DNA of 37,438 bases from a virus. Numbering within the stretch: the stretch's first letter is position 1; every line of letters begins with the position of its first letter. Both the position numbers and the translations under genes were made by a program. Positions 1-37,438 of the stretch are shown here, in pieces. The notes beneath the pieces were generated by a model. That model ran no database searches, was not told where the DNA came from, and saw nothing but the letters and a program-made list of their open reading frames with translations. The stretch is from UHGV virus genome UHGV-0041833; one strand, given 5' to 3'.

Positions 1-102
1 GCGTATCCTTTTTTGTCTCCTCACCGTCTGGTCGGTGTCCTGCTGAGACTTATAACTTCCTGTTTTTGTTGGTGTAGTCCTTACACCGTCCAATCATGAT
101 TG

Positions 103-127
103 GCTGGCGGGAGTTGAACCCGAGTCC
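103..127 (-). other. Putative attachment-site core: minus-strand segment ggactcgggttcaactcccgccagc resembling the 3' T-arm end of tmRNA (ssrA)
   Basis: 24 of 25 nt match the E. coli ssrA 3' end as recalled from memory; neither flank continues as ssrA, so only a core-length fragment is present; lies 2 kb from int at the start of phage-like DNA. Confidence 0.35.
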
Positions 128-278
128 AAATATCACTAACTTGATGTAATTAATGATTTTTTCGACATTAACTATCTTGCGGATCTTACACGTATCTTTT
201 ACTGTTATATCCCAGTCTTCATAACCAACTATGAATAGTAGATAATCTATAAATCCATCGTATAAGAATGACATCGCT

Positions 279-1190
279 ATGACCATACTGGTACCCCCAA
301 GCAAATTTTGCATTTACTCAGATGATTCTAGGGCTGGGACATTGAACTTCATCAACTCGATTGAATCGATTGGAGTAAAAAATAAAGGTCGAGTTATAGT
401 TGATTTGTCCAAGGTAAAATTTGCCTCAGCTGCGGCATCGGTACTGTTCTTTGCCATAGTAAATAGAGCTCAATTTTTAACCCGGGACCCTAATTTTATA
501 CGTTTTAAATGGCCTAAAAAGGATGATAACCCATCTGGGCATAGATGGATCGTTGGTACTGGACTTGCTCGTGCTTTGCTTGCTGGCACAGAAGAGAAAC
601 TGAATGCACTTACGAGGGAGGAACGATACTTTCAGTCAGCTGTCGAACCTTACGAGCATATTGTTGAAACAGTACTCATGCTGCAGAAAAGTGCTCTGCT
701 TAATAATGAACAGTTAGGCTTACTGCTGACAGCGATTAGTGAAGCTTTGCTCAATGTTTCTCATCATGCGTATGAAGATGAGGGGTTCGAGTCAGATATT
801 CAGCTTCTCAAAGGTAAACGATGGTGGCAGTGCGCTTGGTTCAATCGTGATGAAAATAAAGTCGTTTTTATCGTTTGTGACCTTGGATTGGGGATTTATA
901 GAAGTTTCGTGCCTAATGGTGATGGTCATAGCATTCAAAACGAAGTATCTTCTGTGGAAAGAGCTATGTTAGTAGGGGAATCCCGCTTTGTTGGTTCCGG
1001 ACGGGGAAATGGCTCTGAAGATATCAAGAGACCTATTGGGGCAGGTTGTGAGGATAATGAGACACTTCTGATACTAACAGGAAGGGCTCGTTATAGCTAT
1101 AATTCTAATGACAGTAGTCCTCGATGTGAGAAGCTAGCTGAGTACATACCGGGTACTTTACTACAATGGTCGCTGGTTCCCAGGAGATGA
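279..1190 (+). CDS. GHKL (histidine-kinase/anti-sigma-factor kinase-like) ATPase-domain protein with STAS-like N-terminal segment; cargo gene 1
   Basis: 303-aa ORF; C-terminal half has N-box-like EALLNVSHHA, G1-like CDLGLGI, G2-like GSGRGNG; N-terminal VIVDLSKVKFASAAAS resembles STAS motif; AT-rich versus phage core; first of three tightly spaced genes. Confidence 0.5.
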   Translation: MTILVPPSKFCIYSDDSRAGTLNFINSIESIGVKNKGRVIVDLSKVKFASAAASVLFFAIVNRAQFLTRDPNFIRFKWPKKDDNPSGHRWIVGTGLARALLAGTEEKLNALTREERYFQSAVEPYEHIVETVLMLQKSALLNNEQLGLLLTAISEALLNVSHHAYEDEGFESDIQLLKGKRWWQCAWFNRDENKVVFIVCDLGLGIYRSFVPNGDGHSIQNEVSSVERAMLVGESRFVGSGRGNGSEDIKRPIGAGCEDNETLLILTGRARYSYNSNDSSPRCEKLAEYIPGTLLQWSLVPRR

Positions 1191-1194
1191 TTTT

Positions 1195-1521
1195 ATGAGA
1201 AATATCGTCATAGCGAAGGAGTTCTCCAGAACACCTTTCGGACGTTACACAACGGATAGCCCACACAGTGCGGAAAGATTTCGTAGAGAGTTTTTGGTGC
1301 CTGCGCTGAAGGGTACTGAACAGGAGATTGTGGTTGATTTTCGCGGTATAGCACTGGGTGTTGGTTCCTCTTTCTTAGAAGAGGCGTTTGGAGGTCTCAT
1401 CCGTAAGGAAGGGATACCTAAAGCCAACGTTAAAGCACGTTTGATTATAAAAAGTGATGTTCCGTTCTACAAAGAACAGATTGATAAATTTATTGATTTA
1501 GCACAACCAGAAAGAGTATAA
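1195..1521 (+). CDS. STAS-like (DUF4325-type) small protein; cargo gene 2
   Basis: 108-aa ORF starting 4 nt after previous stop with AGGAGA SD 7 nt upstream; VVDFRGIALGVGSSFLEEAFGGL resembles STAS-like partner-switching domains. Confidence 0.5.
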   Translation: MRNIVIAKEFSRTPFGRYTTDSPHSAERFRREFLVPALKGTEQEIVVDFRGIALGVGSSFLEEAFGGLIRKEGIPKANVKARLIIKSDVPFYKEQIDKFIDLAQPERV

Positions 1522-1531
1522 GAGGCGATAG

Positions 1532-2149
1532 TTGATCAGTACGGAACCAATGTCATTAGTAGCACAAATAGGACAGTATTCGTGGTGTATCACAGTAGTT
1601 AGCGTCTGCTTAGTTTTCATTGGATGGCGAGTTGCGTACAATAATTCTGTAAAACTGGCGACACGTTCTGAATCGAAATCAATTATTGATGCTATTTCAA
1701 AGTTAGTTATTGAAATTTCTGATATTTCTTCTAACTATTGGCTCAGTCAGACAACTCAACCTAAAATTAGAGCATCAAAGCATCGATTGTTAAGGTTGCA
1801 AAAGGATAGAACAAAGGCTTCTGTTTCATACTTGTTAACTATCTTGGCTAAAGCTCAACAAGTTTCCAAACTGATTTGCATTTTGGAAAGCAGAGGACTG
1901 TATATACCTGACGAGGTGTTCTCATCTGTACTAGAGAAAGCAACTCTGGATTGTGAGGTCGCTCACAAGCTTTCAGATGCCGATCGCCCGGTTAAAGCAC
2001 AAGAAGTAATTGATGCTTGTATGGGAGTTATCGAAGCGTTACATACTTCTTTTCAAAGGTACCACCCTCCCAAAAAGGATCGTACCTTTATGCAAAGGTT
2101 AAAAATTTGGTTTCAAACAGTAGACGATTGGCATAATGACTTAAAATAA
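1532..2149 (+). CDS. Single-pass membrane protein with helical cytoplasmic domain; cargo gene 3
   Basis: 205-aa ORF; TTG start with AGAGG SD 6 nt upstream (alternative ATG at 1550); one predicted TM helix SWCITVVSVCLVFIGW; 3' end overlaps the int stop codon by 9 nt (convergent). Confidence 0.5.
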   Translation: MISTEPMSLVAQIGQYSWCITVVSVCLVFIGWRVAYNNSVKLATRSESKSIIDAISKLVIEISDISSNYWLSQTTQPKIRASKHRLLRLQKDRTKASVSYLLTILAKAQQVSKLICILESRGLYIPDEVFSSVLEKATLDCEVAHKLSDADRPVKAQEVIDACMGVIEALHTSFQRYHPPKKDRTFMQRLKIWFQTVDDWHNDLK

Positions 2150-3313
2150 AGCCTTTTTATCCTTGATACTTGCCCTCCCATCATACTCTTTCAAGTATTG
2201 TCCATAGTGCCTGAATAACATTTCAGGCCCTTTATGGCCCATTTGAGCCGCAAGCCAAAACAGGTTTGCTCCCCGGCTGATATGGCTGGTGGCGAATGTA
2301 TGCCTGGTTTGATATGGGTTTCTGTAACGAATACCTGCTTTTCGCAATGTTGGCACCCATGCTTTTTTCCTAATTGCATCAGCACTTGCCCAGGGTTTAT
2401 TGGTCTTTGGATCTTCAAAGACAGTAGCATCCTTCATGAATGTAAATGGCTTCTGGTTTATCAACGCCAACATTGCTTCTTCAGTCAGTTCAACTTTACG
2501 GGTACCGGCTTTTGTCTTTGTTCCTTTGATAACTCCGACAACACTTGCGCTCTGAACATGGGCTGTTTTTCCAACAAAGTCGATATCATGCCATCGTAGG
2601 GCACATAATTCAGAACTACGCAGGCCTGTATGTATGGCGAACCGGAACAGATTTTCCCATTGTTTGTTTCCGGCTGCTGCTAGTAATGCATCAACTTCTG
2701 CTGGTGATAGCGGATCAACCACATAGCTGCTTTCTGCTTCTGACTTATCACTTTGGTAGCGCGAAGCTGTTACTAACGATACGGGGTTAATTTGAAGTAC
2801 CCCATCGGTCACGGCTTCATCAAGTGCTGACCGTAGGAAAGATAACTGGTTGCGAATGGTTTTTAAGGTTGTTTTCTGGCTTTGAATCCACGCTTTCAGG
2901 GTTGCTGGTGTTAATTCACTTGCAGGGCAAATGTGAAGTGAGGCTAACGCACTACGGCATTTTTTATAGCCACCAATCGTAGAGGGTGAAAGTTTTCTTG
3001 TTTCGCAGATTTCAAGATATTCGTCCAGGTACATCTTTACCGTTTTGCTTGCAGCAGCATTACCAAAAATTTTCAAACGAGCAGAACGGGGAAAATATTC
3101 TGCATAAATGAATGTTCCCCTTTCGATCTTATTATGGATTTCGCCGAGTGTACGCTCGGCGTATTTAATGTTCTTTGGTGTTACTTCCAGATTGGAAAGC
3201 GGCTCACGACATCTAACTCCTTTGTAGGTGAAAGTTATATTGATCGTTTCTCCCTGGTGGTGTTTCCTGATTGTTACGCCGCGCGGTAGTTTGAGCAGTT
3301 TTGTCTGGCCCAT
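2141..3313 (-). CDS. int: Tyrosine integrase (phage integrase family with N-terminal arm-binding domain)
   Basis: 390 aa; ATG at 3313 with GAGG SD; C-terminal catalytic region with R...H..R...Y-type motifs (HTFATSHISRGANL, FRHYGQY); overlapped at its 5' end by the xis ORF. Confidence 0.9.
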   Translation of the reverse strand: MGQTKLLKLPRGVTIRKHHQGETINITFTYKGVRCREPLSNLEVTPKNIKYAERTLGEIHNKIERGTFIYAEYFPRSARLKIFGNAAASKTVKMYLDEYLEICETRKLSPSTIGGYKKCRSALASLHICPASELTPATLKAWIQSQKTTLKTIRNQLSFLRSALDEAVTDGVLQINPVSLVTASRYQSDKSEAESSYVVDPLSPAEVDALLAAAGNKQWENLFRFAIHTGLRSSELCALRWHDIDFVGKTAHVQSASVVGVIKGTKTKAGTRKVELTEEAMLALINQKPFTFMKDATVFEDPKTNKPWASADAIRKKAWVPTLRKAGIRYRNPYQTRHTFATSHISRGANLFWLAAQMGHKGPEMLFRHYGQYLKEYDGRASIKDKKALF

Positions 3314-3480
3314 TTTGCAACCTCACTAAGATCAATCCACCTCTCCTTAACGCCTTCAACCTTTAAAACCTGAACACCTTCACGCCAAACACCGCGCTGT
3401 ACACGTTTGTTTATTGCTTCAGGAGTTTCGCCAGTTTCTTTGCAATAAGTTGAGATAGGAACACAATCGAGGTTCAGCAT
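3274..3480 (-). CDS. xis: Excisionase-like small DNA-binding protein
   Basis: 68 aa from ATG 3480 (GGAG SD 6 nt upstream; alternative starts 3492, 3519); overlaps int start by 40 nt; small basic winged-helix-like protein in canonical xis position. Confidence 0.55.
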   Translation of the reverse strand: MLNLDCVPISTYCKETGETPEAINKRVQRGVWREGVQVLKVEGVKERWIDLSEVAKWARQNCSNYRAA

Positions 3481-3521
3481 ACGTTTCTCCATTATCCCGT
3501 CTGCACACGGGAGCAACATTA

Positions 3522-4388
3522 TTAACGAATAGTGTCGTTACTTTGAAGTACAGCAAATGCCATTAATACTTCTAAAGTATATCTTCTATAAAATTTAACA
3601 AAACCAACATAGAAAACATAGACGAAGAAAAAGCTAAGCATTATTGAAAGTAAACTATAAAGATAATCACTATGAGTACATAATCGATAAATAAAGGTTG
3701 GAACTGATACCCAAAATGAAATTATAAAGATTAAACATATGTTTCTGCAAAAACCATATAATGCAACATAGTTTTGAATTTTTGTTTGATGTTGTTTTGA
3801 AAACTCATAAACATAATGATATGCCAATCTGAAGAGATCATCATCAAGTCCGTTTTTATCTTGTAATAATTGGCGATTTGTTATGAACTTTTTCTCATAA
3901 CCTTCTTTGATCATTAACCATGTTGTATTAGCTAAATGAAATGGTAGAGATTGAGAATAACATAGTTTTTGTGTTATAAAATCCCATAGTATTATTGGAC
4001 ATAATACGCATTTGATTATGCGATTCTTTATTTTTGTTTTTTTATCAGCGCTTCTCTCATCGCATGATGGGCTACAAATGCTTTCTGAGGTATCTATCAA
4101 TTTTTTAAATAGATATTTGGAAGGATATCCTAATTCTTTATTCATGTATTTTTCGATAAAAAATGCTGACGTGATAGAAATAAAATGTCCAGCTATATAA
4201 GATATAATAACTATTGAAGCGTAGTTCAAAATGCCAAAGATTTGACTTTGACCTCTGAGCAATTCACTTAAGTCAATAACAATATCTAGATCGAATGTCA
4301 AACCACAGAAATACATTAATAGGATAAAAAAACCACCTGGTATTAAATATCCAAGAAAGTCATAGAATGAGAATGGATTTTGATTCAT
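3522..4388 (-). CDS. Polytopic inner-membrane protein of unknown function (AT-rich cargo gene upstream of xis-int)
   Basis: 288 aa from ATG 4388 with GGAGA SD; several hydrophobic helices at N- and C-termini; strongly AT-rich; 108-bp AT-rich upstream intergenic region with promoter-like hexamers. Confidence 0.6.
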   Translation of the reverse strand: MNQNPFSFYDFLGYLIPGGFFILLMYFCGLTFDLDIVIDLSELLRGQSQIFGILNYASIVIISYIAGHFISITSAFFIEKYMNKELGYPSKYLFKKLIDTSESICSPSCDERSADKKTKIKNRIIKCVLCPIILWDFITQKLCYSQSLPFHLANTTWLMIKEGYEKKFITNRQLLQDKNGLDDDLFRLAYHYVYEFSKQHQTKIQNYVALYGFCRNICLIFIISFWVSVPTFIYRLCTHSDYLYSLLSIMLSFFFVYVFYVGFVKFYRRYTLEVLMAFAVLQSNDTIR

Positions 4389-4496
4389 TGTTGCTCTCCA
4401 ATAATTTTTCAATTTGTAATATAACCTATATCTATATGTTAATAAATTACTTATATGTTCTTTTATGGCAGAGTTTGAATTCGTACGTGCTGATTT

Positions 4497-5021
4497 TTAC
4501 GACTCAGTTAACTCTTTAAAGCGTTCCATAAACATCCCATAGGTATGGCCTGGCGACAGTGGAATAACTTTGAACATCTCTGTTGCCGGGATACCTTCCA
4601 GTACGGGCCAGAAAGAGCCATCATCAAGCCCGAGATCGCGGCGTTCGGTTGCCAGCATGATGAGATCGGCATATTTCACGGGCGTACTCATAACCGGGGG
4701 TAACCCGTATTTCTCACGGATTACGGCGTCTATTTTTTCTTCCATCCGTTTATAGTCAGGAAGAAGGCGTTTCAGTGGCGCCGGGATGTCCTGGCAATAC
4801 GCTTCTGTTGCATCATGCATTAACGCTTCAAAAGCAAATTCCTGCGGTACCAGTTGGCTGCAAAGCACCGCATGTTGGGCGACGCTGTAGAAATGTGAAA
4901 GATGTCCTGCAAAGCGACAGATATTTGAAAGAGAAACCGCGATATCGTTAATAACGATGTCGTCTTTATTTATCCTGTCATAATAAAAATGCTTCCCGGA
5001 AAAAGTTTTAATAAATGACAT
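4497..5021 (-). CDS. HD-domain phosphohydrolase (YfbR/YfdR-like 5'-deoxynucleotidase family)
   Basis: 174 aa from ATG 5021 (GGAG SD; the track ORF begins at an upstream GTG 5048); H...HD metal-binding signature (GHLSHFYSVAQH ... LMHDATEAY). Confidence 0.7.
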   Translation of the reverse strand: MSFIKTFSGKHFYYDRINKDDIVINDIAVSLSNICRFAGHLSHFYSVAQHAVLCSQLVPQEFAFEALMHDATEAYCQDIPAPLKRLLPDYKRMEEKIDAVIREKYGLPPVMSTPVKYADLIMLATERRDLGLDDGSFWPVLEGIPATEMFKVIPLSPGHTYGMFMERFKELTES

Positions 5022-5114
5022 TTTGTTCTCCACGTATATGCGCTGCACCGCGCTGAATTCTGGTAAAAGAAAGCCCTCACCATCCGGCGATTATTGAGTC
5101 AATTACGTTTCCAT

Positions 5115-5136
5115 AAATGCCCCCGCAGGGGCATTT
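5115..5136. other. Perfect 9-bp stem/4-nt loop hairpin between the DUF2303-like and HD genes
   Basis: aaatgcccc cgca ggggcattt; no long T-run on either strand. Confidence 0.4.
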
Positions 5137-5148
5137 GCAGTAATGAAA

Positions 5149-5973
5149 TCAGGCGGTAAAAGTACCAATAAAGGTTTCTACTTTGCTGTCCTTGAATTTC
5201 TCAACAAGCAGATCACGAAATTCGTTAGCCATTTCTTCCTGCACTGCTTCCAGCTGAATAATGCGCAGAACCAGTACAGGACGATCGCCAGTGATAATGC
5301 TGAGGCGTAATTTAAACGGACGTTCTTTCAGGCCTTCAAACGGAACGCATTTAAATTCAAATGCCACTGGCATAATATCTTTGGTCTTCGCTTCGACAGA
5401 CTCCATCAGGGAGCGTTTGCCGCTGAAGTCATTGTCTTCAAAATCAGCGGTCTGGTTTGCTTCAATCGTGATTTTACGGACTGCCGCAGCCGCTTTTGTT
5501 GCCTGAATGGCATCACCATTAGCATCAAAGCCCACAAGGTAGTCGGCCCAGTCTTCAATCCATTCTGCCAGTGACTTCTGGGAGTTACGCTCGCCGTTAA
5601 CAGACAACAGAGCAGAGAACGGTGCTGTCTTTTTCAGTTTGAGAGTGGCGGTGTTATCTGCGTGACCAGGCTCATCAATAGTACCCAGGTTAAGCACACT
5701 GACGGCACGCATATTATCGGCATCGATAAAGCAGCGGGTGCCTTCATCCGCAAGATCTTTAGAATAACGGGTAAAGTCATCGATGCTGGCAGTGGAAAGC
5801 GCACCACGGAAACGGAAGCGATTTAAATTAAATTTTTCCAGATCATGAATGCGGAAATTTTCAGGTAATGCCACTGCGTCGGCACCAATCTTACTGATAA
5901 TTTCATTAACACCCTGAGCAGAAATAAGGGCATGGATTTGATTAATTGCGGTTGCGTCTAAGTTCTGAGACAT
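5149..5973 (-). CDS. DUF2303 (YfdQ-like) phage early protein
   Basis: 274 aa; ATG with GAGGA SD; position and length match the YfdQ-type gene of CPS-53-like prophages. Confidence 0.6.
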
Positions 5974-6038
5974 AATAAGTCCTCACTATATAAAGATATT
6001 CAGTGATGAGATAAATAATCAGTTAATTAAGAACGATA

Positions 6039-6401
6039 TTAATGACCTGCTGCGCGGAGTTTTCCGTCAGGTTCACCGGCAAGAGTCAGTAATTGTCCCT
6101 GGTCTTCCTGCAGAATAGTCAGGCGACCACCGCGATTGACATACATCGGCGTTTCGGTGGTGTCTTCTTCGGAAATTTTCCCGCGGTTAGTCGGACGAAC
6201 ATATGAGAGTTTGTGTTTTATTTTCACACGGTTCTCATCAAACGGTTCGATTTCCAGGTTGAGCGAGACCTTACCTTTGGTTTTCGTGTTCATCACACCG
6301 GAAGCGACTTCACTGAGAACTGCGCCGATTTTGGTTTCAAATACGCCGCCGTCCAGCTCCCCGATAAATTCCTGCACGTTGGTACTGCGTTCGCTAGCCA
6401 T
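6039..6401 (-). CDS. Hypothetical early protein (YfdP-like), first gene of the early-left operon
   Basis: 120 aa from ATG 6401 with AGGAG SD 7 nt upstream; the longer in-frame reading to 6719 is low-complexity and GC-rich and lacks an SD. Confidence 0.55.
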   Translation of the reverse strand: MASERSTNVQEFIGELDGGVFETKIGAVLSEVASGVMNTKTKGKVSLNLEIEPFDENRVKIKHKLSYVRPTNRGKISEEDTTETPMYVNRGGRLTILQEDQGQLLTLAGEPDGKLRAAGH

Positions 6402-6869
6402 TTTGCTGCTCCTCATCATATCGACCCTGCAAGGTCGGTTGGTTTCTCCACAAAACAGAGAAGAACACCTGCGGTGGCAGCCGCCCGGGTGGATTGGGTT
6501 ATGAGCCCGTCGTCCGGTGATGCTCTTCTCTGTTTTGTAAAAAGAGCGGTACCAGCCGGAAGCAAGGGTACAAGCTGGTACCGCCAGGACTACACACAGC
6601 ATAAAGTTGTGGTGCCGGGTGCCTCCCGGTGCCTGGCGAAGGTTGCACACCAGGCGGGTGGGTATCCACAGAAGGTCGACTGTCAGCCTCAACCTTAACC
6701 CGCGTGCGCTGAGCCGCATTCACCACAACGCTAAGGATTCTCTCTGGTTGAAAATACTTAGCTGTTATGTGCCTGCTTTTAGCCACATCAGGCGAGGTGG
6801 GCCTGGTTATTCCCCAACAACAAGGATTCGGCTAATCTGGATGACTCTGTTCTTAGAGGGGATAATTAA
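6402..6869. other. GC-rich, hairpin-dense non-coding region (candidate early-left promoter/leader or structured RNA)
   Basis: About 470 bp with no convincing ORF on either strand, multiple stable stem-loops, and operator-like half-site GGTACAAG identical to the OR1 right half. Confidence 0.3.
6546..6584. repeat. 11-bp perfect inverted repeat gcggtaccagc / gctggtaccgc with 17-nt spacer
   Basis: Direct reading; the spacer contains GGTACAAG; each arm contains palindromic GGTACC. Confidence 0.6.
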
Positions 6870-7382
6870 ATGGGAGCGATTTATGTTAAACGTTTGATTC
6901 TGTCGGTAGCACTGATAATACCGATAGCATCCAATGCTTCTGATGCTTTGAACCAGCCGAGCAGTAGTCTAAATGATGGTGTTGAGACTTTTTTTATTTC
7001 CTGCTTTGATATGCCTCAGGAAACAACTACTGATATGGACGCTTGTCAGAGAGTTCAGTTAGCTCAGGTTAGTTGGGTTAAGAATAAGTATTCGGTGGCC
7101 GCCCTGAATCGTTTGAAACAAGACAACAAGGATGATCCACAGCGTCTGCAGGAATTAACTGCTTCTTTTAACGCGGAAAGTGAAGCTTGGACAGAATTAA
7201 TTGAGAAAGCGTCAAAGTCCGTCCAGGTTGATTATGCAGGAGGAACTATAGCTGGCACTGCAGTTGCATCACGTCAAATTGGTCTTCTGGAATTACAATC
7301 CCACGATATCTGGGAGCACTGGCTACGATTCGAGGACTCAACTCCTCCTCTTTTGCCAGAACCAAAGTTCAAATCTGAGTAA
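6870..7382 (+). CDS. Secreted periplasmic protein with cleavable signal peptide (possibly DUF1311/LprI-like); moron
   Basis: 170 aa; GAGGGG SD; N-terminal signal peptide MGAIYVKRLILSVALIIPIASNA; own terminator downstream; opposite orientation to neighbouring early genes. Confidence 0.6.
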   Translation: MGAIYVKRLILSVALIIPIASNASDALNQPSSSLNDGVETFFISCFDMPQETTTDMDACQRVQLAQVSWVKNKYSVAALNRLKQDNKDDPQRLQELTASFNAESEAWTELIEKASKSVQVDYAGGTIAGTAVASRQIGLLELQSHDIWEHWLRFEDSTPPLLPEPKFKSE

Positions 7383-7408
7383 TAAGTCATCCAGATTGTT
7401 AAAGAGCG

Positions 7409-7432
7409 AAGCGTCCTATAGGGCGCTTTTTT
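7409..7432 (+). terminator. Rho-independent terminator after the secreted-protein gene
   Basis: 8-bp stem (aagcgtcc/gggcgctt) with tata loop followed by TTTTTT. Confidence 0.6.
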
Positions 7433-7549
7433 GTTGCTAACGAATCATCCTGGACTTCATATGCCCCAGGCGGCTACTTCGTGGGCGTCCTGCCTGTTTG
7501 TTGTTTCTCTTGGGTACATTATGTATCTCAAAGGTATATTATCAAGTAT

Positions 7550-7572
7550 AAAAAAACCTGCCGAAGCAGGTT
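7550..7572 (-). terminator. Rho-independent terminator downstream of cI (minus strand)
   Basis: cctgc cgaa gcagg hairpin preceded on the plus strand by A7, giving a U-tract on the minus-strand transcript. Confidence 0.55.
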
Positions 7573-7584
7573 CATAAACATTGA

Positions 7585-8259
7585 TTAGGCTTTGATTTTG
7601 TATCTTCTTGGTTTTCCTGAGAAAATCACAGTACCAATTATAGAGCAATTACCGTTGATCTTAATGTAAGGCTCAGGCCAGTTTGGGTTTAACGCTTTGA
7701 GATAACGCTGTGTCCCATCTTCTATCAACCTTTTGAAGGTGGTTTCACCTGTATCGTGCATCAATGCAATAACGTCGTCACCGTGGCAGGCAGGTACTTC
7801 AGGATCGACAAAAATCATGTCTCCCGGGCGGTACTCATCAATCATTGAATCACCTATCACCCGCAAGATATAAGTCATTTCCCCACAGGGTACAGGGCAG
7901 GGATACGTTTCTGCTGTGCTCAAATCAACCTCAGAATATCCAACTTCTTTCCATGCTCCGGCCTGTACCCATGATATGACAGGGACTAATGTGATTTGTT
8001 TATTAGTGATTGAAACATCAGGTTTTTTTGTGATGTTCGTTGTCTGGTGTTCTTGATCGAGCCATCCGACAGGCAGGTCGAAACATTTTTCGATGTGTCG
8101 TGCCATGCTGTCACCGATATTTTTAGTAGCACCATCTCCCATAAACCTGCTGGTCTGGGTTGGCTCGCGATCAATCATAGTGGCAAAGGAAGAATTCCCG
8201 CCAACACCATCTCTCAGTTTTCTGGCGTTAGACCGCCGGATGTCATGGATTGTTTTCAT
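7585..8259 (-). CDS. cI: CI-type repressor (N-terminal HTH, C-terminal S24 LexA-like autopeptidase domain)
   Basis: 224 aa; Ala-Gly cleavage-site-like WVQAGAW, Ser nucleophile motif GDSM, downstream Lys; divergent from cro across operator region. Confidence 0.85.
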   Translation of the reverse strand: MKTIHDIRRSNARKLRDGVGGNSSFATMIDREPTQTSRFMGDGATKNIGDSMARHIEKCFDLPVGWLDQEHQTTNITKKPDVSITNKQITLVPVISWVQAGAWKEVGYSEVDLSTAETYPCPVPCGEMTYILRVIGDSMIDEYRPGDMIFVDPEVPACHGDDVIALMHDTGETTFKRLIEDGTQRYLKALNPNWPEPYIKINGNCSIIGTVIFSGKPRRYKIKA

Positions 8260-8274
8260 AACGAAATTAAAACC

Positions 8275-8345
8275 CTTGTACCGTTAAGGTACAAGTATCT
8301 TGAAGGTTCATTTCAATCATGTAATATGTACACCGGAGGTACACA
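8275..8345. promoter_or_regulatory. Right operator region: two 17-bp palindromic operators (TGTAC-N7-GTACA) flanking a rightward promoter (-35 TTGAAG 8300..8305, -10 TAATAT 8322..8327)
   Basis: OR1 cttgtaccgttaaggtacaag (8275..8295), OR2 atgtacaccggaggtacacat (8325..8345); promoter hexamers with 16-bp spacer; cro SD GGAGG at 8335..8339. Confidence 0.6.
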
Positions 8346-8349
8346 TTGT

Positions 8350-8550
8350 ATGAAAGCGTATTGGGACTCTTTAACCAAAGAACAGCAGGGCGAGTTGGCC
8401 GGAAAAGTTGGCTCAACACCTGGCTACTTACGGCTGGTTTTCAATGGCTATAAAAAAGCCAGTTTTGTGCTGGCTAAAAAACTTGAGCAATGCACGTCAG
8501 GTGCAATTACGAAATCTGACTTAAGACCGGATATCTATCCGAAAGATTAG
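8350..8550 (+). CDS. cro: Cro-like small HTH regulator
   Basis: 66 aa from ATG 8350 directly downstream of pR/operators; the 167-aa track ORF from 8047 is antisense to cI and rejected. Confidence 0.7.
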   Translation: MKAYWDSLTKEQQGELAGKVGSTPGYLRLVFNGYKKASFVLAKKLEQCTSGAITKSDLRPDIYPKD

Positions 8551-8581
8551 CAGAACACTTTCAATTTTTAACCACAGAACG

Positions 8582-9145
8582 ATGAGGCTAATCGTGGGTA
8601 AGCATCACTGGAAAATAGAAAAACAGCCTGAGTGGTACGTGAAAGCTGTCAGAAAAACGATCGCGGCGTTGCCGGGTGGTTACGCTGAAGCGGCTGACTG
8701 GCTCGATGTAACAGAAAACGCTTTATTCAACCGCCTTCGTGCAGATGGCGATCAGATTTTCCCGCTGGGATGGGCAATGGTTTTACAGCGTGCTGGTGGC
8801 ACTCACTTCATTGCTGATGCTGTGGCGCAGTCTGCAAATGGCGTCTTTGTGTCTCTTCCTGACGTCGAGGATGTGGACAACGCCGATATCAACCAACGCC
8901 TGCTGGAGGTCATTGAACAGATCGGCAGTTATTCAAAACAGATTCGTTCAGCAATTGAAGACGGTGTAGTGGAACCGCATGAGAAGACAGCAATTAACGA
9001 TGAGCTGTACCTCTCAATTTCGAAGCTGCAGGAGCATGCAGCACTGGTCTACAAAATCTTTTGCGTTTCAGAAAGTAGTGACGCCCGCGAGTGTGCAGCT
9101 CCGGGCGCCGTGGCGTGTCGTGACTGTGGAGAAACTAACGCATGA
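8582..9145 (+). CDS. CII-like regulatory protein (phage 186 CII / CP76-YdaT-type)
   Basis: 187-aa ORF directly after cro; composition and layout resemble 186-type CII proteins; C-terminal extent uncertain because of overlapping frames. Confidence 0.45.
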
Positions 9146-9480
9146 ACAGTTTAACAACACACTACCGTCGCTCGCAACTGATTGCGCTTCCTGTACCGGG
9201 TGGAAAAGCGAAGGTGGAGTATTGCTATGCAGTAAATGTACCAGGTGACAGGGAAATTGTAACCCACAGCTTTGCTGAGTGGGCTGTGGGTGATTTCAAC
9301 CGGCAGAAGGAGACAGTCCTTTGCGACAAGTTAACCGCTGGTTCAAAGATCACTACGGAGTGCCCGTCAGAGTCATTCGTTGGGAACCGGAAACACAACG
9401 GGTTATCTACCTCCGCGAAGGCTATGAGCATGAATGCTTCAGTCCGCTCGAACAGTTTCGTCGTAAATTCAGGGAAATAG
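9142..9480 (+). CDS. Hypothetical protein (frame uncertain; possibly the N-terminal part of a gene continuing in another frame)
   Basis: ATG overlaps previous stop (ATGA); the first 55 residues look protein-like, the remainder is Ser/Asn-rich and low-complexity. Confidence 0.3.
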
Positions 9481-9500
9481 AGGTCGGTCATGAGCACTAA
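9321..9500 (+). CDS. Hypothetical small protein (TTG start) translationally coupled to the replication gene
   Basis: 59 codons, AGGAG SD 9 nt upstream of TTG; stop overlaps the ATG of the next gene (ATGAGCACTAA); protein-like composition ([19 protein letters not shown]...). Confidence 0.35.
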
Positions 9501-10475
9501 ATTAACCGGCTATGTATGGGATGGTTGCGCTGCGTCAGGCATGAAGTTATCCAGCGTGGCAATTATGGCCCGCCTGGCTGATTTCAGTAATGACGAAGGT
9601 GTGTGCTGGCCATCAATTGAAACCATTGCCCGCCAGATTGGCGCGGGGATGAGTACCGTCAGAACGGCTATCGCACGGCTGGAAGCAGAAGGCTGGTTAA
9701 CGCGTAAGGCGCGTCGCCAGGGTAACCGCAATGCGTCGAATGTTTATCAGCTTAACGTTGCGAAGCTTCAGGCAGCGGCATTTTCTCAACTGTCAGATTC
9801 TGACCCGTCAAAATCTGACGCATCAAAATCTGCCCCGTCAAAATTTGATGCGTCGAAATCTGGCAAAAAAGCGGGTTTTCACCCGTCAGAATCTGGCGGG
9901 GATCCGTCAGTAAAATCAAAACATGATCCGTCAGATAAAAAAACTTCTCGTCCNNNNNNNNNNNNNNNNNNNNNNNNNNNNNNNNNNNNNCTCGTCCGGA
10001 CGCTTCGCAACCGGACACGCAGACGGCTGAACAGGAGTTTTTAACTCGCCATCCTGATGCTGTTGTATTCAGCCCTAAAAAGCGCCAGTGGGGAACGCAG
10101 GATGATTTGACCTGCGCACAGTGGCTCTGGAAAAAAATCATCGCCCTGTACGAGCAGGCTGCCGAATGTGACGGCGAGGTGGTTCGTCCCAAAGAACCGA
10201 ACTGGACAGCCTGGGCAAACGAAATTCGCCTGATGTGTGTGCAGGATGGTCGTACTCACAAACAAATCTGCGAGATGTACAGCCGCGTCAGCCGCGATCC
10301 GTTCTGGTGCCGTAACGTGCTCAGCCCGTCGAAGCTGCGGGAAAAATGGGATGAGCTTTCCCTGCGCTTATCGCCGTCCGTAAGTACGTACACCGAAAAA
10401 CGCGAGGACCCGTACTTCAAAGCCAGTTACGACAACGTGGACTACAGCCAGATCCCGGCAGGATTCAGGGGGTGA
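9490..10475 (+). CDS. Replication initiator (N-terminal HTH, internal origin iterons, DnaT-like C-terminal domain); interrupted by an N-run
   Basis: N-terminal winged-helix region; iteron-encoded repeat peptide DPSKSDASKSAPSKFDASKS; C-terminus ends YSQIPAGFRG like primosomal protein DnaT; both halves come into one frame if the N-run plus the 7-nt flanking duplicate are collapsed. Confidence 0.7.
9791..9946. repeat. Origin-like iteron array inside the replication gene, followed by an A-rich tract
   Basis: At least 6 direct repeats of about 15 bp with core CGTCA(A/G)AATCTG, then gataaaaaaac. Confidence 0.6.
9954..9990. other. Assembly gap (37 N) flanked by duplicated ctcgtcc
   Basis: N-run; identical 7-mer on both sides; collapsing restores the reading frame. 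Confidence 0.8.
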
Positions 10476-10477
10476 TC

Positions 10478-10966
10478 ATGAGTCTGTTAAATGACGTTCA
10501 GAAATTCATTGAAGCCCATCCGGGGTGTACTTCCGGTGACATTGCGGATGCTTTTGCAGGTTACTCACGACAGCGCGTTCTGCAGTCAGCAAGCAAGTTA
10601 CGTCAGAGTGGGCGTGTGGCTCACCGTTGTGAAGGAGATACACGCAGACATTTCCCGCGCCTGACTGAGAGAGCGCAGGAACCGGAACCACAACCAGTTC
10701 GAGAAACCAGACCTGTGCGCAATTTCTATGTCGGCACTAACGATCCACGGGTGATTTTGTGCCTGACCCGCCAGGCTGAAGAACTGGAGTCCAGGGGTTT
10801 ATACCGTCGTGCTGCAACCGTGTGGATGGCGGCATTCCGTGAAAGCCACTCCCAGCCAGAACGAAACAATTTTCTGGCGCGTCGTGAGCGGTGCTTACGG
10901 AAAAGCAGCAAGCGCGCTGCATCGGGTGAAGAGTGGTATCTGTCAGGGAATTACGTGGGGGCTTAA
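10478..10966 (+). CDS. Protein with PerC-like C-terminal motif and winged-helix-like N-terminus
   Basis: 162 aa from ATG 10478 (AGGGGG SD); LESRGLYRRAATVWM matches the PerC-family signature LE.RGLWRRAA..W. Confidence 0.45.
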   Translation: MSLLNDVQKFIEAHPGCTSGDIADAFAGYSRQRVLQSASKLRQSGRVAHRCEGDTRRHFPRLTERAQEPEPQPVRETRPVRNFYVGTNDPRVILCLTRQAEELESRGLYRRAATVWMAAFRESHSQPERNNFLARRERCLRKSSKRAASGEEWYLSGNYVGA

Positions 10967-11619
10967 TGAGTAATAAATATTGCCAGGCGCTGGTGGAGCT
11001 GCGGAACAAACCAGCCCATGAACTGAAGGAAGTGGGCGATCAGTGGCGCACGCCGGACAACATTTTCTGGGGAATTAACACCCTGTTTGGCCCGTTTGTT
11101 CTGGATCTGTTCACCGACGGTGGTAACGCCAAATGTGCCGCGTATTACACGGCGGAAGACAATGCGCTGGCGCATGACTGGTCAGAACGTCTTGCGGAGC
11201 TTAAAGGTGCTGCCTTTGGTAATCCCCCATACAGCCGCGCCAGTCAGCATGAGGGGCAATACATCACCGGCATGCGTTACATCATGAAGCATGCCAGTGC
11301 CATGCGTGATAAAGGCGGGCGCTATGTTTTCCTGATCAAAGCTGCCACCAGCGAAGTGTGGTGGCCGGAAGATGCAGATCATATTGCTTTTATTCGCGGG
11401 CGTATTGGTTTTGAACTGCCTGTCTGGTTTATCCCGAAAGACGAGAAGCAGGTGCCGACAGGAGCTTTCTTCGCTGGTGCTATTGCTGTTTTTGACAAGA
11501 CCTGGAAGGGACCGGCAATCAGCTACATCGGGCGCGATGAACTTGAGGCATGTGGTGAGGCGTTTCTGGCGCAGGTTCGCCAGCAGGCGGAAAAACTGCT
11601 CAGGGAGATGGCGGCATGA
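10966..11619 (+). CDS. Phage DNA N6-adenine methyltransferase (Dam-like)
   Basis: 218 aa from ATG 10966 (TAATG overlap with previous stop); catalytic NPPY motif (FGNPPYS). Confidence 0.8.
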   Translation: MSNKYCQALVELRNKPAHELKEVGDQWRTPDNIFWGINTLFGPFVLDLFTDGGNAKCAAYYTAEDNALAHDWSERLAELKGAAFGNPPYSRASQHEGQYITGMRYIMKHASAMRDKGGRYVFLIKAATSEVWWPEDADHIAFIRGRIGFELPVWFIPKDEKQVPTGAFFAGAIAVFDKTWKGPAISYIGRDELEACGEAFLAQVRQQAEKLLREMAA

Positions 11620-11942
11620 CGACGTTAACTCAATGCCAGCAGCAGGTGCTGGATATGCTGATTTCTTATCAGAAAGAACGTGGCTTCCCGCCAACCAATC
11701 AGGAGGTGGCAACCATGCTGGGATACCGTTCAGTGAATGCAGCGGTGGAGCATCTTCGAGCACTGGAGAAAAAAGGCGTCATCACGATAAAGCGTGGCGT
11801 GGCCCGGGGTATCACTCTTCATACCGCGGTGAAGGACGACGACAGCGAGGCGGTCGGGATTATCCGCTCACTGCTTGCCGGTAAGGAAAACGCCAGGCTG
11901 CGTGCAGCCCACTGGTTACATGAGAGGGGCCTGAAAGTATGA
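11616..11942 (+). CDS. LexA-like N-terminal DNA-binding-domain protein lacking the peptidase domain
   Basis: 108 aa; alignable by eye to the LexA N-terminus (LT.RQQ.V.D.I......G.PPT..E.A..LG.RS.NAA.EHL.AL..KGVI.I..G..RGI.L); no Ser/Lys autopeptidase domain. Confidence 0.65.
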   Translation: MTTLTQCQQQVLDMLISYQKERGFPPTNQEVATMLGYRSVNAAVEHLRALEKKGVITIKRGVARGITLHTAVKDDDSEAVGIIRSLLAGKENARLRAAHWLHERGLKV

Positions 11943-12328
11943 AGCTGATTCTGCCGTTTCCGCCCAGCGTGAACACGTACTGGCGACACCCCAACAAAGG
12001 GGCGTTTGCTGGTAAGAGCCTGATAAGCGCGGCGGGGCGCAAATTCCAGAGCGCGGCGTGTGCAGCAATAGTTGAGCAGTTACGTCGTCTGCCAAAACCA
12101 ACGTCGGCACCTGCTTCAGTGGAGATCGTGTTGTTTCCTCCGGATAACCGGATCCGCGATCTGGACAACTATAACAAGGCGCTGTTTGACGCCCTGACCC
12201 ACGCGGGTGTGTGGGAAGACGACAGTCAGGTGAAAAGAATGCTGGTGGAGTGGGGACCGGTTATCCCGGAAGGGAAGGTCGAGATCACTATCAGTAAGTA
12301 CGAGAAAACGGCGGGTGCAGCTGCCTGA
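11939..12328 (+). CDS. rusA: RusA Holliday-junction resolvase
   Basis: 129 aa; conserved RusA features (PPS.N.YWRH, RDLDNY.KA.FDALT..GVW.DD.QV); ATGA overlap with upstream gene. Confidence 0.85.
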   Translation: MKLILPFPPSVNTYWRHPNKGAFAGKSLISAAGRKFQSAACAAIVEQLRRLPKPTSAPASVEIVLFPPDNRIRDLDNYNKALFDALTHAGVWEDDSQVKRMLVEWGPVIPEGKVEITISKYEKTAGAAA

Positions 12329-12347
12329 TTAAGAGGAGAAACGAAGT

Positions 12348-13145
12348 ATGAATAATCTGATGGTTATTGATGGTATTGAAGTTCGTCGTGATGCTTATGG
12401 GCGTTACAGCCTGAACGATCTGCACAGGGCTGCCGGTTCTCTGGATAAGCATAAGCCTGCATTCTGGCTCCGCAATGAGCAAACTGAACGTTTAATAAGC
12501 GAGTTGCAGATTTGCAACTCGGTCAATATAGAGCCAGTTAACGTTATTCGTGGCGGAAATAACCAGGGGACGTATGTCTGCAAAGAACTGGTGTATGCCT
12601 ATGCAATGTGGATAAGCCCGTCATTCCATCTGAAGGTGATCCGTACTTTCGATATGGTAACCAGCACACCGGAAAAATTATCCGGGCAGGCTGCTGACAA
12701 GATGCAGGCTGGCGTGATCCTGCTGGACTTTATGCGCCGGGAATTAAACCTGTCTAACTCATCAGTGCTTGGAGCCTGTCAGAAGCTTCAGGAGGCTGTT
12801 GGCTTACCGAATCTGGCACCGCGCTATGCCATTGATGCTCCTGCTGACGCGCCTGATGGCTCAAGTCGCCCGACACTGTCGCTGAGTGCACTGCTGAAAC
12901 AGTATGGTATCCGCCTTACGGCTAATCAGGCATATCACCAGATGGCGAAGCTGGGGATCGTCGAACAGCGCGAACGATACAGCCGTACAGCGATTAACAA
13001 CATCAAAAAATTCTGGTCGCTGACGGCGAAAGGCTGCATGTTCGGCAAGAACATCACCAGTCCTGCAAATCCGCGCGAGACGCAGCCGCATTTCTTCGAA
13101 TCCCGATTCCCTGAGCTGTTAAAGCTGCTCGATACCGTTCATTGA
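12348..13145 (+). CDS. KilA-N domain protein (antirepressor-like)
   Basis: 265 aa; AAGAGGAG SD; N-terminal KilA-N signature (IDGIEVRRDAYGRYSLNDL ... AFWLRNEQTERLISEL). Confidence 0.6.
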   Translation: MNNLMVIDGIEVRRDAYGRYSLNDLHRAAGSLDKHKPAFWLRNEQTERLISELQICNSVNIEPVNVIRGGNNQGTYVCKELVYAYAMWISPSFHLKVIRTFDMVTSTPEKLSGQAADKMQAGVILLDFMRRELNLSNSSVLGACQKLQEAVGLPNLAPRYAIDAPADAPDGSSRPTLSLSALLKQYGIRLTANQAYHQMAKLGIVEQRERYSRTAINNIKKFWSLTAKGCMFGKNITSPANPRETQPHFFESRFPELLKLLDTVH

Positions 13146-13146
13146 G

Positions 13147-14142
13147 GTGACCGTGAGAGCACTACTGACCCCTGAAATTGCCCCGCGTATGGGGATCGTA
13201 TTGTTCAGGCCCGGTTCAGAGCTGATGCCCCTGTTTATGCAGGGGCGTGTCCTGCTGGAGCCTGAGCCGGAACGTTATTCATCTTTTGCCAGTGGTGCCG
13301 TTCCGGCGGCATCACAACCGCTGGCGGATGATCCTGCCATTCGGGCCGTGTTCCGCAATGAGGCAGTTATTCGTCGTGCGGGGGGTGTGGAATGTCTTGA
13401 AAGCTGGTTACTTCGTGAAAAGGGCTGTCAGTGGCCTCATTCCGGATGGCACAGCGAGAACATGACCACAATGCGACACGCGCCGGGCGCAATCCGTCTG
13501 TGCTGGCACTGCGATAACCTGCTTCGCGATCAGTTCACGGAACGGCTGGAATCAATGGCAACGGATAACTGTGCCCGCTGGGTGTTGTCTGTTGTGCGTC
13601 GGGATCTCGGTTTTGATGACAGTCACGTTGTGACAATGCCGGAACTGTGCTGGTGGCTGGTTCGTAATGATCTGGCGGATGCCTTACCGGAAAGTGCAGC
13701 CCGTAAGGCACTGAGATTACCGAAGCCTGTTGTGCCGTCTGTCACCCGGGAAAGTGACCTTGTGCCTTCGGTTCCTGCCACCAGCATCATCCAGGATAAG
13801 GCGAAAAAGGTGCTGGCGCTGAAAGTGGATCCGGAGTCGCCGGAGTCTTTTATGTTACGCCCAAAATGTCGCCGCTGGGTTAATGAAAAGTACACGCGCT
13901 GGGTTAAGACACAGTCGTGTGCATGTTGTGGAAAGCCCGCTGATGATCCCCACCACCTGATAGGCCACGGACAGGGTGGAATGGGTACAAAAGCGCATGA
14001 CCTTTTTGTGTTGCCTTTGTGCAGAAAGCATCACGACGAGCTGCATGCGGATACCGTGGCATTTGAAGAGATGTATGGCTCCCAGCTGGAGCTGATATTT
14101 CGTTTTATCGATCGTGCGCTGGCAATTGGCGTACTGGTGTAA
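13147..14142 (+). CDS. nin-region protein with C-terminal Cys/His zinc-binding HNH-like motif (DUF968-like)
   Basis: 331-aa ORF (GTG start uncertain; alternative ATG 13189); C-terminal CACCG...HHLIGHG...H...C.KHHDELH. Confidence 0.45.
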   Translation: MTVRALLTPEIAPRMGIVLFRPGSELMPLFMQGRVLLEPEPERYSSFASGAVPAASQPLADDPAIRAVFRNEAVIRRAGGVECLESWLLREKGCQWPHSGWHSENMTTMRHAPGAIRLCWHCDNLLRDQFTERLESMATDNCARWVLSVVRRDLGFDDSHVVTMPELCWWLVRNDLADALPESAARKALRLPKPVVPSVTRESDLVPSVPATSIIQDKAKKVLALKVDPESPESFMLRPKCRRWVNEKYTRWVKTQSCACCGKPADDPHHLIGHGQGGMGTKAHDLFVLPLCRKHHDELHADTVAFEEMYGSQLELIFRFIDRALAIGVLV

Positions 14143-14155
14143 GTGGAGAACGAGC

Positions 14156-14908
14156 ATGAACCTTGAAGCCTTACCGAAATATTACTCCCCAAAATCTCCA
14201 AAATTGAGCGATGACGCATCGGCGACAGGCTCGGGTGGTTTAACAATTACGGATGTAATGGCTGCGCAGGGGATGGTGCAGTCGAAAGCACCGCTTGGGT
14301 TTGCCTTATTCCTGGCAAAAGTTGGTGTTCAGGATCCTCAGTTTGCGATTGAAGGCCTGCTCAATTACGCGATGGCACTGGATAACCCGACATTGAACAA
14401 ATTGAGTGAAGAAACCCGGTTACAGATCATCCCTTACCTTGTGAATTTTGCCTTTGCTGATTATTCCAGGTCTGCGGCAAGTAAGGCTCGCTGTGAGCAT
14501 TGTACTGGTACTGGATTTCATAATGTATTGCGCGAAGTGGTGAAACATTCCAGAAGCGGGGAATCCGTTATCAAAGAAGAGTGGGTGAAGGAACTGTGTC
14601 AGCATTGTCATGGCAAGGGAGAAGTCAGCACGGCGTGCAGAGGGTGTAAGGGTAAAGGTATTGTCCTGGATGAAAAAAGAACCCGGCTTCATGGCACGCC
14701 TGTTTATAAGACTTGTGGGCGTTGCAATGGAAACCGGTTTAGCCGTTTACCGACTACACTGGCACGACGTCATGTCCAGAAGCTGGTTCCAGACCTGACT
14801 GATTATCAGTGGTACAAAGGATATGCAGACGTAATTGATAAACTAGTAACAAAGTGCTGGCAGGAAGAAGCATATGCTGAAACACAATTGAGAAAGGTGA
14901 CGAGATAA
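14156..14908 (+). CDS. Late-gene antiterminator Q (zinc-finger type)
   Basis: 250 aa from ATG 14156 (GGAG SD); several CxxC/CxxG zinc-binding pairs; last gene before the late promoter/terminator and lysis genes. Confidence 0.7.
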   Translation: MNLEALPKYYSPKSPKLSDDASATGSGGLTITDVMAAQGMVQSKAPLGFALFLAKVGVQDPQFAIEGLLNYAMALDNPTLNKLSEETRLQIIPYLVNFAFADYSRSAASKARCEHCTGTGFHNVLREVVKHSRSGESVIKEEWVKELCQHCHGKGEVSTACRGCKGKGIVLDEKRTRLHGTPVYKTCGRCNGNRFSRLPTTLARRHVQKLVPDLTDYQWYKGYADVIDKLVTKCWQEEAYAETQLRKVTR

Positions 14909-14939
14909 GTGATTTTCGCCGAAGATAGTGACATGAAGC

Positions 14940-14968
14940 TTGCATTTTTCAAAAAATATGGATAAGAT
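14940..14968 (+). promoter_or_regulatory. Candidate late promoter (PR'-like): -35 TTGCAT, 17-bp spacer, -10 TAAGAT
   Basis: Hexamers read directly; located between Q and a downstream intrinsic terminator, as in lambdoid late regions. Confidence 0.4.
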
Positions 14969-15014
14969 TTTCTCAACGATGGGCTTTGTATGTCTGCCGT
15001 TGATAATTTTCACG

Positions 15015-15040
15015 AACCCGCTGTTGAGCGGGTTTTTATT
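15015..15040 (+). terminator. Intrinsic terminator (tR'-like) downstream of the late promoter
   Basis: aacccgc tgttga gcgggtt stem-loop followed by TTTTT. Confidence 0.6.
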
Positions 15041-15093
15041 TACTTGTACTGAAACACATTATATAACCTCATATCAGTTAAAAAGGAGGTTGT

Positions 15094-15429
15094 ATGATTA
15101 ATGCCGTTGAGTACAGATTACCGTTAGGAAATATCTCTCCAGAGAATCTTGACGCGTTGTCAGAACTTATCGTTAAGCATTCCGATAAATTTAATAACTA
15201 TGTACTTAGTTCTATTTCTGATGATGATATTCGATATTCTTACGATTACTACAATTTTGAAATCACAGAGATAGATGAATATGGGTTTCACTTTATAGCA
15301 CCATATAGCTATTATGAAGGATGCGTTGACAATAACTTCTCAGGAGAGGTTGAAGGTTATGCAGAATACGAAATTATTGATAATGAATTAGTCTTCTCTC
15401 TTGAGGAACTACCTTGGGATGTAAAATAA
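15094..15429 (+). CDS. Small highly acidic, Tyr-rich protein of unknown function (moron between Q and holin)
   Basis: 111 aa; strong AAGGAGG SD; AT-rich; no signal peptide or TM segment; own terminator. Confidence 0.6.
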   Translation: MINAVEYRLPLGNISPENLDALSELIVKHSDKFNNYVLSSISDDDIRYSYDYYNFEITEIDEYGFHFIAPYSYYEGCVDNNFSGEVEGYAEYEIIDNELVFSLEELPWDVK

Positions 15430-15440
15430 ATATCAATAAT

Positions 15441-15470
15441 AAAGGCCGTAACGAACGGCCTTTATTATTA
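15441..15470. terminator. Hairpin terminator after the acidic moron (9-bp perfect stem, A/T-flanked, potentially bidirectional)
   Basis: aaaggccgt aacga acggccttt followed by attatta. Confidence 0.6.
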
Positions 15471-15481
15471 TAAAATCATCA

Positions 15482-15886
15482 ATGCCTGATGAATTAGAAT
15501 GTAATTTTCGAATTAATAATAAATCAACATATCATTTCACGCTCCGATTTTCTGTCGGAGGCGAAACTGCGGCTATTCATATGCACGAAAAAGAGAATCT
15601 TGCCGGAGCGTTCTGGCTTGTTTTGCTGATCATCGCAGGTTGGGGGGGGCTTGTCCGTTACCTGATTGATGTGAAGCAGAGTAAAGCAACGTGGAGCTGG
15701 ATAAATGCCCTCGCTCAGATAGTTGTATCAGGATTCACCGGTGTTATTGGTGGCCTAATCAGTATCGAAAGTGGATTCAGTATTTACATGATTCTCGCAA
15801 CTGCGGGGATTAGTGGTGCGATGGGTTCGGTTGCACTGACGTACTTCTGGGAACGACTGACAGGGGTGAAAAATGCAAAATCTTAA
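15482..15886 (+). CDS. Holin (three predicted TM helices)
   Basis: ORF from ATG 15482 (134 aa) with internal ATG 15581 (101 aa); three hydrophobic helices; immediately upstream of and overlapping the endolysin gene. Confidence 0.7.
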   Translation: MPDELECNFRINNKSTYHFTLRFSVGGETAAIHMHEKENLAGAFWLVLLIIAGWGGLVRYLIDVKQSKATWSWINALAQIVVSGFTGVIGGLISIESGFSIYMILATAGISGAMGSVALTYFWERLTGVKNAKS

Positions 15887-16349
15887 TCCTCAGCGTAAAG
15901 CTTTCCTCGATATGGTGGCCTGGTCAGAAGGAACGGATAATGGGCTACAACCGACACGTAATCATGGTTATGACGTCATTGTGGGCGGAGAAATATTCAC
16001 TGATTACTCCGATCACCCTCGCAGACTTGTCACGCTAAACCCAAAACTCAAATCAACGGCTGCCGGGCGCTACCAGCTTCTTTCCCGCTGGTGGGATGCA
16101 TACCGTAAACAGCTTGGACTGAAAGACTTCTCTCCAAAAAGCCAGGATGCTGTTGCACTGCAGCAGATTAAAGAGCGTGGTGCTTTACCGATGATTGATC
16201 GCGGTGATATTCGTCAGGCTATCGACCGTTGCAGCAATATCTGGGCTTCACTGCCGGGAGCTGGTTATGGTCAGTTTGAGCATAAGGCTGACAGCCTGAT
16301 TGCAAAATTCAAAGAAGCCGGCGGAACGGTCAAAGAGATTCAGGTATGA
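15873..16349 (+). CDS. R: Endolysin, lambda R-type lytic transglycosylase
   Basis: 158 aa; near-identical over long stretches to lambda R as recalled ([17 protein letters not shown] ... [121 protein letters not shown]). Confidence 0.9.
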
Positions 16350-16783
16350 GCAGAGTAACGGTGATTATATCCGCTCTGGTTATCTGCATCATCGTCTGCT
16401 TGTCATGGGCTGTTGATAATTACCGTGATGACGCCATCGTCTACAAAGTACAGCGCGATAAAGCCACATCCATCATCGCTGATATGCAGAAGCGTCAACG
16501 TAATGTAGCTGAACTCGATGCCAGATATACAAAGGAGCTTGCTGATGCTAATGCGACTATCGAAAGTCTTCGTGCTGATGTTTCTGCTGGGCATAAGCGC
16601 CTGCAAGTCGCCGCCACCTGTACAAAGTCAACGACCGGAGCCAGCGGCATGGGCGATGGAGAAAGCCCTAGACTTACAGCAGATGCTGAACTCCATTATT
16701 ACCGTCTCCGAAGTGGAATCGACAAGATAACCTCACAGGTCAATTACTTGCAGGAGTATATCAGGACGCAATGTCCCAACTAA
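16346..16783 (+). CDS. Rz: Rz i-spanin
   Basis: 145 aa; N-terminus [22 protein letters not shown] as in lambda Rz; ATGA overlap with R. Confidence 0.85.
16545..16730 (+). CDS. Rz1: Rz1 o-spanin lipoprotein embedded in the +1 frame of Rz
   Basis: 61 aa; AAGGAG SD 8 nt upstream; lipobox LLGISAC followed by a Pro-rich segment. Confidence 0.7.
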
Positions 16784-16880
16784 TCACATTTTGAGGATAT
16801 TTAACGTCTATGCTTTAATGATTTTATTCATTGTTTTATAATCGCGAAGAATAATGATGAACTTGGCAAAGGATATGATT

Positions 16881-17105
16881 ATGCGTATTAAACCTCAAGA
16901 TTTTAAGTTTGATGTGTTGACTGTTGCTGGTTACGCTAACCCTAAAGCTAAAACACATTTCGCACCTTCTGCTTCTGGATTTAATTTTAAATGGGAGTGG
17001 GAAGGGAAAATTTATGAGCTTCATATCGAGCAAGAAAAATTACAGTACCCTGATTTTATTCTTGAACGACTTTTTGATGCCGCAATTGAGATGGCTAAAA
17101 AATGA
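16881..17105 (+). CDS. Small hypothetical protein (AT-rich cargo gene after the lysis cassette)
   Basis: 74 aa from ATG 16881 (AAGGA SD; track ORF begins at 16854); no TM or signal peptide; AT-rich. Confidence 0.45.
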   Translation: MRIKPQDFKFDVLTVAGYANPKAKTHFAPSASGFNFKWEWEGKIYELHIEQEKLQYPDFILERLFDAAIEMAKK

Positions 17106-17145
17106 CAAAAATCACCGGATGGGTTTTTTGTTTATAGATATTCAC

Positions 17146-17197
17146 ACATAGCCCTTGCATCTAGAACAGAAAATCTTGTCATGGCGCGGGGCTATGT
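17146..17197. repeat. 9-bp inverted repeat acatagccc / gggctatgt with 34-nt spacer between the convergent cargo genes
   Basis: Direct reading; possible bidirectional terminator or protein-binding site. Confidence 0.3.
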
Positions 17198-17211
17198 TAG
17201 CAAAAATTTAT

Positions 17212-17652
17212 TTAATAGGATATTTTGTTTGCAGATTTAAGCTCTTTAAGAGTAGCGTCAAGTATATGTAAAAATAGAGAAGTGTCGCCATACTCATAAT
17301 GTGGCTCGGATTTGTATTCTCTAATATAAATAAATCCACCTTTGGATAAAAATAAATCAATCAGCTCGTTGTTATTTTCATCGGTTGGGTCAATGGCAGC
17401 AAACTTCAATACAGGAGCTTCATCAATGACTAGCAGTGTTTCTTTGAAAATAAGTTCTAGTTCATATGTTGAAAGTTTGAGGGTTAACCTATTTTTTTTA
17501 TCTTTATTGAAAATTATTGTGTCGCCAAGAAAATCGTATTCAGAGCTTGAGTCAATAATGTTATTCTTAAGTTTGAGAGATATTGCATCTAAAGCCTTTT
17601 TATGCTCTGCGCACTTAACAACTTTATGAACATCTAAACTGGGGATACTCAT
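17212..17652 (-). CDS. Hypothetical soluble protein, reverse-oriented AT-rich cargo gene
   Basis: 146 aa from ATG 17652 with AGGTGG SD 7 nt upstream (track ORF begins at TTG 17715); opposite strand to all flanking phage genes. Confidence 0.55.
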   Translation of the reverse strand: MSIPSLDVHKVVKCAEHKKALDAISLKLKNNIIDSSSEYDFLGDTIIFNKDKKNRLTLKLSTYELELIFKETLLVIDEAPVLKFAAIDPTDENNNELIDLFLSKGGFIYIREYKSEPHYEYGDTSLFLHILDATLKELKSANKISY

Positions 17653-17754
17653 AATACAACCACCTATGTAAGAACTAAAGAGCATTGAGTCTATGTGATT
17701 AATATCAAGACCCAATTAAATTTTTTAAATTATTAGAGTTAGATCCCACTTTAA

Positions 17755-18105
17755 ATGCCCCCACGAACCCCAAAAGCCTGCCGCGTTCGCGGCTGCCGCC
17801 AAACCACCACTGATCCGTCAGGCTATTGTGAAAGCCACAAAAGCGAAGGCTGGAAACAATACAAGCCAGGACAATCCCGTCACCAGCGCGGCTACGGTTC
17901 GAAGTGGGATGTTATCCGCGCGCGCGTGCTGAAGCGTGACAAAGGCCTGTGTCAGTTGTGCCTGCATGTCGGTGTGGTGCGTGAGGCGAAAACCGTTGAC
18001 CACATCATCCCTAAAGCGCATGGCGGCACTGATGCAGACTGCAATCTGCAGAGCCTGTGCTGGCCGTGTCATAAGGCGAAGACGGCCCGTGAACGACTGA
18101 AGTGA
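17755..18105 (+). CDS. HNH endonuclease (terminase-associated)
   Basis: 116 aa; Cys-rich HNH motifs (CRVRGC...C, DHIIPKAHGGTD, CWPCH); immediately upstream of the terminase genes. Confidence 0.85.
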   Translation: MPPRTPKACRVRGCRQTTTDPSGYCESHKSEGWKQYKPGQSRHQRGYGSKWDVIRARVLKRDKGLCQLCLHVGVVREAKTVDHIIPKAHGGTDADCNLQSLCWPCHKAKTARERLK

Positions 18106-18230
18106 TAATAATTCTCAACTTTCTGAGGGGAGGGGCGGGTCAAATCCCTGTGACCTGACGTCTTCCGGACTGCCCGCCCCATCGTTTTTTTATACCCGCG
18201 AAAAATGAAATTTAACCAGGAGTGCCGCAT
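18106..18230. other. Candidate cos/packaging region with G-rich 8-bp inverted repeat ggggcggg / cccgcccc and T-run
   Basis: IR at 18132..18139 and 18173..18180 followed by TTTTTTT; located between HNH and terS. Confidence 0.3.
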
Positions 18231-18725
18231 ATGGCTGGAACGGCGGGGCGTTCCGGGCGTCGCCCCAAGCCAACGGCGCGCAAGGCGCTGGCCGGAAACC
18301 CCGGCAAGCGAGCCCTGAACAAAGATGAACCTGTTTTTACGCCCATCAAAGGTGTTGAGCCACCGGAGTGGTTCGCTGAAGAAGATCTCCCTCTCGCCAC
18401 GATCATGTGGCAACTGACAACCAAAGAACTCTGCGGTCAGGGCCTGCTGTGCGTGACTGACCTCGCGGTGCTTGAGCGGTGGTGCGTGGCCTATGAGTTC
18501 TGGCGACGTGCTGTGAAAAATATTGCCATACAGGGCAATACCATCACCGGCGCAATGGGCGGCAGGGTCAAAAATCCGGAGCTGACAGCCAAAAAAGAAC
18601 AGGAGTCCGAGATGAGCAGCACGGGGGCAATGCTCGGACTCGACCCCAGCAGCCGTCAGCGTCTGATTGGCCTGGCGGGGCAGAAGAAAGCCACTAACCC
18701 GTTTCTGAAAATCATCGAATCATGA
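18231..18725 (+). CDS. Terminase small subunit (P27 family)
   Basis: 164 aa from ATG 18231 (AGGAG SD); N-terminal [26 protein letters not shown] motif typical of P27-family TerS. Confidence 0.8.
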
Positions 18726-20455
18726 GCCGGAAATCTTACCCCAACGTAAATGCTGCCAATCAGTATGCCCGGGATGTCGTGCGCGGAAAGATTGTGGCCT
18801 GCCAGTTTGTGATTCAGGCCTGCCAGCGCCATCTTGATGACCTGATGGCGGAAAAAAGTAAGTCGTTTCGTTACCGCTTCGACAAGGACCTGGCTGAACG
18901 GGCCGCCAAATTTATTCAGCTGTTGCCGCACACCAAGGGTGAGTGGGCATTTAAGAGGATGCCCATCACGCTGGAGCCGTGGCAGCTCTTTGTGATCTGC
19001 TGCGCGTTTGGCTGGGTCAATAAAGGCTCCCGGCTGCGCCGCTTCCGGGAGGTGTATACCGAAATCCCCCGTAAGAACGGCAAATCGGCAATCTCTGCCG
19101 GTGTTGCCCTGTATTGTTTTGCCTGTGATAACGAGTTTGGCGCGGAAGTGTATTCCGGTGCCACGACAGAGAAACAGGCGTGGGAAGTCTTTCGCCCGGC
19201 TCGACTGATGTGTAAACGCACACCCATGCTGACGGAAGCGTTCGGGATTGAGGTTAACGCCTCAAACATGAACCGTCCGGAGGATGGCGCGCGGTTTGAA
19301 CCGCTGATCGGTAACCCCGGTGATGGTTCATCACCCCACTGTGCGGTGGTGGATGAATATCACGAGCACGCCACCGATGCGCTTTACACCACGATGCTTA
19401 CCGGGATGGGGGCGCGACGTCAGCCACTGATGTGGGCTATCACCACCGCCGGGTACAACATTGAGGGGCCGTGCTACGACAAGCGGCGGGAAGTCATCGA
19501 GATGCTCAATGGCTCGGTGCCTAACGATGAACTGTTCGGGATCATCTATACCGTTGATGAAGGTGACGACTGGACCGACCCGCAGGTGCTGGAAAAAGCC
19601 AATCCAAATATTGGCGTGTCGGTTTATCGCGAATTTTTGTTAAGTCAGCAGCAGCGTGCGAAAAATAACGCCCGTCTGGCAAACGTCTTTAAAACAAAAC
19701 ACCTCAATATCTGGGTGTCGGCGCGTTCGGCGTATTTCAACCTGGTGAGCTGGCAGAGCTGCGAGGATAAATCACTGACCCTTGAGCAGTTCGAGGGGCA
19801 GCCGTGCATTCTGGCCTTTGACCTGGCGCGTAAGCTGGATATGAACAGCATGGCGCGACTTTATACCCGCGAGATTGACGGTAAAACGCATTACTACAGT
19901 GTGGCCCCGCGTTTCTGGGTACCGTATGACACGGTGTACAGCGTCGAGAAAAATGAAGATCGACGGACAGCCGAACGCTTTCAGAAATGGGTGGAAATGG
20001 GCGTTCTGACCGTTACCGATGGTGCGGAGGTGGATTATCGCTACATCCTCGAGGAGGCCAAAGCGGCGAACAAAATCAGCCCGGTCAGTGAGTCACCCAT
20101 CGACCCCTTCGGGGCGACCGGGTTGTCACATGACCTTGCTGATGAAGACCTGAACCCCATCACTATCATTCAGAACTACACCAACATGTCCGACCCGATG
20201 AAAGAGCTGGAAGCGGCAATTGAATCGGGGCGCTTTCATCATGATGGCAATCCCATCATGACCTGGTGTATCGGCAACGTGGTCGGCAAAACCATTCCGG
20301 GTAACGATGATGTGGTGAAACCCGTCAAAGAGCAGGCGGAAAACAAAATCGATGGTGCAGTTGCGCTGATTATGGCGGTTGGCAGAGCCATGTTGTACGA
20401 GAAAGAAGACACGCTGTCTGACCACATTGAGTCCTACGGGATCCGCTCGCTTTAA
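18722..20455 (+). CDS. Terminase large subunit
   Basis: 577 aa; ATGA overlap with terS; size and position before the portal gene. Confidence 0.9.
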
Positions 20456-20466
20456 CTGAGGTAATT

Positions 20467-20649
20467 ATGATCATGCTGATTCTCGCGCCTCTGGTGGGCG
20501 TGCTGGGTGCGCTTTTGCTGGCATATGGTGCCTGGCTGATTTATCCCCCGGCGGGTTTTGTTGTTGCCGGGGCGCTGTGCCTGTTCTGGTCGTGGCTGGT
20601 GGCGCGATATCTCGATCGTACACAGCTGTCTGTCGGCGGAGGTAAATAG
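20467..20649 (+). CDS. Small hydrophobic membrane protein between terL and portal
   Basis: 60 aa; GAGGT SD; two hydrophobic segments. Confidence 0.45.
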
Positions 20650-21890
20650 TGTTCTTTTCGGGATTATTTCAACGAAAAAGTGACGCGCCGGTGACCACGC
20701 CAGCAGAGCTGGCGGAGGCTATCGGGCTGTCATACGACACCTATACCGGAAAGCAGATCAGCAGCCAGCGGGCCATGCGACTGACGGCGGTTTTTTCCTG
20801 CGTCAGGGTGCTGGCAGAGTCGGTCGGGATGTTGCCCTGCAATCTGTATCACCTGAACGGCAGCCTGAAACAGAGGGCCACCGGCGAACGTCTGCATAAG
20901 CTGATCTCCACGCATCCCAATGGCTATATGACGCCGCAGGAGTTCTGGGAGCTGGTGGTCACCTGTCTGTGCCTGCGGGGAAACTTTTACGCCTACAAAG
21001 TGAAAGCATTTGGCGAAGTGGCTGAACTGCTGCCCGTCGATCCTGGCTGTGTGGTACCGAAGCTTAACAGTAGCTGGGAGCCGGTCTATCAGGTCACATT
21101 CTCGGACGGCTCCACGGATGTGCTGAGCCAGGAAGATATCTGGCATGTGCGCACGCTGACGCTGGACGGTCTGGTGGGGCTGAATCCCATCGCCTATGCC
21201 CGCGAGGCAATATCGCTGGCAGCTGCGACCGAAGAGCACGGGGCCAGACTGTTCAGCAATGGTGCGGTGACGTCGGGTGTGTTGCGTACAGAGCAGACGC
21301 TGTCAGATCAGGCTTACGAGCGCCTGAAGAAAGATTTTGAGGAGCGTCACACCGGGCTTGGTAATGCTCACCGCCCGATGATCCTTGAGATGGGGCTGGA
21401 CTGGAAGTCGATGGCGCTGAACGCCGAGGACAGCCAGTTCCTGGAAACCCGCAAGTTTCAGCTTGAAGAAATCTGTCGTCTGTTCCGGGTGCCGTTGCAC
21501 ATGGTGCAGAACACCGATCGCGCCACCTTCAACAATATTGAAGAGCTGGGGCTGGGATTTATCAACTATTCACTGGTGCCGTATCTGACCCGCATCGAGC
21601 AGCGGATCAACACCGGACTGGTTCGAAAAAGTAAGCAGGGCGTTTATTACGCCAAATTTAACGCCGGGGCGTTACTGCGCGGGGATATGAAGTCCCGTTT
21701 TGAAGCCTACGCCACCGGGATTAACTGGGGAATTTACTCTCCCAATGACTGCCGCGACCTGGAAGATATGAATCCCCGTCCCGGTGGGGATGTCTATCTC
21801 ACACCGATGAACATGACCACGAAACCCTCCGATGGCAGTAAAGCCGGTAAGCAGAAGGATAACGCCAATGCAGACGAAACAACGTCTTGA
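20649..21890 (+). CDS. Portal protein (HK97 family)
   Basis: 413 aa; GTG start with GGAGG SD 6 nt upstream; position after terminase. Confidence 0.85.
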   Translation: MFFSGLFQRKSDAPVTTPAELAEAIGLSYDTYTGKQISSQRAMRLTAVFSCVRVLAESVGMLPCNLYHLNGSLKQRATGERLHKLISTHPNGYMTPQEFWELVVTCLCLRGNFYAYKVKAFGEVAELLPVDPGCVVPKLNSSWEPVYQVTFSDGSTDVLSQEDIWHVRTLTLDGLVGLNPIAYAREAISLAAATEEHGARLFSNGAVTSGVLRTEQTLSDQAYERLKKDFEERHTGLGNAHRPMILEMGLDWKSMALNAEDSQFLETRKFQLEEICRLFRVPLHMVQNTDRATFNNIEELGLGFINYSLVPYLTRIEQRINTGLVRKSKQGVYYAKFNAGALLRGDMKSRFEAYATGINWGIYSPNDCRDLEDMNPRPGGDVYLTPMNMTTKPSDGSKAGKQKDNANADETTS

Positions 21891-22518
21891 TGTACCGCTG
21901 AGTCTGAAATCTGTCAGTGACTCCGGTGAGTTTGAAGGGTATGGCTCCGTCTTTGGTGTAAAGGACAGCCACGATGATGTGGTGATGTCCGGGGCATTTG
22001 CTGCTTCCCTGCGGGCGTGGAGTGACAGAAAAGCGTTACCTGCGCTGCTCTGGCAGCACCGCATGGATGAACCCATCGGTGTTTACACCGAAATGAAGGA
22101 AGACGATGTCGGGCTTTACGTCAGGGGACGGTTGCTTATTGATGATGATCCCCTCGCAAAACGCGCACATGCACACATGAAGGCCGGTTCGTTAACCGGC
22201 CTTTCTATTGGGTACGTCCTGAAAGACTGGGAATACGACCGGAGCAAAGAAGCCTTTCTGCTGAAAGAAATCGACCTCTGGGAAGTCAGCCTGGTGACGT
22301 TCCCGTCTAACGACGAGGCGCGGATCAGCGACGTCAAGAACGCACTGGCCCGCGGGGAAATCCCCGAACAGAAAAAAATCGAAAGAGTCCTGCGTGATGT
22401 CGGACTCTCCCGTACCCAGGCCAAAGCATTCATGGCCGGGGGCTATGGCGCACTGTCCCTGCGCGACGCTGAGGATGTGGGCTCTGCACTGAATGCACTG
22501 AAAAATCTGAACTTCTAA
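21868..22518 (+). CDS. Prohead protease (HK97 family)
   Basis: 216 aa from ATG 21868 (AAGGA SD); located between portal and major capsid genes. Confidence 0.8.
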   Translation: MQTKQRLDVPLSLKSVSDSGEFEGYGSVFGVKDSHDDVVMSGAFAASLRAWSDRKALPALLWQHRMDEPIGVYTEMKEDDVGLYVRGRLLIDDDPLAKRAHAHMKAGSLTGLSIGYVLKDWEYDRSKEAFLLKEIDLWEVSLVTFPSNDEARISDVKNALARGEIPEQKKIERVLRDVGLSRTQAKAFMAGGYGALSLRDAEDVGSALNALKNLNF

Positions 22519-22532
22519 TCAGGAGAAATACG

Positions 22533-23738
22533 ATGGCGGTTGATATTAAAGATGTCGAACAGGTCGCGCAGGAGCTGCAGCAGAAGTTTGACGACTTCAA
22601 AGCAAAGAACGACAAGCGCGTGGATGCGATTGAGCAGGAAAAAGGCAAACTTGCCGGGCAGGTGGAAACCCTGAACGGGAAACTCAGCGAGCTGGAAAAC
22701 CTCAAAAGCGATCTTGAAAAAGAGCTGCTTGAGCTGAAACGTCCGGCAGGTGGTGCGCAAAATAAACTGGCCACCGAGCATAAAGAAGCGTTTGTGGGCT
22801 TCCTGCGTAAAGGCCGTGAAGATGGTCTGCGCGATCTGGAGCGCAAGGCATTGCAGGTGGGCACCGATGAAGACGGCGGCTATGCCGTGCCGGAAGCACT
22901 GGATCGCAACATTCTCACCCTGCTGAAAGATGAAGTGGTGATGCGCCAGGAAGCCACGGTGATCACCGTTGGTGGTTCCGACTACAAAAAACTGGTGAAT
23001 CTGGGCGGCACGGCTTCCGGATGGGTTGGCGAGACTGACGCGCGCTCCCAGACTGCCACCTCAAAACTGGGCCTGATTGAACCTTTCATGGGGGAAATCT
23101 ACGGTAACCCGCAGGCCACCCAGAAAATGCTGGATGATGCCTTTTTCAACGTGGAAGCATGGATCAACAGCGAGCTGGCAACCGAATTTGCCGAACAGGA
23201 AGAAATTGCCTTTACCACCGGCGATGGTACCAAGAAGCCGAAAGGGTTCCTGGCGTATGAATCCACTGATGAAACCGATAAGGTCCGGGCGTTCGGCAAA
23301 CTTCAGCATATTGTATCCGGCGAAGCGACGGCGGTGACCGCAGACGCCATTATCAAACTGATTTACACGCTGCGTAAGGCACACCGCACTGGCGCGAAGT
23401 TCATGATGAACAACAACAGCCTGTTTGCCATCCGTCTGCTTAAAGACAGCGAGGGTAACTATCTGTGGCGTCCGGGGCTGGAACTGGGGCAGCCGTCCTC
23501 TCTGGCGGGTTACGGTATCGCTGAAAACGAACAGATGCCGGATATCGCCGCTGATGCGAAAGCCATTGCATTTGGTAACTTCAAACGGGGTTACACCATC
23601 GTTGACCGTATCGGCACCCGCATTCTGCGTGACCCGTACACCAATAAACCGTTTGTCGGTTTTTATACCACCAAGCGCACCGGCGGGATGCTGGTCGATT
23701 CGCAGGCCATCAAACTGCTGAAGATTGCAGCGGCGTAA
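22533..23738 (+). CDS. Major capsid protein (HK97 fold) with N-terminal coiled-coil delta domain
   Basis: 401 aa; AGGAGA SD; coiled-coil-like N-terminal 100 aa then capsid domain. Confidence 0.85.
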   Translation: MAVDIKDVEQVAQELQQKFDDFKAKNDKRVDAIEQEKGKLAGQVETLNGKLSELENLKSDLEKELLELKRPAGGAQNKLATEHKEAFVGFLRKGREDGLRDLERKALQVGTDEDGGYAVPEALDRNILTLLKDEVVMRQEATVITVGGSDYKKLVNLGGTASGWVGETDARSQTATSKLGLIEPFMGEIYGNPQATQKMLDDAFFNVEAWINSELATEFAEQEEIAFTTGDGTKKPKGFLAYESTDETDKVRAFGKLQHIVSGEATAVTADAIIKLIYTLRKAHRTGAKFMMNNNSLFAIRLLKDSEGNYLWRPGLELGQPSSLAGYGIAENEQMPDIAADAKAIAFGNFKRGYTIVDRIGTRILRDPYTNKPFVGFYTTKRTGGMLVDSQAIKLLKIAAA

Positions 23739-23749
23739 TCACTCAGGGG

Positions 23750-23799
23750 NNNNNNNNNNNNNNNNNNNNNNNNNNNNNNNNNNNNNNNNNNNNNNNNNN
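23750..23799. other. Assembly gap (50 N) interrupting a GC-rich hairpin after the capsid gene
   Basis: Left flank cagggg and right flank cgcggaaccgcgccccctg are complementary halves of a strong stem-loop. Confidence 0.7.
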
Positions 23800-23837
23800 C
23801 GCGGAACCGCGCCCCCTGTTCTGACGGGTGAAGAATC

Positions 23838-24038
23838 ATGATCCTGAAACAAGATCTGAAATGGTCACCGGACGGTATGCGTGTTGAGGTCATTCGGGCC
23901 GGTGAGTATGACGATGGGGCGCTTCCTGCCCGGGTGCAGGAGATTGCACTTCAGGCCGGGTTAGCAGAGCGCGGAATCAGTGCAAAAAGCAGTAAAGCGG
24001 CAAAAGAGAAAAAAGCCACGACCAGTAAAGAGGGCTGA
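23838..24038 (+). CDS. Small hypothetical head-module protein
   Basis: 66 aa; Lys-rich C-terminus; immediately downstream of an assembly gap. Confidence 0.4.
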   Translation: MILKQDLKWSPDGMRVEVIRAGEYDDGALPARVQEIALQAGLAERGISAKSSKAAKEKKATTSKEG

Positions 24039-24040
24039 GT

Positions 24041-24364
24041 ATGCTTCTGACAATGGAAGAGATTAAAGCCCAACTCCGGCTGGATGAGGATTTCGATGCT
24101 GATGACCGCCATCTGCAACTGCTGGCCTGTGCGGCACAAAAGCGGACGGAAACGTATCTGAACCGGAAGCTCTATGCACCGGATGAAACCATTCCGGACA
24201 GCGATCCGGACGGGCTGCACCTGCCGGATGATATTCGTCTGGGGATGCTGATGCTTATCAGCCATTTTTACGAAAACCGCTCGTCGGTTACGGAAGTGGA
24301 GAAACTCGACATGCCGCAGAGTTTTGGCTGGCTTGTCGGCCCGTACAGGTACTTTCCGCAATGA
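24041..24364 (+). CDS. Head-tail connector protein (gp6-like)
   Basis: 107 aa; position after capsid; typical acidic N-terminus. Confidence 0.65.
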   Translation: MLLTMEEIKAQLRLDEDFDADDRHLQLLACAAQKRTETYLNRKLYAPDETIPDSDPDGLHLPDDIRLGMLMLISHFYENRSSVTEVEKLDMPQSFGWLVGPYRYFPQ

Positions 24365-24771
24365 AAATTCGTCAGGCGCAGACCAGCGCAACCTACATTC
24401 TGCCGGACCCCGGTGAACTGAATAAACGCGTCCTGATCCGCCTGCGGGTGGATATGCCCGCGGATAACTTTGGCGTGGAGCCTCAATACCTGATTACGTT
24501 CCGGACATGGGCGAAGGTTATCCAGACCAGTGCCACCACCTGGCAGGAAACCGCGCAGACCGGGGACGCCATCACCCATTACATCACCATTCGTTACCGC
24601 CGGGGGATTACCGCTGATTATGAGGTGGTCTGCGGTGACAGTGTGTACCGGGTGAAACGTCAGCGCGATCTGAACGGGGCGCGGCGCTTTCTGCTGCTGG
24701 AGTGTACGGAGCTGGGCGAATGTAGGCAGAGTCACGGAGGCAACAATGACGACTTCCTTTTTGCACGTTGA
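24361..24771 (+). CDS. Head closure / head-tail adaptor protein
   Basis: 136 aa; ATGA overlap with upstream gene. Confidence 0.55.
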   Translation: MKIRQAQTSATYILPDPGELNKRVLIRLRVDMPADNFGVEPQYLITFRTWAKVIQTSATTWQETAQTGDAITHYITIRYRRGITADYEVVCGDSVYRVKRQRDLNGARRFLLLECTELGECRQSHGGNNDDFLFAR

Positions 24772-25252
24772 TTTTCAGCAGCCCGCGGAGATGCGCTTTA
24801 ACCGCGCCCGTGTCCGGCGGGCGTTTGTCACGATTGGTCAGCGTCATATGCGTGATGCCCGTCGGCTGGTGATGCGCCGTGCGCGGTCGGCACCGGGTGA
24901 AAACCCCGGTTATCAGACCGGACGCCTGGCTCGTTCGATTGGTTACATGGTACCCAGAGCCAGTAAACATCGCCCTGGTTTTATGGCACGTATAGCCCCT
25001 AACCAGCGTAATGGAGAGGGAAACCGCCGTATCACCGGTGATTTTTATCCGGCTTTTTTGTTCTATGGCGTGAGGCGAGGGGCAAAGCGTCGTCGCAGCC
25101 ATCATCGTGGTGCATCCGGTGGCAGCGGCTGGCGACTGGCTCCACGTAATAACTTTATGGTGGAAACGCTTGAAAAGAACCGCAGCTGGACACGCTATTT
25201 TCTGGCGCGGGAATTACGTAAATCACTGAAGCCGGAGCGACGACGCAGATGA
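24746..25252 (+). CDS. HK97 gp10-like tail-completion/neck protein
   Basis: 168 aa; GGAGG SD; basic C-terminus. Confidence 0.55.
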   Translation: MTTSFLHVDFQQPAEMRFNRARVRRAFVTIGQRHMRDARRLVMRRARSAPGENPGYQTGRLARSIGYMVPRASKHRPGFMARIAPNQRNGEGNRRITGDFYPAFLFYGVRRGAKRRRSHHRGASGGSGWRLAPRNNFMVETLEKNRSWTRYFLARELRKSLKPERRRR

Positions 25253-25809
25253 AACTGACGCCTGTTATTGCTGCGCTGCGTGCCCGCTGCCCGTATTTTG
25301 AAAACCGGGTGGCAGGCGCGGCACAGTTCAAAAATCTGCCGGAGGTCGGAAAGCTGAGACTCCCGGCGGCATATGTGGTACCGGGTGATGACTCTCCGGG
25401 AGAAAACAAAAGCCAGACCGACTACTGGCAGGAGCTGAAAGAGGGCTTCTCCGTGGTTGTCATACTGAGTAACGGACGTGATGAGCGCGGTCAGTTTGCC
25501 TCGTATGATGTGGTGGACGATGTCCGGCAGATGCTCTTTAAGGCCCTGCTGGGCTGGAACCCGGAAGCGTGCGGTAACCCGATTACCTATGACGGCGGCA
25601 CGCTGCTGGATCTGAATCGTCATGAGCTGATTTATCAGTTCGATTTTTCGGTCATCAGAGAGCTGACCGAAGACGATACCCGCCAGCAGGATGACCTGAA
25701 CAGTCTGGATGAACTGCGAACGCTGGCGATTGATGTTGATTATCTCGATCCCGGTAACGGGTCTGACGGCGATATCGAACATCACACCGAAATACCCCTT
25801 CCTTCCTGA
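25249..25809 (+). CDS. Tail-associated protein (tail terminator/sheath stabiliser-like)
   Basis: 186 aa; ATGA overlap; position immediately upstream of the sheath module. Confidence 0.45.
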   Translation: MKLTPVIAALRARCPYFENRVAGAAQFKNLPEVGKLRLPAAYVVPGDDSPGENKSQTDYWQELKEGFSVVVILSNGRDERGQFASYDVVDDVRQMLFKALLGWNPEACGNPITYDGGTLLDLNRHELIYQFDFSVIRELTEDDTRQQDDLNSLDELRTLAIDVDYLDPGNGSDGDIEHHTEIPLPS

Positions 25810-25817
25810 GGATCATC

Positions 25818-25988
25818 ATGTTTGTGAAACCTGTTAAAGGGCGGTCAGTGCCTGACCCTGCCCGCGGCGACCTTTTGCCCGCCGAAGGGCGAAATGTTGA
25901 TGAGAACAACTACTGGCTGCGCCGTGAAGCAGCGGGTGATATCCGGCGCGTGAATAAAAAGGTGAACACCGATGACGATAAGCTTTAA
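25818..25988 (+). CDS. Small protein preceding the sheath gene (DUF2635-like)
   Basis: 56 aa, not in the ORF track; GAGGA SD 5 nt upstream; MFVKPVKGRSVPDPARGDLLPAEG... typical of small ORFs preceding Mu-type sheath genes. Confidence 0.45.
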   Translation: MFVKPVKGRSVPDPARGDLLPAEGRNVDENNYWLRREAAGDIRRVNKKVNTDDDKL

Positions 25989-27468
25989 CACCATTCCGTC
26001 GAATACGCTGGTTCCGCTGTTTTATGCGGAAATGGATAACCAGGCTGCGAATACTGCACAGGACAGCGGAGCATCGCTGCTGATTGGTCATGCCAATAAC
26101 GGTGCAGAGATTGTTGCCAACAGTCTGGTACTGATGCCGTCGGCAGACTATGCACGCCAGATTTGTGGTGCGGGAAGTCAGCTGGCGCGTATGGTCGAGG
26201 CTTATCGCCAGACTGACCCGTTTGGCGAGCTGTATGTGATTGCCGTTCCTGAATCCACAGGCGCGGCGGCAACGGTTACGCTGACGGTGACCGGGGCGGC
26301 AACCGAAACCGGCACGGTGAATGTGTATGTGGGACGTACCCGCGTGCAGGTACCGGTGACTAACGGCGATAACGTTACGATGATTGCCAGCAGTATCCAG
26401 GATGCCATCAATGCCGTTCCGACCCTGCCGTTTACGGCTTCATCTTCGGCAGGCGTGGTCACACTGACCGCGCGTCATAAGGGGCTTTGCGGGAATGAAA
26501 TTCCTGTCAGCCTCAATTACTACGGCTTTGGTGGGGGCGAAGTGCTGCCAGCGGGCGTACAGATTGCCGTGGTGACGGGTACCGCCGGAACGGGTGCTCC
26601 GGTTCTCACCGGCGCTGTGGCTGCAATGGCGGATGAGCCGTTTGATTATATCGGCCTGCCGTTCAACGACACGGCCTCCGTTAACACGCTGGTGACCGAG
26701 ATGAACGATACCAGCGGTCGCTGGAGCTATGCGCGTCAGCTGTATGGTCATGTGTATACGGCAAAGACCAGCACGCTGTCAGAACTGGTGACCGCAGGTG
26801 ACCAGTTTAACCAGCAGCACATTACCCTGGCGGGGTACGAAAAAGACACCCAGACGCCTGCCGACGAGCTGGCGGCAAGCCGTACCGCCCGCGCAGCGGT
26901 GTTTATCCGCAACGATCCGGCACGTCCCACGCAGACCGGTGAGCTGGTGGGTATGCTGCCTGCGCCGAAGGGGAAACGGTTCACGATGACCGAACAAAAG
27001 ACCCTGCTGTCTCATGGCGTGGCAACGGCGTATGTCGAAAGCGGGGTACTGCGCATTCAGCGTGATGTCACCACGTACAGGAAAAACGCTTACGGGGTTG
27101 CGGATAACAGCTACCTCGACAGCGAGACGCTGCATACCAGTGCGTATGTACTGCGCAAACTGAAATCCGTCATTACCAGTAAGTACGGGCGTCACAAGCT
27201 TGCCAGCGACGGTACCCGCTTTGGTCCCGGTCAGGCGATTGTCACCCCGGCGGTGATCAAAGGGGAACTGCTGGCAACCTACCGTCAGCTTGAGCGTGCG
27301 GGGATCGTGGAAAACTACGAACTTTTTAAGCAGTACCTGGTTGTGGAGCGTGATGCCAGCGATCCGAACCGCCTGAACACGCTGTTCCCGCCTGACTATG
27401 TTAACCAGTTGCGTGTCTTTGCCGTGGTTAACCAGTTCCGTCTTCAGTATTCAGAGGAGTCCGCATAA
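25972..27468 (+). CDS. Contractile tail sheath protein (Mu L-like)
   Basis: 498 aa; size and position; followed by the tube gene with TAATG overlap. Confidence 0.85.
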   Translation: MTISFNTIPSNTLVPLFYAEMDNQAANTAQDSGASLLIGHANNGAEIVANSLVLMPSADYARQICGAGSQLARMVEAYRQTDPFGELYVIAVPESTGAAATVTLTVTGAATETGTVNVYVGRTRVQVPVTNGDNVTMIASSIQDAINAVPTLPFTASSSAGVVTLTARHKGLCGNEIPVSLNYYGFGGGEVLPAGVQIAVVTGTAGTGAPVLTGAVAAMADEPFDYIGLPFNDTASVNTLVTEMNDTSGRWSYARQLYGHVYTAKTSTLSELVTAGDQFNQQHITLAGYEKDTQTPADELAASRTARAAVFIRNDPARPTQTGELVGMLPAPKGKRFTMTEQKTLLSHGVATAYVESGVLRIQRDVTTYRKNAYGVADNSYLDSETLHTSAYVLRKLKSVITSKYGRHKLASDGTRFGPGQAIVTPAVIKGELLATYRQLERAGIVENYELFKQYLVVERDASDPNRLNTLFPPDYVNQLRVFAVVNQFRLQYSEESA

Positions 27469-27824
27469 TGGCCCGTATCGGGGGAACCTGTTATTTCAAA
27501 ATTGACGGTCAGCAGCTATCGCTGACCGGCGGCATTGAGGTGCCCATGAACAGGACGGTCAATGATGACATCATCGGCCTGGACGGTTCAGTGGACCGCA
27601 AGGAAACTCACCGTGCGCCTTATGTTAAAGGGACCTTCAAGGTGCCGAAGAATTTTCCGGTGAGCAAAATCACCTCGTCTGATGAGATGACCATCACTGC
27701 CGAGCTGGCGAACGGTCAGGTCTATGTACTGTCGTCTGCCTGGCTGCACGGCGAAGCGAACCATAATGCCGAAGAAGGGACGGTTGATCTTGAGTTCCAC
27801 GGTGAAGAAGGGGATTACCAGTAA
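27468..27824 (+). CDS. Tail tube protein (Mu M-like)
   Basis: 118 aa; AGAGGAG SD; between sheath and chaperone genes. Confidence 0.8.
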   Translation: MARIGGTCYFKIDGQQLSLTGGIEVPMNRTVNDDIIGLDGSVDRKETHRAPYVKGTFKVPKNFPVSKITSSDEMTITAELANGQVYVLSSAWLHGEANHNAEEGTVDLEFHGEEGDYQ

Positions 27825-28093
27825 TGAAAGAGCTTGAGTTAAAGAAACCGATTACCGCTCATGGCGAGACACTCTCCGTACTGGAGTTTGATGAGCCCAC
27901 CGGGAAAGATGTCCGCGAGCTGGGGTATCCCTACCAGATGAATCAGGATGAGTCCGTCAGACTTCTGGCGCATGTGGTATCGAAATACATTGTGCGGCTG
28001 GCGAAAGTGCCGCAAAACTCTGTCGACCAGATGTCTCCGGCAGACCTGAATGCTGCGGCGTGGCTTGTGGCTGGTTTTTTCCTCCAGGCCTGA
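27824..28093 (+). CDS. Tail assembly chaperone (short product)
   Basis: 89 aa; ends just after a TTTTTTC slippery site. Confidence 0.65.
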   Translation: MKELELKKPITAHGETLSVLEFDEPTGKDVRELGYPYQMNQDESVRLLAHVVSKYIVRLAKVPQNSVDQMSPADLNAAAWLVAGFFLQA

Positions 28094-28242
28094 CGGCTGA
28101 ATACCTCACTGATCGCTTCTTTGACTGCGCCAGCTACTGGCGCATTAATCCCTTCGAATTGCTGAATATGCCGATCAGTGAAATTCCCTTGCTGGTCAGT
28201 CAGGCAAACAGGATAGAGCAGGAGAAACGCACACATGGCTGA
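27824..28242 (+). CDS. Tail assembly chaperone, -1 frameshift fusion product
   Basis: Slippery heptamer T TTT TTC at 28075..28081; the -1 frame stays open to 28242 and overlaps the tape-measure start. Confidence 0.55.
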
Positions 28243-30070
28243 ATTTGAGCTTAAGGCGTTGATCACCGGTGTCGACAGGCTTTCTCCCGCGCTGTCGAAA
28301 ATGCAAAAGAAAATCCGGGGATTTAAACGCCAGGCGGAAGAAGCGTCACAGGGTGGGCTGGCGCTTGGTGGCGGACTGGCTGCGGGTCTGACGCTTTCCC
28401 TGAAATCTTATGCCGATCAGGAAAACGCCGCCACCGGGCTGAAAGTTGCCATGATGGATGCGAACGGTGAGGTCGGAAAGCGCTTTCAGGACATCAATAA
28501 ACTGGCTATTGGTCTGGGTAACCAGCTACCCGGTACAACGGCTGATTTCCAGAACATGATGCAGATGCTGGTGCGTCAGGGGATCCCGGCAGAAAACATT
28601 CTTGGCGGTGTGGGTAAAGCGACAGCTTATCTTGCGGTACAACTGAAAAAAACACCGGAAGCGGCTGCCGAGTTTGCCGCAAAGATGCAGGATGCTACCG
28701 GAACGGCGTCAGAAGACATGATGGGGCTGTTCGACACTATCCAGAAGGCGTTTTATCTGGGCGTTGACGATACCAACATGTTGTCCTTCTTCACTAAAAC
28801 CAGCTCTGTTCTGAAGATGGTGAACAAGGACGGTCTTCAGGCTGCACAGAGCCTTGCCCCCATCAGCGTCATGATGGATCAGATGGGGATGAACGGGGAG
28901 TCGGCAGGTAACGCCCTGCGAAAAGTTATCCAGTCCGGATTAAGCGTTAAGAAAATCAGGGACGTCAATAAAGTCATGGCCCGCCAGAAACTCGGGGTAC
29001 AGCTCGATTTTACTGACGGCAAAGGGAGTTTTGGCGGTCTTGATAACATGTTCAGGCAACTGGCAAAGCTGCGAAAACTGACCGACGTTAAGCGAACTGG
29101 TGTACTTAAGGCAATATTTGGTGATGATGCCGAAACCCTTCAGGTGGTCAATGCACTAATCGATAAAGGAAAGGATGGCTACGACCAGATCCAGCAGAAG
29201 ATGAATAAACAGGCCAGTCTGAATAAACGTGTTCAGGCACAGCTTGGTACGCTGTCCAACCTGTGGGAGGCAATGACAGGGACCGCAACTAACGGCCTTG
29301 CGGCTATTGGCGGCGCATTTTCTGGTGACGCTAAAAATATCACGCAATGGCTGGGGGAGTTGGGGGAGAAATTCACGAAGTTTGCGGATGAAAATCCCCG
29401 GGTTATTCGCGGCGTCGTCGGGCTTGCTGCCGGTCTTGCGATTCTGAAACTGGGATTGATGGGCGTTGGCGGTGCCATCAGTATTGTCAGCAGGATCATG
29501 TCGATGACGCCGATTGGCATGATTGCGACGGCGATAGCCCTGGCTGCGGGATTAATTATCACTAACTGGGATGTTGTCGGACCTTATTTCAAGAAGCTCT
29601 GGGAAACCATTGGTCCTTATTTTGAGGCTGGCCGGGAACTTCTGAAGAAGGTTTTTGCCTGGTCGCCGCTGGGGATGGTAATCAATAACTGGGGACCGGT
29701 TGTTAAGTGGTTTCAGGATATGTGGGACAAGCTGAAGCCAATTATTGAGTGGTTTACCGACAGTTCCGGTGACACGGTCGATGCCATTAACTCTGCGCAG
29801 TGGGGCGCGGGTGCTTATGATGCTTATGGGACGGGAATACCGGCACGGGGATACACACCTTATCAGGCGGTGGATCCGGCTCAGTCAAACAACGCCTCCG
29901 GTGCCACAGGCCCGAATCCCTTCATGATTAACAAAGCTTCTGCGCCAAAAGTTGATGGTGAGATCAAGGTCTCTTTTGTGAATTCACCTCCGGGTATGCG
30001 GGTTATGGAAACGCGATCCAGCGGTTTTGATGTCAGCCATGATGTTGGCTATACGCGCTTTGGCAGGTAA
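28235..30070 (+). CDS. Tail tape measure protein
   Basis: 611 aa; AGGAGA SD; Ala/Gly-rich helical protein with hydrophobic central segment. Confidence 0.85.
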   Translation: MAEFELKALITGVDRLSPALSKMQKKIRGFKRQAEEASQGGLALGGGLAAGLTLSLKSYADQENAATGLKVAMMDANGEVGKRFQDINKLAIGLGNQLPGTTADFQNMMQMLVRQGIPAENILGGVGKATAYLAVQLKKTPEAAAEFAAKMQDATGTASEDMMGLFDTIQKAFYLGVDDTNMLSFFTKTSSVLKMVNKDGLQAAQSLAPISVMMDQMGMNGESAGNALRKVIQSGLSVKKIRDVNKVMARQKLGVQLDFTDGKGSFGGLDNMFRQLAKLRKLTDVKRTGVLKAIFGDDAETLQVVNALIDKGKDGYDQIQQKMNKQASLNKRVQAQLGTLSNLWEAMTGTATNGLAAIGGAFSGDAKNITQWLGELGEKFTKFADENPRVIRGVVGLAAGLAILKLGLMGVGGAISIVSRIMSMTPIGMIATAIALAAGLIITNWDVVGPYFKKLWETIGPYFEAGRELLKKVFAWSPLGMVINNWGPVVKWFQDMWDKLKPIIEWFTDSSGDTVDAINSAQWGAGAYDAYGTGIPARGYTPYQAVDPAQSNNASGATGPNPFMINKASAPKVDGEIKVSFVNSPPGMRVMETRSSGFDVSHDVGYTRFGR

Positions 30071-30130
30071 TGAAAAATTAATCTGTTAATGAGTCCCACT
30101 CCGGTGGGATTTTTTATGTACGGAGTTTAT

Positions 30131-31459
30131 ATGACGTGGAAAGACAGACTTCAGGACGCGTCATTTCGCGGTGTGCCGTTTAAGGTTGAAGAAGAAAGTG
30201 CGGGAACCGGTCGTCGTGTGGAAACGCACGAATACCCGAACCGCGACAAACCCTATACCGAAGACCTGGGGAAAATCACTTTCCGCCCGTCCATCACAGC
30301 TTATGTGGTGGGAGATGACTGCTTTGACCAGCGCGATCGCCTGATTGACGCGCTGAATAAACCCGGTCCCGGCACGCTTGTCCATCCGACTTACGGTGAG
30401 CTGAAAGTCTGTGTTGACGGGGAAGTTCGGGTCAGCACATCGAAGAGTGAAGGGCGTATTGTCCGCTTTGACCTGAAGTTTGTCGAAGCGGGAGAACTCT
30501 CTTACCCCACTTCAGGTGCGGCGACGGCGCAGACGCTGATGTCATCCTGTTCTGCACTGGATGACTGCATCAGTGACAGCTTCAGTGGTTTCAGTATCGA
30601 TGGCGTGGCAGATTTTGTGCAGAACGACGTCGTCGGTAATGCCAGCACAATGCTTGGGTATGTTTCTGATGCGATGAAAGTGGTGGATTCTGCCGTATCG
30701 GATGCCGCCAGGCTGTTGCAGGGGGATATCTCGGTACTTCTGCCGCCGCCATCGTCAGGCAAAAATTTCGTTGAGCAGGTGCAGAAAATGTGGCGTACCG
30801 GGAAACGCCTTTATGGTAACGCCAGCGACCTGGTCACCATGATCAAAACGCTTTCCGGTGTCAGCCTCGGCAGCGATCTGCAACCGCGCGGCGTCTGGAA
30901 AACGGACAGTAAAACCACCGCCACGGCGACGCAGCAGCGTAACGTGGTTGCCAGCACCCTTCGTACGACCGCAATCAGCGAAGCGGCGTATGCCGTCACA
31001 CGATTGCCTGCGCCCACAACTTCCGCGGTGATGCAGAATGCCACAGTGGGGCAGTCAACAACACCCGCGCAGAGCACCGGCTGGCCTTCTGTCACGCATC
31101 CGGCACTGAACAATGCACCGGCGGTGAAAAACACGGTTGACCTGCCAACGTGGGAAGAACTGACCGACATTCGCGACACACTGAATACGGCAATTGATAA
31201 GGAGTTGTCCCGTACAACCAGTGATGTGCTGTTTCTGGCGCTGCGCCGGGTGAAAGCAGATCTGAATGCGGATATCAACACGCGCCTTGAACAGTCTGCA
31301 CGGATCATTCAGCGCACACCGGATGAGGTTTTACCCGCGCTGGTGCTGGCGGCGACCTGGTTTGATAACGCGGCGCGTGACGCGGACATTATCCGGCGTA
31401 ATGCCATTACGCATCCCGGCTTTGTGCCGGTGATCCCTCTGAAGGTGCCAGTGCAATGA
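30131..31459 (+). CDS. DNA circulation protein (Mu N-like)
   Basis: 442 aa from ATG 30131 (ACGGAG SD; track ORF begins at 30089); N-terminus MTWKDRLQDASFRGVPF. Confidence 0.7.
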   Translation: MTWKDRLQDASFRGVPFKVEEESAGTGRRVETHEYPNRDKPYTEDLGKITFRPSITAYVVGDDCFDQRDRLIDALNKPGPGTLVHPTYGELKVCVDGEVRVSTSKSEGRIVRFDLKFVEAGELSYPTSGAATAQTLMSSCSALDDCISDSFSGFSIDGVADFVQNDVVGNASTMLGYVSDAMKVVDSAVSDAARLLQGDISVLLPPPSSGKNFVEQVQKMWRTGKRLYGNASDLVTMIKTLSGVSLGSDLQPRGVWKTDSKTTATATQQRNVVASTLRTTAISEAAYAVTRLPAPTTSAVMQNATVGQSTTPAQSTGWPSVTHPALNNAPAVKNTVDLPTWEELTDIRDTLNTAIDKELSRTTSDVLFLALRRVKADLNADINTRLEQSARIIQRTPDEVLPALVLAATWFDNAARDADIIRRNAITHPGFVPVIPLKVPVQ

Positions 31460-32535
31460 ACGATAACGTCACGCTACGGGTAAATGGCCGGGAGTGGAAT
31501 GGCTGGACATCGGTGCGCATCGGTGCCGGTATTGAACGGCTGGCGCGGGATTTCAGTGTGGAGATCACCCGCCAGTGGCCGGGTGATGAGGGTATCACCA
31601 CGCTTCAGCCGCGCATTAAAAACGGTTCAAAAGTGGAGGTGCTGATTGGTGATGAGCTGGTGATCACCGGCTGGGTGGAGGCGACGCCCGTTCGTTACGA
31701 TGCCCGTTCGGTCAGCACCGGTATTGCCGGACGCAGTCTGACCGCTGACCTGATTGACTGTGCAGCCGAACCGACACAGTTTAACGGACGATCGCTGGTA
31801 CAGATTGCGCAGGCGCTTGCTGCGCCTTTCGGCATTGAGGTGGTGAACAACGGTGCGCCGTCGGGTGTTATTCCTGACGTCCAGCCCGATCACGGTGAAA
31901 CGGTGATTGAGGTAATCAACAAAATACTCGGTCAGCAGCAGGCACTGGCTTACGACGACCCACACGGCAGGCTGGTGATTGGCGGTATTGGCTCAACGCG
32001 GGCACATACTGCGCTGGTACTCGGGGAAAACATCCTTTCCTGCGATACGGAGAAGAGTATCCGGGAGCGGTTTTCTGTTTACCAGGTGGCGGGGCAGCGT
32101 GCTGGAAACGACGATGATTTCGGTGAGGCCACCACCAGCGCGCTGCGGGCCCGCACAGAGGACGCATTTATTGCCCGTTACCGTCCGATGTATATCAGGC
32201 AGACAGGGCAGGCTACGGGGGCAGGCTGTATTGCGCGTGCTGACTTTGAAGCCCGACAACGGGCGGCGCGGACGGATGAAACCACCTATGTGGTGCAGGG
32301 CTGGCGACAGGGTAACGGTACGCTGTGGCAGCCCAACCAGCGGGTGATTGTCTTCGATCCGGTCTGTGGTTTCGACAATACCGAACTGCTTGTCTCGGAA
32401 GTCACGTTTACTCAGGACCAGAACGGCACCCTGACGGAAATCCGTGTCGGCCCACCTGATGCTTATCTGCCTGAACCCGAAGCCCCCGGCGCGCGGAAAA
32501 AGAAAAAAGCCAGAGTACAGGAGGACCCGTTCTGA
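31456..32535 (+). CDS. Baseplate hub protein (Mu P-like)
   Basis: 359 aa; ATGA overlap; position. Confidence 0.7.
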   Translation: MNDNVTLRVNGREWNGWTSVRIGAGIERLARDFSVEITRQWPGDEGITTLQPRIKNGSKVEVLIGDELVITGWVEATPVRYDARSVSTGIAGRSLTADLIDCAAEPTQFNGRSLVQIAQALAAPFGIEVVNNGAPSGVIPDVQPDHGETVIEVINKILGQQQALAYDDPHGRLVIGGIGSTRAHTALVLGENILSCDTEKSIRERFSVYQVAGQRAGNDDDFGEATTSALRARTEDAFIARYRPMYIRQTGQATGAGCIARADFEARQRAARTDETTYVVQGWRQGNGTLWQPNQRVIVFDPVCGFDNTELLVSEVTFTQDQNGTLTEIRVGPPDAYLPEPEAPGARKKKKARVQEDPF

Positions 32536-33083
32536 TGAGTACGATTGAAGCCATGCAGCGACAACTCCTCGGCCTGATTGGGCGGGCAGTGGTGAAAAGC
32601 ATCAGTGCCGCCACGAAATGTCAGACCGTGGATGTGTCCCTGATTGCCGGTGAACCCAAAGCCGGGGTTGAACATCTTGAACCCTACGGTTTTACCGCAA
32701 GGGCAAACAGCGGTGCGGAAGCGGTGGTGTTGTTTCCGGATGGTGACCGTTCTCATGCGGTGGTTGTTACGGTGTCGGACCGGCGCTACCGCCTGAAAGG
32801 GCTGCAGACGGGTGAGGTGGCGGTCTATGACGATCAGGGGCAGTCTGTGACGCTGACCCGGGAGGGGATCGTGGTGGACGGTGCAGGTAAAACGATCACG
32901 TTTCGCAATGCACCTGAAGCACGTTTTGAAATGGACCTGGAAGTGACAGGACAGGTGAAAGACCTGTGCGACTCCAGCGGCACCACCATGTCAGCGATGC
33001 GGCTTGCCTATAACGGGCATCGTCACAGAGAGAACGGTCAGGGCAGTAACACCGACAAACCTGATAAAGCGATGGAGGCATGA
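32535..33083 (+). CDS. Baseplate assembly/spike protein (Mu gp45 / V-like)
   Basis: 182 aa; position. Confidence 0.65.
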   Translation: MSTIEAMQRQLLGLIGRAVVKSISAATKCQTVDVSLIAGEPKAGVEHLEPYGFTARANSGAEAVVLFPDGDRSHAVVVTVSDRRYRLKGLQTGEVAVYDDQGQSVTLTREGIVVDGAGKTITFRNAPEARFEMDLEVTGQVKDLCDSSGTTMSAMRLAYNGHRHRENGQGSNTDKPDKAMEA

Positions 33084-33508
33084 TGGAACTGTGGCTGACG
33101 GTGAACGGTAAACGCACCTGCGCCAGCGCACCGCTGGATCCGCTGACCCGCGCCGTGGTGATTTCCCTGTTTACCTGGCGGCGGGCGGAGCCTGATGACA
33201 ACGCCGACGTCCCGATGGGATGGTGGGGGGATACCTGGCCTGCGGTACAGAATGACCGTTACGGCTCCCGACTGTGGCTGCTTCAGCGCAGCAAACTGAC
33301 CAATCAGCTGGTGCAGACGGTAAGGGGGTATATCCGCGAATGCCTGCAATGGATGATTGATGACGGCGTGGTGTCCCGTATTGATCTGGATATCCTCCGC
33401 ACCGGGATTAATGAACTGGGTAACAGTATCACTCTCTGGCGTCGTGACGGACCGGTAATGATTTCTTTAGATGATCTGTGGAGTGCGATAACGCATGGCG
33501 GACAGTGA
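33080..33508 (+). CDS. Baseplate wedge protein (Mu gp46 / W-gp25-like)
   Basis: 142 aa; position. Confidence 0.65.
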   Translation: MMELWLTVNGKRTCASAPLDPLTRAVVISLFTWRRAEPDDNADVPMGWWGDTWPAVQNDRYGSRLWLLQRSKLTNQLVQTVRGYIRECLQWMIDDGVVSRIDLDILRTGINELGNSITLWRRDGPVMISLDDLWSAITHGGQ

Positions 33509-34572
33509 ATTTCAGCGCCCGACGCTGGCAGAAAATATCAGTATGCTCCGTAACGATTTATTCGCCAGGCTGGACGTCAGCGACACGCTCCGGCGCATGG
33601 ATGAAGACGTGCGGGCAAAGGTGTATGCGGCGGCGCTGCATACGGTTTACGGGTACATCGATTATCTGGCAATGAACATGCTGCCTGACCTGTGCGATGA
33701 GTCCTGGCTGGCGCGACATGCTGCGATGAAACGGTGTCCGCGCAAGGGGGCCACGACTGCCAGCGGGTATATGCGCTGGGAAGGCGTCAGCGATGGCCTG
33801 AAGGTGACCGCCGGGAGTGTTATTCAGCGCGATGACCTGATTCAGTACACGGCAACTGCCGATGCAACCAGCGCCGGTGGTGTCCTGCGCGTGCCGATCG
33901 CCTGCTCAAGTGCAGGCGCGGTCNNNNNNNNNNGGCGCGGTCGGTAACGCTGACGACGGTACGTCATTAATCCTGGTCACGCCGGTTAATGGTCTGCCGT
34001 CTTCCGGCGTGGCAGACACTCTGACAGGTGGATTTGATACTGAAGAGCTGGAAACGTGGCGCGCCCGCGTCATTGAGCGGTATTACTGGACGCCTCAGGG
34101 CGGGGCTGACGGGGACTATGTTGTCTGGGCTAAAGAATTGCCCGGCATTACCCGCGCATGGGCATACCGTCACTGGATGGGAACGGGGACTGTCGGTGTG
34201 ATGATTGCCAGCAGTGACCTGATTAATCCCATTCCGGAAGAATCAACGGAAACGGCGGCAAGACAACATATCGGGCCACTGGCCCCGGTGGCAGGCTCTG
34301 ATTTGTATGTGTTCAGGCCGGTGGCGCATACGGTGGATTTTCATATCCGTGTGACGCCGGATACACCGGAAATACGGGCTGCCATCACCGCGGAGTTGCG
34401 TTCGTTCCTGCTGCGTGATGGTTATCCGCAGGGAGAACTGAAGGTGTCGCGTATCAGTGAAGCGATTTCCGGTGCGAACGGGGAATACAGCCATCAATTG
34501 CTTGCACCGGCGGAAAATATCTCCATTGCAAAAAATGAACTGGCGGTTCTGGGGACGATTTCATGGGCGTGA
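33495..34572 (+). CDS. Baseplate J-like protein (Mu gp47), split in the ORF track by an assembly gap
   Basis: Track ORFs 33495..33947 and 33862..34572 come into one frame if the 10-N run and the 9-nt duplicate ggcgcggtc are collapsed. Confidence 0.7.
33924..33933. other. Assembly gap (10 N) flanked by duplicated ggcgcggtc
   Basis: Direct reading. Confidence 0.8.
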
Positions 34573-35180
34573 CAAACGATGATTACATCCGTCTGTTGTC
34601 GGCACTGCTGCCGCCCGGTCCGGCGTGGTCAGCCAGCGATCCGGCGATTGCCGGTGCGGCACAGTCATTAACCCGCGTTCATCAGCGTGCGGATGCCCTG
34701 ATGCGGGAGCTGGATCCGCGCACCACCACCGAACTGATAAATCGCTGGGAGCGTCTGTGCGGCCTGCCGGATGAATGTATTCCCGCAGGAACACAGACCC
34801 TTCGCCAGCGTCAGCAACGACTGGATGCGAAGGTTAACCTGGCGGGCGGCATCAATGAGGATTTTTACCTTGCACAGCTTGCTGCCCTGGGCAGACCAGA
34901 CGCCACCATCACGCGATACGACAAAAGCACGTTCACCTGCTCATCGGCCTGTACTGACGCGGTGAATGCGCCGGAATGGCGGTATTACTGGCAGGGCAAC
35001 AAANNNNNNNNNNGGTATTACTGGCAGGTCAACATGCCAGCCGCCACCAACAGCACCTGGATGACATGTGGCGATCCCTGTGATTCCGCGCTGCGTATCT
35101 GGGGCGACACCGTCGTCGAATGTGTGCTTAACAAACTCTGCCCTTCGCATACCTACGTAATTTTTAAATATCCGGAGTAA
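34563..35180 (+). CDS. Tail protein (Mu gp48 / DUF2313-like)
   Basis: 205 aa; N-terminus [18 protein letters not shown] typical of DUF2313 tail proteins; contains a 10-N gap flanked by an imperfect 23-nt duplication. Confidence 0.65.
35004..35013. other. Assembly gap (10 N) flanked by near-duplicate ggtattactggcagg(g/t)caaca
   Basis: Direct reading. Confidence 0.8.
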
Positions 35181-35183
35181 TCC

Positions 35184-35927
35184 ATGCATCGTATAGACAC
35201 GAAAACCGCGCAGAAGGATAAGTTCGGCGCGGGTAAGAACGGTTTTACCCGTGGTAACCCCCAGACAGGCACGCCTGCCACCGATCTGGATGATGAGTAC
35301 TTTGACATGTTGCAGGAAGAACTCTGCAGCGTGGTGGAGGCATCCGGTGCCAGTCTGGAGAAGGCGCGGCACGACCAGCTGCTTACCGCGCTTCGTGCGC
35401 TGCTGTTAAGCCGCAAGAATCCGTTTAGCGATATCAAATCGGACGGCACGGTGAAAACGGCTCTCGAAAACCTTGGTTTGGGAGAAGGCTCTGCATTACC
35501 TGTTGGTGTGCCTGTTCCATGGCCTTCAGCCACACCGCCAACAGGCTGGCTGAAATGCAACGGTGCGGCTTTTTCTGCTGAAGAATACCCGGAACTGGCA
35601 AAGGCTTATCCGACAAATAAATTGCCTGATTTACGTGGTGAGTTTATTCGTGGCTGGGATGATGGGCGCGGCGTTGATTCAAGGCGTGCGGTGCTGTCAA
35701 CACAAGAGCCAACTGTAGGTACTTTTTATGTGGAGCTAGCTATCATCTCGGGAACTTTGAGCGGCTCAGGTGCTAAATTTACCGATTCAGTAGGGATTGG
35801 ATCAACCAGTAGTAACATTACCGTTAGCAACGGTAATGACCAGTCCGTGTCGGGTACAGTGGCCGTTAACCCCGTCGATACCCGTCCACGCAACATTGCA
35901 TTTAACTATATCGTGAGAGCAGCATAA
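35184..35927 (+). CDS. Tail fibre protein (constant N-terminal part fused to variable part Sv of the invertible segment)
   Basis: 247 aa; conserved N-terminus ([26 protein letters not shown]); crossover site lies at codons 93..101 (ALENLGLGE). Confidence 0.8.
35461..35486. other. Left crossover site of invertible segment (Hin/Gin/Pin-type 26-bp site)
   Basis: ctctcgaaaacc tt ggtttgggagaa; fits the hix/gix half-site pattern ..TC..AAACC NN GGTTT..GA.AA recalled from memory. Confidence 0.7.
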
Positions 35928-36529
35928 TGGATAAAGCAATATTAAATAGTGGACTTGTTGCTACAAAGGCAGGGGATATTACCGTTTATAACTATGATGG
36001 TGAAACTCGGGAATATATTTCCACTTCAAGTGAATATCTTGCCGTTGGTGTTGGTATCCCGGCATATTCCTGTCTGGATGCACCAGGTATACATAAGGCG
36101 GGTTATGCTATCTGTCGTTCTGTGAATTTAAATTCATGGGAATATGTGCCAGACCATCGCGGTGAAATCGTCTATAACACCGAAACGGGAGAATCAAAAC
36201 AAATCACAGCACCGGGTGATTACCCCGAAAATACAACCACTATTGCCCCATTAACGCCATACGATAAATGGGATGGTGAGAAATGGGTGACCGATACTGA
36301 GGCACAGCATAGCGCCGCAGTAGACGCGGCAGAAGCACAGCGTCAGTCACTGATTGATGCTGCAATGGCTTCCATCGGTCTGATTCAGCTGAAATTACAG
36401 GCCGGACGGAAGCTGATGCAGGCAGAAACAACCCGGCTTAACGCTGTGCTGGATTACATTGACGCGGTGACGGCAACAAATACCAGCACAGCGCCGGATG
36501 TCATCTGGCCTGAACTGCCGGAGGCGTAG
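35927..36529 (+). CDS. Tail fibre assembly protein (Tfa, forward orientation)
   Basis: 200 aa; ATAATG overlap with fibre gene; C-terminal Tfa signature (LDYIDAV...TAPDVIWPELPEA). Confidence 0.75.
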   Translation: MDKAILNSGLVATKAGDITVYNYDGETREYISTSSEYLAVGVGIPAYSCLDAPGIHKAGYAICRSVNLNSWEYVPDHRGEIVYNTETGESKQITAPGDYPENTTTIAPLTPYDKWDGEKWVTDTEAQHSAAVDAAEAQRQSLIDAAMASIGLIQLKLQAGRKLMQAETTRLNAVLDYIDAVTATNTSTAPDVIWPELPEA

Positions 36530-36944
36530 GCCATTCAATATCTGGCGCACAGGAAGTATCGACCAGTTCCAGTGCGTCCAGATAATCCAGCCACGAATTA
36601 TATTGCGCCAGTTCCTCGCCTTTCAGACGACCAATAGCAGCTTTGCCAGGCCACTGATGGGTATTGATGTAGGTATTGACTTCTGAAACCAAAGATATTT
36701 TTTTCATTTCAGCCGTCAACACCTCATCCTCTTTTGAAGGGGGTGGGGAATTAATCCATACTGGCCGTCCTGAACTGTCAGCGCCAATTTCTTTCCCTTC
36801 TGGATGCAGACCAAGAAATTGCTCATATGTTTCTCTGGTAATTTCAATAACATCATCAGGAAGCGTTCCCGCATCCTCATATTCTGGAAACAATTCTTGC
36901 AGATAAAAACTTTTACTTCCGGGTGAAAAGAATACTGAGTTCAT
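36501..36944 (-). CDS. Tail fibre assembly protein (Tfa', inverted orientation)
   Basis: 147 aa; C-terminal WLDYLDALELVDTSCAPDIEWPTPP; convergent with the forward tfa. Confidence 0.75.
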   Translation of the reverse strand: MNSVFFSPGSKSFYLQELFPEYEDAGTLPDDVIEITRETYEQFLGLHPEGKEIGADSSGRPVWINSPPPSKEDEVLTAEMKKISLVSEVNTYINTHQWPGKAAIGRLKGEELAQYNSWLDYLDALELVDTSCAPDIEWPTPPAVQAR

Positions 36945-36946
36945 TA

Positions 36947-37438
36947 TTACCGTCCAATGATTAACGCTGAGACGCTGGTATCTGAAGGAAAGGCTGCATT
37001 CAGTGGTTTGTCGACTTTGAACACAATCGTATTATTCCCCCTGACAGCGGCAAAAGAACAAACCGCCGTCGCGTATGAACCTGTAATATTACTGGATACA
37101 CCACCATAAGCTGTTGTTGATACCAGAGGGATAACGCCCAGCACCTTATTAGGAAATACAAAGGGCAATGTGGCTGTGGCAATATAAGACTTATTAGAAC
37201 CTGTGATGGCATAAGCATTATCAGTCATTCCATTCATCGCCACTGGGCCGCTTATACTTACAGTAACCATCTGAATGATTAGCCCGTCAGGTTGACGAAT
37301 CACAAAATTTCCATTGCCACCAGTAACCGTCCAGAAAGACATATCAGGGATTTGGTTTTCCCCGTTGCCCACATTCCGTTTTGCCGCTTCTCCCAAACCA
37401 ACGTTTATGAAAATGCAGAAATAACGAGCAAATGGCAT
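36947..37438 (-). CDS. Alternative tail-fibre variable part (Sv') read from the right crossover site
   Basis: Minus-strand ORF; codons for GLGE at 37399..37388 coincide with the right crossover site and are in the same frame as GLGE in the forward fibre; expressed only after inversion. Confidence 0.65.
   Translation of the reverse strand: MPFARYFCIFINVGLGEAAKRNVGNGENQIPDMSFWTVTGGNGNFVIRQPDGLIIQMVTVSISGPVAMNGMTDNAYAITGSNKSYIATATLPFVFPNKVLGVIPLVSTTAYGGVSSNITGSYATAVCSFAAVRGNNTIVFKVDKPLNAAFPSDTSVSALIIGR
37388..37413. other. Right crossover site of invertible segment (inverted copy of the left site)
   Basis: Plus strand ttctcccaaacc aa cgtttatgaaaa; 13 nt (ggtttgggagaag) form a perfect inverted repeat with 35475..35487. 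Confidence 0.7.

Follow-up and report, generated by a model that had tools for sequence, protein, structure and literature searches.

In the window studied here (the whole stretch of 37,438 nucleotides), we identified a triad of genes, all on the plus strand, that belongs to a prophage of the uropathogenic E. coli UTI89. The genes, g1 (positions 279 to 1190), g2 (1195 to 1521) and g3 (1532 to 2149), sit between the attachment (att) core and the integrase gene, and together form a module of 1.9 kb. The open reading frame list agrees with the preliminary description of this locus, which had proposed three tightly spaced genes; the intergenic gaps are 4 nt between g1 and g2 and 10 nt between g2 and g3. 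The triad was found in UTI89, a standard laboratory strain, and also in S88, IHE3034 and APEC O18. As that description had likewise stated, the region is AT-rich, with a GC content of 0.41 over window positions 1 to 2000 compared to 0.50 to 0.59 in the structural genes, and its composition is foreign relative to the remaining prophage.

The third gene converges with a tyrosine integrase gene on the minus strand (2141 to 3313; Pfam Arm-DNA-bind_2 and Phage_integrase domains, and RefSeq annotation), which overlaps the g3 stop by 9 nt; downstream of g2 there is nothing but g3, and then this convergent gene. A consensus scan identified a promoter-like site (TTCATA-17-GATAAT, 218 to 246, plus strand) 33 nt upstream of g1, which is a weak candidate, the count of such sites in the region being no higher than the shuffled expectation. 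The UTI89 prophage also codes for a LexA-like repressor, and is SOS-inducible.

The att core (approximately positions 60 to 130, minus strand) forms the prophage boundary, and consists of a duplicated 3' end of ssrA (tmRNA) and some 45 nt from downstream of that gene. The copy can be aligned to the ssrA 3' terminus of UTI89, situated at the opposite end of the prophage. A 22-mer at 109 to 130 matches ssrA with 2 mismatches, for 0 matches expected by chance, and Rfam places tmRNA positions 348 to 362 at window positions 108 to 122 on the minus strand (E = 0.017). In phage LLS, an attP and a tmRNA pseudogene are annotated on the homologous stretch. We found that the slot between the att core and int is a variable hotspot, in which sister prophages hold other cargo, unrelated to the triad even in those with the same integrase and regulatory genes, and that the slot cargo of relatives includes defence-like genes, for instance an AAA ATPase together with a methylase. 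The suggestion that the triad occupies a cargo position is confirmed, and such a location is typical of lysogen-expressed defence cargo.

The protein encoded by g1 (303 aa) starts at the earliest start codon that follows a stop, with a STAS-like N-terminal domain from residue 1 to approximately residue 120, followed by a predicted GHKL (Bergerat-fold) Ser kinase domain; we found no N-terminal HTH in either the ORF or the AF2 model. The motifs first read as N, G1 and G2 boxes (EALLNVSHHA, 155 to 164; CDLGLGI, 200 to 206; and GSGRGNG, 239 to 245) are present, on columns invariant in 27 homologues (E155, N159, H163, D201, G203, G205, R242, G243 and G245). Against Pfam, g1 gave a weak HATPase_c_2 match (E = 9e-5; 22.9 bits, under the 27.4-bit cut-off). 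The closest named relatives that we identified were CapK and VapK, which were described in 2026 as ssDNA-activated kinases and DNA-damage sensors (PMC13373217). A g1-family profile of 240 members scored 46.9 bits with VapK, over VapK residues 39 to 283, and 29.8 bits with CapK, for a maximum of 4.3 bits among 600 shuffled controls, and the N, G1 and G2 boxes of g1 and VapK align. This similarity is remote: the single-sequence comparison of the VapKSC and triad kinases was not significant, and a narrow g1-family profile gave E = 0.19 with the VapK sequence, likewise not significant, the broader family profile being needed.

The AF2 model of g1 (pLDDT 86.9, pTM 0.89) contains an N-terminal alpha/beta domain and a Bergerat fold, which Foldseek matched to the ATPase domains of Hsp90, GyrB and TopoVI-B. 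A profile search of the PDB aligned the g1 N-box to RsbW, with marginal support, and single-sequence PDB searches with g1 and g2 returned nothing useful. Direct comparison of the g1 N-terminal domain to g2 was suggestive only (E = 0.039), and we therefore base its STAS label on the VapK/CapK relationship and on the predicted alpha/beta pattern. No g1 counterparts were mapped for the ssDNA-contact residues W68, K237 and K239 of CapK and F54 of VapK, the alignments being ambiguous and the supplement numbering offset. By its sequence, g1 belongs to the VapK/CapK superfamily; the profile scores, the AF2 model and Foldseek all agree with the initial proposal that a STAS-like domain precedes a GHKL kinase in this protein.

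The second gene encodes 108 aa, forming a single STAS-like domain, which we consider a putative kinase substrate and antagonist. Its assignment to the DUF4325 type, already proposed, was upheld by Pfam (E = 6e-14, above the cut-off). VapS also falls in DUF4325 (E = 2.7e-17), and the profile comparison of g2 to VapS gave E = 1.4e-4. A GSSF motif (Ser58, Ser59) is invariant in the homologue alignment, and is found in 39/40 copies in viral contigs; S58 stands opposite the phospho-serine S48 of VapS, and S59 opposite that of CapS, S54. An N-terminal P-F-G motif is common to g2 and CapS, with the g2 profile giving a non-significant E = 0.083 against CapS. In the PDB, a g2 profile search identified a weak, marginal match to RsbS, and the VapS/CapS entries 9Z7O and 9Z71 were absent from the matches. 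To inhibit VapC, VapS needs a C-terminal helix (residues 94 to 116) that reaches the active site of the toxin (PMC13373217). An equivalent of this helix is missing from g2 and from all triad STAS proteins, which are about 20 residues shorter in the alignment, and therefore any inhibition by g2 must work differently from that by VapS.

The likely start of g3 is a TTG codon at 1532 (205 aa), preceded by a Shine-Dalgarno sequence AAGAGG at 1520 to 1525; PGAP uses an alternative ATG start at 1550 (199 aa). The predicted structure of this putative effector is an all-helical bundle, membrane-anchored by one N-terminal TM helix, as had been suggested, with an N-out/C-in topology. Basic residues follow the TM helix, and the helical domain is therefore predicted to be cytoplasmic, alongside g1 and g2. 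We found no match of g3 to any Pfam family, PIN included, either alone or across 32 homologues, and structural matches of the bundle were to generic four-helix bundles. Membership of DUF4760 (PF15956) was considered and rejected: no member of the g3 family reached E = 1, profile comparison to a true DUF4760 protein gave E = 0.28 over 27 columns, and the UniRef DUF4760 label on one g3 homologue was not reproduced. With a mean identity of 41%, compared to 58% for g1 and 70% for g2, g3 is the fastest-evolving of the three, a pattern commoner in sensors than in effectors, and in this respect at odds with the toxin reading set out below.

We investigated the distribution of the triad beyond UTI89. 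The same three-gene order was found in 40/40 IMG/VR viral contigs carrying a g1 relative, with tight or overlapping spacing, and in 8/8 genome loci, down to 30% identity, the third gene of the most distant locus having been matched to g3 by eye only. Among more distant kinase relatives, 10 of 11 comprise a kinase, a DUF4325 protein and a protein of 141 to 159 aa with an N-terminal hydrophobic helix, and the contig of the eleventh stops after the DUF4325 gene. The g1 profile recovered 2,297 cluster representatives (50% identity clusters) at E ≤1e-3, and every neighbourhood sampled has the kinase-STAS-membrane protein architecture. The three-gene synteny is obligate, and the arrangement occurs widely among temperate phages, in Enterobacterales and outside them.

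Copies of the triad are almost always phage-borne, and mostly in prophage cargo positions. In a P2-like prophage, it lies immediately 3' of a CI-type repressor, and Francisella phage KIRK has a like-sized trio after a CI-type repressor (a 293-aa hypothetical protein, a DUF4325 protein and a 125-aa TM protein), a likeness in sizes and annotations only. Such placement, beside int or directly after CI, together with the resemblance of g3 to small single-TM holin or exclusion-type proteins, would fit a triad that serves the prophage life cycle itself, through superinfection exclusion at the membrane, the coupling of DNA damage to induction or lysis timing. We consider this distinctly unlikely. In sister prophages that share int and the regulatory genes, the slot is filled with unrelated cargo, indicating that the triad is dispensable for the phage, and other copies adjoin HicAB and Fic modules, including in non-phage chromosomal contexts next to toxin-antitoxin genes. 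The prophage also has its own complete holin/endolysin/spanin cassette, distant from the triad (approximately 13 kb separate it from the annotated holin, GH24 endolysin and lysis protein), and for this reason we rejected g3 as the prophage holin, or as another part of the lysis module.

The system most similar to the triad in organisation is VapKSC, composed of the kinase VapK, the STAS antitoxin VapS and the PIN toxin VapC (Chambers et al., EMBO J 2026; PMC13373217). The VapKSC toxin is encoded by the third gene and is released by phosphomimetic VapS; the system confers protection from phage Bas42 (PMC13373217). Both are three-gene operons of identical order, in which the first gene encodes a STAS domain and a GHKL kinase without HTH, and the second a DUF4325 STAS protein of about 110 aa with a conserved Ser at the same position, at the start of helix 2. 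Mobile elements or defence loci are the setting of both. The two differ in the VapS inhibitory helix, which g2 lacks, and in the third gene, which is a PIN nuclease in VapKSC and a membrane-anchored helical protein in the triad. We interpret the triad, from sequence comparison, as a sibling of VapKSC, previously undescribed, with a membrane protein in place of the nuclease.

CapK-CapS regulate the transcription of immune operons, CBASS and Bub among them (PMC13373217). They resemble the triad in having a kinase of the same superfamily, and a STAS substrate with the SSF phospho-site and P-F-G motifs, and differ from it in that CapK has an N-terminal HTH, which g1 does not, and in that the CapS STAS domain is fused to a wHTH DNA-binding domain, whereas g2 consists of DUF4325 only. 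Downstream of CapK-CapS lies an immune operon, whereas the triad has only g3. The earlier reader had recognised no named system in the triad. This stands insofar as none of the three proteins matched a PADLOC-DB 2.0 protein model, even with E-values as high as 1 allowed, and no description of the triad was found in the searchable literature, including recent defence-discovery papers; it does not stand for the relatives of the triad, as VapKSC and CapKS (2026) are named close relatives, and the module is therefore not without precedent.

The parallel to VapKSC, which is itself toxin-antitoxin-like, could also be taken to mean that the triad is a three-component toxin-antitoxin that stabilises the prophage or island, with no role in phage defence. 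Its position at a mobile-element boundary, and its toxin-antitoxin neighbours in some loci, would agree with this. We nevertheless regard it as very improbable, since simple addiction hardly accounts for a sensor kinase of its own whose catalytic boxes are conserved, VapKSC does protect against phage, and the slot in relatives holds other defence-like cargo.

For partner switching of the classical type, a target to be sequestered and a phosphatase are required; the operon contains no sigma factor and no PP2C phosphatase, and neither was conserved in any neighbourhood inspected. The classical pairs SpoIIAB-SpoIIAA and RsbW-RsbV share with the triad a GHKL Ser kinase with N, G1 and G2 boxes and a single-domain STAS substrate. 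Unlike them, the triad has a STAS-like domain fused to its kinase, no sigma factor or PP2C phosphatase at its locus, and a phage-borne context, and their sequence similarity to g1 and g2 is marginal (E = 0.6 to 1.2). The preliminary description had proposed a partner-switching module: the idea that a kinase and its antagonist govern a third component is retained, with VapKSC as precedent (PMC13373217), and switching of the classical kind is not, given the lack of sigma factor and PP2C. By analogy, the phosphorylation-triggered release of a STAS antitoxin would be the closer model.

Our preferred reading, to which we give an even chance of being correct, is that the triad may be a kinase-gated module of the CapK/VapK kind, borne by the prophage and acting as a toxin-antitoxin or in abortive infection. 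At rest, g2 would keep the cytoplasmic helical domain of the membrane-anchored g3 inactive. Infection or DNA damage would activate g1 via its N-terminal STAS-like sensor domain, the signal perhaps being single-stranded DNA, as for CapK and VapK. The kinase would then phosphorylate an invariant g2 serine (S58 or S59 in GSSF), and phospho-g2 would free g3 to damage or depolarise the inner membrane, stopping growth before the invading phage finishes its cycle. In this scheme, we infer the binding partners, the activating signal, the toxicity of g3 and the defence phenotype. The activating signal may differ from that of CapK and VapK, because a toxin triggered by DNA damage could sabotage the induction of an SOS-inducible prophage. 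The unmapped ssDNA-contact residues in g1, and the absence of a PADLOC match, are further observations that run against the scheme.

Small-membrane-effector defence systems, such as the CBASS TM effectors and RexAB-type systems, offer a resemblance, in that a small membrane protein, which on activation would collapse the membrane, is under the control of a sensor in the cytoplasm; for RexAB, expression from a prophage lysogeny region is a further parallel. These systems have no sequence or fold relationship to the triad, and differ from it in that control in the triad would be exerted via phosphorylation of a STAS protein.

The order of signalling could instead be reversed, with g3 as a membrane sensor or scaffold responding to phage DNA injection or envelope stress, g2 as the switch and g1 as the kinase output, which would either phosphorylate proteins of the host or phage or, in the manner of anti-sigma kinases, sequester a partner. 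We view this as unlikely. Among relatives, only VapKSC and CapK-CapS are characterised, and there the kinase acts as the ssDNA-activated sensor, with the output provided by the third gene or by the operon downstream; no further target gene was conserved beside the triad among the neighbourhoods inspected; and the four-helix-bundle matches of g3 are generic, with its bundle predicted to be cytoplasmic rather than periplasmic.

The output of the CapK/VapK kinases is the switching on of immune operons or of a PIN toxin (PMC13373217). In the triad, this kinase and STAS pair is connected to another kind of third component, namely a small membrane protein. Should g3 be a phospho-released membrane toxin, as in our preferred reading, it would constitute a third output class for the kinase-STAS module, and would extend the defence cargo known from att-int and repressor-adjacent slots of prophages. 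A more speculative idea, which we hold to be doubtful but conceivable, is that the triad might represent the main, hitherto unrecognised class of the CapK/VapK superfamily, acting unlike VapKSC as a phosphorylation-gated membrane pore or as a membrane-embedded sensor of phage entry. Many temperate phages may express such a pore from their lysogeny region; a sensor may report via the STAS switch to the kinase output. At 1.9 kb in length, and with a copy in UTI89, the triad is directly testable.

The window is a prophage of Escherichia coli UTI89, identical to NC_007946.1 2939862-2943261 (reverse strand) and flanked by ssrA and glaH. The preliminary description had proposed three co-oriented reading frames between an attachment core and the integrase gene (int), and we found them there: gene 1 (279-1190, plus strand, 303 aa), gene 2 (1195-1521, plus strand, 108 aa) and gene 3 (1532-2149, plus strand, 205 aa from a TTG start), with intergenic gaps of 4 and 10 nt, respectively. 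Gene 3 converges on and overlaps by 9 nt the integrase gene (2141-3313, minus strand), which encodes the Pfam domains Arm-DNA-bind_2 and Phage_integrase. The GC content is 0.41 over the operon, versus 0.50-0.59 in the structural genes. RefSeq starts gene 3 at ATG 1550; we prefer TTG 1532, since AAGAGG at 1520-1525 gives it a good Shine-Dalgarno sequence and the corresponding N-terminal extension is present in homologues. The proposed attachment core was likewise borne out, as window positions ~60-130 duplicate the 3' end of ssrA and ~45 nt downstream of it. Rfam places a tmRNA 3' fragment at 108-122 (minus strand), and the homologous stretch of phage LLS, which also has a cargo gene before int, is annotated with attP and a tmRNA pseudogene. 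An 87-aa reading frame covering the core and the start of gene 1 (50-313, minus strand) is absent from the RefSeq annotation and probably spurious.

Gene 1 encodes a kinase of the VapK/CapK superfamily. The Pfam match was sub-threshold (HATPase_c_2, E 9e-5), and the Bergerat-fold motifs were invariant in 27 homologues: the N-box (E155/N159/H163), at which RsbW aligns, G1 (D201-x-G-x-G) and G2 (R242-G-x-G). In a confident AlphaFold2 model (pLDDT 86.9, pTM 0.89), the N-terminal domain is alpha/beta and the next one matches the ATPase domains of Hsp90, GyrB and TopoVI-B in Foldseek. When 1.84 billion representatives were searched with a profile, 2,297 relatives were retrieved at E <=1e-3 and 1,174 at <=1e-10. 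A second profile, made from 240 of these relatives, scored VapK at 46.9 bits over both domains and Enterobacter roggenkampii CapK at 29.8 bits, against a top score of 4.3 bits among 600 shuffles. CapK is by experiment an ssDNA-activated serine kinase acting on a STAS protein, and the same activity was inferred for VapK from mutants and structure prediction (PMC13373217).

Gene 2 encodes a STAS protein of the VapS type, matching DUF4325 at E 6e-14 (VapS, 2.7e-17). Its G57-S58-S59-F60 motif is invariant among homologues and kept in 39 of 40 phage copies; S58 aligns opposite VapS S48 and S59 opposite CapS S54, and S48 and S54 are proven phospho-sites. Gene 3 matched no family in Pfam, NCBIfam or PADLOC, and falls in a PHROG family without assigned function. 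Its product is modelled as a small membrane-anchored, all-helical protein (pLDDT 83), with a long helix at residues 11-66, hydrophobic at its start, followed by a helical bundle; the topology predicted from basic residues behind the hydrophobic helix is N-out/C-in. In one IMG/VR contig (L034, 3415-3777), genes 1 and 2 are 100% identical to the window and the gene 3 frame is N-terminally shortened, and may be a disrupted copy lacking the membrane helix.

The triad joins a kinase-STAS module of the CapK/VapK kind to a membrane protein, and differs from the known systems. It has neither the PIN toxin nor the VapS C-terminal inhibitory helix, two defining features of VapKSC; it has none of the distinctive features of CapK-CapS, namely the CapK N-terminal HTH, the CapS wHTH and the downstream immune operon; and it carries no sigma factor or phosphatase like those of classical partner switching. 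In addition, PADLOC-DB 2.0 did not recognise the triad, and we found no description of a kinase-DUF4325-TM triad in the searchable literature.

The triad forms an obligate, widespread and mostly phage-borne unit. The three genes occurred in order at all eight genome loci, although in the most distant, from Haemophilus (L009), the third gene was equated with gene 3 by eye only, and in 40/40 IMG/VR contigs encoding a gene 1 relative, down to 30% identity. Among eleven distant kinase relatives, ten have a DUF4325 gene behind the kinase gene and then a gene for a protein of 141-159 aa that carries a hydrophobic helix at its N terminus, three of these proteins being still recognisably homologous to gene 3; the eleventh contig stops behind the DUF4325 gene. 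The positions are those of prophage cargo: the triads of E. coli and Salmonella lie between att and int, that of Yersinia behind tail genes, and some copies adjoin HicAB or Fic genes. A published table for Francisella phage KIRK places a like-sized trio behind a CI repressor (Fhv_0045-0048), comprising a 293-aa hypothetical protein, a DUF4325 protein and a 125-aa TM protein, a resemblance judged by the sizes and annotations in that table (PMC7924643). A distant version in a P2-like prophage (L075/L076, 3214-5729) shares the strand of an S24 CI-type repressor and lies directly downstream of it. In lambda, rexAB holds this position, which suggests expression of the triad in lysogens.

VapKSC is the nearest system to have been studied experimentally (PMC13373217). 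In it VapS acts as antitoxin to the toxin encoded by the third gene, and phosphomimetic VapS sets this toxin free; activation of VapK goes through an ssDNA site known from prediction, and the operon confers protection from phage Bas42. For the triad, our analysis shows the identities of the components, their synteny and their context; by analogy of position and homology, we infer its interactions, signal, toxicity and defence phenotype as follows: gene 2 would restrain gene 3, the activated kinase would phosphorylate gene 2 at S58 or S59, and gene 3, so freed, would damage the membrane in abortive infection. We give this favoured model about an even chance. Against it, gene 2 lacks the VapS-type inhibitory tail, gene 3 is the fastest-evolving member (mean identity to the window proteins 41%, compared with 58% for gene 1 and 70% for gene 2), and a DNA-damage-triggered toxin would be awkward for its own SOS-inducible prophage. 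Of the rival readings, a role for gene 3 as sensor-anchor, with the kinase as output, is conceivable but doubtful, a function for the phage itself, in exclusion or induction, seems rather unlikely, and plain addiction is an explanation to which we give very little credence.

We additionally identified the att-int slot as a cargo hotspot. Among 5,426 E. coli genomes that are complete, 412 have an integrase of this family; 129 of these 412 carry the triad at >=99% identity and 11 carry divergent alleles. In sister prophages the slot is occupied by an AAA_15/AAA_21 ATPase together with a Dam methylase (E. coli 042), by a hypothetical protein of 259 aa (strain R4), by a DUF4760 protein (G12) or by a 52% identical triad allele (M37H). 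Sister prophages (L027-L030) with integrases 92-97% identical hold unrelated genes there, and their similarity to the window begins only 27-53 nt inside the int 3' end (window 2141-2180), placing the exchange boundary within the last int codons. In at least two genomes, including E. coli FDAARGOS_1303 and APEC E12053, window 1-3400 is matched in two pieces, split by an IS3-family transposase within or next to the operon.

At the opposite prophage end, beside intact ssrA and outside the window, lies a further cargo cluster (L032, 10624-15718; UTI89 2900623-2905717) of two hypothetical proteins, a LEM-3-like GIY-YIG protein, a DinI-like pseudogene and a DUF262 protein. Within the window, a gene between xis and yfdR (3522-4412, minus strand), in a very AT-rich stretch (GC 0.36-0.38), may be a second cargo gene; it encodes a 296-aa hydrophobic protein of phrog_12528, a family without assigned function, that weakly matches Csx27, an accessory membrane protein of type VI-B CRISPR systems (PADLOC E 1.4e-5; NCBIfam E 0.02, far under cut-off).

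What the first reader, a model, noticed from the sequence alone, without database searches (positions are those of the whole stretch)
3522..4388. AT-rich polytopic membrane protein immediately upstream of xis-int
This 288-aa multi-helix membrane protein has a strong SD, a markedly lower GC content than its neighbours and an AT-rich upstream region with promoter-like hexamers. It sits between the early-left genes and xis. Membrane proteins at this position in lambdoid prophages are often superinfection-exclusion or abortive-infection factors; I could not place it in a known family.
Basis: inference. Interest (0 to 1): 0.55.

Follow-up and report, generated by a model that had tools for sequence, protein, structure and literature searches.

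The report
Prophage Csx27-like four-helix membrane protein
This is a real, well-conserved membrane-protein gene of unknown function, carried as a foreign-looking insert just before the excision and integration genes of an E. coli prophage; it is a distant relative of the CRISPR accessory protein Csx27 and a reasonable but untested candidate for a factor used in competition between phages.

Summary
Window 3522-4388 (- strand) encodes a 288-aa protein. It has a GGAG ribosome-binding site, 28.5% GC against 42-50% in the flanks, four transmembrane helices and a roughly 125-aa cytoplasmic helical domain. It is under purifying selection (dN/dS about 0.2).

The claimed promoter is only a weak 8/12 match, though its position is conserved. 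No terminator separates the gene from xis-int.

The window is an E. coli B2/ExPEC prophage (UTI89 type). The gene is annotated hypothetical and occurs in 205 of 5426 complete E. coli genomes.

It belongs to a large unnamed family: 956 clusters at 50% identity, across many phyla, with no Pfam family and no structural match. Two independent Csx27 profiles detect the family, and reversed-sequence controls give no hits. It fails the Csx27 cut-off, is never next to cas13b, and carries an extra central domain.

It is a single-gene cassette with no conserved partner, and its GC is below the flanks in 74 of 76 diverse genomes. It recurs in two temperate-phage variable slots: directly upstream of xis-int in lambdoid prophages with several integrase types, and in the gpA-gpQ antiviral hotspot of P2-like phages.

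A role in superinfection exclusion or abortive infection is plausible but not demonstrated. An early-lytic accessory role is a serious rival.

The parts
3522..4388 (-). Coding sequence of the 288-aa Csx27-like membrane protein (stop codon 3522-3524; equals UTI89_RS27040 / WP_001075212.1)
   Evidence: ORF list and sequence. 100% identical in UTI89 and 175 or more other E. coli genomes. Full-length match to PHROG 12528, function unknown. dN/dS about 0.2.
4396..4399 (-). Shine-Dalgarno GGAG, 7 nt upstream of the ATG
   Evidence: Read from the sequence. TTGGAG is invariant in six diverged upstream regions.
4389..4465 (-). AT-rich upstream region that travels with the gene. It contains a weak promoter-like pair, TTTATT (4446-4441), 17-nt spacer, TATATT (4423-4418)
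   Evidence: Similarity between different phage backgrounds begins about 75 nt before the start codon, and the hexamer positions are kept. The match is only 8/12 and falls below the scan threshold.
4296..4367 (-). TM helix 1 (aa 8-31), preceded by the family's invariant N-terminal motif NPFS-YDFLGY-PG (aa 4-18)
   Evidence: Hydropathy, AlphaFold helices, invariant columns.
4155..4235 (-). TM helix 2 (aa 52-78), with invariant Y64, G67, H68 and S74 and with E79 at its cytoplasmic end
3774..4154 (-). Central all-helical domain, predicted cytoplasmic (aa 79-205; 20 K+R). It includes the motifs GYPS-YL, P131-D136 and DLFR-AYHY-E-H200, and a variable, low-confidence loop at aa 96-115
   Evidence: Charge counts, pLDDT and secondary structure, conservation. 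PADLOC aligned residues 6-268 of the query to positions 4-188 of its 206-position Csx27 profile; I infer from this that the central region is largely absent from Csx27.
3681..3773 (-). TM helix 3 (aa 206-236), beginning with the invariant motif NYVALYGF-R
3585..3662 (-). TM helix 4 (aa 243-268), followed by the conserved cytoplasmic tail KFYRR-LE-LMA
3481..3521 (-). 41-nt junction to xis. It holds a short hairpin (TCCCGT 3512-3507 / ACGGGA 3500-3495) with no T-run, then the xis SD at 3490-3487. No terminator is present, so read-through into xis-int is expected
   Evidence: Sequence. The terminator scan found none here.

Best explanation
**What is shown.**
- The gene encodes an inner-membrane protein with four TM helices. 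The N-terminus, the roughly 125-aa central helical domain and the C-terminal tail are all predicted to face the cytoplasm.
- Nearly all family-invariant polar residues sit at the cytoplasmic membrane face: D10, H68, S74, E79, H191, E195, H200, N206, R215, K265, R268/R269 and E273.
- It belongs to a large, unnamed, horizontally mobile family that is distantly homologous to Csx27.
- It moves as a single-gene cassette with its own short upstream region.
- Temperate phages have captured it repeatedly in variable accessory slots.

**What is inferred.** In this prophage it most likely acts in competition between mobile elements, as a stand-alone exclusion or abortive-infection type effector in the membrane. 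The conserved cytoplasmic site would sense or bind a signal or incoming nucleic acid. The four-helix bundle, probably as an oligomer, would either block genome entry of a second phage or perturb the membrane. Expression would come from the early-left (pL) transcript, and possibly at a low level from its own weak promoter in the lysogen.

The identity and family placement are secure. The function is a best guess.
For: **It is a real gene.**

**Topology and conserved cytoplasm-facing residues.**

**Family size and breadth.** 956 clusters at 50% identity reach E<=1e-3, nearly all 270-300 aa and full length. They span many phyla.

**Csx27 homology.**
- The PADLOC Csx27 model is hit by 46 of 64 members, best E 1.3e-8.
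- The independent NCBIfam NF040557 model is hit by 51 of 109 members, best E 4.7e-6; the next family is hit by 8.
- None of 40 reversed sequences hit either PADLOC model.
- 4 of 64 members also touch the PADLOC defence candidate PDC-M48A.

**Mobility.**
- Gene GC is below the flanks in 74 of 76 diverse genomes, median -8 points.
- No neighbour is conserved.
- About 75 nt of upstream sequence moves with the gene.

**Phage hot-spots.**
- Clades at 100, 85, 78, 52, 50 and 49% identity all lie directly upstream of a small xis-like ORF plus an integrase. Integrase lengths are 330-401 aa and the types differ.
- Related phages with the same yfdP-Q-R module carry EaE, Ea22 and similar genes in this slot instead.
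- A 42%-identity clade sits between gpA and gpQ of P2/P88-like phages. That locus was shown experimentally to be a reservoir of antiviral systems (PMC9122126).

**Chromosomal context.** R-M genes are the most recurrent function near family members, and 5 of 10 large neighbours examined are defence-type. These are Type ISP, SIR2-STAND, HsdR, a ResIII helicase, and an SF1 helicase with DUF2726.

**Precedent.** Transmembrane proteins in known systems commonly act as suicide or exclusion effectors (PMC9122126).
Against: - There is no homology to any characterised Sie, Abi or defence protein.
- Association with defence genes in chromosomes is modest. Most neighbours are housekeeping or unknown, and integrases account for only 4 of 145 immediate neighbours.
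- No terminator lies between the gene and xis-int, and the promoter match is only 8/12. Constitutive expression in the lysogen is therefore doubtful, which fits an early-lytic role as well as a lysogen-protective one.
- Csx27 itself has no established mechanism. It represses Cas13b when co-expressed in E. coli (bioRxiv 10.1101/092577).
- The P2-hotspot arrangement containing the relative was catalogued, but I found no test of it in that paper.
Confidence: 0.38

Rival explanations
1. It is an early-lytic accessory ('ea-type') membrane protein. It would be expressed from pL together with xis-int after induction or infection, and it would serve the phage's own development. Possible roles are host take-over, arrest of division or metabolism, conditioning of the membrane, or exclusion of competitors only during lytic growth. 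It would not protect the lysogen.
For: - It has the same strand and operon position as yfdP-yfdQ-yfdR-xis-int, with a 41-nt junction and no terminator before xis.
- It occupies the slot that EaE/Ea22-type early genes fill in sister phages.
- In Salmonella prophages it is the first gene after the repressor gene and its roughly 740-nt gap, followed directly by xis-int.
- Its own promoter match is weak.
Against: - The same family occurs as a solitary gene in dozens of non-phage chromosomal contexts across phyla. It is not tied to a phage lytic programme.
- In P2-like phages it sits in the cos-proximal hotspot, in a two-gene unit behind a 720-nt intergenic region. The genes known at that hotspot, old and tin, act from the prophage (PMC9122126).
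- About 75 nt of upstream sequence is conserved with the gene, which suggests it carries its own signals.
Confidence: 0.27
2. It is a membrane-embedded enzyme or lysogenic-conversion factor. It would modify a lipid, the envelope or a small molecule through the conserved His/Asp/Glu/Ser site, changing the cell surface or the host's physiology.
For: - An unusually large set of invariant polar residues clusters at one membrane face: D10, H68, S74, E79, H191, H200, N206 and R215.
- A few relatives lie next to glycosyltransferase or epimerase genes, 2 of 145 for each.
- From general knowledge, int-proximal genes of enterobacterial prophages include O-antigen modification genes such as gtrABC and oac.
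Against: - There is no match to any enzyme family by sequence or by fold.
- The conserved site is predicted to face the cytoplasm, not the periplasm, where O-antigen modification takes place.
- The known conversion genes lie on the other side of int.
- No pathway partner is conserved.
Confidence: 0.1
3. It is a nucleic-acid channel or DNA-uptake component, as proposed for the Csx27 family. It would form a membrane conduit for ssDNA and function in DNA transport rather than in immunity.
For: - It is remotely homologous to Csx27.
- A comparative-genomic analysis proposed that the Csx27 family forms part of an ssDNA uptake or DNA modification machinery (summarised in PMC8209922, and PMC7642515).
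Against: - None of the associations that motivated that proposal was seen around 76 diverse family members. These are natural-transformation genes, ubiquitin-system proteins and WYL regulators.
- E. coli prophages have no obvious use for a DNA-uptake channel.
- The proposal itself has not been tested.
Confidence: 0.08
4. It is a chance ORF or a decaying remnant with no function.
For: AT-rich, H-NS-type DNA is often silent. No expression data are available.
Against: - A 288-codon open frame at 28.5% GC has a chance of about 6e-11.
- dN/dS is about 0.2.
- Full-length homologues exist in 956 clusters.
- The SD and the start position are invariant.
Confidence: 0.01

Closest known systems
Csx27, accessory protein of type VI-B1 CRISPR-Cas systems (NCBIfam NF040557; PADLOC PDLC01605 and tm_4 PDLC01604)
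   Same: - Both have four predicted TM helices.
- The N-terminal motif and the helix order are shared. PADLOC aligned residues 6-268 to profile positions 4-188 of 206.
- Both Csx27 profiles detect the family far above any other family, and the signal disappears with reversed sequences.
   Different: - The score is 14.9 bits against a 65-bit cut-off.
- It is about 288 aa rather than about 200-220 aa, because of a central cytoplasmic helical domain of roughly 100-125 aa.
- It is never next to cas13b or a CRISPR array in the loci examined.
- It is found in Enterobacteriaceae prophages rather than in Bacteroidota CRISPR loci.
- The only known activity of Csx27, repression of Cas13b, has no counterpart here.
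The wider 'Csx27 family' of four-TM proteins (Makarova et al. 2019, FEMS Microbiol Lett 366:fnz088; that paper is not held in the library, and I know it through and from memory)
   Same: It is a four-TM protein with detectable Csx27 similarity. It is widely distributed, with many members in Bacteroidota.
   Different: - The contexts that define that family's proposed role were not found. Those contexts are natural-transformation genes, ubiquitin-system proteins, WYL-HTH regulators and a DNA-modification module.
- I could not check whether this clade of about 280 aa was already included in that study.
Prophage-encoded membrane exclusion or abortive-infection proteins (lambda RexB, P22 SieA/SieB, T4 Imm, HK97 gp15) and the P2 hotspot genes old and tin
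   Same: It is a small, prophage-borne, non-essential membrane protein in a variable accessory slot. A relative lies in the same gpA-gpQ hotspot as old and tin.
   Different: - It has no sequence or profile similarity to any of them.
- No phenotype is known.
- Its position inside the pL-xis-int transcription unit differs from rexAB (transcribed from pRM) and from old/tin.
PHROG 12528 (phage protein family of unknown function)
   Same: It is a full-length member: residues 1-288 match profile positions 1-288, E 8e-174.
   Different: The PHROG carries no functional information.

Membership tests
Csx27 proper (type VI-B1 CRISPR accessory; NCBIfam NF040557 equivalog) | Score at or above the curated cut-off (65 bits) of the equivalog model | tested here: not met
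   14.9 bits, E 0.02, and only residues 5-43 aligned. The best of 109 family members reaches E 4.7e-6, and the window protein scores far below the 65-bit cut-off.
Csx27 proper (type VI-B1 CRISPR accessory; NCBIfam NF040557 equivalog) | Encoded next to cas13b and a CRISPR array | tested here: not met
   The flanking genes are yfdR and xis-int. No conserved neighbour was found in 76 diverse loci. None of the 10 large neighbours examined is Cas13b.
Csx27 proper (type VI-B1 CRISPR accessory; NCBIfam NF040557 equivalog) | Represses Cas13b-mediated interference | not testable with these tools
   This is an experimental property (bioRxiv 10.1101/092577).
Csx27-like superfamily of four-TM proteins | Four predicted transmembrane helices | tested here: met
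   Hydropathy peaks and AlphaFold helices at 8-31, 52-86, 198-238 and 243-280.
Csx27-like superfamily of four-TM proteins | Sequence-profile similarity to Csx27 that is specific and not compositional | tested here: met
   PADLOC Csx27 is hit by 46 of 64 members, best E 1.3e-8. NCBIfam CAS_Csx27 is hit by 51 of 109 members, against 8 for the next family. Reversed sequences give 0 of 40. A direct profile-profile test against a Csx27 alignment could not be run.
Csx27-like superfamily of four-TM proteins | Operon association with natural-transformation, ubiquitin-system or WYL-HTH genes, or with a DNA-modification module | tested here: not met
   No such Pfam families appear among the recurrent +-1 and +-2 neighbours, and BLAST clustering found no conserved neighbour. 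R-M methylases occur in a few loci, but as ordinary R-M systems.
Known prophage exclusion/abortive-infection or defence proteins (PADLOC, PHROGs) | Homology to a characterised defence or exclusion protein | tested here: not met
   The only PADLOC hits are Csx27 and tm_4. The PHROG hit is 'unknown function'.
Known prophage exclusion/abortive-infection or defence proteins (PADLOC, PHROGs) | Location in a variable accessory or defence hotspot of a mobile element | tested here: met
   It occupies the variable slot between yfdR and xis. The position upstream of xis-int is the same in clades down to 49% identity. A relative lies in the P2 gpA-gpQ hotspot.
Known prophage exclusion/abortive-infection or defence proteins (PADLOC, PHROGs) | Reduces plating or entry of a superinfecting phage | not testable with these tools
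   This requires plaque assays.

The most novel reading that the evidence does not exclude
The roughly 280-aa Csx27-like family would be a widespread, stand-alone membrane gatekeeper for incoming nucleic acid. It would be an oligomeric four-helix channel or plug whose conserved cytoplasmic His/Asp/Glu site senses or binds entering DNA. Temperate phages of two unrelated lineages, lambdoid and P2-like, would have captured it as a single-gene superinfection-exclusion device. If so, Csx27 in type VI-B CRISPR loci would be the CRISPR-coupled version of the same entry-surveillance module, which would finally give Csx27 a mechanism.
Probability: 0.2. Interest if true: 0.7.

Novelty: new variant of a known kind. 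Interest (0 to 1): 0.48.

Why it matters
- **A candidate single-gene system.** If the protein is an exclusion or abortive-infection effector, it would add a single-gene membrane system present in about 4% of complete E. coli genomes, including UTI89, S88, APEC O1 and other ExPEC strains. It would also assign a role to a family of roughly a thousand 50%-identity clusters across many phyla.
- **A handle on Csx27.** It offers a tractable E. coli entry point to Csx27, whose mechanism is still unknown eight years after its discovery.
- **A possible new hotspot.** The slot directly upstream of xis-int in lambdoid prophages could be an anchor-defined hotspot to mine, in the way the P2 gpA-gpQ locus has been.
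- **If it is instead an early-lytic accessory gene,** it is one more member of the poorly understood exo-xis/ea region.

Tried and rejected
**Family and structure searches that found nothing informative**
- Pfam, NCBIfam, PHROGs and PADLOC on the protein gave only the weak Csx27 lead and an unknown-function PHROG.
- The afdb50 library was unavailable.
- A profile search of PDB sequences found nothing.

**Search for a partner gene**
- BLAST clustering of +-5 neighbours in 76 diverse genomes found no partner.
- jackhmmer with the DUF4760 protein, the Pseudomonas 156-aa protein and the window's 205-aa protein found only lineage-specific pairings.

**Defence-island enrichment**
- Pfam and PADLOC counts on +-1 and +-2 neighbours show R-M genes and integrases as the most recurrent functions, but at low frequency.
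- This is not strong enough to claim enrichment.

**Cas13b adjacency**
- I checked 10 of the 19 large neighbours; none is Cas13b.

**Compositional artefact as the source of the Csx27 hits**
- Rejected by the reversed-sequence control.

**Literature**
- No paper mentions WP_001075212, PDC-M48, or DUF4760 in a defence context.
- Makarova et al. 2019 is not held in the library.
- Rousset et al. 2022 list the P2-hotspot arrangement that matches the relative's locus, but I found no test of it there.

**Considered and rejected by motif inspection, without tool support**

**RNA genes**
- Rfam and tRNA scans of the window found nothing.
Full report

Yes. The - strand carries an open frame from ATG 4388 to the stop at 3524-3522, 288 codons.
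- An upstream in-frame TTG at 4412 would add 8 residues. Every homologue begins M/V-N-Q-N-P-F at the same position, so 4388 is the start.
- GGAG lies at 4399-4396, 7 nt before the ATG, and is invariant in six diverged upstream regions.
- The gene is 28.5% GC. Sliding windows give 0.27-0.30 over the gene against 0.42-0.50 on both sides.
- A 288-codon open frame at that composition has a chance of about 6e-11. dN/dS against the 85% and 78% identity clades is 0.17-0.23. It is a coding gene under purifying selection.
- Hydropathy gives four strong hydrophobic segments. The charge distribution is 20 K+R in residues 85-225 plus a KFYRR tail, with almost none in the N-terminus or in the 33-50 loop.
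- By the positive-inside rule this places the N-terminus, the central domain and the C-terminus in the cytoplasm.
- Two AlphaFold models agree on helices at 8-31, 52-86, 198-238 and 243-280. Between TM2 and TM3 lies a bundle of short helices. The models have pLDDT 71.5 with 17 sequences and 82.7 (pTM 0.84) with 109 sequences.

- The consensus scan found nothing at 9/12 or better in the 108-nt gap upstream, and no terminator on either side of the gene.
- The best candidate is TTTATT (4446-4441), a 17-nt spacer, then TATATT (4423-4418), an 8/12 match.

**2. Where is it?**

The window is a lambdoid prophage of E. coli phylogroup-B2 ExPEC strains, inserted beside glaH/csiD.
- The gene is 100% identical to UTI89_RS27040 (WP_001075212.1, 'hypothetical protein').
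- It is present once per genome in 205 of 5426 complete E. coli genomes: 176 at 99% nucleotide identity or more, and 24 at 80-90%.
- On the same strand the order is yfdP, yfdQ (DUF2303), yfdR (HD 5'-deoxynucleotidase), this gene, xis, int.
- Sister phages with the same yfdP-Q-R module are mEp460, Stx2a_WGPS2 and PhiR40_1. Between yfdR and the xis/int end they carry EaE, Ea22 and other small 'ea' genes. The gene therefore occupies the variable exo-xis/ea slot.
- The junction to xis is 41 nt. It holds a 6-bp hairpin with no T-run, followed by the xis SD. Read-through into xis-int is expected.

**3. What family is it?**
- Pfam has nothing. PHROG 12528, of unknown function, matches end to end.
- A word-indexed search found 593 homologues, all 'hypothetical' and all in Enterobacteriaceae.
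- A profile search of 1.84 billion representatives found 956 clusters at E<=1e-3, of which 490 reach E<=1e-10. Nearly all are 270-300 aa and match full length.
- A genome scan shows members in Gamma-, Beta- and Deltaproteobacteria, many Bacteroidota, Firmicutes, Acidobacteria, Anaerolineales, Spirochaetes and others.
- Invariant or near-invariant positions across 109 sequences are P5 F6 S7 Y9 D10 L12 G13 Y14 P17 G18, Y64 G67 H68 S74 E79, P89 S90, P131, H191 (E195) H200 N206 Y207 A209 G212 R215, W226, F263 (K265 R268) R269 (E273).
- With the topology above, essentially all the conserved polar residues lie at the cytoplasmic face of the membrane. This looks like a binding or catalytic site rather than mere packing.

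**4. Closest known relative: Csx27.**
- PADLOC's Csx27 model matched the protein at E 1.4e-5, residues 6-268 to profile positions 4-188 of 206. The sister model tm_4 matched at E 1.3e-3.
- NCBIfam's CAS_Csx27 gave E 0.02 (14.9 bits against a 65-bit cut-off) over the N-terminal motif and TM1.
- Because single weak hits between membrane proteins are unreliable, I tested the whole family. 46 of 64 members hit PADLOC Csx27, best E 1.3e-8. 51 of 109 hit the independently built NCBIfam model, best E 4.7e-6, with the next family at 8 members.
- As a control for composition, 40 members with reversed sequence gave no hit to either PADLOC model.
- I conclude that the family is a genuine remote relative of Csx27 but is not Csx27. 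It fails the curated cut-off and is about 80 residues longer. The PADLOC alignment spans 263 residues of the protein but only 185 profile positions, so most of the extra length appears to lie in the central domain.
- It is not next to cas13b here or in any related locus examined.
- Csx27 itself has no known mechanism. It represses Cas13b interference in E. coli (bioRxiv 10.1101/092577).
- A 2019 comparative analysis proposed that its wider family forms ssDNA channels linked to natural transformation, ubiquitin-like and WYL proteins (as summarised in PMC7642515, and PMC8209922). The original paper is not held in the library.
- None of those associations appears around the present family.

**5. 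How does it behave as a genetic unit?**

It is a single-gene cassette.
- In 76 diverse genomes, BLAST clustering of the ten surrounding genes finds no neighbour shared beyond near-identical strains.
- Lineage-specific partners exist: a DUF4760 protein in P2-like phages and a 156-aa membrane protein in Pseudomonas. They do not generalise.
- Its GC is below that of the flanks in 74 of 76 genomes, median -8 points and up to -26 in Pseudomonas. Amino-acid composition contributes to this, but a deficit this consistent fits a gene that keeps arriving by horizontal transfer.
- About 75 nt of upstream sequence, including the SD and the weak hexamer pair in register, is conserved. This holds between copies that follow yfdR in E. 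coli and copies in Salmonella-type prophages with unrelated upstream DNA.

It recurs at two temperate-phage variable loci.
- **Lambdoid prophages.** In IMG/VR prophage contigs and assembled genomes, clades at 100, 85, 78, 52, 50 and 49% identity to the window protein all sit immediately upstream of a 72-118-aa xis-like ORF. In most cases an integrase follows. The integrases are of different lengths and types (330, 336-338, 382, 388-393 and 401 aa; Arm-DNA-bind_2 type, DUF4224 plus Phage_integrase type), and the upstream genes differ.
- **P2/P88-like phages.** A 42%-identity clade lies between the portal gene and the replication endonuclease gene, beside a ParM/StbA partition module. Rousset et al. 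showed experimentally that this gpA-gpQ locus is a hotspot of antiviral systems, and that about a quarter of P2-like phages carry a partition system there (PMC9122126).
[quoted passage not shown] That is the same gene set as in the P88-like phage. I found no test of it there.

In chromosomes the neighbourhood is heterogeneous.
- The most recurrent functions within two genes are integrases (4 of 145) and R-M components. The R-M counts are Methylase_S 2 and ResIII 2 of 145, and N6_Mtase 3, Eco57I 3 and HsdM_N 2 of 140.
- Of ten large neighbours examined, five are defence-type: Type ISP R-M, SIR2-STAND NTPase, HsdR, a ResIII helicase, and an SF1 helicase with DUF2726.
- This is suggestive but not a demonstrated enrichment.

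**6. Most likely mechanism.**

*Shown:*
- It is an inner-membrane four-helix protein with a conserved cytoplasm-facing polar site.
- It is a mobile single-gene cassette.
- Phage accessory hot-spots have captured it repeatedly.
- It is remotely homologous to a CRISPR-associated membrane protein.

*Inferred:* it functions in conflict between mobile elements, as a stand-alone membrane effector. Either it blocks genome entry of a second phage, or it perturbs the membrane when its cytoplasmic domain detects infection. I put this at about 0.38.

*Main rival (about 0.27):* it is an early-lytic 'ea-type' accessory protein made from pL together with Xis and Int.
- For the rival: no terminator before xis, a weak own promoter, and the Salmonella arrangement of repressor, a 740-nt gap, the gene, then xis-int.
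- Against a purely phage-developmental role: the many solitary chromosomal copies and the P2-hotspot copy.

*Lesser rivals:*
- A membrane enzyme or lysogenic-conversion factor (0.1). The many invariant polar residues favour it. Against it are the absence of any enzyme homology, a site predicted on the cytoplasmic side, and the lack of pathway partners.
- The ssDNA-channel idea inherited from Csx27 (0.08).
- A spurious ORF, which is excluded.

**7. Novelty and verdict.**

The gene is already in databases as a hypothetical protein and an unknown PHROG. Nothing in the searchable literature names it.

New here:
- its placement as a domain-expanded, CRISPR-independent relative of Csx27;
- the size and breadth of its family;
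- its cassette behaviour and its recurrence at two phage hot-spots.

I rate it a new variant of a known, itself poorly understood, kind. Interest is moderate (0.48): it is a good, cheap candidate for a plaque-assay test and a possible handle on Csx27, but there is no functional evidence yet.

One caveat remains. I could not read Makarova et al. 2019, so this clade may already be included in their 'expansive family'.

Noticed in passing
window 279-2149 (+ strand), beyond int towards the host gene glaH: A three-gene cassette lies here. It encodes a 303-aa protein with a weak HATPase_c_2 (anti-sigma-kinase-like) match, a 108-aa STAS-like DUF4325 protein, and a 205-aa protein with an N-terminal TM helix (PHROGs 3364, 5816 and 30059, all of unknown function). 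PADLOC gives no hit. It looks like a partner-switching module carried as int-distal cargo. Otherwise identical prophages carry different genes at this spot (a 129-aa or a 205-aa ORF follows int).
   Followed up: partly
window 3277-3519 and 2141-3313 (- strand): The mechanical 81-aa xis ORF starts 2 nt after the stop of the membrane-protein gene. The PHROG excisionase match (residues 10-81), the GGAG at 3490-3487 and RefSeq all point to a 68-aa Xis starting at 3480. The 3' end of xis overlaps the start of int by 37 nt.
   Followed up: partly
window 6416-6726 (- strand) and surroundings, 6300-6750: This stretch has unusually high GC (0.55-0.58) and long overlapping ORFs on both strands, next to yfdP. 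RefSeq annotates a frameshifted hypothetical pseudogene here in UTI89.
   Followed up: no
window 6870-7382 (+ strand): A 170-aa ORF has a signal-peptide-like N-terminus (MGAIYVKRLILSVALIIPIASNASDA). It lies opposite in orientation to the early-left genes and just upstream of the LexA-family repressor gene. It may be a secreted or periplasmic accessory gene of the prophage. It is annotated hypothetical in UTI89.
   Followed up: no
L003 4464-5843 (P88-like phage PV468777.1); also L155-L161, L177, L178: In P2/P88-like phages the 42%-identity relative follows a 165-aa DUF4760 membrane protein by 40 nt, forming an apparent two-gene unit in the gpA-gpQ hotspot. In two IMG/VR contigs (L177, L178) the DUF4760 gene is intact, but only the first 19-75 residues of the relative were matched within the stored sequence.
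   Followed up: partly
L004 7462-8813 (Pseudomonas sp. MAG); also L005, L006, L069: The Pseudomonas family member (40.6% GC against 61.4% GC in its flanks) is followed after 38 nt by a 156-aa multi-TM protein with a weak 8xMP (PF24838) match. This is another lineage-specific pairing with a small membrane protein.
   Followed up: partly
L019-L022 (Salmonella enterica prophages), locus positions 5567-9250: These are compact prophage left arms. The repressor gene is followed by a roughly 740-nt gap, then the 78%-identity relative (GTG start), then xis and int. No other early-left genes are present. The relative would be the first gene of any pL-type transcript there.
   Followed up: no

Follow-up and report, generated by a model that had tools for sequence, protein, structure and literature searches.

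Region 6402-6869 of the window, by which the whole analysed stretch of 37,438 nucleotides (UHGV virus genome UHGV-0041833) is meant, forms the untranslated leader to the early-left operon yfdPQR and is composed of an sRNA unit followed by a terminator and a folded 5' UTR (Table 1). These three RNA modules lie on the minus strand and each of them is backed by compensatory base changes. The structures, their conservation and covariation, and the synteny of the locus were established in the present analysis. The locus is a real, widespread, structured RNA and represents a new allele of a known kind of prophage sRNA, not a new system. Transcripts of the leader probably end at the terminator at 6584-6537, which would yield a stable sRNA and keep yfdPQR silent.

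Location, composition and coding content

The window is a prophage of the lambdoid type, of the SfV/SfIV/ST64B/mEp460 kind. Region 6402-6869 was found with 100 % identity in E. coli ATCC 11775, NU14, APEC O18, MS7163 and further strains. Of 5426 complete E. coli genomes, 2809 contain at least part of it and 1626 at least 80 %. Phages annotated as infecting Salmonella, Shigella, Klebsiella and other enterobacteria likewise carry the leader module. The CPS-53 prophage of E. coli K-12 retains only the last ~25 nt of the leader and lacks the core, and K-12 datasets are therefore uninformative.

A preliminary description of this DNA had characterised the region as much more GC-rich than the flanking genes, dense in hairpins and devoid of a convincing ORF, and these observations were borne out. 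The GC content is 0.545-0.57 over positions 6400-6800, compared to 0.385-0.485 on the left and 0.41-0.45 on the right. The minus strand folds with -186.6 kcal/mol, compared to -151.5 +/- 6.1 kcal/mol for dinucleotide shuffles (z = -5.79), and none of 100 shuffled versions folded as well; the plus strand gave z = -2.93 in the same test. None of the four ORFs overlapping 6402-6869 matched a Pfam family, and the PGAP annotation of the identical ATCC 11775 sequence shows only a 'frameshifted hypothetical protein' pseudogene at 6416-6726; the stretch is left unannotated or mis-called in this manner. It is very improbable that the region is protein-coding, be it through ORFs of 95, 96 or 106 aa or through the PGAP pseudogene. 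ORFs of 95-161 aa do overlap it, but besides lacking Pfam families the homologues vary by single-base indels and by replacement of whole domains, their substitutions are compensatory base pairs, and yfdP has its own SD sequence, GAGGAG, 8 nt before its ATG. The absence of an arginine-rich N-like ORF, also remarked upon earlier, held when the ORF list was read by eye: none was seen between the candidate pL and yfdP, nor among the ORFs profiled at 9142-14908.

The perfect 11-bp inverted repeat at 6546..6584 that had been pointed out is present, with arms at 6546-6556 and 6574-6584 and a spacer of 17 nt. Further inverted repeats were found at 6606-6614 / 6721-6729 (9 nt, perfect) and at 6450-6474 / 6514-6538 (25 nt, 84 %). 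The spacer of the 11-nt repeat indeed holds GGTACAAG, at 6567-6574, identical to an OR half; elsewhere in the window this octamer occurs only twice, once in each half of the OR palindrome (8275-8295). It is this operator half-site that would speak for a left operator-promoter, pL/OL, in the region, a reading that we consider barely tenable. No complete operator-like site was found in 6402-6869 with up to 3 mismatches allowed, full operator-like sites being confined to 8276-8294, 8326-8344 and 7501-7519. By chance alone, any given 8-mer should turn up ~0.7 times in a stretch of this length. Furthermore, the loop position reads GGTACAAA in SfV, whose pL is closely similar, and GTGTACAAA in mEp460-type phages, a difference of one or two bases; the mEp460-type phages also have a different repressor and different pL palindromes. 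GGTACAAG in the hairpin loop is best regarded as a lone half-site that arose by chance. Of the left operator-promoter with a long structured leader that had been proposed, the leader thus stands, as the untranslated leader of yfdP-yfdQ-yfdR, and the operator-promoter does not, the best promoter lying outside the region at 7545-7518. The structured ncRNA named as another candidate proved to be present, in the form of an RNA of the STnc100/sRNA-17 type.

Table 1 Features of the early-left leader and its surroundings (positions in the window)
Feature	Position	Strand	Remarks
yfdR (HD domain)	4497-5048	minus	left of the region
yfdQ (DUF2303)	5149-5973	minus	left of the region
yfdP	6039-6401	minus	left of the region; ATG at 6401-6399
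yfdP 5' UTR	6402..6546	minus	long helix, three-way junction, pre-SD hairpin, SD
SD GAGGAG	6409-6414	minus	8 nt before the yfdP ATG at 6401
UTR pre-SD hairpin	6422-6437	minus	loop with GCAG; minimum-free-energy fold
UTR long helix, ~25 bp	6516-6546 with 6443-6470	minus	begins in the U tract; 25-nt inverted repeat
UTR variable hairpin	6471-6484	minus	enclosed by the long helix
UTR conserved arm GACGGGCUCAUAACCCAAUCCAYCCGG	6485-6517	minus	enclosed by the long helix
Intrinsic-terminator-like hairpin and U tract	6537..6584	minus	11-bp stem, 17-nt loop, UCUUUUUAC at 6545-6537
Linker UUUAUGCUGUGUGUAGUCCUG	6585..6605	minus	single-stranded, core to terminator; candidate base-pairing seed
sRNA structured core, 124 nt	6606..6729	minus	P1, H1, pseudoknot, variable middle, H3, H4
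P1 closing helix, 9 bp	GUUGUGGUG 6721..6729 with CACCACAAC 6606-6614	minus	9-nt perfect inverted repeat
H4 hairpin CCGGG-AGGCA-CCCGG	6615..6629	minus	adjoins P1 3' strand; within the 22-mer CACCGGGAGGCACCCGGCACCA
H3 hairpin GCCUGGUG, loop UGCAACCUU, CGCCAGGC	6631..6655	minus	loop is a pseudoknot strand
Pseudoknot, 5' strand AAGGUUG with CAACCUU in the H3 loop	6690..6696 with 6639-6645	minus	7-bp cognate match
H1 hairpin UGCGGC-UCAGC-GC-A-CGCG	6701..6718	minus	RNAalifold, pair counts
Core upstream flank	6730..6852	minus	last ~55 nt constant in all loci with the window allele
Accessory gene, 170 aa	6870..7382	plus	LprI-like Pfam match of 17.3 bits, below cut-off; between pL-proximal leader and conserved block
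Candidate pL, TTGATA-16-CATAAT, 10/12	7545-7518	minus	directly after the cI terminator 7546-7573
S24 repressor	7585-8259	minus	right of the region; cro and CII-like gene beyond
Q-like antiterminator	14114-14908		

The structured core and the STnc100 family

At the Rfam gathering thresholds nothing was found in the window. The covariance-model search and comparative alignment that had been suggested as checks were informative: run in E-value mode, RF02076 (STnc100) gave a full-length match (model positions 1-206) of 45.4 bits (E = 2.9e-8), the gathering score being 47, and compensatory changes were found in all three modules. The relatives in SfV and ST64B scored 39.5 and 35.1 bits with RF02076, and canonical copies on viral contigs 68-132 bits. 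The 22-mer CACCGGGAGGCACCCGGCACCA is present exactly, at 6631-6610 and once in the window, and is found exactly in more than 120 IMG/VR viral contigs; GGUGAAU is present as well.

A covariance model, R1, was built from 39 representative cores with the window among the seed and found 134 copies in 100 sources. The window, as a seed member, scored 80.5 bits, and ST64B, from outside the seed, 76.4 bits. In the alignment of 94 distinct homologues, which is fitted to the model, 95.3 % of the paired cells are complementary, compared to 82 % after shuffling and 44-49 % with slid partners, and 15 of the 26 pairs (351 cells) show changes on both sides. Four of the 7 model pairs of P1 co-vary and 8 of 8 pairs in H3 have changes on both sides across the family. 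The H1 pairs 13-29, 16-27 and 17-25 are G-C in the window and C-G in canonical STnc100; the window H1 (GCGGC...GCACGCG) is the canonical CCCCC...GGGG hairpin in fully compensated form. The stem of H4 is invariant in the family and thus uninformative on covariation, and its constancy results partly from the search design. Judged from sequence and pairing, the core is a sub-threshold, divergent member of STnc100 with a fold upheld by compensatory changes. A terminator-like hairpin with U tract follows the core in 79 of 112 family contexts, at a median distance of 48 nt from core end to U tract.

The pseudoknot between the H3 loop and the strand following H1 has support throughout the family. Cognate strands showed a mean duplex energy of -10.85 kcal/mol, compared to -7.16 kcal/mol for non-cognate strands, and 0 of 5000 permutations reached the observed value; tests of this sort are inflated by relatedness, but at least 23 distinct pairing sequences are present. 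The 5' strand has a competing local partner at 6666-6673, which is the one used in the minimum-free-energy fold. In ST64B the local pairing is weakened and the pseudoknot is kept. The pseudoknot has no counterpart in the Rfam STnc100 consensus and is unmentioned in the accessible part of the preprint bioRxiv 10.64898/2026.05.13.724894; it is a structural addition to this consensus.

Several other candidates for relationship with the core were rejected. The stacking of H4 on P1 (at least 12 stacked bp, like an acceptor and T arm) looks tRNA-like, but there is no 3' CCA conserved among the alleles and ARAGORN reported no tRNA in the window. The lambda late leader, with its ...GUUGUGCUGAAU...CCGGAAGCAGAACCGGAUCACCA..., was considered as a decayed relative; R1 did not detect it and the resemblance is one at eye level. 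The svsR (co293-like, cI 3' end) and HnrS (66 nt) RNAs are different prophage sRNAs.

To our knowledge no trans target of STnc100 has been described. Eleven STnc100 copies of EDL933 are transcribed, one of them confirmed by Northern blot (PMC5331693), and discrete, Hfq-associated transcripts of about 160-210 nt are known for other copies of the family (PMC8550237). On the downstream side of the stx2 operon, canonical copies have been described at a distance of 75 nt (PMC12370729). The preprint bioRxiv 10.64898/2026.05.13.724894 reports a common ancestry and a common consensus fold for STnc100 and the EPEC RNAs PasD1 and PasD2. The stability of PasD is Hfq-dependent (PMC8550237) and PasD2 is present in CsrA complexes (10.64898/2026.08.12.744399). 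By analogy a trans role of the window sRNA is plausible, because EHEC members of the family are transcribed (PMC5331693) and PasD depends on Hfq (PMC8550237).

The sRNA-17 slot, the terminator and the yfdP 5' UTR

The closest characterised RNA at this position is sRNA-17 of E. coli K1 RS218, encoded by a mEp460-like prophage and defined as 193 nt by 5'/3' RACE and Northern blot (PMC7719688). It was located via the published primers and alignment (PMC7719688) and matched to the mEp460-type sequence, in which it is GTTGTGGTGAATGCGCAGG...GGTACCGCTCTTTT, exactly 193 nt; this span begins with the first base of P1 and ends in the terminator U tract, directly upstream of yfdP. Its 5' RACE end is the first base of P1, equivalent to 6729, and its 3' RACE end falls in the homologous U tract (PMC7719688). 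The window equivalent is 6729-6540, 190 nt, and by analogy with this sister allele the window sRNA is predicted to have its 5' end at 6729 and its 3' end at ~6540.

Comparison of 80 yfdP loci showed that terminator and leader belong to one cluster (>85 % similar) in 80 of 80, and that the slot in front of them is occupied by alternative alleles: the window type in 29 loci, the sRNA-17 type in 24 and a third type in 27. The three alleles share the closing helix, and the H1 hairpin is at the same place in each. The window unit has the pL leader on one side and the GGCGGUACC terminator, leader and yfdP on the other. It has the slot, terminator, leader, yfdP, GUUGUGGUG/CACCACAAC helix and place of H1 in common with sRNA-17, and its length (190 compared to 193 nt) is similar. 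R1 scored 28.2 bits (E = 3.8e-5) on the sRNA-17-type allele of mEp460. In contrast, the core interior differs, and alignment with the 193-nt sRNA-17 covers only the ends and the terminator, BLAST similarity being confined to the ends. Unlike the window, which has CCGGGAGGCACCCGG, sRNA-17 has CCGG-N9-CCGG at this place, and a window-type pseudoknot or H3 was not detectable in it. Alignments of less than 193 bp were scored as 'degenerative' sRNA-17 by the authors, who reported no Rfam homologue (PMC7719688). The window allele would probably be scored 'degenerative' under this scheme. Judged from the published alignment, the 'degenerative' set appears to include alternative, fully structured alleles of one slot, alike only at their ends and in the terminator.

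The 11-bp inverted repeat noticed in the preliminary description has the form of an intrinsic-terminator hairpin followed by a U tract, and we infer that transcription of this allele terminates there. In 34 leader clusters its stem co-varies, with pairs occurring as U-A 17 / C-G 13, C-G 17 / U-A 8 and A-U 19 / G-C 5. The stem variants GGCGGUACCAG, GGCGGCAUC, GUCGGCGUC and GGCGGCGCCAG all keep the pairing, and the U tract is constant among these 34 diverged clusters. The loop of 17 nt is unusually large and the U tract, CUCUUUUUAC, is interrupted. In the linker between core and terminator, the part GCUGUGUGUAGUCUU is apparently more conserved than the terminator stem, as judged by eye from the alignment of diverged leaders; a search of the window for the linker complement found no target. 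A riboswitch-type competition between core and terminator was considered and rejected, as the terminators are wholly different across the family and have no consistent complementarity to the core.

Downstream of the terminator the yfdP 5' UTR is structured in its own manner. Compensatory pairs were observed as C-G 23 / A-U 8, G-C 20 / C-G 14, A-U 29 / G-C 5 and A-U 27 / G-C 6. In the 34 leader clusters 82 % of the paired cells are complementary, compared to 40-47 % with slid partners, and 38 of 76 pairs have changes on both sides. The leader is a module in its own right, because the first gene downstream of it differs between phages. Conserved terminator and leader are fused to the sRNA, with a putative role in cis, and probably set the tightness of early-left silencing in lysogens.

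Silence of the downstream genes is taken over from the literature on the sister allele: in RS218 the sRNA was seen on a Northern blot while yfdP had ~0.5 reads (PMC7719688). The rise of yfdP after deletion of sRNA-17 is ambiguous, since the terminator hairpin was retained and a cat cassette inserted (PMC7719688). sRNA-17 is expressed in uninduced cells and has been linked to survival of RS218 in blood (PMC7719688); the sRNA may thus affect host physiology.

Transcript supply, mode of action and comparison with known systems

The candidate pL in front of the leader is conserved in SfV and is accompanied by the operator-like site at 7501-7519. Within 6402-6869 no sigma-70 promoter hit was obtained, the best nearby hit being 9/12 at 6889-6862, and no convincing sigma-70 promoter was seen within ~130 nt upstream of the core. 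In mEp460-type and ST64B loci pL and core are not separated by any gene, and the core is therefore embedded in the pL leader, 280-390 nt into it. In the window, the candidate pL is ~780-790 nt away from the core, and the antisense accessory gene and a possibly bidirectional terminating hairpin lie between them. Different genes are found at the accessory position in other loci; SfV also has an opposite-strand accessory gene there. Thirteen upstream classes converge on ...AAAAGCAGGCACATAACAGCTAAGTATTTTCAACCAGAGAGAATCCTTAGCGTT in front of the core. Farther upstream lies the divergent control region of the variable plus-strand accessory gene (moron).

An independent sRNA gene, with a promoter within 6730-6890 that is active in lysogens and only an incidental link to pL, would account for part of these data but is unlikely. 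In its favour, a sigma-70 promoter of at least 9/12 was found in at least 20 of the 112 contexts of the family, with the -10 ending 5 nt before P1 in 17 of the 20. Every locus with the window allele has the same ~55 nt immediately in front of the core, a 9/12 site lies at 6889-6862, and sRNA-17 is made in uninduced cells (PMC7719688). However, the search gave no hexamer pair above 9/12, and only poor -35 candidates lie next to TATTTT. The flanks of ST64B and mEp460-type loci differ and are GC-rich. Moreover, the published qRT-PCR amplicon runs from the pL-proximal leader through the end of the core, which requires a start ~300 nt farther upstream (PMC7719688).

The preferred reading, termination of leader transcripts to give an sRNA, can be put as follows. 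RNA polymerase would enter from pL at ~7518-7545 after induction, and by read-through or from a weak local promoter in the lysogen. The 124-nt domain 6729-6606 would then fold into its 9-bp closing helix, three hairpins and the pseudoknot, and ~20 nt further on most polymerases would halt at the intrinsic terminator 6584-6537. This would release a stable RNA of ~190 nt, 6729-6540, with a 5' end made by initiation or processing. The released RNA would be the local allele of sRNA-17 and probably an Hfq-associated regulator acting on targets in trans, and the same terminator would silence yfdPQR in the lysogen. Polymerases that read through may produce a yfdP mRNA with a folded 5' UTR of 135 nt, of which the ~25-bp helix is a plausible processing site, e.g. 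for RNase III. No antiterminator acting on the early-left leader was identified.

A different mode of action would be that the core, or a switch from its local hairpin to the pseudoknot and back, acts in cis as a put- or attenuator-like gate on polymerase or terminator, with the sRNA as a by-product and the alleles as specificity variants. We hold this to be quite improbable. Such a gate would suit the position of the core, always 20-45 nt ahead of the conserved terminator heading the operon, and the outcome of the inspection for N-like ORFs, which showed none in the window. It would also suit the choice of partners open to the pseudoknot 5' strand, which can pair in two ways here and likewise in U20, an unrelated relative, and the limited overlap of the three structured alleles, which have no more than the closing helix and H1 in common. 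On the other hand, R1 found no match in HK022, including putL and putR, and the core has no consistent complementarity to the very different terminators of the family. Canonical members with their own promoters terminate and accumulate as RNAs of 160-210 nt (PMC8550237), and RS218 produces the sRNA although its yfdP stays silent (PMC7719688). In its general form this proposal would make the P1-closed domain a modular, swappable cis RNA that gates the terminator with a specificity set by the allele, and STnc100, PasD and sRNA-17 its terminated off-state products. This general form is likewise improbable; if true, one widespread class of phage attenuators or antiterminators would lie behind the three RNAs.

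The preliminary description had put forward a protein-independent antitermination RNA of the HK022 put type, and the comparison gave no support for membership in that group. HK022 put resembles the core in being a structured early-leader RNA upstream of terminators, in a lambdoid phage in which no N ORF was found (PMC9378689). The put RNAs are shorter, at ~70 nt, consist of two stem-loops and are found once behind each of pL and pR (PMC9378689); the window core measures 124 nt, is pseudoknotted, occurs as a single copy (none downstream of cro) and lies ~780 nt from pL. The activity that defines put is factor-independent antitermination via the beta' zinc-binding domain. R1 gave no hit on HK022 at E <= 10, a 19-mer search was empty, and by eye putL and putR are unlike the core. 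A put-like element in the pL-proximal leader, 7505-7432, with GAAC-GGC and CAGGAUGA as in putL and putR, was also rejected, as there is no correspondence between the folds and the z-scores are unremarkable. The residues known to be important in put are found outside GAAC-GGC/CAGGAUGA (PMC9378689).

The region is also unlike the nut/N system of lambda, since inspection showed no N-like ORF and the U tract only resembles boxA, and does so in this allele. A perfect boxA does occur on the minus strand at 7396-7408, beyond the limits of the region. The lambda 6S RNA (pR'-tR') and StxS are comparable to the proposed sRNA in being short stable RNAs from leaders with an intrinsic terminator that is passed only by modified polymerase. 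Both belong to the Q-controlled late operon, unlike the early-left leader of the window.

The analysis ties together three separately described RNAs, Rfam STnc100, PasD and sRNA-17. With STnc100 the core shares the full-length model match, CACCGGGAGGCACCCGGCACCA, GGUGAAU, P1, H1, H3, H4 and a 3' terminator. Canonical STnc100 copies are often arranged in tandem next to phage tRNA genes, some with their own promoter, whereas the window core is a single copy in an early-left leader, has no evident promoter and carries a fully compensated H1. PasD, taken here from its published description (PMC8550237), is a prophage sRNA like the window RNA; PasD is found near Q and the lysis genes, in contrast to the window RNA, which is located in the early-left leader.

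Repeats around the accessory gene and the boxA of the candidate pL transcript

The gene for the 170-aa accessory protein is bracketed by a 12-bp inverted repeat (positions of this and other features are listed in the table). This repeat may be a recombination scar, or the boundary of an invertible or insertable cassette. ATCCAGATTA also belongs to the conserved block of other loci. Direct repeats of ~20 nt occupy a divergent region which has the core, the structured sRNA domain, on one side and variable accessory genes on the other; a regulator may bind to these repeats.

A perfect boxA, immediately preceded by a hairpin (7408-7429), is located downstream of the candidate pL at a distance of ~105 nt. 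On the plus strand this hairpin serves as terminator for the accessory gene. Through this boxA, transcripts from pL could acquire Nus factors. SfV lacks a boxA at the corresponding position.

Coordinates of features in the window and in compared loci
Feature	Location	Strand	Remarks
12-bp inverted repeat GTCATCCAGATT	window 6834-6845	minus	
12-bp inverted repeat GTCATCCAGATT	window 7386-7397	plus	
Direct repeats, ~20 nt, TTGTTGTTGGGGA[AT]A[AT]CCAG[AG]T	window 6760-6845; equivalent in other loci		
boxA, rrn-type, CGCUCUUUAACAA	window 7396-7408	minus	perfect, 13 nt
Q-like antitermination protein	window 14114-14908		phrog_127
Window-type relative of core	L014 4455-4574		
Window-type relative of core	L052 1091-1210		
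isrK Hfq-binding RNA (Rfam)	L003 (ST64B) 5232-5308		within sb41; 64.3 bits, exceeds gathering score
CAGUGCUCUUUCCGUUGUGCUGAAU...CCGGAAGCAGAACCGGAUCACCA, late leader	L125 1040-1110 (lambda 44839-44909)		between tR' and S

A third allele and relatives of the core at other positions

A third structured allele (GUUGUGGUAAUCCGCGAAAUGGCGCGG...CCCCACCACAAC) was found ~125 nt upstream of the terminator in L131 and 26 other loci. It has only the closing helix P1, AAU and the position of hairpin H1 in common with the other two alleles, and had no Rfam match at gathering thresholds. An isrK match was observed in the flank of the immunity region of ST64B.

Window-type relatives of the core in loci L014 and L052, with a pseudoknot of 11 bp, head a two-gene minus-strand cassette, flanked by ORFs that appear terminase-like and portal-like from their size and order. 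Because of the position of this cassette, accessory operons outside the early-left region are also headed by the core element.

Tandem arrays of canonical STnc100 (Rfam RF02076), with 2-4 copies spaced ~250-480 bp apart, are present in loci L012, L020, L028, L059 and L009, each copy having its individual pseudoknot sequence. In L008, L012 and L020 the STnc100 arrays are adjacent to tRNA genes of the phage and share their orientation.

Comparison with Stx-type phages and phage lambda

No further STnc100-like copy was found elsewhere in the window, including downstream of Q. In this respect the window differs from Stx-type phages. The stretch in the late leader of lambda was not detected in the search with R1, the covariance model of the core. 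It resembles the upstream flank, P1 strands and H4-like hairpin of the leader-embedded relatives (L082, L062 and mEp460), and its sequence looks as if an interior part had been deleted.

What the first reader, a model, noticed from the sequence alone, without database searches (positions are those of the whole stretch)
6870..7432. Secreted-protein moron with its own terminator inside the immunity region
This 170-aa protein has a classical cleavable signal peptide, a good SD and a canonical intrinsic terminator. It is oriented opposite to the surrounding early genes and convergent with cI, the architecture of a lysogen-expressed moron. The mature protein loosely resembles DUF1311/LprI-like periplasmic proteins (lysozyme-inhibitor family), suggesting a lysogenic-conversion or envelope-protection role.
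Basis: partly seen in the sequence, partly recalled or inferred. Interest (0 to 1): 0.5.

Follow-up and report, generated by a model that had tools for sequence, protein, structure and literature searches.

The report
Secreted DUF1311 protein in prophage cargo slot
This is a real prophage accessory gene for an exported protein of the poorly understood DUF1311 family, and it is one of at least 26 interchangeable cargo genes plugged into a conserved slot next to the phage repressor; its function is still untested.

Summary
ORF 6870-7382 (+) is a real gene: dN/dS is 0.11-0.21 against orthologues, and it matches phrog_7681 over its full length. It has a Shine-Dalgarno site and a typical Sec signal peptide (cut after SNA, residue 23). 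An intrinsic terminator follows at 7408-7435, and the gene is convergent with the cI/YmfK repressor.

New context:
- The gene lies just downstream of, and antisense to, the repressor-controlled early-left promoter.
- It occupies a conserved frame: TAATCTGGAT | cargo | ATCCAGATTGTTAAAGAGC + terminator. In related phages this frame carries at least 26 unrelated cargo genes.
- The terminator therefore belongs to the slot, not to the gene.
- Cargo ends form an inverted repeat that co-varies between the two arms.

Only a weak candidate promoter was found, and expression in lysogens is unproven. The most likely role is a periplasmic binder of a cell-wall-cleaving enzyme. This is a new member of known kinds and moderately interesting.

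The parts
6762..6842 (+). Conserved upstream part of the slot frame (GCCTGC TTTTAGCCACATC AGGCG AGGTGG ... TATTCCCCAACAACAAGGATTCGGCTAATCTGGAT)
   Evidence: It is conserved in 41 distinct frames even where the DNA further upstream is unrelated. As RNA, the + strand leader 6770-6869 folds with z -2.2 and the - strand with z +0.5.
6810..6838 (+). Candidate weak cargo promoter: -35 TTCCCC (6810-6815), 17-nt spacer, -10 TAATCT (6833-6838). The predicted start near 6845 coincides with the cassette boundary at 6843.
   Evidence: The hexamers and their spacing are kept, with unrelated spacer sequence, in chromosomal or remnant copies in Raoultella and Klebsiella. One frame type has a perfect TATAAT at this position. 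It matches consensus at only 6 of 12 positions and was not found by the standard scan. This is inference.
6834..6857 (+). Left arm of the inverted repeat flanking the ORF (AATCTGGATGACTCTGTTCTTAGA)
   Evidence: Pair I2 is 24 nt and 79% complementary, with a 13-nt perfect core. The arms pair with each other in both the MFE and the centroid fold of the whole mRNA.
6856..6861 (+). Shine-Dalgarno GAGGGG, 8 nt before the ATG
   Evidence: Read directly from the sequence.
6870..6938 (+). Codons for the Sec-type signal peptide (residues 1-23, MGAIYVKRLILSVALIIPIASNA)
   Evidence: Heuristic n/h/c-region analysis and conservation in homologues. pLDDT is below 50 for residues 1-24.
6939..7382 (+). Mature 147-aa acidic DUF1311-superfamily domain (beta-hairpin, three long helices, C-terminal DSTPPLLPEP strand; Cys45 and Cys59) plus the stop codon
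7374..7397 (+). Right arm of the inverted repeat (TCTGAGTAATAAGTCATCCAGATT); it overlaps the last codons and the stop codon
7389..7407 (+). Conserved downstream frame sequence ATCCAGATTGTTAAAGAGC
   Evidence: It is shared with PhiR29_1, with Klebsiella and E. albertii prophages, and with more than 120 IMG/VR contigs carrying other cargo.
7408..7435 (+). Intrinsic terminator of the slot (stem-loop 7408-7429, then a T tract)
   Evidence: It is conserved with different cargo genes.
7502..7545 (-). Candidate early-left promoter pL (TTGATA-16-CATAAT, 7545 to 7518) with two operator-like sites (7502-7518 and 7522-7538). It fires leftward, through the cargo gene in antisense.
   Evidence: The promoter scan scores it 10/12. 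The operator pattern TGTACC-N5-GGTACA matches the sites between cI and cro at 8277-8293 and 8327-8343, giving 5 hits against 0.85 expected. The e14 copy reads TTGACA-16-CATAAT. Assignment as pL is inference.
7554..7573 (-). Terminator of the cI transcript
   Evidence: z -5.3; annotated in SfV.
7585..8259 (-). cI-type repressor (YmfK, LexA/S24 family), convergent with the cargo gene

Best explanation
The window is an SfV/e14/CPS-53-like prophage of extraintestinal E. coli.

ORF 6870-7382 is an accessory ('moron') gene. Its product is exported by Sec, loses a 23-residue signal peptide, and becomes a soluble, acidic, 147-residue periplasmic protein. The fold is DUF1311: a three-helix bundle capped by a small sheet. 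Cys45 and Cys59 probably form one disulfide.

The gene sits in a conserved expression slot. The slot has an upstream frame with a weak candidate promoter, a downstream frame with an intrinsic terminator, and cargo ends that pair as an inverted repeat. Related phages of Escherichia, Klebsiella, Raoultella and Erwiniaceae fill this slot with many unrelated genes.

The slot faces the repressor-controlled early-left promoter. By inference, the cargo can be made while pL is shut in the lysogen and is overrun by antisense transcription after induction. The slot terminator would also keep cargo transcription from running into pL and cI.

The mechanism I commit to is this: the mature protein binds and neutralises a peptidoglycan-cleaving enzyme of the lysozyme, muramidase or lytic-transglycosylase type that acts in the lysogen's periplasm, and so protects the envelope. 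The source of that enzyme is open. It could be a type VI secretion effector from a rival, a muralytic enzyme on the virion of a superinfecting phage, or host lysozyme.

Shown: the gene is real and under purifying selection, the signal-peptide features, DUF1311 homology and fold, and the slot architecture. Inferred: the promoter, lysogen expression, the disulfide, and the target.
For: Gene reality.

Export signal.

DUF1311 membership:
- Pfam PF07007 at E 0.006.
- A profile built only from the window family finds 243 proteins at E <= 1e-3. Of 67 sampled members, 65 are PF07007.
- Foldseek's top hit is 3gi7 with probability 0.99.
- The extended profile hits 3gi7 at 5e-7 and 6ar7 at 2e-6 by sequence.

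Slot architecture:
- Homology with PhiR29_1 breaks at 6843 and 7388.
- There are 26 cassette types between the same junctions, all with a + strand ORF.
- Orthologues of 65-71% identity occupy the same yfdP | gene | S24-repressor position in Klebsiella and E. albertii.
- 142 of 5426 complete E. coli genomes carry this cassette, against 1931 that match part of the 901-bp query.
- Cognate cassette ends pair better than non-cognate ends, permutation p 0.0006.
- The terminal stem is kept in the MFE and centroid folds.

Position relative to pL and its operators.

Functional precedent from papers:
- The DUF1311 protein Etsi4 neutralises the periplasmic cell-wall toxin Etse4 in E. coli O157 (PMC12981562).
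- DUF1311 genes flank WHIX type VI effectors (PMC12135965).
- ScwA is a periplasmic DUF1311 protein that controls levels of the lytic transglycosylase MltD (PMC7933661).
- The region between repressor and N is a recognised site of accessory genes (PMC7067206).
Against: - No biochemical or expression data exist for this protein.
- No strong promoter was found.
- The Pfam score is below the curated cut-off (17.3 against 22 bits).
- The second conserved cysteine pair of DUF1311 is absent.
- There is no pairwise similarity to the Etsi4 equivalent ECs_0213.
- No toxin or effector gene lies next to this gene or next to its relatives.
- ScwA gave no lysozyme protection (PMC7933661).
- Neither this protein nor six other cargo proteins tested (five from the TAATCTGGAT frame plus SfV orf33) match known defence families at significance; the one hit was marginal (PDC-M18B, E 0.002). 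The slot's general role is therefore unknown.
Confidence: 0.4

Rival explanations
1. Orphan type VI immunity protein. The prophage gives its host a periplasmic antidote to a muramidase-type effector injected by rival Enterobacterales. This is a specific version of the best explanation.
For: DUF1311 proteins act as, or sit at the position of, type VI immunity proteins (PMC12981562, PMC12135965). The protein is predicted to be periplasmic. The fold resembles TsiV3. The carriers are gut and extraintestinal E. coli, Klebsiella and Raoultella.
Against: No similarity to the E. coli Etsi4 equivalent was detected. No effector gene lies nearby in any context examined. The TsiV3 match is at a Z level common for helical bundles.
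Confidence: 0.15
2. Superinfection exclusion. Like T4 Spackle, the periplasmic protein blocks the cell-wall-piercing enzyme, or another periplasmic step of DNA entry, of incoming phages.
For: The gene is next to the repressor, a classic place for exclusion and defence genes such as rexAB and bstA (PMC7067206). Other cargo in the same slot includes small 2-TM and multi-TM proteins, a shape typical of exclusion proteins by my own knowledge. The protein is periplasmic and helical.
Against: No match to PADLOC defence models. No related viral structure in BFVD. Spackle did not appear among the fold matches. The analogy rests on my knowledge of T4, not on a test here.
Confidence: 0.15
3. ScwA-like modulator of the host's own cell-wall hydrolases. 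It would tune envelope homeostasis or the timing of lysis rather than defend against outside enzymes.
For: ScwA is the only soluble periplasmic enterobacterial DUF1311 protein studied in the papers read here. It controls MltD and other hydrolase levels, and it lyses cells when overproduced (PMC7933661).
Against: ScwA is 275 aa with two disulfides and an extra N-terminal region. The window protein has one cysteine pair and a different N-terminal hairpin. No close similarity between the two was found.
Confidence: 0.12
4. Inhibitor of animal lysozyme: lysogenic conversion towards host-immune resistance.
For: The Pfam family is named after LprI, a mycobacterial lysozyme inhibitor (PMC7933661 citing Sethi 2016). 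Many carriers are human extraintestinal isolates.
Against: In LprI, lysozyme inhibition is attributed to the MliC domain, which is absent here (one search shows no other Pfam hit). ScwA gave no protection. The known Gram-negative inhibitors named in the ScwA paper (Ivy, PliC, PliG) are other protein types, not DUF1311 (PMC7933661).
Confidence: 0.08
5. A conserved passenger whose function is unrelated to peptidoglycan enzymes, for example binding another periplasmic ligand or protein, or which is expressed mainly in the lytic cycle.
For: DUF1311 is a large family with no defined activity. Relatives are stand-alone genes in varied contexts, including a conjugative element. No promoter is proven.
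Against: Strong purifying selection. The slot position is retained across genera. The orientation, head-on to pL, argues against lytic-cycle expression.
Confidence: 0.1

Closest known systems
DUF1311 / LprI family (Pfam PF07007; structures 3gi7 and 6ar7; E. coli YecT, COG3755)
   Different: Below the Pfam gathering score. The second cysteine pair is replaced by Ala/Ser. It has an extra N-terminal beta-hairpin. It is carried by a prophage rather than on the chromosome.
[not shown]
   Same: Small signal-peptide-bearing DUF1311-type proteins in E. coli. ECs_0213 also scores just below the Pfam threshold (E 0.002). Their proposed role is to neutralise a periplasmic cell-wall toxin.
   Different: No detectable pairwise similarity. 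Etsi4 sits beside its effector in a type VI cluster. The window gene is alone in a prophage.
ScwA of Salmonella Typhimurium
   Same: A soluble periplasmic DUF1311 protein of an enterobacterium, horizontally acquired and linked to peptidoglycan hydrolases (PMC7933661).
   Different: ScwA is 275 aa with two disulfides and an N-terminal extension, and is not phage-borne. No close sequence relationship was seen.
Lambdoid morons beside the repressor (lambda rexAB, BTP1 bstA, P22/lambda sieB)
   Same: An accessory gene in the mosaic region next to cI, variably present among relatives and flanked by a terminator (PMC7067206).
   Different: rexAB and bstA are co-transcribed with cI. This gene is on the opposite strand, convergent with cI and head-on to pL. 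It lies in a frame with fixed junctions and an inverted repeat.
Defence-gene hotspots of P2-like phages and P4-like satellites
   Same: A fixed position in a phage backbone, bounded by conserved sequence, that holds many alternative unrelated cargo genes (bioRxiv 10.1101/2021.01.21.427644, abstract only, from the listing).
   Different: A different phage group and position. The cargo is mostly a single gene (a few types carry a second small ORF) of 425-892 bp. The slot seems to supply promoter and terminator. No cargo tested here matches a known defence family at significance.

Membership tests
DUF1311 / LprI (PF07007) | Scores above the Pfam gathering threshold | tested here: not met
   17.3 bits against a 22-bit cut-off, E 0.0062, residues 50-137 on model positions 8-96.
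DUF1311 / LprI (PF07007) | Homology detectable by profile search that does not start from DUF1311 sequences | tested here: met
   A profile of 8 family members found 243 proteins at E <= 1e-3. 65 of 67 aligned members scanned match PF07007, best E 8e-20. The extended profile hits 3gi7 at 5e-7 and 6ar7 at 2e-6.
DUF1311 / LprI (PF07007) | DUF1311 three-helix fold | tested here: met
   [not shown]
DUF1311 / LprI (PF07007) | Four conserved cysteines (two disulfides), as described for ScwA-type members | tested here: not met
   Only Cys45 and Cys59 are present. The positions of the second pair are Ala/Ser in the window protein and its closest relatives.
DUF1311 / LprI (PF07007) | Secreted or periplasmic location (signal peptide) | tested here: met
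   n/h/c regions and an SNA|SD cleavage site, conserved in homologues. This is heuristic only; SignalP was not available and localisation was not tested.
MliC/PliC-type lysozyme inhibitors (the part of LprI credited with inhibition) | MliC domain (PF09864) | tested here: not met
   No Pfam hit other than PF07007 at E <= 10. HMMER's filters drop most matches above E ~0.1, so the effective limit is lower.
Phage moron | Present in some and absent from other closely related phage genomes, between conserved flanks | tested here: met
   The flanks match SfV, SfIV, PhiR29 and others, but the ORF is absent from all 50,697 phage records. 142 of the 1931 E. coli genomes matching part of the 901-bp query carry it.
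Phage moron | Own terminator | tested here: met
   Terminator at 7408-7435, although it belongs to the slot and is shared by other cargo.
Phage moron | Own promoter | tested here: inconclusive
   No + strand match of 9/12 or better. There is a weak TTCCCC-17-TAATCT candidate whose hexamers and spacing persist in remnant copies.
Phage moron | Expressed from the repressed prophage | not testable with these tools
   Needs RNA-seq, 5' RACE or RT-qPCR of a lysogen.
Type VI secretion immunity protein | Encoded next to its cognate effector | tested here: not met
   Neighbours are yfdP and cI. Relatives are also stand-alone. An orphan immunity gene is not excluded.
Type VI secretion immunity protein | Neutralises an effector | not testable with these tools
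   Needs co-expression or competition assays.
Superinfection exclusion protein (Spackle-like) | Reduces infection by other phages | not testable with these tools
   No PADLOC match. Plating assays are needed.

The most novel reading that the evidence does not exclude
SfV/e14-like temperate phages of Enterobacterales carry a dedicated 'expression socket' facing their early-left promoter. The socket has a fixed weak promoter, fixed junctions, a clamp that pairs the two ends of the cargo transcript, and a fixed terminator. Dozens of unrelated lysogen-benefit genes are swapped into it. The DUF1311 cargo would be a new kind of prophage-borne periplasmic shield. It would neutralise incoming peptidoglycan-cleaving enzymes, either type VI effectors or phage tail lysozymes.
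Probability: 0.2. Interest if true: 0.65.

Novelty: new member of a known kind. Interest (0 to 1): 0.4.

Why it matters
If the protein does neutralise a cell-wall-cleaving enzyme, it would give DUF1311, a very large family without a defined activity, a testable phage-borne example. It would also show prophages arming extraintestinal E. coli and Klebsiella against bacterial or viral attack on the envelope.

Separately, the conserved slot holds at least 26 alternative uncharacterised cargo genes, with many more probably unsampled. That makes it a compact hunting ground for new lysogen-expressed functions, in the way P2/P4 hotspots were for defence systems. The paired cargo ends could reveal how such cassettes are exchanged or stabilised.

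Tried and rejected
1. PDB sequence search with the family-only profile found nothing significant. Only the extended profile reached 3gi7 and 6ar7.
2. tblastn against 50,697 phage records found no match. The gene is known only from prophages and IMG/VR contigs.
3. The BFVD viral fold library gave no meaningful match.
4. PADLOC and Pfam scans of six other cargo proteins (five from the TAATCTGGAT frame plus SfV orf33) gave no significant family; the only hits were marginal (PADLOC PDC-M18B E 0.002; Pfam TMF_TATA_bd, below cut-off).
5. Direct comparison with the EHEC Etsi4 equivalent showed no similarity.
6. I looked for toxin or effector neighbours of relatives and found none.
7. I tested which RNA strand the inverted repeat favours. 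The minus strand looked more stable in 20 of 26 cassettes. Non-cognate arm pairs show the same bias, so it is compositional and the strand is undetermined.
8. I searched IMG/VR for an 'empty' slot (junctions 0-30 nt apart) and found none.
9. I considered a pseudoknot or two-hairpin element in the upstream frame. Three sequence variants can form similar stems, but the alignment is not in register, one loop would be 0 nt long, and the lineages are few. I make no claim.
10. Sigma-70 scans of 54 distinct upstream flank sequences (200 nt each, from loci with the TAATCTGGAT junction) found no consistently strong promoter.
11. Rfam found no known family over the frame itself.
12. Literature searches for the RefSeq accession found nothing, and the search for ymfI returned only incidental mentions that I did not follow up.

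Full report
**What is there**

The window is a prophage of the SfV / e14 / CPS-53 type. A 901-bp stretch around the finding is 100% identical to chromosomes of human and avian extraintestinal E. coli such as SF-166, PA45B and UPEC129, and 99.8% identical to NU14 and APEC O18. RefSeq annotates the neighbourhood as integrase, yfdR, yfdQ, yfdP, a frameshifted pseudogene, then the ORF in question (WP_000500990.1, 'hypothetical protein'). After it come ymfK (the LexA/S24-type cI repressor), ymfT (cro) and ymfL.

The ORF is 6870..7382 on the + strand, 170 aa, starting at an ATG. A GAGGGG Shine-Dalgarno site lies 8 nt upstream. A terminator follows at 7408-7429 with a T6 tract, with dG -14 kcal/mol and z -2.5. 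cI (7585..8259, -) is convergent with it and has its own terminator at 7573-7554.

**It is a real gene**

- It matches phrog_7681 (function unknown) end to end at E 1e-120.
- Orthologues of 71% identity (Klebsiella) and 65% identity (E. albertii) give dN/dS of 0.11-0.21 at dS of about 1-1.5. The ORF is 74% identical in nucleotides, while its flanks are 82-93% identical.
- No opposite-strand ORF of 40 aa or more overlaps it.
- All public copies are named 'hypothetical protein'.
- It is absent from 50,697 deposited phage genomes. It is present in IMG/VR prophage contigs and in 142 of 5426 complete E. coli genomes.

**Export**

The N-terminus has two positive charges (K7, R8). A 12-residue hydrophobic core follows (L9-A20, mean Kyte-Doolittle 2.9), then S-N-A with a predicted cut before S24. 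There is no lipobox and no other hydrophobic segment. The same layout is kept in homologues down to about 30% identity. AlphaFold leaves residues 1-24 unstructured. The mature protein is 147 aa with pI 4.6 and two cysteines, C45 and C59. SignalP could not be run, so this is a heuristic call, though a clear one.

**Family**

Pfam gives only PF07007 (LprI/DUF1311), at E 0.006 and 17.3 bits, below the 22-bit cut-off.

To test the relationship without circularity, I built a profile from eight members of the gene's own family. I searched it against 1.8 billion representative proteins. It found 243 hits at E <= 1e-3 and 64 at E <= 1e-10. Of 67 sequences scanned (66 sampled hits plus the window protein), 65 match PF07007 on their own.

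The AlphaFold model (pLDDT 80.6) has a beta-hairpin (31-43), three long helices (53-85, 90-121, 126-152) and a C-terminal strand.
- The extended profile also reaches 3gi7 and 6ar7 by sequence.

So the protein is a divergent DUF1311 member. It keeps the first cysteine pair and the C-terminal H-D-I-W...DSTPPLLPEP tail. It has lost the second cysteine pair that most relatives carry.

**What DUF1311 proteins are known to do (from papers)**

- LprI of M. tuberculosis inhibits lysozyme, but it also carries an MliC domain, which is credited with the inhibition.
- The Salmonella periplasmic DUF1311 protein ScwA gives no lysozyme protection and instead controls levels of the lytic transglycosylase MltD (PMC7933661).
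- In EHEC, the DUF1311 protein Etsi4 neutralises the periplasmic cell-wall toxin Etse4 (PMC12981562).
- DUF1311 genes flank WHIX type VI effectors (PMC12135965).

The common thread is binding to peptidoglycan-cleaving enzymes in the periplasm. That is the basis for my preferred mechanism.

Direct links are missing. The Sakai equivalent of Etsi4 (ECs_0213) is itself a sub-threshold PF07007 hit but shows no similarity to the window protein. Relatives of the window protein sit as stand-alone genes, one of them on a conjugative element, and never beside an effector.

**Transcriptional setting**

Between the two facing terminators lies a strong minus-strand promoter-like site, TTGATA-16-CATAAT, from 7545 to 7518. 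It is bracketed by two sequences at 7502-7518 and 7522-7538. These resemble the operators between cI and cro (TGTACC-N5-GGTACA at 8277-8293 and 8327-8343). The pattern gives 5 hits in the window against 0.85 expected. In K-12 e14 the same site reads TTGACA-16-CATAAT.

I take this to be pL/oL. This is inference. The DUF1311 gene is then the first thing the early-left transcript meets, and it meets it in antisense. In the lysogen pL is repressed, which would leave the cargo free to be transcribed. After induction, head-on transcription should silence it. The + strand terminator would also stop cargo transcription from entering pL and cI.

**The slot**

Homology with PhiR29_1 stops at 6842 and resumes at 7389. 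Homology with SfV and e14 stops at 6800 and resumes at about 7436-7439. PhiR29_1 has a different + strand gene between the same junctions and the same terminator.

I scanned IMG/VR for the right junction, ATCCAGATTGTTAAAGAGC, and got more than 120 contigs. Pairing it with the left junction, TAATCTGGAT, defined 26 cassette types of 425-892 bp. Every type has a + strand ORF, and in most types an SD and start codon lie about 28 nt after the junction. Cargo includes:
- a coiled-coil plus zinc-ribbon protein, the commonest type;
- 2-TM proteins;
- a multi-TM protein;
- a gene pair;
- three sub-variants of the DUF1311 protein.

None match Pfam or PADLOC families at significance.

The Klebsiella and E. 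albertii orthologues sit in the same slot, the Klebsiella one beside a different repressor type. An Erwiniaceae genome has a diverged full frame. So the terminator and the upstream element belong to the slot, not to this gene. No empty slot was found. The SfIV paper had noted that the two ORFs left of its cI are unique, but it did not analyse the site. The repressor-to-N region is a recognised moron site in lambdoid phages.

**Inverted repeat**

The ORF is flanked by AATCTGGATGACTCTGTTCTTAGA (6834-6857) and TCTGAGTAATAAGTCATCCAGATT (7374-7397). The pair is 79% complementary with a 13-nt perfect core. The outer 9 nt are frame sequence. The inner part is cassette-specific.

Other cassettes have their own inner arms, most often ATCCCCAACAAC... 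and ...GTTGTGGAT. Across the 26 types, cognate inner arms pair better than non-cognate ones: mean duplex energy is -11.2 against -9.5 kcal/mol, permutation p 0.0006, and ungapped Watson-Crick pairs give p 0.0001.

The stem closes the whole transcript in both the MFE and centroid folds of 6828-7436, and in the MFE of all 26 cassettes on either strand. An apparent preference for the minus-strand RNA vanished under a non-cognate control. I therefore cannot say whether the stem serves the cargo mRNA, the pL transcript or the DNA. Shared ancestry of the arms, rather than selection, is not excluded.

**Promoter**

No + strand sigma-70 match of 9/12 or better exists upstream. The best candidate is TTCCCC (6810-6815), 17 nt, TAATCT (6833-6838). 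This would start transcription near 6845, exactly at the cassette boundary.

Its support is comparative. Chromosomal or remnant copies in Raoultella and Klebsiella keep TTCCCC or TTCTCA, a 16-17 nt gap and TAATCT, while the spacer sequence is unrelated. One frame type carries TATAAT there. It matches consensus at only 6 of 12 positions and may need an activator. It remains a hypothesis.

**Verdict**

This is an ordinary kind of object, a prophage accessory gene beside the repressor, with a correct but distant family assignment and an unknown function. What adds interest is the conserved, cargo-swapping slot that faces pL, and the paired cargo ends.

I rate it a new member of known kinds, with interest 0.4. 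My confidence in the proposed mechanism, periplasmic neutralisation of a peptidoglycan-cleaving enzyme, is about 0.4. By contrast, I am highly confident that the gene is real, that it carries a signal peptide, that it belongs to DUF1311, and that the slot architecture is as described.

Noticed in passing
window 6537-6759 (-): Full-length match to the prophage sRNA family STnc100 (RF02076): 45.4 bits against a gathering score of 47, E 3e-8. It lies just downstream of the cargo slot in the early-left (pL) direction and overlaps a RefSeq 'frameshifted hypothetical protein' pseudogene (about 6416-6726). A 2026 preprint links STnc100 and PasD to phage late regions near Q. Here it would be an early-left leader RNA.
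   Followed up: partly
window 6843-7388, and loci L009-L128: The slot TAATCTGGAT | cargo | ATCCAGATTGTTAAAGAGC + terminator holds at least 26 unrelated cassette types in IMG/VR contigs. All carry + strand ORFs of unknown function, and the cassette ends form co-varying inverted repeats. No empty slot was found.
   Followed up: partly
window 6770-6805, and alignment A5: A conserved hairpin-like element, GCCTG(y)C-TTTT.CCAC.TC-AGGC followed by GGTGG, lies upstream of the slot. It is also present in e14 and SfV. Two rare sequence variants (L106 type and L044) can form analogous stems, but the evidence is too thin to call it a structured RNA or a protein-binding site.
   Followed up: partly
window 7502-7545 (-): Candidate pL promoter with two operator-like sites related to the cI/cro operators at 8277-8293 and 8327-8343. 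In these phages the early-left transcript must cross a head-on cargo gene and the reverse of its terminator before reaching yfdP.
   Followed up: partly
L135 498-1085 (E. coli K-12 e14) and L001 3103-3625 (SfV): e14 and SfV use wider junctions (window 6800 and about 7436). They carry a convergent gene pair there: ymfI(+)/ymfJ(-) in e14, and in SfV an unannotated + strand ORF of about 80 aa facing orf33(-). A sigma-70-like TTCACC-16-TAT(G/C)CT precedes their + strand gene.
   Followed up: partly
window 9955-9990: A run of 36 N (masked or unresolved bases) inside the replication-protein gene 9490..10044, in a region of short peptide repeats (PSKSDASKS...).
   Followed up: no
window 3522-4412 (-): ORF of 296 aa (TTG start as listed; RefSeq aa) for a hydrophobic, multi-TM-looking hypothetical protein between the integrase/excisionase genes and yfdR. 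It may be another accessory gene.
   Followed up: no
L140 (Klebsiella sp. WOUb02), L139 (Raoultella scottii), L138/L130 (Raoultella MAG): Chromosomal copies of the DUF1311 gene (56-66% identity) lie outside intact prophages. One is beside dinI, an IS1595 element and umuDC. They retain only the TAATCTG part of the left frame and lack the right frame, which suggests prophage decay or capture of the gene with its promoter.
   Followed up: partly

Follow-up and report, generated by a model that had tools for sequence, protein, structure and literature searches.

[quoted passage not shown] The gene itself is already annotated (as 'LexA family transcriptional regulator' and in PHROG 362) and is common in E. 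coli prophages. Its product is 100% identical to the PGAP entry WP_000210172.1 of that name, and at the DNA level the gene is 100% identical to a PGAP-annotated gene of ATCC 11775. The PHROG family name, 'transcriptional repressor', was assigned by similarity. No functional study or experimental data on the family were found in the searchable literature, and a survey of Stx phages gives it only as 'pham 237, pfam01726' (PMC8136144).

LexA homology and loss of the protease domain

The relationship to LexA is evident from profile, pairwise and structural comparison alike. Pfam LexA_DNA_bind (PF01726) matches the protein over the complete model (1-65 of 65) with an E value of 2.9e-19 and 69 bits at a cutoff of 23.7 bits, while the second-best HTH family reaches only E 0.0015 and stays under its own cutoff. 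In a phmmer search of the PDB, the N-terminal domain of E. coli LexA is the top match (1lea, E 6.9e-16), and BLASTP against LexA residues 1-68 yields 35 identities in 68 gap-free positions (51%). The AlphaFold model, with helices at residues 6-22, 28-35 and 40-52 and strands at 56-58 and 66-68, retrieves the LexA-DNA complex 3jso first in Foldseek, with an rmsd of 1.0 Å over 68 columns. Judged by these scores, the similarity is LexA-specific and a generic HTH match is excluded. Hence, the match to the LexA N-terminal winged helix that the preliminary description had noted by eye is borne out, and the alignment with LexA that it had proposed as a check did not end in similarity limited to a generic HTH.

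Beyond this domain, the two proteins part. Pairwise BLASTP against LexA finds no significant similarity past residue 68, and no Pfam match to Peptidase_S24 (PF00717) is obtained anywhere in the 108 residues. The NCBIfam lexA equivalog model (TIGR00498) scores 69.3 bits, below its cutoff of 110.95, and is matched only at positions 1-91 of 203. The downstream ORF was considered as a split-off LexA C-terminal domain and ruled out, as it encodes RusA. Thus, the protein does stop before the Ser/Lys catalytic domain, as had been claimed, and since this domain is missing, LexA-type self-cleavage is impossible, which upholds the earlier designation as non-cleavable in the manner of LexA.

Gene context and expression

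The features of the locus are compiled in Table 1. The gene is tightly embedded in its operon: the stop codon of dam and the start codon of the LexA-like gene overlap in an ATGA at 11616-11619, the LexA-like stop and the RusA start overlap in another ATGA at 11939-11942, and the block around the gene contains essentially no intergenic DNA. On the plus strand, no promoter-like site was found from 8200 to 12329. With the replication genes on one side and the Q antiterminator on the other, the position of the gene agrees with the nin-region location given in the preliminary description. The prophage repressor, named 'LexA family protein' ymfK in PGAP, carries an S24 peptidase domain, so prophage induction and, with it, expression of the LexA-like gene should follow RecA activation.

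Table 1 Features at and around the LexA-like gene
Feature	Position	Strand	Details and basis
CI-type prophage repressor with S24 peptidase domain	7585..8259	-	Pfam Peptidase_S24, E 1.5e-26
nin-type delayed-early block: PerC-like/Dam/LexA-like/RusA/KilA-N/DUF968-HNH/Q antiterminator	10472..14908	+	PGAP, Pfam
Phage N-6-adenine methyltransferase (Dam), upstream gene	10966..11619	+	PGAP of identical prophage, sequence
Ribosome-binding site AGGGAG	11602..11607	+	8 nt before ATG, within end of Dam gene; from sequence
LexA-like protein, complete ORF	11616..11942	+	108 aa plus stop; ORF list and sequence
Winged helix-turn-helix domain, aa 1-69	11616..11822	+	Homologous to LexA residues 1-69
Recognition helix, aa 40-52, VNAAVEHLRALEK	11733..11771	+	S39 directly precedes; aligned to LexA
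C-terminal two-helix hairpin, aa 75-88 and 93-103	11838..11924	+	Model, conservation, hhalign
RusA Holliday-junction resolvase, downstream gene	11939..12328	+	PGAP of identical prophage, sequence

The gene order of this nin-type block is also found in mEp460, Kati and Stx2a_WGPS2 as well as in Cronobacter, Salmonella, Atlantibacter and Kosakonia prophages, with RusA as the most constant neighbour across subfamilies. Such company could mean that the protein is a non-transcriptional DNA-binding accessory which targets or restrains RusA, the DUF968/HNH nuclease or the methyltransferase on phage DNA and would, in this respect, resemble the small DNA-binding proteins from the lambda nin region. The order LexA-like–RusA–DUF968–Q is kept in the E. 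coli, mEp390, Salmonella, Atlantibacter, Kosakonia and Enterobacter subfamilies, in most of which the RusA start overlaps the LexA-like stop, and the gene directly upstream usually encodes a DNA methyltransferase, whose family varies (PF05869, PF02086 or PF00145). However, Klebsiella prophages retain the gene without RusA or methyltransferase, some modules have Dam adjoining RusA without it, and the strict conservation of recognition-helix contacts described below argues for sequence-specific binding. Moreover, phage genomes are mosaic, so that neighbouring genes say little about function. Altogether, an accessory of this kind appears quite improbable. PADLOC returned only a sub-threshold wHTH match.

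Distribution and dispensability

Of 5426 complete E. coli genomes, 2233 (about 41%) carry the gene at 95-100% identity, and a single genome can have as many as four copies. Its product matches PHROG 362 over the full length (residues 1-108 against 1-106 of 106, E 5.9e-59), including the C-terminal ~35 residues, and full-length matches are likewise obtained for mEp390 gp43 and a 135-aa relative from Enterobacter. Named members of this PHROG comprise SfV orf42, mEp460 gp46, the cdtI phage protein, Stx2a_WGPS2_21 and mEp390 gp43; the proteins of SfV, mEp460, the cdtI phage and Stx2a_WGPS2 are 96-99% identical to the one described here, and gp43 about 47%. The family is thus present in SfV, mEp460, cdtI and both Stx2a and Stx2c phages, and in the latter two types the gene lies a few kilobases upstream of stx2.

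Dispensability of the gene follows from its precise absence from 3 of 51 otherwise near-identical modules; a natural Dam–RusA junction without it is seen at locus L154 (GGCATGAAGCTG). This dispensability, together with frameshifted and fused variants, would fit a lexA gene that was captured, is now in decay and has no function at present. Those variants are singletons, however, and the ORF is intact in all of the E. coli genomes counted above. Single clusters at 90% identity hold up to 2527 member sequences, and full-length relatives of 40-50% identity with the same architecture exist in at least eight genera. The conservation pattern, with its focus on the residues that contact DNA and on the hydrophobic face of the C-terminal hairpin, argues strongly against a remnant, an explanation that is barely credible.

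Conservation of DNA-contact residues

Four of the five LexA base-contact residues listed in the literature (PMC3091678) are present in the phage protein, namely S39, N41, A42 and E45. Its recognition helix aligns to LexA S39-P-N-A-A-E-E-H-L with retention of N41, A42, A43, E45 and H46 and replacement of E44 by V, and the LexA wing is retained as well (G61, R64, G65, I66). Among the 116 unique family members, S39 is kept in 116, N41 in 115, A42 in 101 and E or D at position 45 in 101, while K53, R64 and G65 are kept in 115, 112 and 113, respectively. The base-contact and wing positions of LexA are the best conserved ones in proteins that are otherwise only 40-50% identical, which points to a half-site common to the family. 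The rigid spacing of the LexA operator has been attributed to wing contacts (PMC8565304), and the wing with this role is conserved in the LexA-like protein.

Two further positions set the family apart from LexA. R28 and E44, the latter among the listed DNA-contact residues, are invariant in 76 of 76 full-length beta/gamma-proteobacterial LexAs, a control set drawn from a contig scan with the family alignment, which had retrieved mostly genuine lexA genes since these share the peptide pattern. In the family, by contrast, R28 is retained in 0 of 116 members and E44 in 2 of 116, the protein of this phage having N28 and V44 instead. Due to these replacements, its affinity or flanking-base preference is probably unlike that of LexA. 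Additionally, recognition-helix positions 40, 44, 45 and 46 vary between subfamilies, with SSNAVLLHL in Klebsiella and SPNAATDML in Cronobacter, so that not every member can read the sequence recognized by LexA.

The C-terminal hairpin

The preliminary description made no mention of the two-helix hairpin that follows the winged helix and could turn a truncated LexA domain into an effective dimeric binder. Residues 75-103 are modelled with a pLDDT of about 85, and the hydrophobic positions A79, V80, L/I82, I/L83, L86, L87, A93, A97, W/F100 and L101 are conserved among 114 unique relatives. The amphipathic hairpin is, we infer, a dimerisation element pairing two subunits. In profile-profile alignment by hhalign, family columns 1-99 run against LexA 1-95 straight through the hinge, so that A88-G89 falls on the LexA scissile bond, A84-G85. 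Accordingly aligned, the first hairpin helix would derive from the LexA hinge and the cleavage-site strand.

The same alignment, in which L86-L87-A88-G89 corresponds to LexA V82-A83-A84-G85, allows for a protein that serves as decoy: a hinge and cleavage-site mimic would fill the active site of an S24 peptidase or the RecA* groove and so modulate cleavage, with host LexA, UmuD and prophage CI as the proposed S24 targets. Against such mimicry, Ala-Gly is retained in only 46 of 114 unique members (40%), the segment is predicted to be alpha-helical rather than the strand-loop that LexA presents to the active site, and the pairwise similarity to LexA ends at residue 68, as mentioned above. A decoy function is therefore considered very unlikely.

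LexA boxes and other candidate operators

Enterobacterales, to which all hosts of the family belong, share the LexA box CTGT-N8-ACAG. In the window, i.e., the whole stretch of DNA analysed (37,438 nt), the number of exact matches to this box is zero, so the earlier failure to spot one by eye reflects the sequence. With one mismatch allowed, 17 sites are found versus 12.5 expected. When CTGT-Nk-ACAG and ACAG-Nk-CTGT were counted in the window for k = 0-20, no CTGT-N(0-10)-ACAG dyads were obtained. With neither an SOS box nor a promoter-like site upstream, the LexA-like gene lacks the autoregulatory arrangement of lexA.

Several other candidate sites were considered and discarded. ACAG-N14-CTGT is present 4 times versus 0.47 expected, with sites that are unrelated in sequence and of which at least two early-region ones are coding. 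The perfect inverted repeat ACCCACAGC-N12-GCTGTGGGT (9262-9291) was rejected as operator since it lies within a 112-aa ORF; it recurs only in phage Kati and an identical prophage. Two CTGT-N8-TCAG sites in the KilA-N gene (12750 and 12776, 26 bp apart; 2 versus 0.9 expected) have GC-rich spacers, only one of the two is retained in mEp460 and Kati, and they were taken as chance. The surroundings of the pR'-like site (14928-14957) yielded no candidate palindrome.

In other phages carrying the gene, there are four fixed positions at which a consensus LexA box is found repeatedly. The first is the cI linker (TACTGTATATAAAAACAGTA); over the 20 bp of this box, the E. coli and Cronobacter genes, otherwise about 70% identical, agree perfectly. 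The second comprises codons 3-9 of a late-region methylase (TACTGTAAAAATAAACAGTG), the third is located upstream of a KilA-N variant directly after RusA (TACTGTATTTATGAACAGTG), and the fourth is the head of operons containing the Klebsiella, Enterobacter and Scandinavium homologues; in Klebsiella and Scandinavium, dinI shares this SOS-box-headed operon with the homologue. Among IMG/VR loci sharing the same DUF968 gene, 30 of 48 gene carriers have a LexA box versus 2 of 7 non-carriers, a difference that is suggestive but not significant against this small matched control (Fisher p = 0.12) and is confounded by linkage. The phage-borne boxes are most simply explained by host LexA alone.

A different type of target would be expected if the protein were a phage-specific transcription factor, with an operator of its own distinct from the SOS box, activating or repressing phage genes in lytic development. 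This has a precedent in gp6 of phage GIL01, which binds its own palindrome at the P3 -35 element and activates late transcription (PMC6182141). The loss of R28 and E44 and the helix variation between subfamilies fit a diverged specificity, and BFVD holds many stand-alone LexA-domain proteins of unrelated phages. However, no candidate operator was found in a block essentially devoid of intergenic DNA, and the inverted repeats that were found are coding or unconserved. The LexA-like protein is at least 97% identical across phages in which the similarity between the CI proteins is limited to one local match of 39 aa and the Q proteins are without similarity; given these unrelated regulators and late regions, the protein is unlikely to act on a phage site in the immunity or late-control regions. 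Moreover, S39, N41, A42 and E45 are the best conserved residues, unlike in co-evolving specificities of the heteroimmune style, and gp6 itself has no pairwise similarity to the protein and belongs to a different PHROG. Altogether, a phage-specific factor appears unlikely, yet it is the alternative that we take most seriously.

Proposed role as a non-cleavable LexA surrogate

As a LexA surrogate, the protein would have arisen from the 5' third of a lexA gene, from which the N-terminal domain plus hinge were kept, while the S24 protease/dimerisation domain was lost and a short amphipathic two-helix hairpin would now pair two subunits. Without a promoter of its own, it would be translated from the pR-driven, antiterminated delayed-early transcript in coupling with Dam and RusA. 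Expression would hence be confined to the time after destruction of the S24-type CI, that is, when RecA* has also cleaved the host LexA. The dimer could then bind LexA-type dyads with a CTGT-like half-site and wing-defined spacing, which would be located in the host chromosome and in co-resident elements and, for sister phages, would be the phage-borne LexA boxes. As an outcome, repression at LexA-type sites would be re-imposed or prolonged in a RecA-insensitive manner.

Carried further, about 41% of the complete E. coli genomes would harbour prophages encoding a RecA-proof LexA stand-in that re-occupies LexA boxes and thereby rewires or shuts off the SOS regulon. Its carriers would be lambdoid and SfV-like prophages, including Stx2a and Stx2c converting phages, and the boxes concerned would be those of the host chromosome, of colicin plasmids and of rival prophages, as well as, in sister phages, those in the cI linker, the late-region methylase and the KilA-N genes. 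This wider claim is doubtful. From sequence analysis, occupancy of SOS boxes by the LexA-like protein is neither proven nor refuted: it is favoured by the conserved contact and wing positions, by the near-identity of the protein in phages with unrelated CI and Q and by the relatives in operons behind SOS boxes, and disfavoured by the replacement of R28 and E44, by the helix variation between subfamilies and by the lack of an exact box in the window. If LexA-type operators are bound, the protein would represent a natural non-cleavable SOS repressor which is on exactly when LexA is lost. This would matter for the release of Shiga toxin in response to antibiotics, for SOS mutagenesis and for the competition of co-resident prophages and colicin plasmids. 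If other DNA is bound instead, it would be the second independent case, after GIL01 gp6, of a phage re-using a LexA domain as its own regulator.

Comparison with known systems

With E. coli LexA, the phage protein shares residues S39, N41, A42, A43, E45, H46, K53, G61, R64, G65 and I66 and, according to profile-profile alignment, a homologous hinge region. It differs from LexA in lacking the S24 peptidase/dimerisation domain with Ser119 and Lys156 and, along with it, RecA*-stimulated self-cleavage; a two-helix hairpin is found in its place, N28 and V44 replace R28 and E44, and the score remains under the NCBIfam equivalog cutoff. In contrast to lexA, the phage gene is part of a lytic operon and has no autoregulatory SOS box at its locus.

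The closest characterised analogue, and the only experimentally characterised precedent found, is gp6 of the Bacillus thuringiensis tectivirus GIL01. This truncated LexA homologue binds a palindrome of its own which overlaps the -35 element of the late promoter P3, and activates transcription there (PMC6182141). Both are phage-encoded LexA DNA-binding domains without a protease domain. However, gp6 is only 66 aa long, lacks the C-terminal hairpin and belongs to PHROG 3502 (1.8e-21) instead of PHROG 362. Homology to gp6 was also sought by pairwise comparison and discarded there, as BLASTP gave no alignment at E ≤ 100. Moreover, gp6 derives from a Gram-positive LexA, and its host, virus family and genome context are unrelated to those of the LexA-like gene. 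Within PHROG 362, on the other hand, the protein is an ordinary member with nothing different in its sequence, encoded at the nin-type position next to RusA and DUF968 and upstream of Q.

In domain content, the phage protein equals the N-terminal cleavage fragment of LexA (residues 1-84). This fragment reportedly retains weak operator binding and is said to require removal by ClpXP for full SOS induction. While the fragment ends at the cleavage site in a ...VAA degron, the phage protein runs past this position into a folded hairpin and ends in ...GLKV; lacking the degron, it should be stable.

Identity of the LexA-like protein

The preliminary description had placed a 108-aa protein at 11616-11942 and had likened it to the LexA winged-helix domain; both statements stand, the ORF having 108 codons on the + strand, and the resemblance is strong and particular to LexA. 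Its match to Pfam LexA_DNA_bind spans the full model (1-65/65, E 2.9e-19) with all other Pfam HTH families under threshold, the nearest solved structures are E. coli LexA chains (1lea, E 6.9e-16), and BLASTP against E. coli LexA gives 35/68 identities without a gap. AlphaFold predicts the LexA topology H-H-H-β-β (mean pLDDT 81.9), and the first Foldseek match of this model is the DNA-bound LexA domain in 3jso (1.0 Å rmsd, 68 columns). Hence, the similarity is not limited to a generic HTH. The autopeptidase domain is likewise missing as described: no S24 peptidase domain is found in the protein, and the next gene encodes RusA rather than a displaced C-terminal LexA domain. Against the NCBIfam lexA equivalog, the protein scores 69 bits, below the cutoff of 111.

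Features of the window and LexA-type boxes of related loci (window positions unless preceded by an L-handle, which denotes a related phage or prophage locus or IMG/VR contig with its own coordinates)
Feature	Position	Strand	Remarks
Three-gene cargo	279-2149	+	at prophage end, adjoins integrase
Integrase gene	2141-3313	-	
Early-left protein	3522-4412	-	296 aa, no Pfam match
S24-type CI repressor	7585-8259	-	then cro and cII-like gene
Replication gene			after cII-like gene; iteron-like repeats
TCAAAATCTGAC-like repeats	9777-9854		overlapping inverted and direct, within replication-initiator gene; look like origin iterons
N runs	9954-9990, 23750-23799, 33924-33933, 35004-35013		masked or unknown bases
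PerC-like	10472-10966	+	gap-free block
Dam methylase	10966-11619	+	gap-free block, directly upstream of LexA-like gene
RBS AGGGAG	11602-11607	+	of LexA-like gene; read from sequence, good site
LexA-like ORF	11616-11942	+	108 codons, ORF list
ATGA overlap	11616-11619	+	upstream stop/LexA-like start; sequence
ATGA overlap	11939-11942	+	LexA-like stop/downstream start; sequence
RusA	11939-12328	+	gap-free block, directly downstream of LexA-like gene
KilA-N	12348-13145	+	gap-free block
DUF968/HNH	13153-14142	+	gap-free block
Q	14156-14908	+	gap-free block; then pR'-like promoter and terminator
pR'-like site GTGACA-18-AAAAAT	14928-15035 region		just 3' of Q; classic pR'/tR' layout for Q antitermination
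Strong terminator	15014-15035		~60 nt after pR'-like site
111-aa ORF	15094-15429		
Second terminator	15434-15470		perfect 15-bp stem, after 111-aa ORF
cI-linker box TACTGTATATAAAAACAGTA	L101 1233-1252, L002 1546-1565, L007 3190-3209	sense of cI	Stx2a_WGPS2, mEp460, Cronobacter prophage
Methylase box TACTGTAAAAATAAACAGTG	L002 10597-10616, L010 ~11310, L011 ~11444, L046 8881-8900		degenerate copy L101 12072-12091
KilA-N box TACTGTATTTATGAACAGTG	L126 9067-9086		also L137, L141, L161, L163, L178, L180
Operon-head SOS boxes	L004 6385-6404, L016 6560-6579, L046 2778-2797		relatives

DNA-contact residues

Residue conservation was compared between 76 full-length LexAs of beta- and gamma-proteobacteria, a by-product of an otherwise unhelpful genome scan, and 116 unique family members. 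S39 (116/116), N41 (115/116), A42, A43 and E/D45 (101/116 each) are kept in the family, as are K53, G61, R64, G65 and I66. The DNA contacts listed for LexA are S39, N41, A42, E44 and E45 (PMC3091678), four of which are among these kept residues, as is the wing, to which the rigidity of LexA operator spacing has been ascribed (PMC8565304). Contact and wing residues are the best-conserved positions of an otherwise highly divergent family, which argues for a half-site shared across it. The same conservation pattern contradicts a decaying remnant, a reading that deserves hardly any credence. In contrast, R28, A29 and E44, each present in 76/76 LexAs, are found in only 0/116, 6/116 and 2/116 family members, respectively; the window protein carries N at position 28 and V at position 44, and subfamilies differ at positions 40, 44, 45 and 46. 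Judged by these alignments, the domain is clearly LexA-like, yet not under the exact constraints of LexA. A Scandinavium relative is the only one seen with both R28 and E44.

C-terminal hairpin and proposed function

Common to all full-length relatives are ~35 residues past the wing, modelled in the LexA-like protein as two helices (75-88 and 93-103, pLDDT ~85) after a low-confidence linker, with hydrophobic positions in both helices kept among 114 unique sequences. A hairpin of only two helices would probably not be stable by itself; we infer that it pairs two subunits, replacing the dimerisation role of the lost LexA C-terminal domain. In a profile-profile alignment, family columns 1-99 fall on LexA 1-95 (probability 99.95%), so that the first helix descends from the LexA hinge. 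This alignment also brings A88-G89 into register with the A84-G85 scissile bond of LexA, the position on which a cleavage-site decoy would depend; Ala-Gly occurs there in only 46/114 relatives, so that A88-G89 is regarded as an ancestral relic, not as a working site, and a decoy role is very improbable. Among other proteins from the exhaustive search (P0131, P0132, P0148, P0151, P0152, P0155, P0159 and others; 140-350 aa), two LexA DNA-binding domains occur in tandem, and these may be single-chain pseudo-dimers.

Our preferred, if tentative, reading is a LexA surrogate: a stable dimer, insensitive to RecA, that would bind LexA-type dyads with an affinity or specificity changed from that of LexA. 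It would be made once LexA is gone, and its targets would be SOS operators of the host or of co-resident elements, joined in sister phages by phage-borne boxes.

Genome setting and expression

The window is an SfV-like/e14-like prophage; the E. coli ATCC 11775 prophage is 100% identical over the 327-bp ORF and alike in gene layout. Downstream of the pR'-like promoter and terminator follow lysis genes and then Mu-like morphogenesis genes. No promoter-like site was found on the + strand between 8200 and 12329, and the LexA-like protein is therefore presumably translated from the antiterminated pR transcript. Being delayed-early and lytic, it would appear after CI has been destroyed, and CI destruction, hence its expression, would coincide with cleavage of host LexA.

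The N run at 9954-9990 breaks the replication gene; on the upstream side of this run, the coordinate offset against the identical prophage of ATCC 11775 changes by 44 bp. Of the three cargo products, one (303 aa) has a sub-threshold match to the histidine-kinase-like ATPase HATPase_c_2 (E 9e-5), one (108 aa) is a STAS-like DUF4325 protein (E 6e-14) and the third (205 aa) matches nothing; PADLOC gave no match for this cargo, possibly an uncharacterised defence or accessory module. The early-left protein has a weak PADLOC match (E 1.4e-5) to Csx27, a membrane protein associated with type VI-B CRISPR systems, which probably reflects only shared transmembrane composition.

Distribution and gene context

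Of 5426 complete E. coli genomes, 2233 carry the gene, and single genomes have as many as four copies; identity is almost always 95-100%. Its existence is known from databases and the observation is ordinary annotation: PGAP labels it "LexA family transcriptional regulator", PHROG 362, the family to which it belongs, is named "transcriptional repressor", and a Stx-phage survey lists the protein only as "pham 237, pfam01726" (PMC8136144). No functional study of PHROG 362-type proteins was found in the literature searched. Carriers include SfV (orf42), SfII, SfIV, mEp460, cdtI phage and Ayreon as well as Stx2a (WGPS2, 1447), Stx2c and Stx2k converting phages; in Stx2a_WGPS2, the gene lies ~6 kb upstream of stx2A. 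The question of function deserves attention because the gene is so prevalent, occurs in Stx phages and lends itself to simple, decisive assays. By exhaustive HMMER and profile search, full-length relatives of 40-50% identity were found in prophages of Cronobacter, Klebsiella, Enterobacter, Salmonella, Atlantibacter, Kosakonia, Citrobacter, Hafnia and Scandinavium, one Klebsiella cluster comprising 1017 sequences.

Gene order at family loci hardly varies from LexA-like–RusA–DUF968–Q, usually with a DNA methyltransferase of varying family directly 5' of the LexA-like gene and an antirepressor-like gene (KilA-N, Rha/ANT) 3' of RusA. These neighbours figure in an alternative in which the protein would work with RusA, DUF968 or the methylase in a role outside transcription, which we consider improbable. 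The gene behaves as a discrete cassette: exactly this ORF is absent from three IMG/VR contigs (L154 8781, L158 8748, L175 8781), in which the Dam stop directly overlaps the RusA start (GGCATGAAGCTG), the neighbours being 97-100% identical to those of carriers; the gene is therefore dispensable.

LexA-type boxes and candidate targets

As the preliminary description had noted by eye, the window holds no exact CTGT-N8-ACAG; one-mismatch sites number 17 against 12.5 expected, and no LexA-type dyad was found at spacings of 0 to 10. Identity of the protein stays at 97% or more between phages with unrelated Q proteins and with CI proteins alike only in a local match of 39 residues, so that a target in the immunity or late-control regions seems unlikely. 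A private operator, as for GIL01 gp6, the truncated LexA homologue of a Bacillus thuringiensis tectivirus, is a rather unlikely alternative, with no candidate site found and the protein constant across unrelated regulatory backgrounds.

Consensus LexA boxes recur at four fixed places in carriers: the cI linker, the late methylase, ahead of KilA-N and at operon heads. The cI-linker box is a 20-bp island of perfect identity between the cI genes of an E. coli Stx2a phage and a Cronobacter prophage, otherwise ~70% identical DNA, a pattern suggestive of selection at the DNA level; no promoter-like site adjoins the box, and 13/13 phage records with this cI allele are carriers. The methylase box spans codons 3-9 of a late-region N6/N4 DNA methylase, encoded between Q and the lysis or stx genes and absent from the window's phage; it occurs in 29 phage records, and 27/27 E. 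coli and Shigella ones are carriers. In a variant of the module, an intergenic region of 150 bp behind RusA contains the third box, with a variant KilA-N gene ~100 bp downstream of it; this gene, right behind the LexA-like–RusA pair, looks like a LexA-controlled antirepressor-type gene. Finally, consensus SOS boxes head Klebsiella, Enterobacter and Scandinavium operons with a conserved gene set of orf82/96, LexA-like (130-135 aa form) and orf67, of which the small proteins orf82/96 and orf67 have no Pfam match. dinI comes first behind the box in Klebsiella and Scandinavium, and immediately before the Enterobacter box lie a terminator and a TTGCAA-17-AATAAT promoter. As the Enterobacter phage repressor (128 aa) has no S24 domain, orf82 may be a LexA-controlled antirepressor.

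Most simply, the phage-borne boxes are host LexA sites. In a matched set of IMG/VR loci that have their DUF968 gene in common, a box was present in 30/48 carriers and 2/7 non-carriers (Fisher p = 0.12). Co-occurrence within a few kb is confounded by linkage; the association is a lead, not evidence.

Comparison with known systems

The LexA-like protein is not a LexA, because protease domain, curated score, R28/E44 and autoregulatory box were all tested and are lacking. Membership in the gp6 family was rejected, as gp6 falls in another PHROG and pairwise comparison gives no similarity; by analogy with GIL01 gp6, the protein may nevertheless work as a phage-owned LexA domain too. Since BFVD shows stand-alone LexA-domain proteins to be widespread in unrelated phages, it belongs to an already known type, of which this member is experimentally uncharacterised. 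What sets it apart is the putative, hinge-derived dimerisation hairpin together with the systematic replacement of R28 and E44.

Follow-up and report, generated by a model that had tools for sequence, protein, structure and literature searches.

Organisation of the region between Q and the lysis genes

The window, i.e. the whole stretch of 37,438 nucleotides that was analysed, represents an SfV-like prophage of extraintestinal E. coli and is 100% identical to UTI89. Between the late antiterminator gene Q, whose product belongs to the Q-lambda family, and the holin gene it carries, in this order, the late promoter PR' with a predicted lambda pause element, a ~65-nt leader, the terminator tR' and an AT-rich cassette encoding a single acidic protein of 111 residues. 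An earlier note on this DNA had described these elements from the letters of the sequence, and all of its features were found at the coordinates it gave. The region holds three terminator-like sites against 0.6 expected from shuffles, and a search of positions 14700-15700 against Rfam yielded no family above the gathering score.

14156..14908, + strand: late antiterminator Q, Q-lambda family (PF03589, E 3e-54; DnaJ_CXXCXGXG, E 9e-9; RefSeq WP_001047143.1 "antitermination protein")
14940..14968, + strand: late promoter PR' (-35 TTGCAT at 14940-14945, 17-nt spacer, -10 TAAGAT at 14963-14968)
14973..15003, + strand: first hairpin of the ~65-nt PR' leader RNA (from the leader fold; sequence conserved in SfV and a Stx2c phage)
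14975..14983, + strand: AACGATGGG, with the probable transcription start (~14975) and the predicted sigma70-dependent pause element (from 12-mer identity with lambda)
15014..15043, + strand: intrinsic terminator tR' (stem at 15014-15035, followed by the T-tract TTATTTACT)
15039..15068, + strand: promoter-like blocks of the cassette (TTTACT, 15 nt, TATATAACC; alternative reading TTTACT-17-TATAAC)
15041..15532, + strand: inserted AT-rich cassette, 490 bp, 32% GC (from alignment borders and the GC dip)
15083..15090, + strand: ribosome-binding site AAGGAGGT, 4 nt ahead of the ATG
15094..15429, + strand: gene for the 111-aa acidic soluble protein (WP_000606308.1; UniProt J7QCH0; PHROG 13663, function unknown, E 9e-54)
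15435..15469, no strand assigned: cassette terminator (15-bp perfect stem with G+C core AAAGGCCG, 5-nt loop, U-rich tail)
15470..15532, + strand: AT-rich end of the cassette, containing a small hairpin and without counterpart in the Salmonella or Citrobacter cassettes
15581..15886, + strand: holin, LydA-type, holin superfamily III, first gene of the lysis cassette (PF16083, E 1.5e-21; phrog_785)
15873-16349, downstream of the holin: endolysin
16346-16783, downstream of the endolysin: Rz (PF03245)

The holin start is that of RefSeq (15581) in place of the initial ATG (15482) of the long ORF.

A late control region of the lambda type

In Pfam, PF03589 comprises the Q-lambda family and PF06530 the Q21 family of antiterminators, and the logic of the Q cassette has been set out as well (PMC9388147). 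The Q protein of the window is 35% identical to lambda Q (E 1e-43), relative to which it has a 48-aa insertion with additional CxxC zinc-finger motifs. The promoter TTGCAT-17-TAAGAT, which the earlier note had placed downstream of Q, is present at 14940-14968; it matches the consensus at 7 of 12 positions, is thus weak by consensus alone, and does not appear on the list of the promoter scanner. We nevertheless accepted it as PR' because of its homology to lambda, in which PR' reads TTGACT-17-TAAATT: the 12-mer CTCAACGATGGG is identical to the +1 region of lambda PR', and both promoters stand in equal register to it (TAAGAT, 6 nt, AACGATGGG here and TAAATT, 6 nt, AACGATGGG in lambda, by sequence match). 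In lambda, the 12-mer holds the sigma-dependent pause element, and AACGATGGG, a -10-like sequence with GGG, is the predicted pause element of the window, where Q would load. The entire promoter is invariant in SfV and in one Stx2c phage. The promoter on the scanner list, GTGACA-18-AAAAAT (14928-14957), overlaps the accepted one and was rejected as PR' because the conserved AACGAT pause element would fall at about +11 and not in the lambda register.

The leader (14970-15050) folds into two hairpins with a dG of -25.9 (z -4.5). The strong intrinsic terminator that had been assigned to 15015..15040 was recovered as a 9-bp stem (dG -14.9, z -4.2), for which none of 200 shuffles gave an equally good fold; in SfV, the homologous hairpin was annotated as a terminator by the depositors. 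tR' is also the last element that is common to phages with different cargo, and homology to SfV, the Stx2c phages and mEp460 ends about 5-10 nt past its stem. Judged by the family of Q, the register of the 12-mer and the terminator, the PR'/tR' arrangement on which Q acts, as the earlier reading had it, is real and of the lambda type.

The AT-rich cassette occupies a slot for variable cargo

The GC content is 0.32 over positions 15036-15481 and 0.31-0.35 in 200-nt windows, versus about 0.5 in the flanks. The left border of the cassette follows from alignment with SfV and a Stx2c phage and the right border from alignment with the holin module of PhiR47_2, where homology resumes at about 15533. 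Homologues of the gene show the same deviation, with 35-40% GC versus 44-51% in their own flanks. A second AT-rich island carries an antisense ORF, considered as possibly Tai-like, for which tblastn against phage genomes gave no match.

Behind the same Q/PR'/tR' module, SfV, mEp460 and PhiR47_1 carry other cargo and Stx2c phages carry stx2, the slot being filled in these phages by methylases, tRNAs, small ORFs or stx2AB; the gene is therefore variable cargo. In the Stx2c phage PV98-693 an 88%-identical module of the Q end, PR' and tR' is followed by tRNAs and, about 2.6 kb downstream, by stx2A and stx2B, which bears out the proposal that this is the slot where Stx phages carry stxAB. PhiR47_2 has the same holin without the gene. 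As a single block at >=99% identity, the cassette was found in 132 E. coli genomes of 5426 (131-132 over the two counts). Among the 1022 genomes that match part of the region, 131 carry it and about 87% lack the gene, as expected of variable cargo and not of a conserved lysis gene. The cassette is near-clonal in ExPEC/APEC lineages and occurs in prophages of UTI89, S88, IHE3034 and APEC O18.

Ahead of the gene, the promoter-like blocks and the distance between them do not vary among E. coli, Salmonella, Citrobacter and a second E. coli lineage, in spite of differing spacer sequences, and they persist while the synonymous sites of the gene are saturated (pS ~0.8). In the other subfamily the same place is taken by TTGACA-15-TA[AGT]G[AC]T, and conserved promoter-like blocks precede the gene in the nine loci that were aligned. 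The element of the window is non-canonical, with a spacer of 15 nt or, in the alternative reading, a -10 that lacks the final T (no T at -7), and it is absent from the consensus scan list. It may be a promoter of the cassette; if its regulatory role is a different one, the gene would be expressed through Q alone. The TTGACA promoter of the second subfamily was also considered as PR' itself and was rejected, since the block stays with the gene when the type of Q ahead of it changes. Each of the Q21-type loci also has a further promoter-like site that overlaps the stop codon of Q, with what appears to be a pause-like element (TA[AG]GCT-CGGG) and then a hairpin behind it.

The very strong Shine-Dalgarno sequence that had been noted for this AT-rich gene of 111 codons (33% GC versus 50% in the window) is AAGGAGGT; its GGAGGTT is invariant in four lineages. 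At the other end, the perfect 9-bp-stem terminator described earlier proved to be the G+C core of the 15-bp stem, which folds both ways (dG -20.2, z -6.8 on the + strand; dG -21.1, z -6.9 on the - strand) and is on the scanner list for the - strand. Of 23 distinct family loci, 17 were credited by a strict finder with a T-tract hairpin 14-25 nt past the stop codon and one more with a hairpin at 84 nt; the finder missed known hairpins, the one of the window among them. Of the features by which morons are defined (PMC8065619), we thus found the insertion site, the deviant composition of the ORF and its own terminator.

An acidic protein with a confidently modelled fold

The encoded protein has a pI of 4.05 and a net charge of -19, with 24 Asp+Glu against 5 Lys+Arg, and contains 12 Tyr. 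Its maximum 19-residue hydropathy is 0.59, therefore it has no transmembrane or signal segment, and the earlier description as acidic, Tyr-rich and devoid of membrane or signal features stands. With pN at about 0.18 and pS at about 0.8, sequence comparison indicates purifying selection and hence a real gene. The family comprises about 26 clusters at 50% identity and was found only in prophages of Enterobacterales. Its members have net charges between -9 and -20, few acidic columns of the alignment being conserved, while Cys77, Asp45, Asp79, Tyr48, Tyr92 and W108 are near-invariant. The C-terminal LDETxW tail is near-invariant too, yet poorly ordered in the model (pLDDT <50). The AlphaFold model as a whole has a pLDDT of 86.7 and the topology beta-alpha-alpha-beta5, a confidently predicted cystatin/NTF2-like alpha+beta fold without an informative structural neighbour.

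Scans of the protein and 25 family members against Pfam, NCBIfam and PADLOC gave nothing above noise (for PADLOC, in its library of 2023, no match at E <=0.1), and PHROGs returned the unnamed family only. Searches of PDB sequences with two profiles reached a best E of 0.18, and Foldseek against viral structures found nothing at E <=0.001. The sole match in 72,556 plasmids was an episomal phage copy, and the sole match in species-representative genomes was Erwinia tracheiphila. Literature searches by accession and locus tag retrieved no papers, and no transcript, protein or phenotype data were found. Neither a known DNA mimic, anti-restriction or immunity protein nor a structural or housekeeping protein was among the sequence or fold matches, and the protein has no enzyme signature.

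The resemblance to DNA-mimic anti-restriction proteins or small immunity proteins that the earlier note had raised is a guess from composition in both cases. A DNA mimic would present an acidic surface imitating DNA and block a restriction enzyme or a nuclease, e.g. RecBCD acting on late concatemeric DNA. The net charge of -19 in 111 residues is of the strongly negative kind that is necessary, yet non-specific, for such proteins, and the acidity of the family is kept while the acidic positions drift. Furthermore, orphan DNA methylases, themselves an anti-restriction device, sit in the slot of SfV, mEp460, Stx2c phages and some family loci. We consider this role quite unlikely.

The model also raises a different function, that of a small-molecule-binding or enzymatic NTF2-like protein, e.g. 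a sponge for a signalling molecule. The model is a cone-shaped alpha+beta structure; ketosteroid-isomerase-like and SnoaL-like proteins are among its best neighbours, which are weak ones, and the near-invariance of Cys77, Asp45, Asp79, Tyr48 and Tyr92 is in line with such a site. In the modelled cone, the conserved Gly-Cys-x-Asp-x-Asn turn together with the invariant Tyr and Asp could serve small-molecule binding or catalysis instead of the blocking of a partner. Overall, we regard a function of this kind as very unlikely.

The gene family keeps one position behind different antiterminators

In 38 of 40 family loci the gene lies first or early between a Q antiterminator and the lysis genes (7 of 9 assembly contexts and 31 of 31 IMG/VR loci), these loci being partly redundant and amounting to perhaps ~10 independent contexts. 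Across the family it is thus almost always cargo of one slot and not scattered. Four types of Q are involved, the Q-lambda family, the Q21 family and two others, and among the lysis genes no fewer than four families of holin and three types of endolysin are represented. Where gene calls or annotation were available, the gene adjoins Q, a holin gene or a DNA methylase gene, and no toxin domain was recorded in the called genes beside it; for the 31 IMG/VR loci, the comparison covered a panel of Q, holin, endolysin and methylase. In Citrobacter, a colicin-like gene lies 2.7 kb off on the opposite strand with four genes between. The position kept behind structurally unrelated antiterminators suggests that the function depends on being the first late product. 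The positional conservation could also stem partly from recombination through shared flanks and not necessarily from selection for late expression; a tR' hairpin of 28 nt is identical between Q-lambda-type and Q21-type modules.

Since the gene is located directly upstream of the holin, it might encode an accessory of the lysis cassette, such as an antiholin or a lysis-timing factor, or else an orphan immunity protein against a toxin, for which its size and acidity are typical. The diversity of holins and endolysins at the family loci, the absence of the gene from phages with the same holin, the terminator between gene and holin and the lack of a membrane segment all argue against a role in lysis. 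As regards immunity, no toxin domain was recorded beside the gene in the loci with gene calls and no Imm family of Pfam was matched, and we hold both roles to be extremely improbable.

The same position could be explained by late-phase counter-defence, in which the protein, as the first product of the late operon, would have neutralised a defence of the host or of a prophage by the time that its late triggers (terminase, portal, capsid, tail) appear. The protein is small, acidic and binder-like, and its gene comes first or early past PR'/tR' behind unrelated Q families in the 38 of 40 loci. There is also a late-operon precedent in lambdoid phages, AtiEcA of phi80, which is made from the Q-controlled late operon and neutralises the Tai system (PMC11364771). 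However, a private promoter and a terminator that isolates the holin would be needless for a purely late function, no cognate defence gene adjoins the gene, and tblastn with two divergent members detected no match in 50,697 phage genomes, phi80 included. We therefore keep counter-defence as a tentative alternative on the unlikely side.

Conversely, the protein could be a moron product made from the repressed prophage for the benefit of the lysogen, altering the behaviour of the host, for example by excluding rival phages or inhibiting a host machine, with the slot being merely permissive. The anatomy is that of a classical moron (foreign GC, promoter-like blocks, private terminator), and the near-clonal cassette in ExPEC/APEC lineages would fit a contribution to the host. 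A self-sufficient moron could, however, sit anywhere, whereas this family is found almost exclusively after Q; moreover, PADLOC gave no match, and the protein lacks the membrane or secretion signal that most known exclusion proteins possess. We consider this explanation rather unlikely.

Proposed function and significance

The reading we prefer, with a probability of roughly one half, is that of a self-contained, horizontally mobile moron cassette behind tR' of a lambda-type Q-dependent region, with two-tier expression and a protein that acts as a stoichiometric blocker. In the lysogen, the cassette's own putative promoter would give low-level Q-independent transcription, which the cassette terminator would halt ahead of the holin. 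Upon induction, Q-modified RNA polymerase from PR' would pass both terminators, so that the protein would be the first and most promoter-proximal late product; expression would thereby be two-tiered, as for stx. The protein would most likely bind a positively charged partner and block it stoichiometrically, a mode of action that we favour because it has no enzyme signature, because the net charge is kept while the acidic positions drift and because its tail, poorly ordered in the model, is near-invariant. Such a partner might come from the host or from a competing element and be of a nucleic-acid-binding or defence type.

A bolder extension would make the family a new class of "leader" late proteins, acidic decoys that are translated before any other product downstream of PR'/tR' in unrelated Q systems. 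They would flood the induced cell ahead of structural proteins and packaging intermediates and disarm a host immune sensor or nuclease by nucleic-acid mimicry or ligand sequestration, with the trickle from the gene's own promoter pre-loading the lysogen. We regard this idea as speculative and unlikely.

While the architecture is ordinary, the protein family is hitherto uncharacterised. The Q-to-holin slot is the lambdoid site for cargo that needs explosive, induction-coupled expression, of which Shiga toxin is the medically important example, and with this cassette, prophages of extraintestinal and avian pathogenic E. coli follow that logic too. If the protein inhibits a host defence or nuclease, late-phase counter-defence would join the known repertoire; if it is a factor of lysogen benefit, it would mark a contribution of the prophage to ExPEC fitness. 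With a cassette of 0.5 kb, a soluble protein of 13 kDa and an inducible prophage, the system is compact and readily tested.

Comparison with known systems

The late control region shares with the lambda Q cassette the Q family (PF03589), the 17-nt promoter spacing, the 12-mer CTCAACGATGGG and a downstream intrinsic terminator. It differs in the leader, which is 194 nt in lambda and about 65 nt here, in the 48-aa zinc-finger insertion of Q, in the weaker -35 (TTGCAT) and in the cargo cassette that separates tR' from the holin.

AtiEcA of phi80 is likewise a small accessory protein of a lambdoid phage, expressed under the control of Q-dependent late transcription. In contrast, Ati is encoded upstream of the packaging module and beside the antisense tai gene, whereas the protein of the window has no adjoining partner defence gene and no sequence match in phi80. 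With T7 Ocr, ArdA, T4 Arn, Ugi and T7 gp5.9 it has in common the small size and the very low pI, but neither sequence nor fold (beta-alpha-alpha-beta5) is similar, and its gene stands in a late-operon or putative own-promoter context and not in one of immediate-early expression. To cystatin/NTF2-like proteins (VirB8/TraE-like domains, SnoaL/ketosteroid-isomerase-like proteins and cystatins) the resemblance lies in the overall alpha+beta cone topology of the model.

The putative promoter of the cassette is non-canonical and the family holds one position across unrelated backbones, in both of which it departs from the morons of lambdoid phages (HK97/HK022 concept: an additional gene of deviant composition that has its own promoter and terminator). 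The cassette agrees with them in foreign GC, private terminator, promoter-like blocks and insertion between genes that are adjacent, or separated by other cargo, in relatives. Finally, although the cargo of the stx locus is a secreted AB5 toxin and that of the window a single cytoplasmic acidic protein, in a cassette without tRNA genes and of 0.5 kb versus several kb, the two share the slot, in Stx2c phages the same module of the Q end, PR' and tR' at 88% identity, and the expected logic of two-tier expression (PMC8065619).

A lambda-type late control region in front of the cassette

An earlier note had placed Q, a late promoter, a terminator, an acidic open reading frame (ORF) with a strong SD and a second terminator ahead of the holin, and every one of these elements is present:

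14156-14908, plus strand: Q gene (Pfam PF03589, E 3e-54)
14940-14968, plus strand: late promoter PR', TTGCAT-17-TAAGAT, register shared with lambda PR'
15014-15035 and T-tract, plus strand: intrinsic terminator tR' (-14.9 kcal/mol, z -4.2; 0 of 200 shuffles fold as well)
4 nt before the ATG, plus strand: ribosome-binding site AAGGAGGT
15094-15429, plus strand: ORF of 111 residues (pI 4.05, 24 acidic vs 5 basic residues, 12 Tyr)
15435-15469, both strands: second terminator (-20.2 kcal/mol, z -6.8; 0 of 200 shuffles fold as well)

PF03589 is the Q-lambda family, for which the logic of Q cassettes has been described (PMC9388147). The protein is 35% identical to lambda Q (E 1e-43), from which it differs by a 48-residue insertion (window 14498-14644, residues about 115-163) that contains two extra CxxC pairs and matches the DnaJ CXXCXGXG zinc-finger domain (E 9e-9). 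The insertion falls in the region corresponding to the zinc-ribbon ‘arm’ of lambda Q, which contacts the Q-binding element.

By consensus the proposed promoter is weak (7 of 12 matches) and absent from the list of the pattern scanner. The scanner's overlapping GTGACA-18-AAAAAT was rejected on comparison with lambda: lambda PR' reads TTGACT-17-TAAATT-TGACTC-AACGATGGG and the window TTGCAT-17-TAAGAT-TTTCTC-AACGATGGG, the 12-mer CTCAACGATGGG is common to both, and since the hexamers stand in the exact lambda register relative to it, TTGCAT/TAAGAT is taken as the real late promoter. In lambda, CTCAACGATGGG spans the start of transcription together with the sigma-dependent pause element, a -10-like sequence and the loading point of Q. 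Promoter, first leader hairpin and terminator are all kept in SfV and an Stx2c phage. The predicted PR'-to-tR' leader (14975-15043) forms two hairpins (dG -25.9, z -4.5) conserved in SfV and Stx2c phages, and matched no Rfam family. It would yield a constitutive RNA of ~65 nt, comparable to lambda 6S RNA and to a regulatory sRNA that is reported to arise from PR' in Stx phages (mentioned in PMC8065619).

Borders and signals of the cassette

The ORF has a GC content of 33% vs 50% for the window. In the phages sharing the region (SfV, mEp460, Ayreon, PhiR47_1 and 15 Stx2c phages) only query bases 1-138, i.e. the end of Q, PR', leader and tR', were matched, with identity gone within ~10 nt past the T-tract. 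As the left match stops after tR' and the alignment with the PhiR47_2 holin module resumes from about 15533 onward, the cassette is delimited to 15041-15532. Relative to the RefSeq start, the long ORF with the holin reaches 33 codons further upstream, into the AT-rich cassette tail (window 15482-15580); this N-terminal extension is probably not translated, since homology to PhiR47_2 begins only at ~15533. Inside the holin gene, a hairpin at 15602-15617 resembles a terminator, probably by chance.

The second terminator was confirmed, though its stem is a perfect 15 bp rather than the 9 bp first described, and forms just as stably on the minus strand. A hairpin with a T-tract follows the stop codon by 14-25 nt in 17 of 23 distinct family loci and by 84 nt in one more, counted with a strict finder that overlooked known hairpins, the window's own included. 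A terminator before the holin is pointless for a purely Q-driven gene and makes sense if Q-independent transcription must stop ahead of the holin. Three blocks, GGGTTTTTATTTAC, TATATAACC and GGAGGTT, are invariant in the non-coding stretch from tR' to the ATG in all four E. coli-subfamily lineages; GGGTTTTTATTTAC and TATATAACC are always 15 nt apart with a variable spacer sequence, and indels occur downstream of TATATAACC only. The blocks are kept though synonymous sites are saturated, which argues for selection, and they are arranged as one would expect for -35 and -10 elements with a ribosome-binding site. The candidate hexamers are non-canonical (TTTACA-15-TATATA or TTTACA-17-TATAAC), while the second subfamily has, at the equivalent place, a perfect TTGACA, 15 nt and TA[AGT]G[AC]T.

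Source prophage and other cargo in the slot

The whole window is an SfV-like prophage with an e14/CPS-53-like early region, HK97-type head, P27-type terminase and contractile tail. The 601 bases around this site are 100% identical in the chromosomes of UTI89, S88, IHE3034, NU14, APEC O18 and the type strain of E. coli, DSM 30083. Among 5426 complete E. coli genomes, 131-132 carry the cassette (at least 99% identity) and 1022 match part of the region; among the carriers Q and holin are constant, and endolysin and spanin variable. A complete related SfV-like phage with the acidic gene is found as NZ_CP081716.1 (E. coli CX04 ‘plasmid unnamed3’, circular, 37,667 bp), typed as a non-mobilizable plasmid, and the CX04 chromosome also has a copy. 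The circular record points to a phage genome that was excised or replicating in the culture, and hence to an active prophage type, or else is an assembly artefact.

The earlier note had compared the slot to that of stxAB and expected variable cargo; both points hold. Behind the same Q/PR'/tR' module, SfV carries orf47 and the 350-aa gene orf48, mEp460 two small ORFs and a methylase, and PhiR47_1 small ORFs and four tRNA genes. The Stx2c phage PV98-693 has a lipoprotein-like ORF, a methylase, two tRNAs, stx2A, stx2B and then a 663-aa ORF, taken to be nanS-p-like, so that, for this Q allele, the phrase ‘the same slot as stxAB’ holds literally.

Rz and the HNH/terminase genes are separated by a second AT-rich island (16800-17750, 31-37% GC), found in 105 of 5426 E. 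coli genomes:

16854-17105, plus strand: ORF (75 aa by RefSeq)
17212-17715, minus strand: ORF of 167 aa, unannotated in UTI89 RefSeq

In other strains two hypothetical proteins are annotated at the minus-strand site. The island had no match in Pfam, PHROG or PADLOC, nor, for the antisense ORF, by tblastn among phage genomes. The same layout, an antisense gene that breaks the late operon directly ahead of the packaging module, is described for taiEcA/atiEcA of phi80.

A small family of acidic proteins

For the product of the ORF (WP_000606308.1, ‘hypothetical protein’ in RefSeq), an exhaustive profile search of 1.8 billion representatives gave 26 clusters (50% identity), almost all of them ~110 aa long; an indexed search gave 27 proteins, all named ‘hypothetical’. 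Named hosts are Escherichia, Salmonella, Citrobacter, Enterobacter, Duffyella and Erwinia, with a Shigella copy in the E. coli cluster. Between E. coli, Salmonella and Citrobacter alleles pS is about 0.8 (saturated) and pN about 0.18, and the closest allele pair has a dN/dS of 0.28. The ORF is a real, selected gene and founds a small family. With no match in 50,697 sequenced phage genomes and, among 185,579 species-representative genomes, presence in E. tracheiphila only, the family is rare, strain-variable prophage cargo.

Residue F33 is invariant and Y48, C77, Y92 and W108 nearly so, and conservation extends to a Gly-Cys-x-Asp-x-Asn turn and an LDETxW motif at the C-terminus. The 25 members examined all have a net charge between -9 and -20 but just five columns consistently acidic, a pattern in which overall charge is kept and not particular acidic positions. 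The description as acidic, Tyr-rich and free of membrane features fits the window protein, which lacks a hydrophobic segment, but tyrosine richness does not extend to the family (mean 7.2). The AlphaFold model (25-sequence alignment; pLDDT 86.7, pTM 0.77) has a beta-alpha-alpha topology followed by five antiparallel strands; its last four residues, the nearly invariant Trp among them, are below 50 pLDDT. Foldseek against viral models gave nothing at E 0.001 or better, profile searches of Pfam, NCBIfam, PADLOC and PDB were empty, and no known DNA mimic, anti-restriction or immunity protein was among the matches.

Position behind unrelated antiterminators

We surveyed nine distinct assembly contexts and 31 IMG/VR loci, which are partly redundant, independent contexts being nearer ten. 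The gene lies between Q and holin in seven of the nine (Enterobacter, Duffyella, two Citrobacter, two Salmonella and one further assembly), and the same slot is taken by a second, divergent E. coli allele that came to light apart from this survey. The two exceptions are a decayed Erwinia tracheiphila prophage remnant and an isolated copy near sbcB. The E. tracheiphila member (132 aa, 28% identical to the window protein, on 41 contigs) lies in an IS-rich remnant beside a GbpA-like LPMO gene, far from intact Q/lysis genes, and may be domesticated or simply stranded. In IMG/VR, a Q gene is upstream in 31 of 31 loci, ending 130-340 nt before the gene in 29 and ~2.5 kb before it in two, and the endolysin starts 0.7-2.1 kb downstream in all 29 loci extending far enough. 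In no intact prophage of the survey does the gene sit elsewhere. Four kinds of Q gene occur: the Q-lambda family, the structurally unrelated (PMC9388147) Q21 family (PF06530/DUF1133, 192 aa), a 121-aa PF06530 protein and an unassigned 204-aa protein. Holins of at least four Pfam families and endolysins of GH24, GH19 or Phage_lysozyme types accompany them. This positional fidelity behind unrelated antiterminators is the most informative new result and, together with the uniform acidity of the family, mildly surprising.

In four Q21-family (DUF1133) loci (L005, L016, L018, L021) about 130-155 nt separate the Q stop codon from the family gene. They have a common leader after the Q stop, TAAATTGTGnTA[AG]GCTCGGGACGTTAAAGCGAACTGAGCA, then a hairpin; TA[AG]GCT-CGGG in this leader looks like a -10-like pause element followed by GGG, and a promoter-like TTGCAG-17-TTAAAT overlaps the stop codon. 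This Q type thus probably has its PR', pause element and tR' here. A 28-nt stretch with the tR' hairpin (TTAAGAACCCGCCACTGAGCGGGTTTTT; window 15012-15039, L018 about 3923-3950, L003 about 3110-3137) is identical in Q-lambda-type (Stx2c phage) and Q21-type (Salmonella prophage) modules, the Q genes and promoters of which are unrelated; tR' may act as a recombination linker joining Q modules to downstream cargo.

Proposed expression and function

We put the probability of the cassette architecture described here at about 0.9. Two-tier expression is somewhat favoured: in the lysogen PR' would fire constitutively and stop at tR', releasing the two-hairpin RNA of ~65 nt, and the putative cassette promoter would give a low level of mRNA ending at 15469, while upon induction Q-modified polymerase would ignore both terminators, making the ORF the first late product. 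Expression of stx offers a parallel (PMC8065619). For the protein itself our preferred mechanism is stoichiometric inhibition by binding, as a decoy against a basic partner, as suggested by the conserved net charge, the missing enzyme signature and a C-terminal motif that is both conserved and disordered, as docking peptides typically are; we hold inhibition by binding tentatively, at slightly less than even odds. Among its main rivals, late-phase counter-defence has a precedent in AtiEcA of phi80, encoded in a Q-controlled late operon (PMC11364771); the others are a moron benefiting the lysogen, a DNA mimic, a small-molecule binder and, disfavoured, a lysis accessory or orphan immunity protein. 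Against these last two speak the variety of lysis genes accompanying the family gene, the lack of any recorded toxin domain beside it in loci with gene calls, and a protein without membrane segment.

Comparison with known systems

DNA mimicry specifically is unlikely. Kinship with a known mimic, the one feature of DNA-mimic families open to test here, was looked for and not found; nor was a cognate toxin gene, expected for an immunity protein, recorded beside the family gene in loci with gene calls. Three of the four defining features of lambda Q/PR'/tR' are found in the window, with Q-dependent read-through, the fourth, predicted, and judged by sequence the regulatory region belongs to this kind. 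The cassette shows three of four moron features, its putative promoter blocks being conserved but non-canonical. It is thus a late-region moron in the Stx slot with an uncharacterised protein family. The architecture itself will not surprise a phage biologist; positional fidelity and uniform acidity make the family a clean experimental target.

Follow-up and report, generated by a model that had tools for sequence, protein, structure and literature searches.

The 971-bp insert between the lysis genes and the packaging genes of this Escherichia coli prophage very probably comprises two independent morons, namely a 74-aa gene on the plus strand (ORF A) and a 146-aa gene on the minus strand (ORF B). 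It was observed here how the insert is built, that its genes are independent, that the slot holding them is variable, that purifying selection acts on both, and that ORF B is often inactivated. The whole of the explanation favoured below, in which two unrelated, self-contained accessory genes occupy a variable slot and have the expression and roles suggested for them, is considered rather likely. The insert itself is an ordinary kind of feature, consisting of small accessory genes in a known variable slot.

The window (the whole stretch of DNA analysed, 37,438 nucleotides) is an SfI/e14-like lambdoid prophage with HK97-type head genes and Mu-like tail genes, present in E. coli ATCC 11775, UTI89 and PA45B-type strains. 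Over 16300-18200 it matches prophages of E. coli PA45B, SF-166 and others at 100% identity and that of ATCC 11775 at 99.9%; for the latter, RefSeq gives the gene order Q antiterminator, 111-aa gene, holin, endolysin, Rz, 74-aa gene, 146-aa gene (other strand), HNH endonuclease, P27-type TerS and TerL. The insert extends from the stop codon of Rz, a spanin gene, to the start codon of the HNH gene, and is thus bounded by Rz on one side and by the HNH/terminase genes on the other. The nearest sequenced phage, Shigella phage SfI, matches the window at the Rz and HNH flanks only, and no DNA similarity to SfI was found across the 971 bp of the insert. The features of the insert, including ORF A, ORF B and a 9-bp inverted repeat, are as follows.

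16814..16842, plus strand: promoter-like site of ORF A (TTTAAT, 17 nt, TATAAT; -10 hexamer at 16837-16842), score 9/12 with a perfect -10
16868-16873, plus strand: ribosome-binding site of ORF A, AAAGGA, conserved in relatives
16881..17105, plus strand: ORF A, 74 aa; open reading frame and RefSeq CDS WP_001220676 ('hypothetical protein') with identical limits
17104..17132, plus strand: weak terminator-like hairpin with a T run directly past the ORF A stop, -7.6 kcal/mol
17146..17197, minus strand: 9-bp inverted repeat, the base of a terminator-like hairpin for ORF B, -19.4 kcal/mol, 14 nt past the ORF B stop
17212..17652, minus strand: ORF B, 146 aa; open reading frame and RefSeq CDS WP_000026993 ('hypothetical protein') with identical limits
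17485..17492, minus strand: A8 run on the coding strand (T8 on the plus strand), a frameshift hotspot at about codon 53 of ORF B
17653..17754, minus strand: spacer between ORF B and HNH with the ribosome-binding site and weak promoter-like sites, e.g. TTTAAA, 17 nt, GATATT (17729 down to 17701), score 8/12
17660-17665, minus strand: ribosome-binding site of ORF B, AGGTGG (reverse complement of these positions), conserved in relatives with 61-64% protein identity

The moron definition of Juhala and Hendrix (quoted in PMC2629481) was used as the test of membership. The G+C content of the insert is 0.31-0.35 (16800-17800), against 0.48 in the lysis genes, 0.56 in the HNH/terminase genes and 0.48-0.57 over the flanks as a whole, so that the base composition departs from that of the flanks and the preliminary description of the pair as AT-rich holds. 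The insert is also present in some prophages and absent from close relatives. Of about 1110 complete E. coli genomes with at least 80% of this HNH-TerS block, 102 were found to contain the full insert and 106 any part of it, and about 9% of the E. coli prophages with the block have ORF A. Six relatives whose HNH-TerS genes are 93-98% identical to those of the window showed five different contents in the slot.

KN13-4 and HYM1 (as in SfI): a DUF6979 gene and a 67-aa gene, both forward
GF130: a 97-aa gene and a 76-aa gene, both forward
Strain 136: iss, reverse-oriented
MEI4B-1023: an 83-aa gene, reverse-oriented
ECOR29: nothing between the lysis genes and HNH

The junction of the lysis and packaging modules had been regarded as an insertion hotspot, and the comparison with related prophages agrees with this: the locus is variable, and neither gene is fixed at this position. 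In E. coli strain 136 (NZ_CP028629; L024), the increased-serum-survival gene iss lies reverse-oriented at 1782-2075 between Rz and HNH, beside an HNH-TerS block 95% identical to that of the window. Another slot occupant, a 206-aa reverse gene at 2211-2831 (minus strand) of L030, follows a relative of ORF A; it has no Pfam match, and its weak PADLOC match to Cas6 (E 8e-4) is probably due to chance.

ORF B had also been described as the only reverse gene of the late region. This is true from the Q antiterminator to the tail-fibre genes, but not beyond, as reverse ORFs are also present at 36501-36944 and 36947-37438 (both minus strand), past the tail-fibre genes at the end of the window. In ATCC 11775 their equivalents are a gene for tail-fibre assembly and a hypothetical gene, beyond which lies a truncated recombinase gene; this looks like the remnant of an invertible tail-fibre segment.

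By the evidence of their sequences, ORF A and ORF B are both real coding genes. The 74-aa gene with its own ribosome-binding site was described correctly, the ORF, the RefSeq limits and the AAAGGA motif being in agreement, and homologues of ORF A use the same start methionine. Full-length members of the family have 72-74 aa and share 50-78% identity, with one further match at 33%. The C-terminal helix PDLILERLFEAAIEMAKK is nearly invariant across the family, third codon positions vary freely along the gene, and dN/dS against relatives, with the window copy as reference, is 0.05-0.11, indicative of purifying selection. The protein is soluble, with a pI of 6.7 and without a transmembrane segment; its top 19-residue hydropathy of 0.44 indicates no signal peptide, and its AlphaFold2 model (pLDDT 68) consists of a predicted helix, three strands and a helix. 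Upstream, TATAAT was found at the same place in five of eight diverged relatives, with variable flanks. Downstream, relatives in Enterobacter, Citrobacter, Pantoea and other hosts have a canonical terminator, GCCGCC-N4-GGCGG-T6 (-13.6 to -14.6 kcal/mol), to which the hairpin of the window is homologous in position but degenerate and weaker.

ORF B likewise has concordant ORF and RefSeq limits and its own ribosome-binding site, as had been claimed, and its homologues use the same start methionine. Relatives are 143-146 aa long and align end to end down to 30% identity, their G+C content is 30-35% in every host phage, and dN/dS is 0.22-0.40, again indicative of purifying selection. The family is tiny (four clusters among 5.8 billion proteins, seven representatives among 1.8 billion), its members coming from 13 IMG/VR contigs, one Logan contig and E. 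coli ARL09/232. The protein is soluble, with a pI of 5.4, of the alpha/beta type and without a transmembrane segment; its top 19-residue hydropathy of 1.12 indicates no signal peptide. No invariant residues of a catalytic type (His, Cys, Ser) were found across the family alignment. The AlphaFold2 model (pLDDT 43) is unusable.

The claim that ORF B needs its own promoter was upheld, the gene being reverse-oriented. A block, TTGATATT, and the ribosome-binding site upstream of ORF B are kept in relatives at 61-64% protein identity, and in two relatives (L016 and L017) a perfect TATAAT precedes the start codon by 35-40 nt. The 8/12 site of the window came from a looser scan; a stricter scan reported no promoter, the spacer between ORF B and HNH included. 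Several contigs contain a conserved ORF of 85-95 aa (MNLTRGHMRLTVLDDDPGRKINL...) on the HNH strand between the ORF B relative and HNH, for example at 7622-7909 (minus strand) of L010 and 6609-6866 (minus strand) of L003; this ORF is absent from the window.

The inverted repeat between the two genes was confirmed as a perfect 9-bp repeat, ACATAGCCC (17146-17154) and GGGCTATGT (17189-17197), with a 34-nt spacer. Perfect 9-mer repeats are about as frequent here as chance predicts for such AT-rich DNA (2 were observed; 500 dinucleotide shuffles gave a mean of 0.97). Repeats with G or C at 5 or more of the 9 positions appeared in only 1.8% of the shuffles. The hairpin that it closes at the 3' end of ORF B (z -2.4) has a large loop and is not followed by a T run. 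Every relative of ORF B was observed to have a non-homologous G+C-rich hairpin of its own 9-20 nt after the stop (-17.6 to -21.1 kcal/mol), which in L017 is a canonical terminator with a U run. Because the relatives each have their own hairpin at the equivalent place, the repeat appears to be an element of ORF B, and the idea of an element shared by the two genes was not borne out.

Do the two genes constitute one module? The preliminary description had proposed a two-gene defence, anti-defence or exclusion module, and a toxin-antitoxin-like pair around a shared inverted repeat is a variant of the same reading. The genes are adjacent and equally AT-rich, and both are present together in all 102 carrier E. 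coli genomes, as a module would be. However, they were found together only in copies 89-100% identical to the window, that is, in one lineage, and no relative more diverged than that has both genes. In at least 12 further prophage contexts (from Enterobacter asburiae, Citrobacter freundii, Pantoea latae and Leclercia prophages and from metagenome contigs) a relative of ORF A was found and ORF B was not; the gene that follows differs each time and is often reverse-oriented. Conversely, relatives of ORF B at 35-64% identity occur without ORF A, and the loci with ORF B but no ORF A are L003, L009-L014, L016-L018 and L020. A 146-aa gene beside the ORF A relative of L040 was considered as a homologue of ORF B and rejected, being unrelated to it. 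Profile-profile comparison detected no similarity between the two families; the genes are convergent, each with its own terminator-like hairpin; PADLOC gave no credible match; and strains of the UTI89 type have an intact ORF A beside a frameshifted ORF B. The module reading is largely refuted by the distribution of the genes and is very unlikely. The other part of the description, that the genes look foreign and self-contained, agrees with the data, as each is AT-rich and has a ribosome-binding site, a promoter-like site and a hairpin. From the separate distributions and the lack of profile similarity, ORF A is placed with the lysis genes and ORF B with HNH, at opposite sides of the slot, the two having been brought together in one lineage.

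For ORF A, the chief alternative to a lysogenic-conversion gene is a late-expressed accessory of the phage lytic cycle, such as a modulator of lysis timing or a host-takeover factor. In every context seen, ORF A relatives are on the late-operon (forward) strand, between the lysis genes and the small terminase gene, and in most contexts directly after the spanin genes. This constancy of position and orientation, together with the very low dN/dS and the invariant C-terminal helix, would fit a late-expressed phage function too and counts against a moron expressed in the lysogen. A simple operon member, however, would have no need of the conserved -10 box and the putative terminator of its own, and the gene is missing from most related prophages, as the figure of about 9% given above indicates. 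Its placement is constant across differing holin, endolysin and terminase types, so that it is tied to no one type of holin, endolysin, spanin or terminase. The transmembrane segment or lipobox typical of lysis proteins is also lacking; ORF A is free of hydrophobic segments, matches nothing in Pfam, PHROG or NCBIfam, and has only its position after the lysis genes in common with them. A late role of this kind is rather doubtful.

For ORF B, the corresponding alternative is a functional tie to the HNH/terminase packaging machinery, or a counter-defence role, in place of a benefit to the host. ORF B is directly upstream of, and divergent from, an HNH gene or its remnant in 14 of 14 family contexts, always reverse-oriented and within about 370 nt, and this adjacency persists where HNH is 36-66% and TerL 25-63% identical. 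The adjacency may, however, be plain linkage: L003, L009 and L012 keep only an HNH remnant beside ORF B, which suggests recombination inside HNH. Furthermore, most HNH-terminase prophages lack ORF B, two scans of representative genomes, one per species, gave no relative of it, the gene is antisense to the late transcript that expresses HNH, and its loss by frameshift leaves otherwise identical prophages in place. A tie to packaging, or a counter-defence role, is accordingly judged quite unlikely.

Variation among close copies of the insert bears on whether the genes matter at all. Over the 971 bp, UTI89 and L008 differ from the window at two positions only, namely T8 to T7 at 17485..17492 and T to G at 17124, the latter falling in the ORF A hairpin; ORF B is not annotated where the run is A7 (UTI89). 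This 970-bp form with the A7 frameshift was found in 16 of 38 evenly sampled carrier genomes, a sample in which about 40% of carriers are thus frameshifted. P0002 shows an in-frame loss of 3 bp at the same run. In IMGVR_UViG_3300029562_000227 (L015/L048), a copy with about 97% identity to the window, a nonsense codon interrupts ORF A, the -10 box is TATTCT and ORF B has the A7 frameshift; pN of ORF A in L015 is about equal to pS. In E. coli APEC E18006 (NZ_CP126942; L021), an IS1B element abuts the final 187 bp of the insert. An IS1-associated deletion there runs from the early region up to the 5' part of ORF B; the missing DNA begins with yfdQ and takes in the lysis genes, ORF A and most of ORF B. 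Because ORF B is frameshifted or otherwise lost in these carriers, it is dispensable for maintenance of the prophage. Any benefit from the insert genes is likewise dispensable, given the ORF B frameshift in the sample and the decay of both genes in L015.

These observations might be taken to mean that the insert is non-functional, hitch-hiking cargo decaying in this lineage. The frequency of the A8-to-A7 frameshift, the state of L015, the removal of most of the region in APEC E18006 and the degenerate ORF A terminator of the window are all as such a reading predicts. Against it stand the purifying selection and the kept length seen family-wide for both genes, and the intact state of both frames in the window, and it is regarded as improbable, slightly more so than the packaging tie. 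Two selected, independent accessory genes remain the preferred interpretation.

Neither protein had been recognised in the preliminary description, and family, defence and PDB-profile searches gave the same result. Scans of ORF A, ORF B and all members of their families against Pfam, PHROGs, NCBIfam and PADLOC yielded nothing significant. In PADLOC-DB 2.0, ORF A had no match and ORF B matched only PDC-M24A, weakly (E 0.006-0.016 over 31 residues); as a defence hit this is best read as chance. Profile searches of PDB sequences with both proteins returned only matches at the chance level, tblastn of both against sequenced phages and plasmids returned none, an Rfam scan of 16500-18000 found nothing, and a literature search for WP_001220676 and WP_000026993 found nothing. 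Remote-homology search and structure prediction gave no functional lead: a structure search with the ORF A model retrieved only generic folds or uncharacterised viral proteins, and the ORF B model had too low a pLDDT for use. Generic two-layer alpha/beta sandwich folds (type III secretion chaperones, ribosome hibernation factors) are listed among the nearest known systems.

What known systems resemble the two genes? The bor gene of lambda and iss are, like ORF B, single reverse-oriented genes between Rz and the packaging genes, and the iss gene of E. coli strain 136 described above occupies exactly the slot of ORF B. Lysogens of lambda express bor. Both Bor and Iss are lipoproteins, about 97 aa long, and carry a signal peptide. 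By contrast, ORF B encodes a soluble protein of 146 aa without a hydrophobic segment. Neither ORF A nor ORF B has a hydrophobic signal peptide with a lipobox (19-residue hydropathy maxima as given above), and the product of ORF B is cytoplasmic and not a lipoprotein. The DUF6979 protein (gp63 of SfI) shares with ORF A and ORF B the Rz-to-HNH slot, in SfI and in E. coli KN13-4 and HYM1; it differs from ORF B in being forward, and it belongs to a different family from both.

Two further phage proteins can be compared by description. One of these, gp15 of HK97, is a membrane protein. The other, Tab of Pseudomonas phage JBD26, is a small moron of a late operon without a recognisable family that acts as defence, and has 83 residues encoded in the forward direction between terS and terL (PMC10884400). 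Tab and gp15 are like ORF A and ORF B in being small, of no recognisable family, located among late genes and present in some relatives only, and both act by binding and not by catalysis (PMC10884400). Tab differs from the present genes in its length of 83 residues, its terS-terL site and its forward orientation.

Taken together, the data suggest the following picture. The ORF A family would travel with the lysis end of the slot, as a forward gene with a conserved -10 box, a ribosome-binding site and a rho-independent terminator, and the ORF B family with the HNH end, as a reverse gene that diverges from HNH and has a ribosome-binding site, a promoter-like region and a terminator hairpin of its own. 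Each gene may be transcribed in the lysogen from its own weak sigma-70-type promoter; for ORF B, which had been described as probably expressed in the lysogen, the chances of this are about even on the available sequence. On induction, converging Q-antiterminated late transcription would dampen expression of ORF B. Both products are predicted to be small and soluble, to lack enzymatic activity and to act through binding to another protein. The target of ORF A would probably be a host component, because the phage partners vary while the sequence is tightly held. ORF B would most likely be a host-benefit or exclusion factor expressed in the lysogen, a reading suggested by the position of iss and by transcription against the Q-antiterminated late transcript. 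Points against this picture are the score of 8/12 for the candidate promoter of ORF B, the -7.6 kcal/mol of the ORF A terminator, and the large loop of the ORF B hairpin without a T run.

An anti-phage function for either gene is doubtful. A more specific proposal, and an unlikely one, is that ORF B is a new single-protein prophage exclusion or anti-phage factor, expressed from its own promoter in the lysogen and lowered by converging late transcription on induction, which may hit the packaging of incoming phages with HNH and terminase genes, and that ORF A is a conserved small binder of a host protein spread through Enterobacterales prophages. The HNH endonuclease gene is the one to which ORF B is always linked.

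Elsewhere in the window, a second AT-rich gene (33% G+C) lies at 15094-15429 (plus strand) between the Q antiterminator and holin genes; its 111-aa product is very acidic (pI 4.05) and has phrog_13663 (function unknown) as its sole match. Profile-profile comparison found no relation between this protein and ORF B. At the integrase end of the prophage, three genes occupy 279-2149 (plus strand) and adjoin the integrase gene at 2141-3313 (minus strand). The product of the first (303 aa) matches the histidine-kinase-like ATPase domain PF13581 weakly and below threshold (E 9e-5), that of the second (108 aa) is a STAS-like DUF4325 protein (E 6e-14), and that of the third (199 aa) has no family. The 303-aa and 108-aa products resemble, in their predicted domains, a partner-switching pair of anti-sigma kinase and antagonist; a PADLOC scan of the three proteins gave no match.

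In these prophages the junction from Rz to the HNH/terminase genes acts as a slot for cargo, in which bor/iss is one occupant among many, and joint working of neighbouring cargo genes is not to be assumed. The intact A8 form of ORF B in the window and the frameshifted A7 form in UTI89 provide a natural pair of alleles for comparison. If either protein has a phenotype, it would represent a new small family among the prophage accessory functions of extra-intestinal pathogenic E. coli (UTI89, PA45B, APEC).
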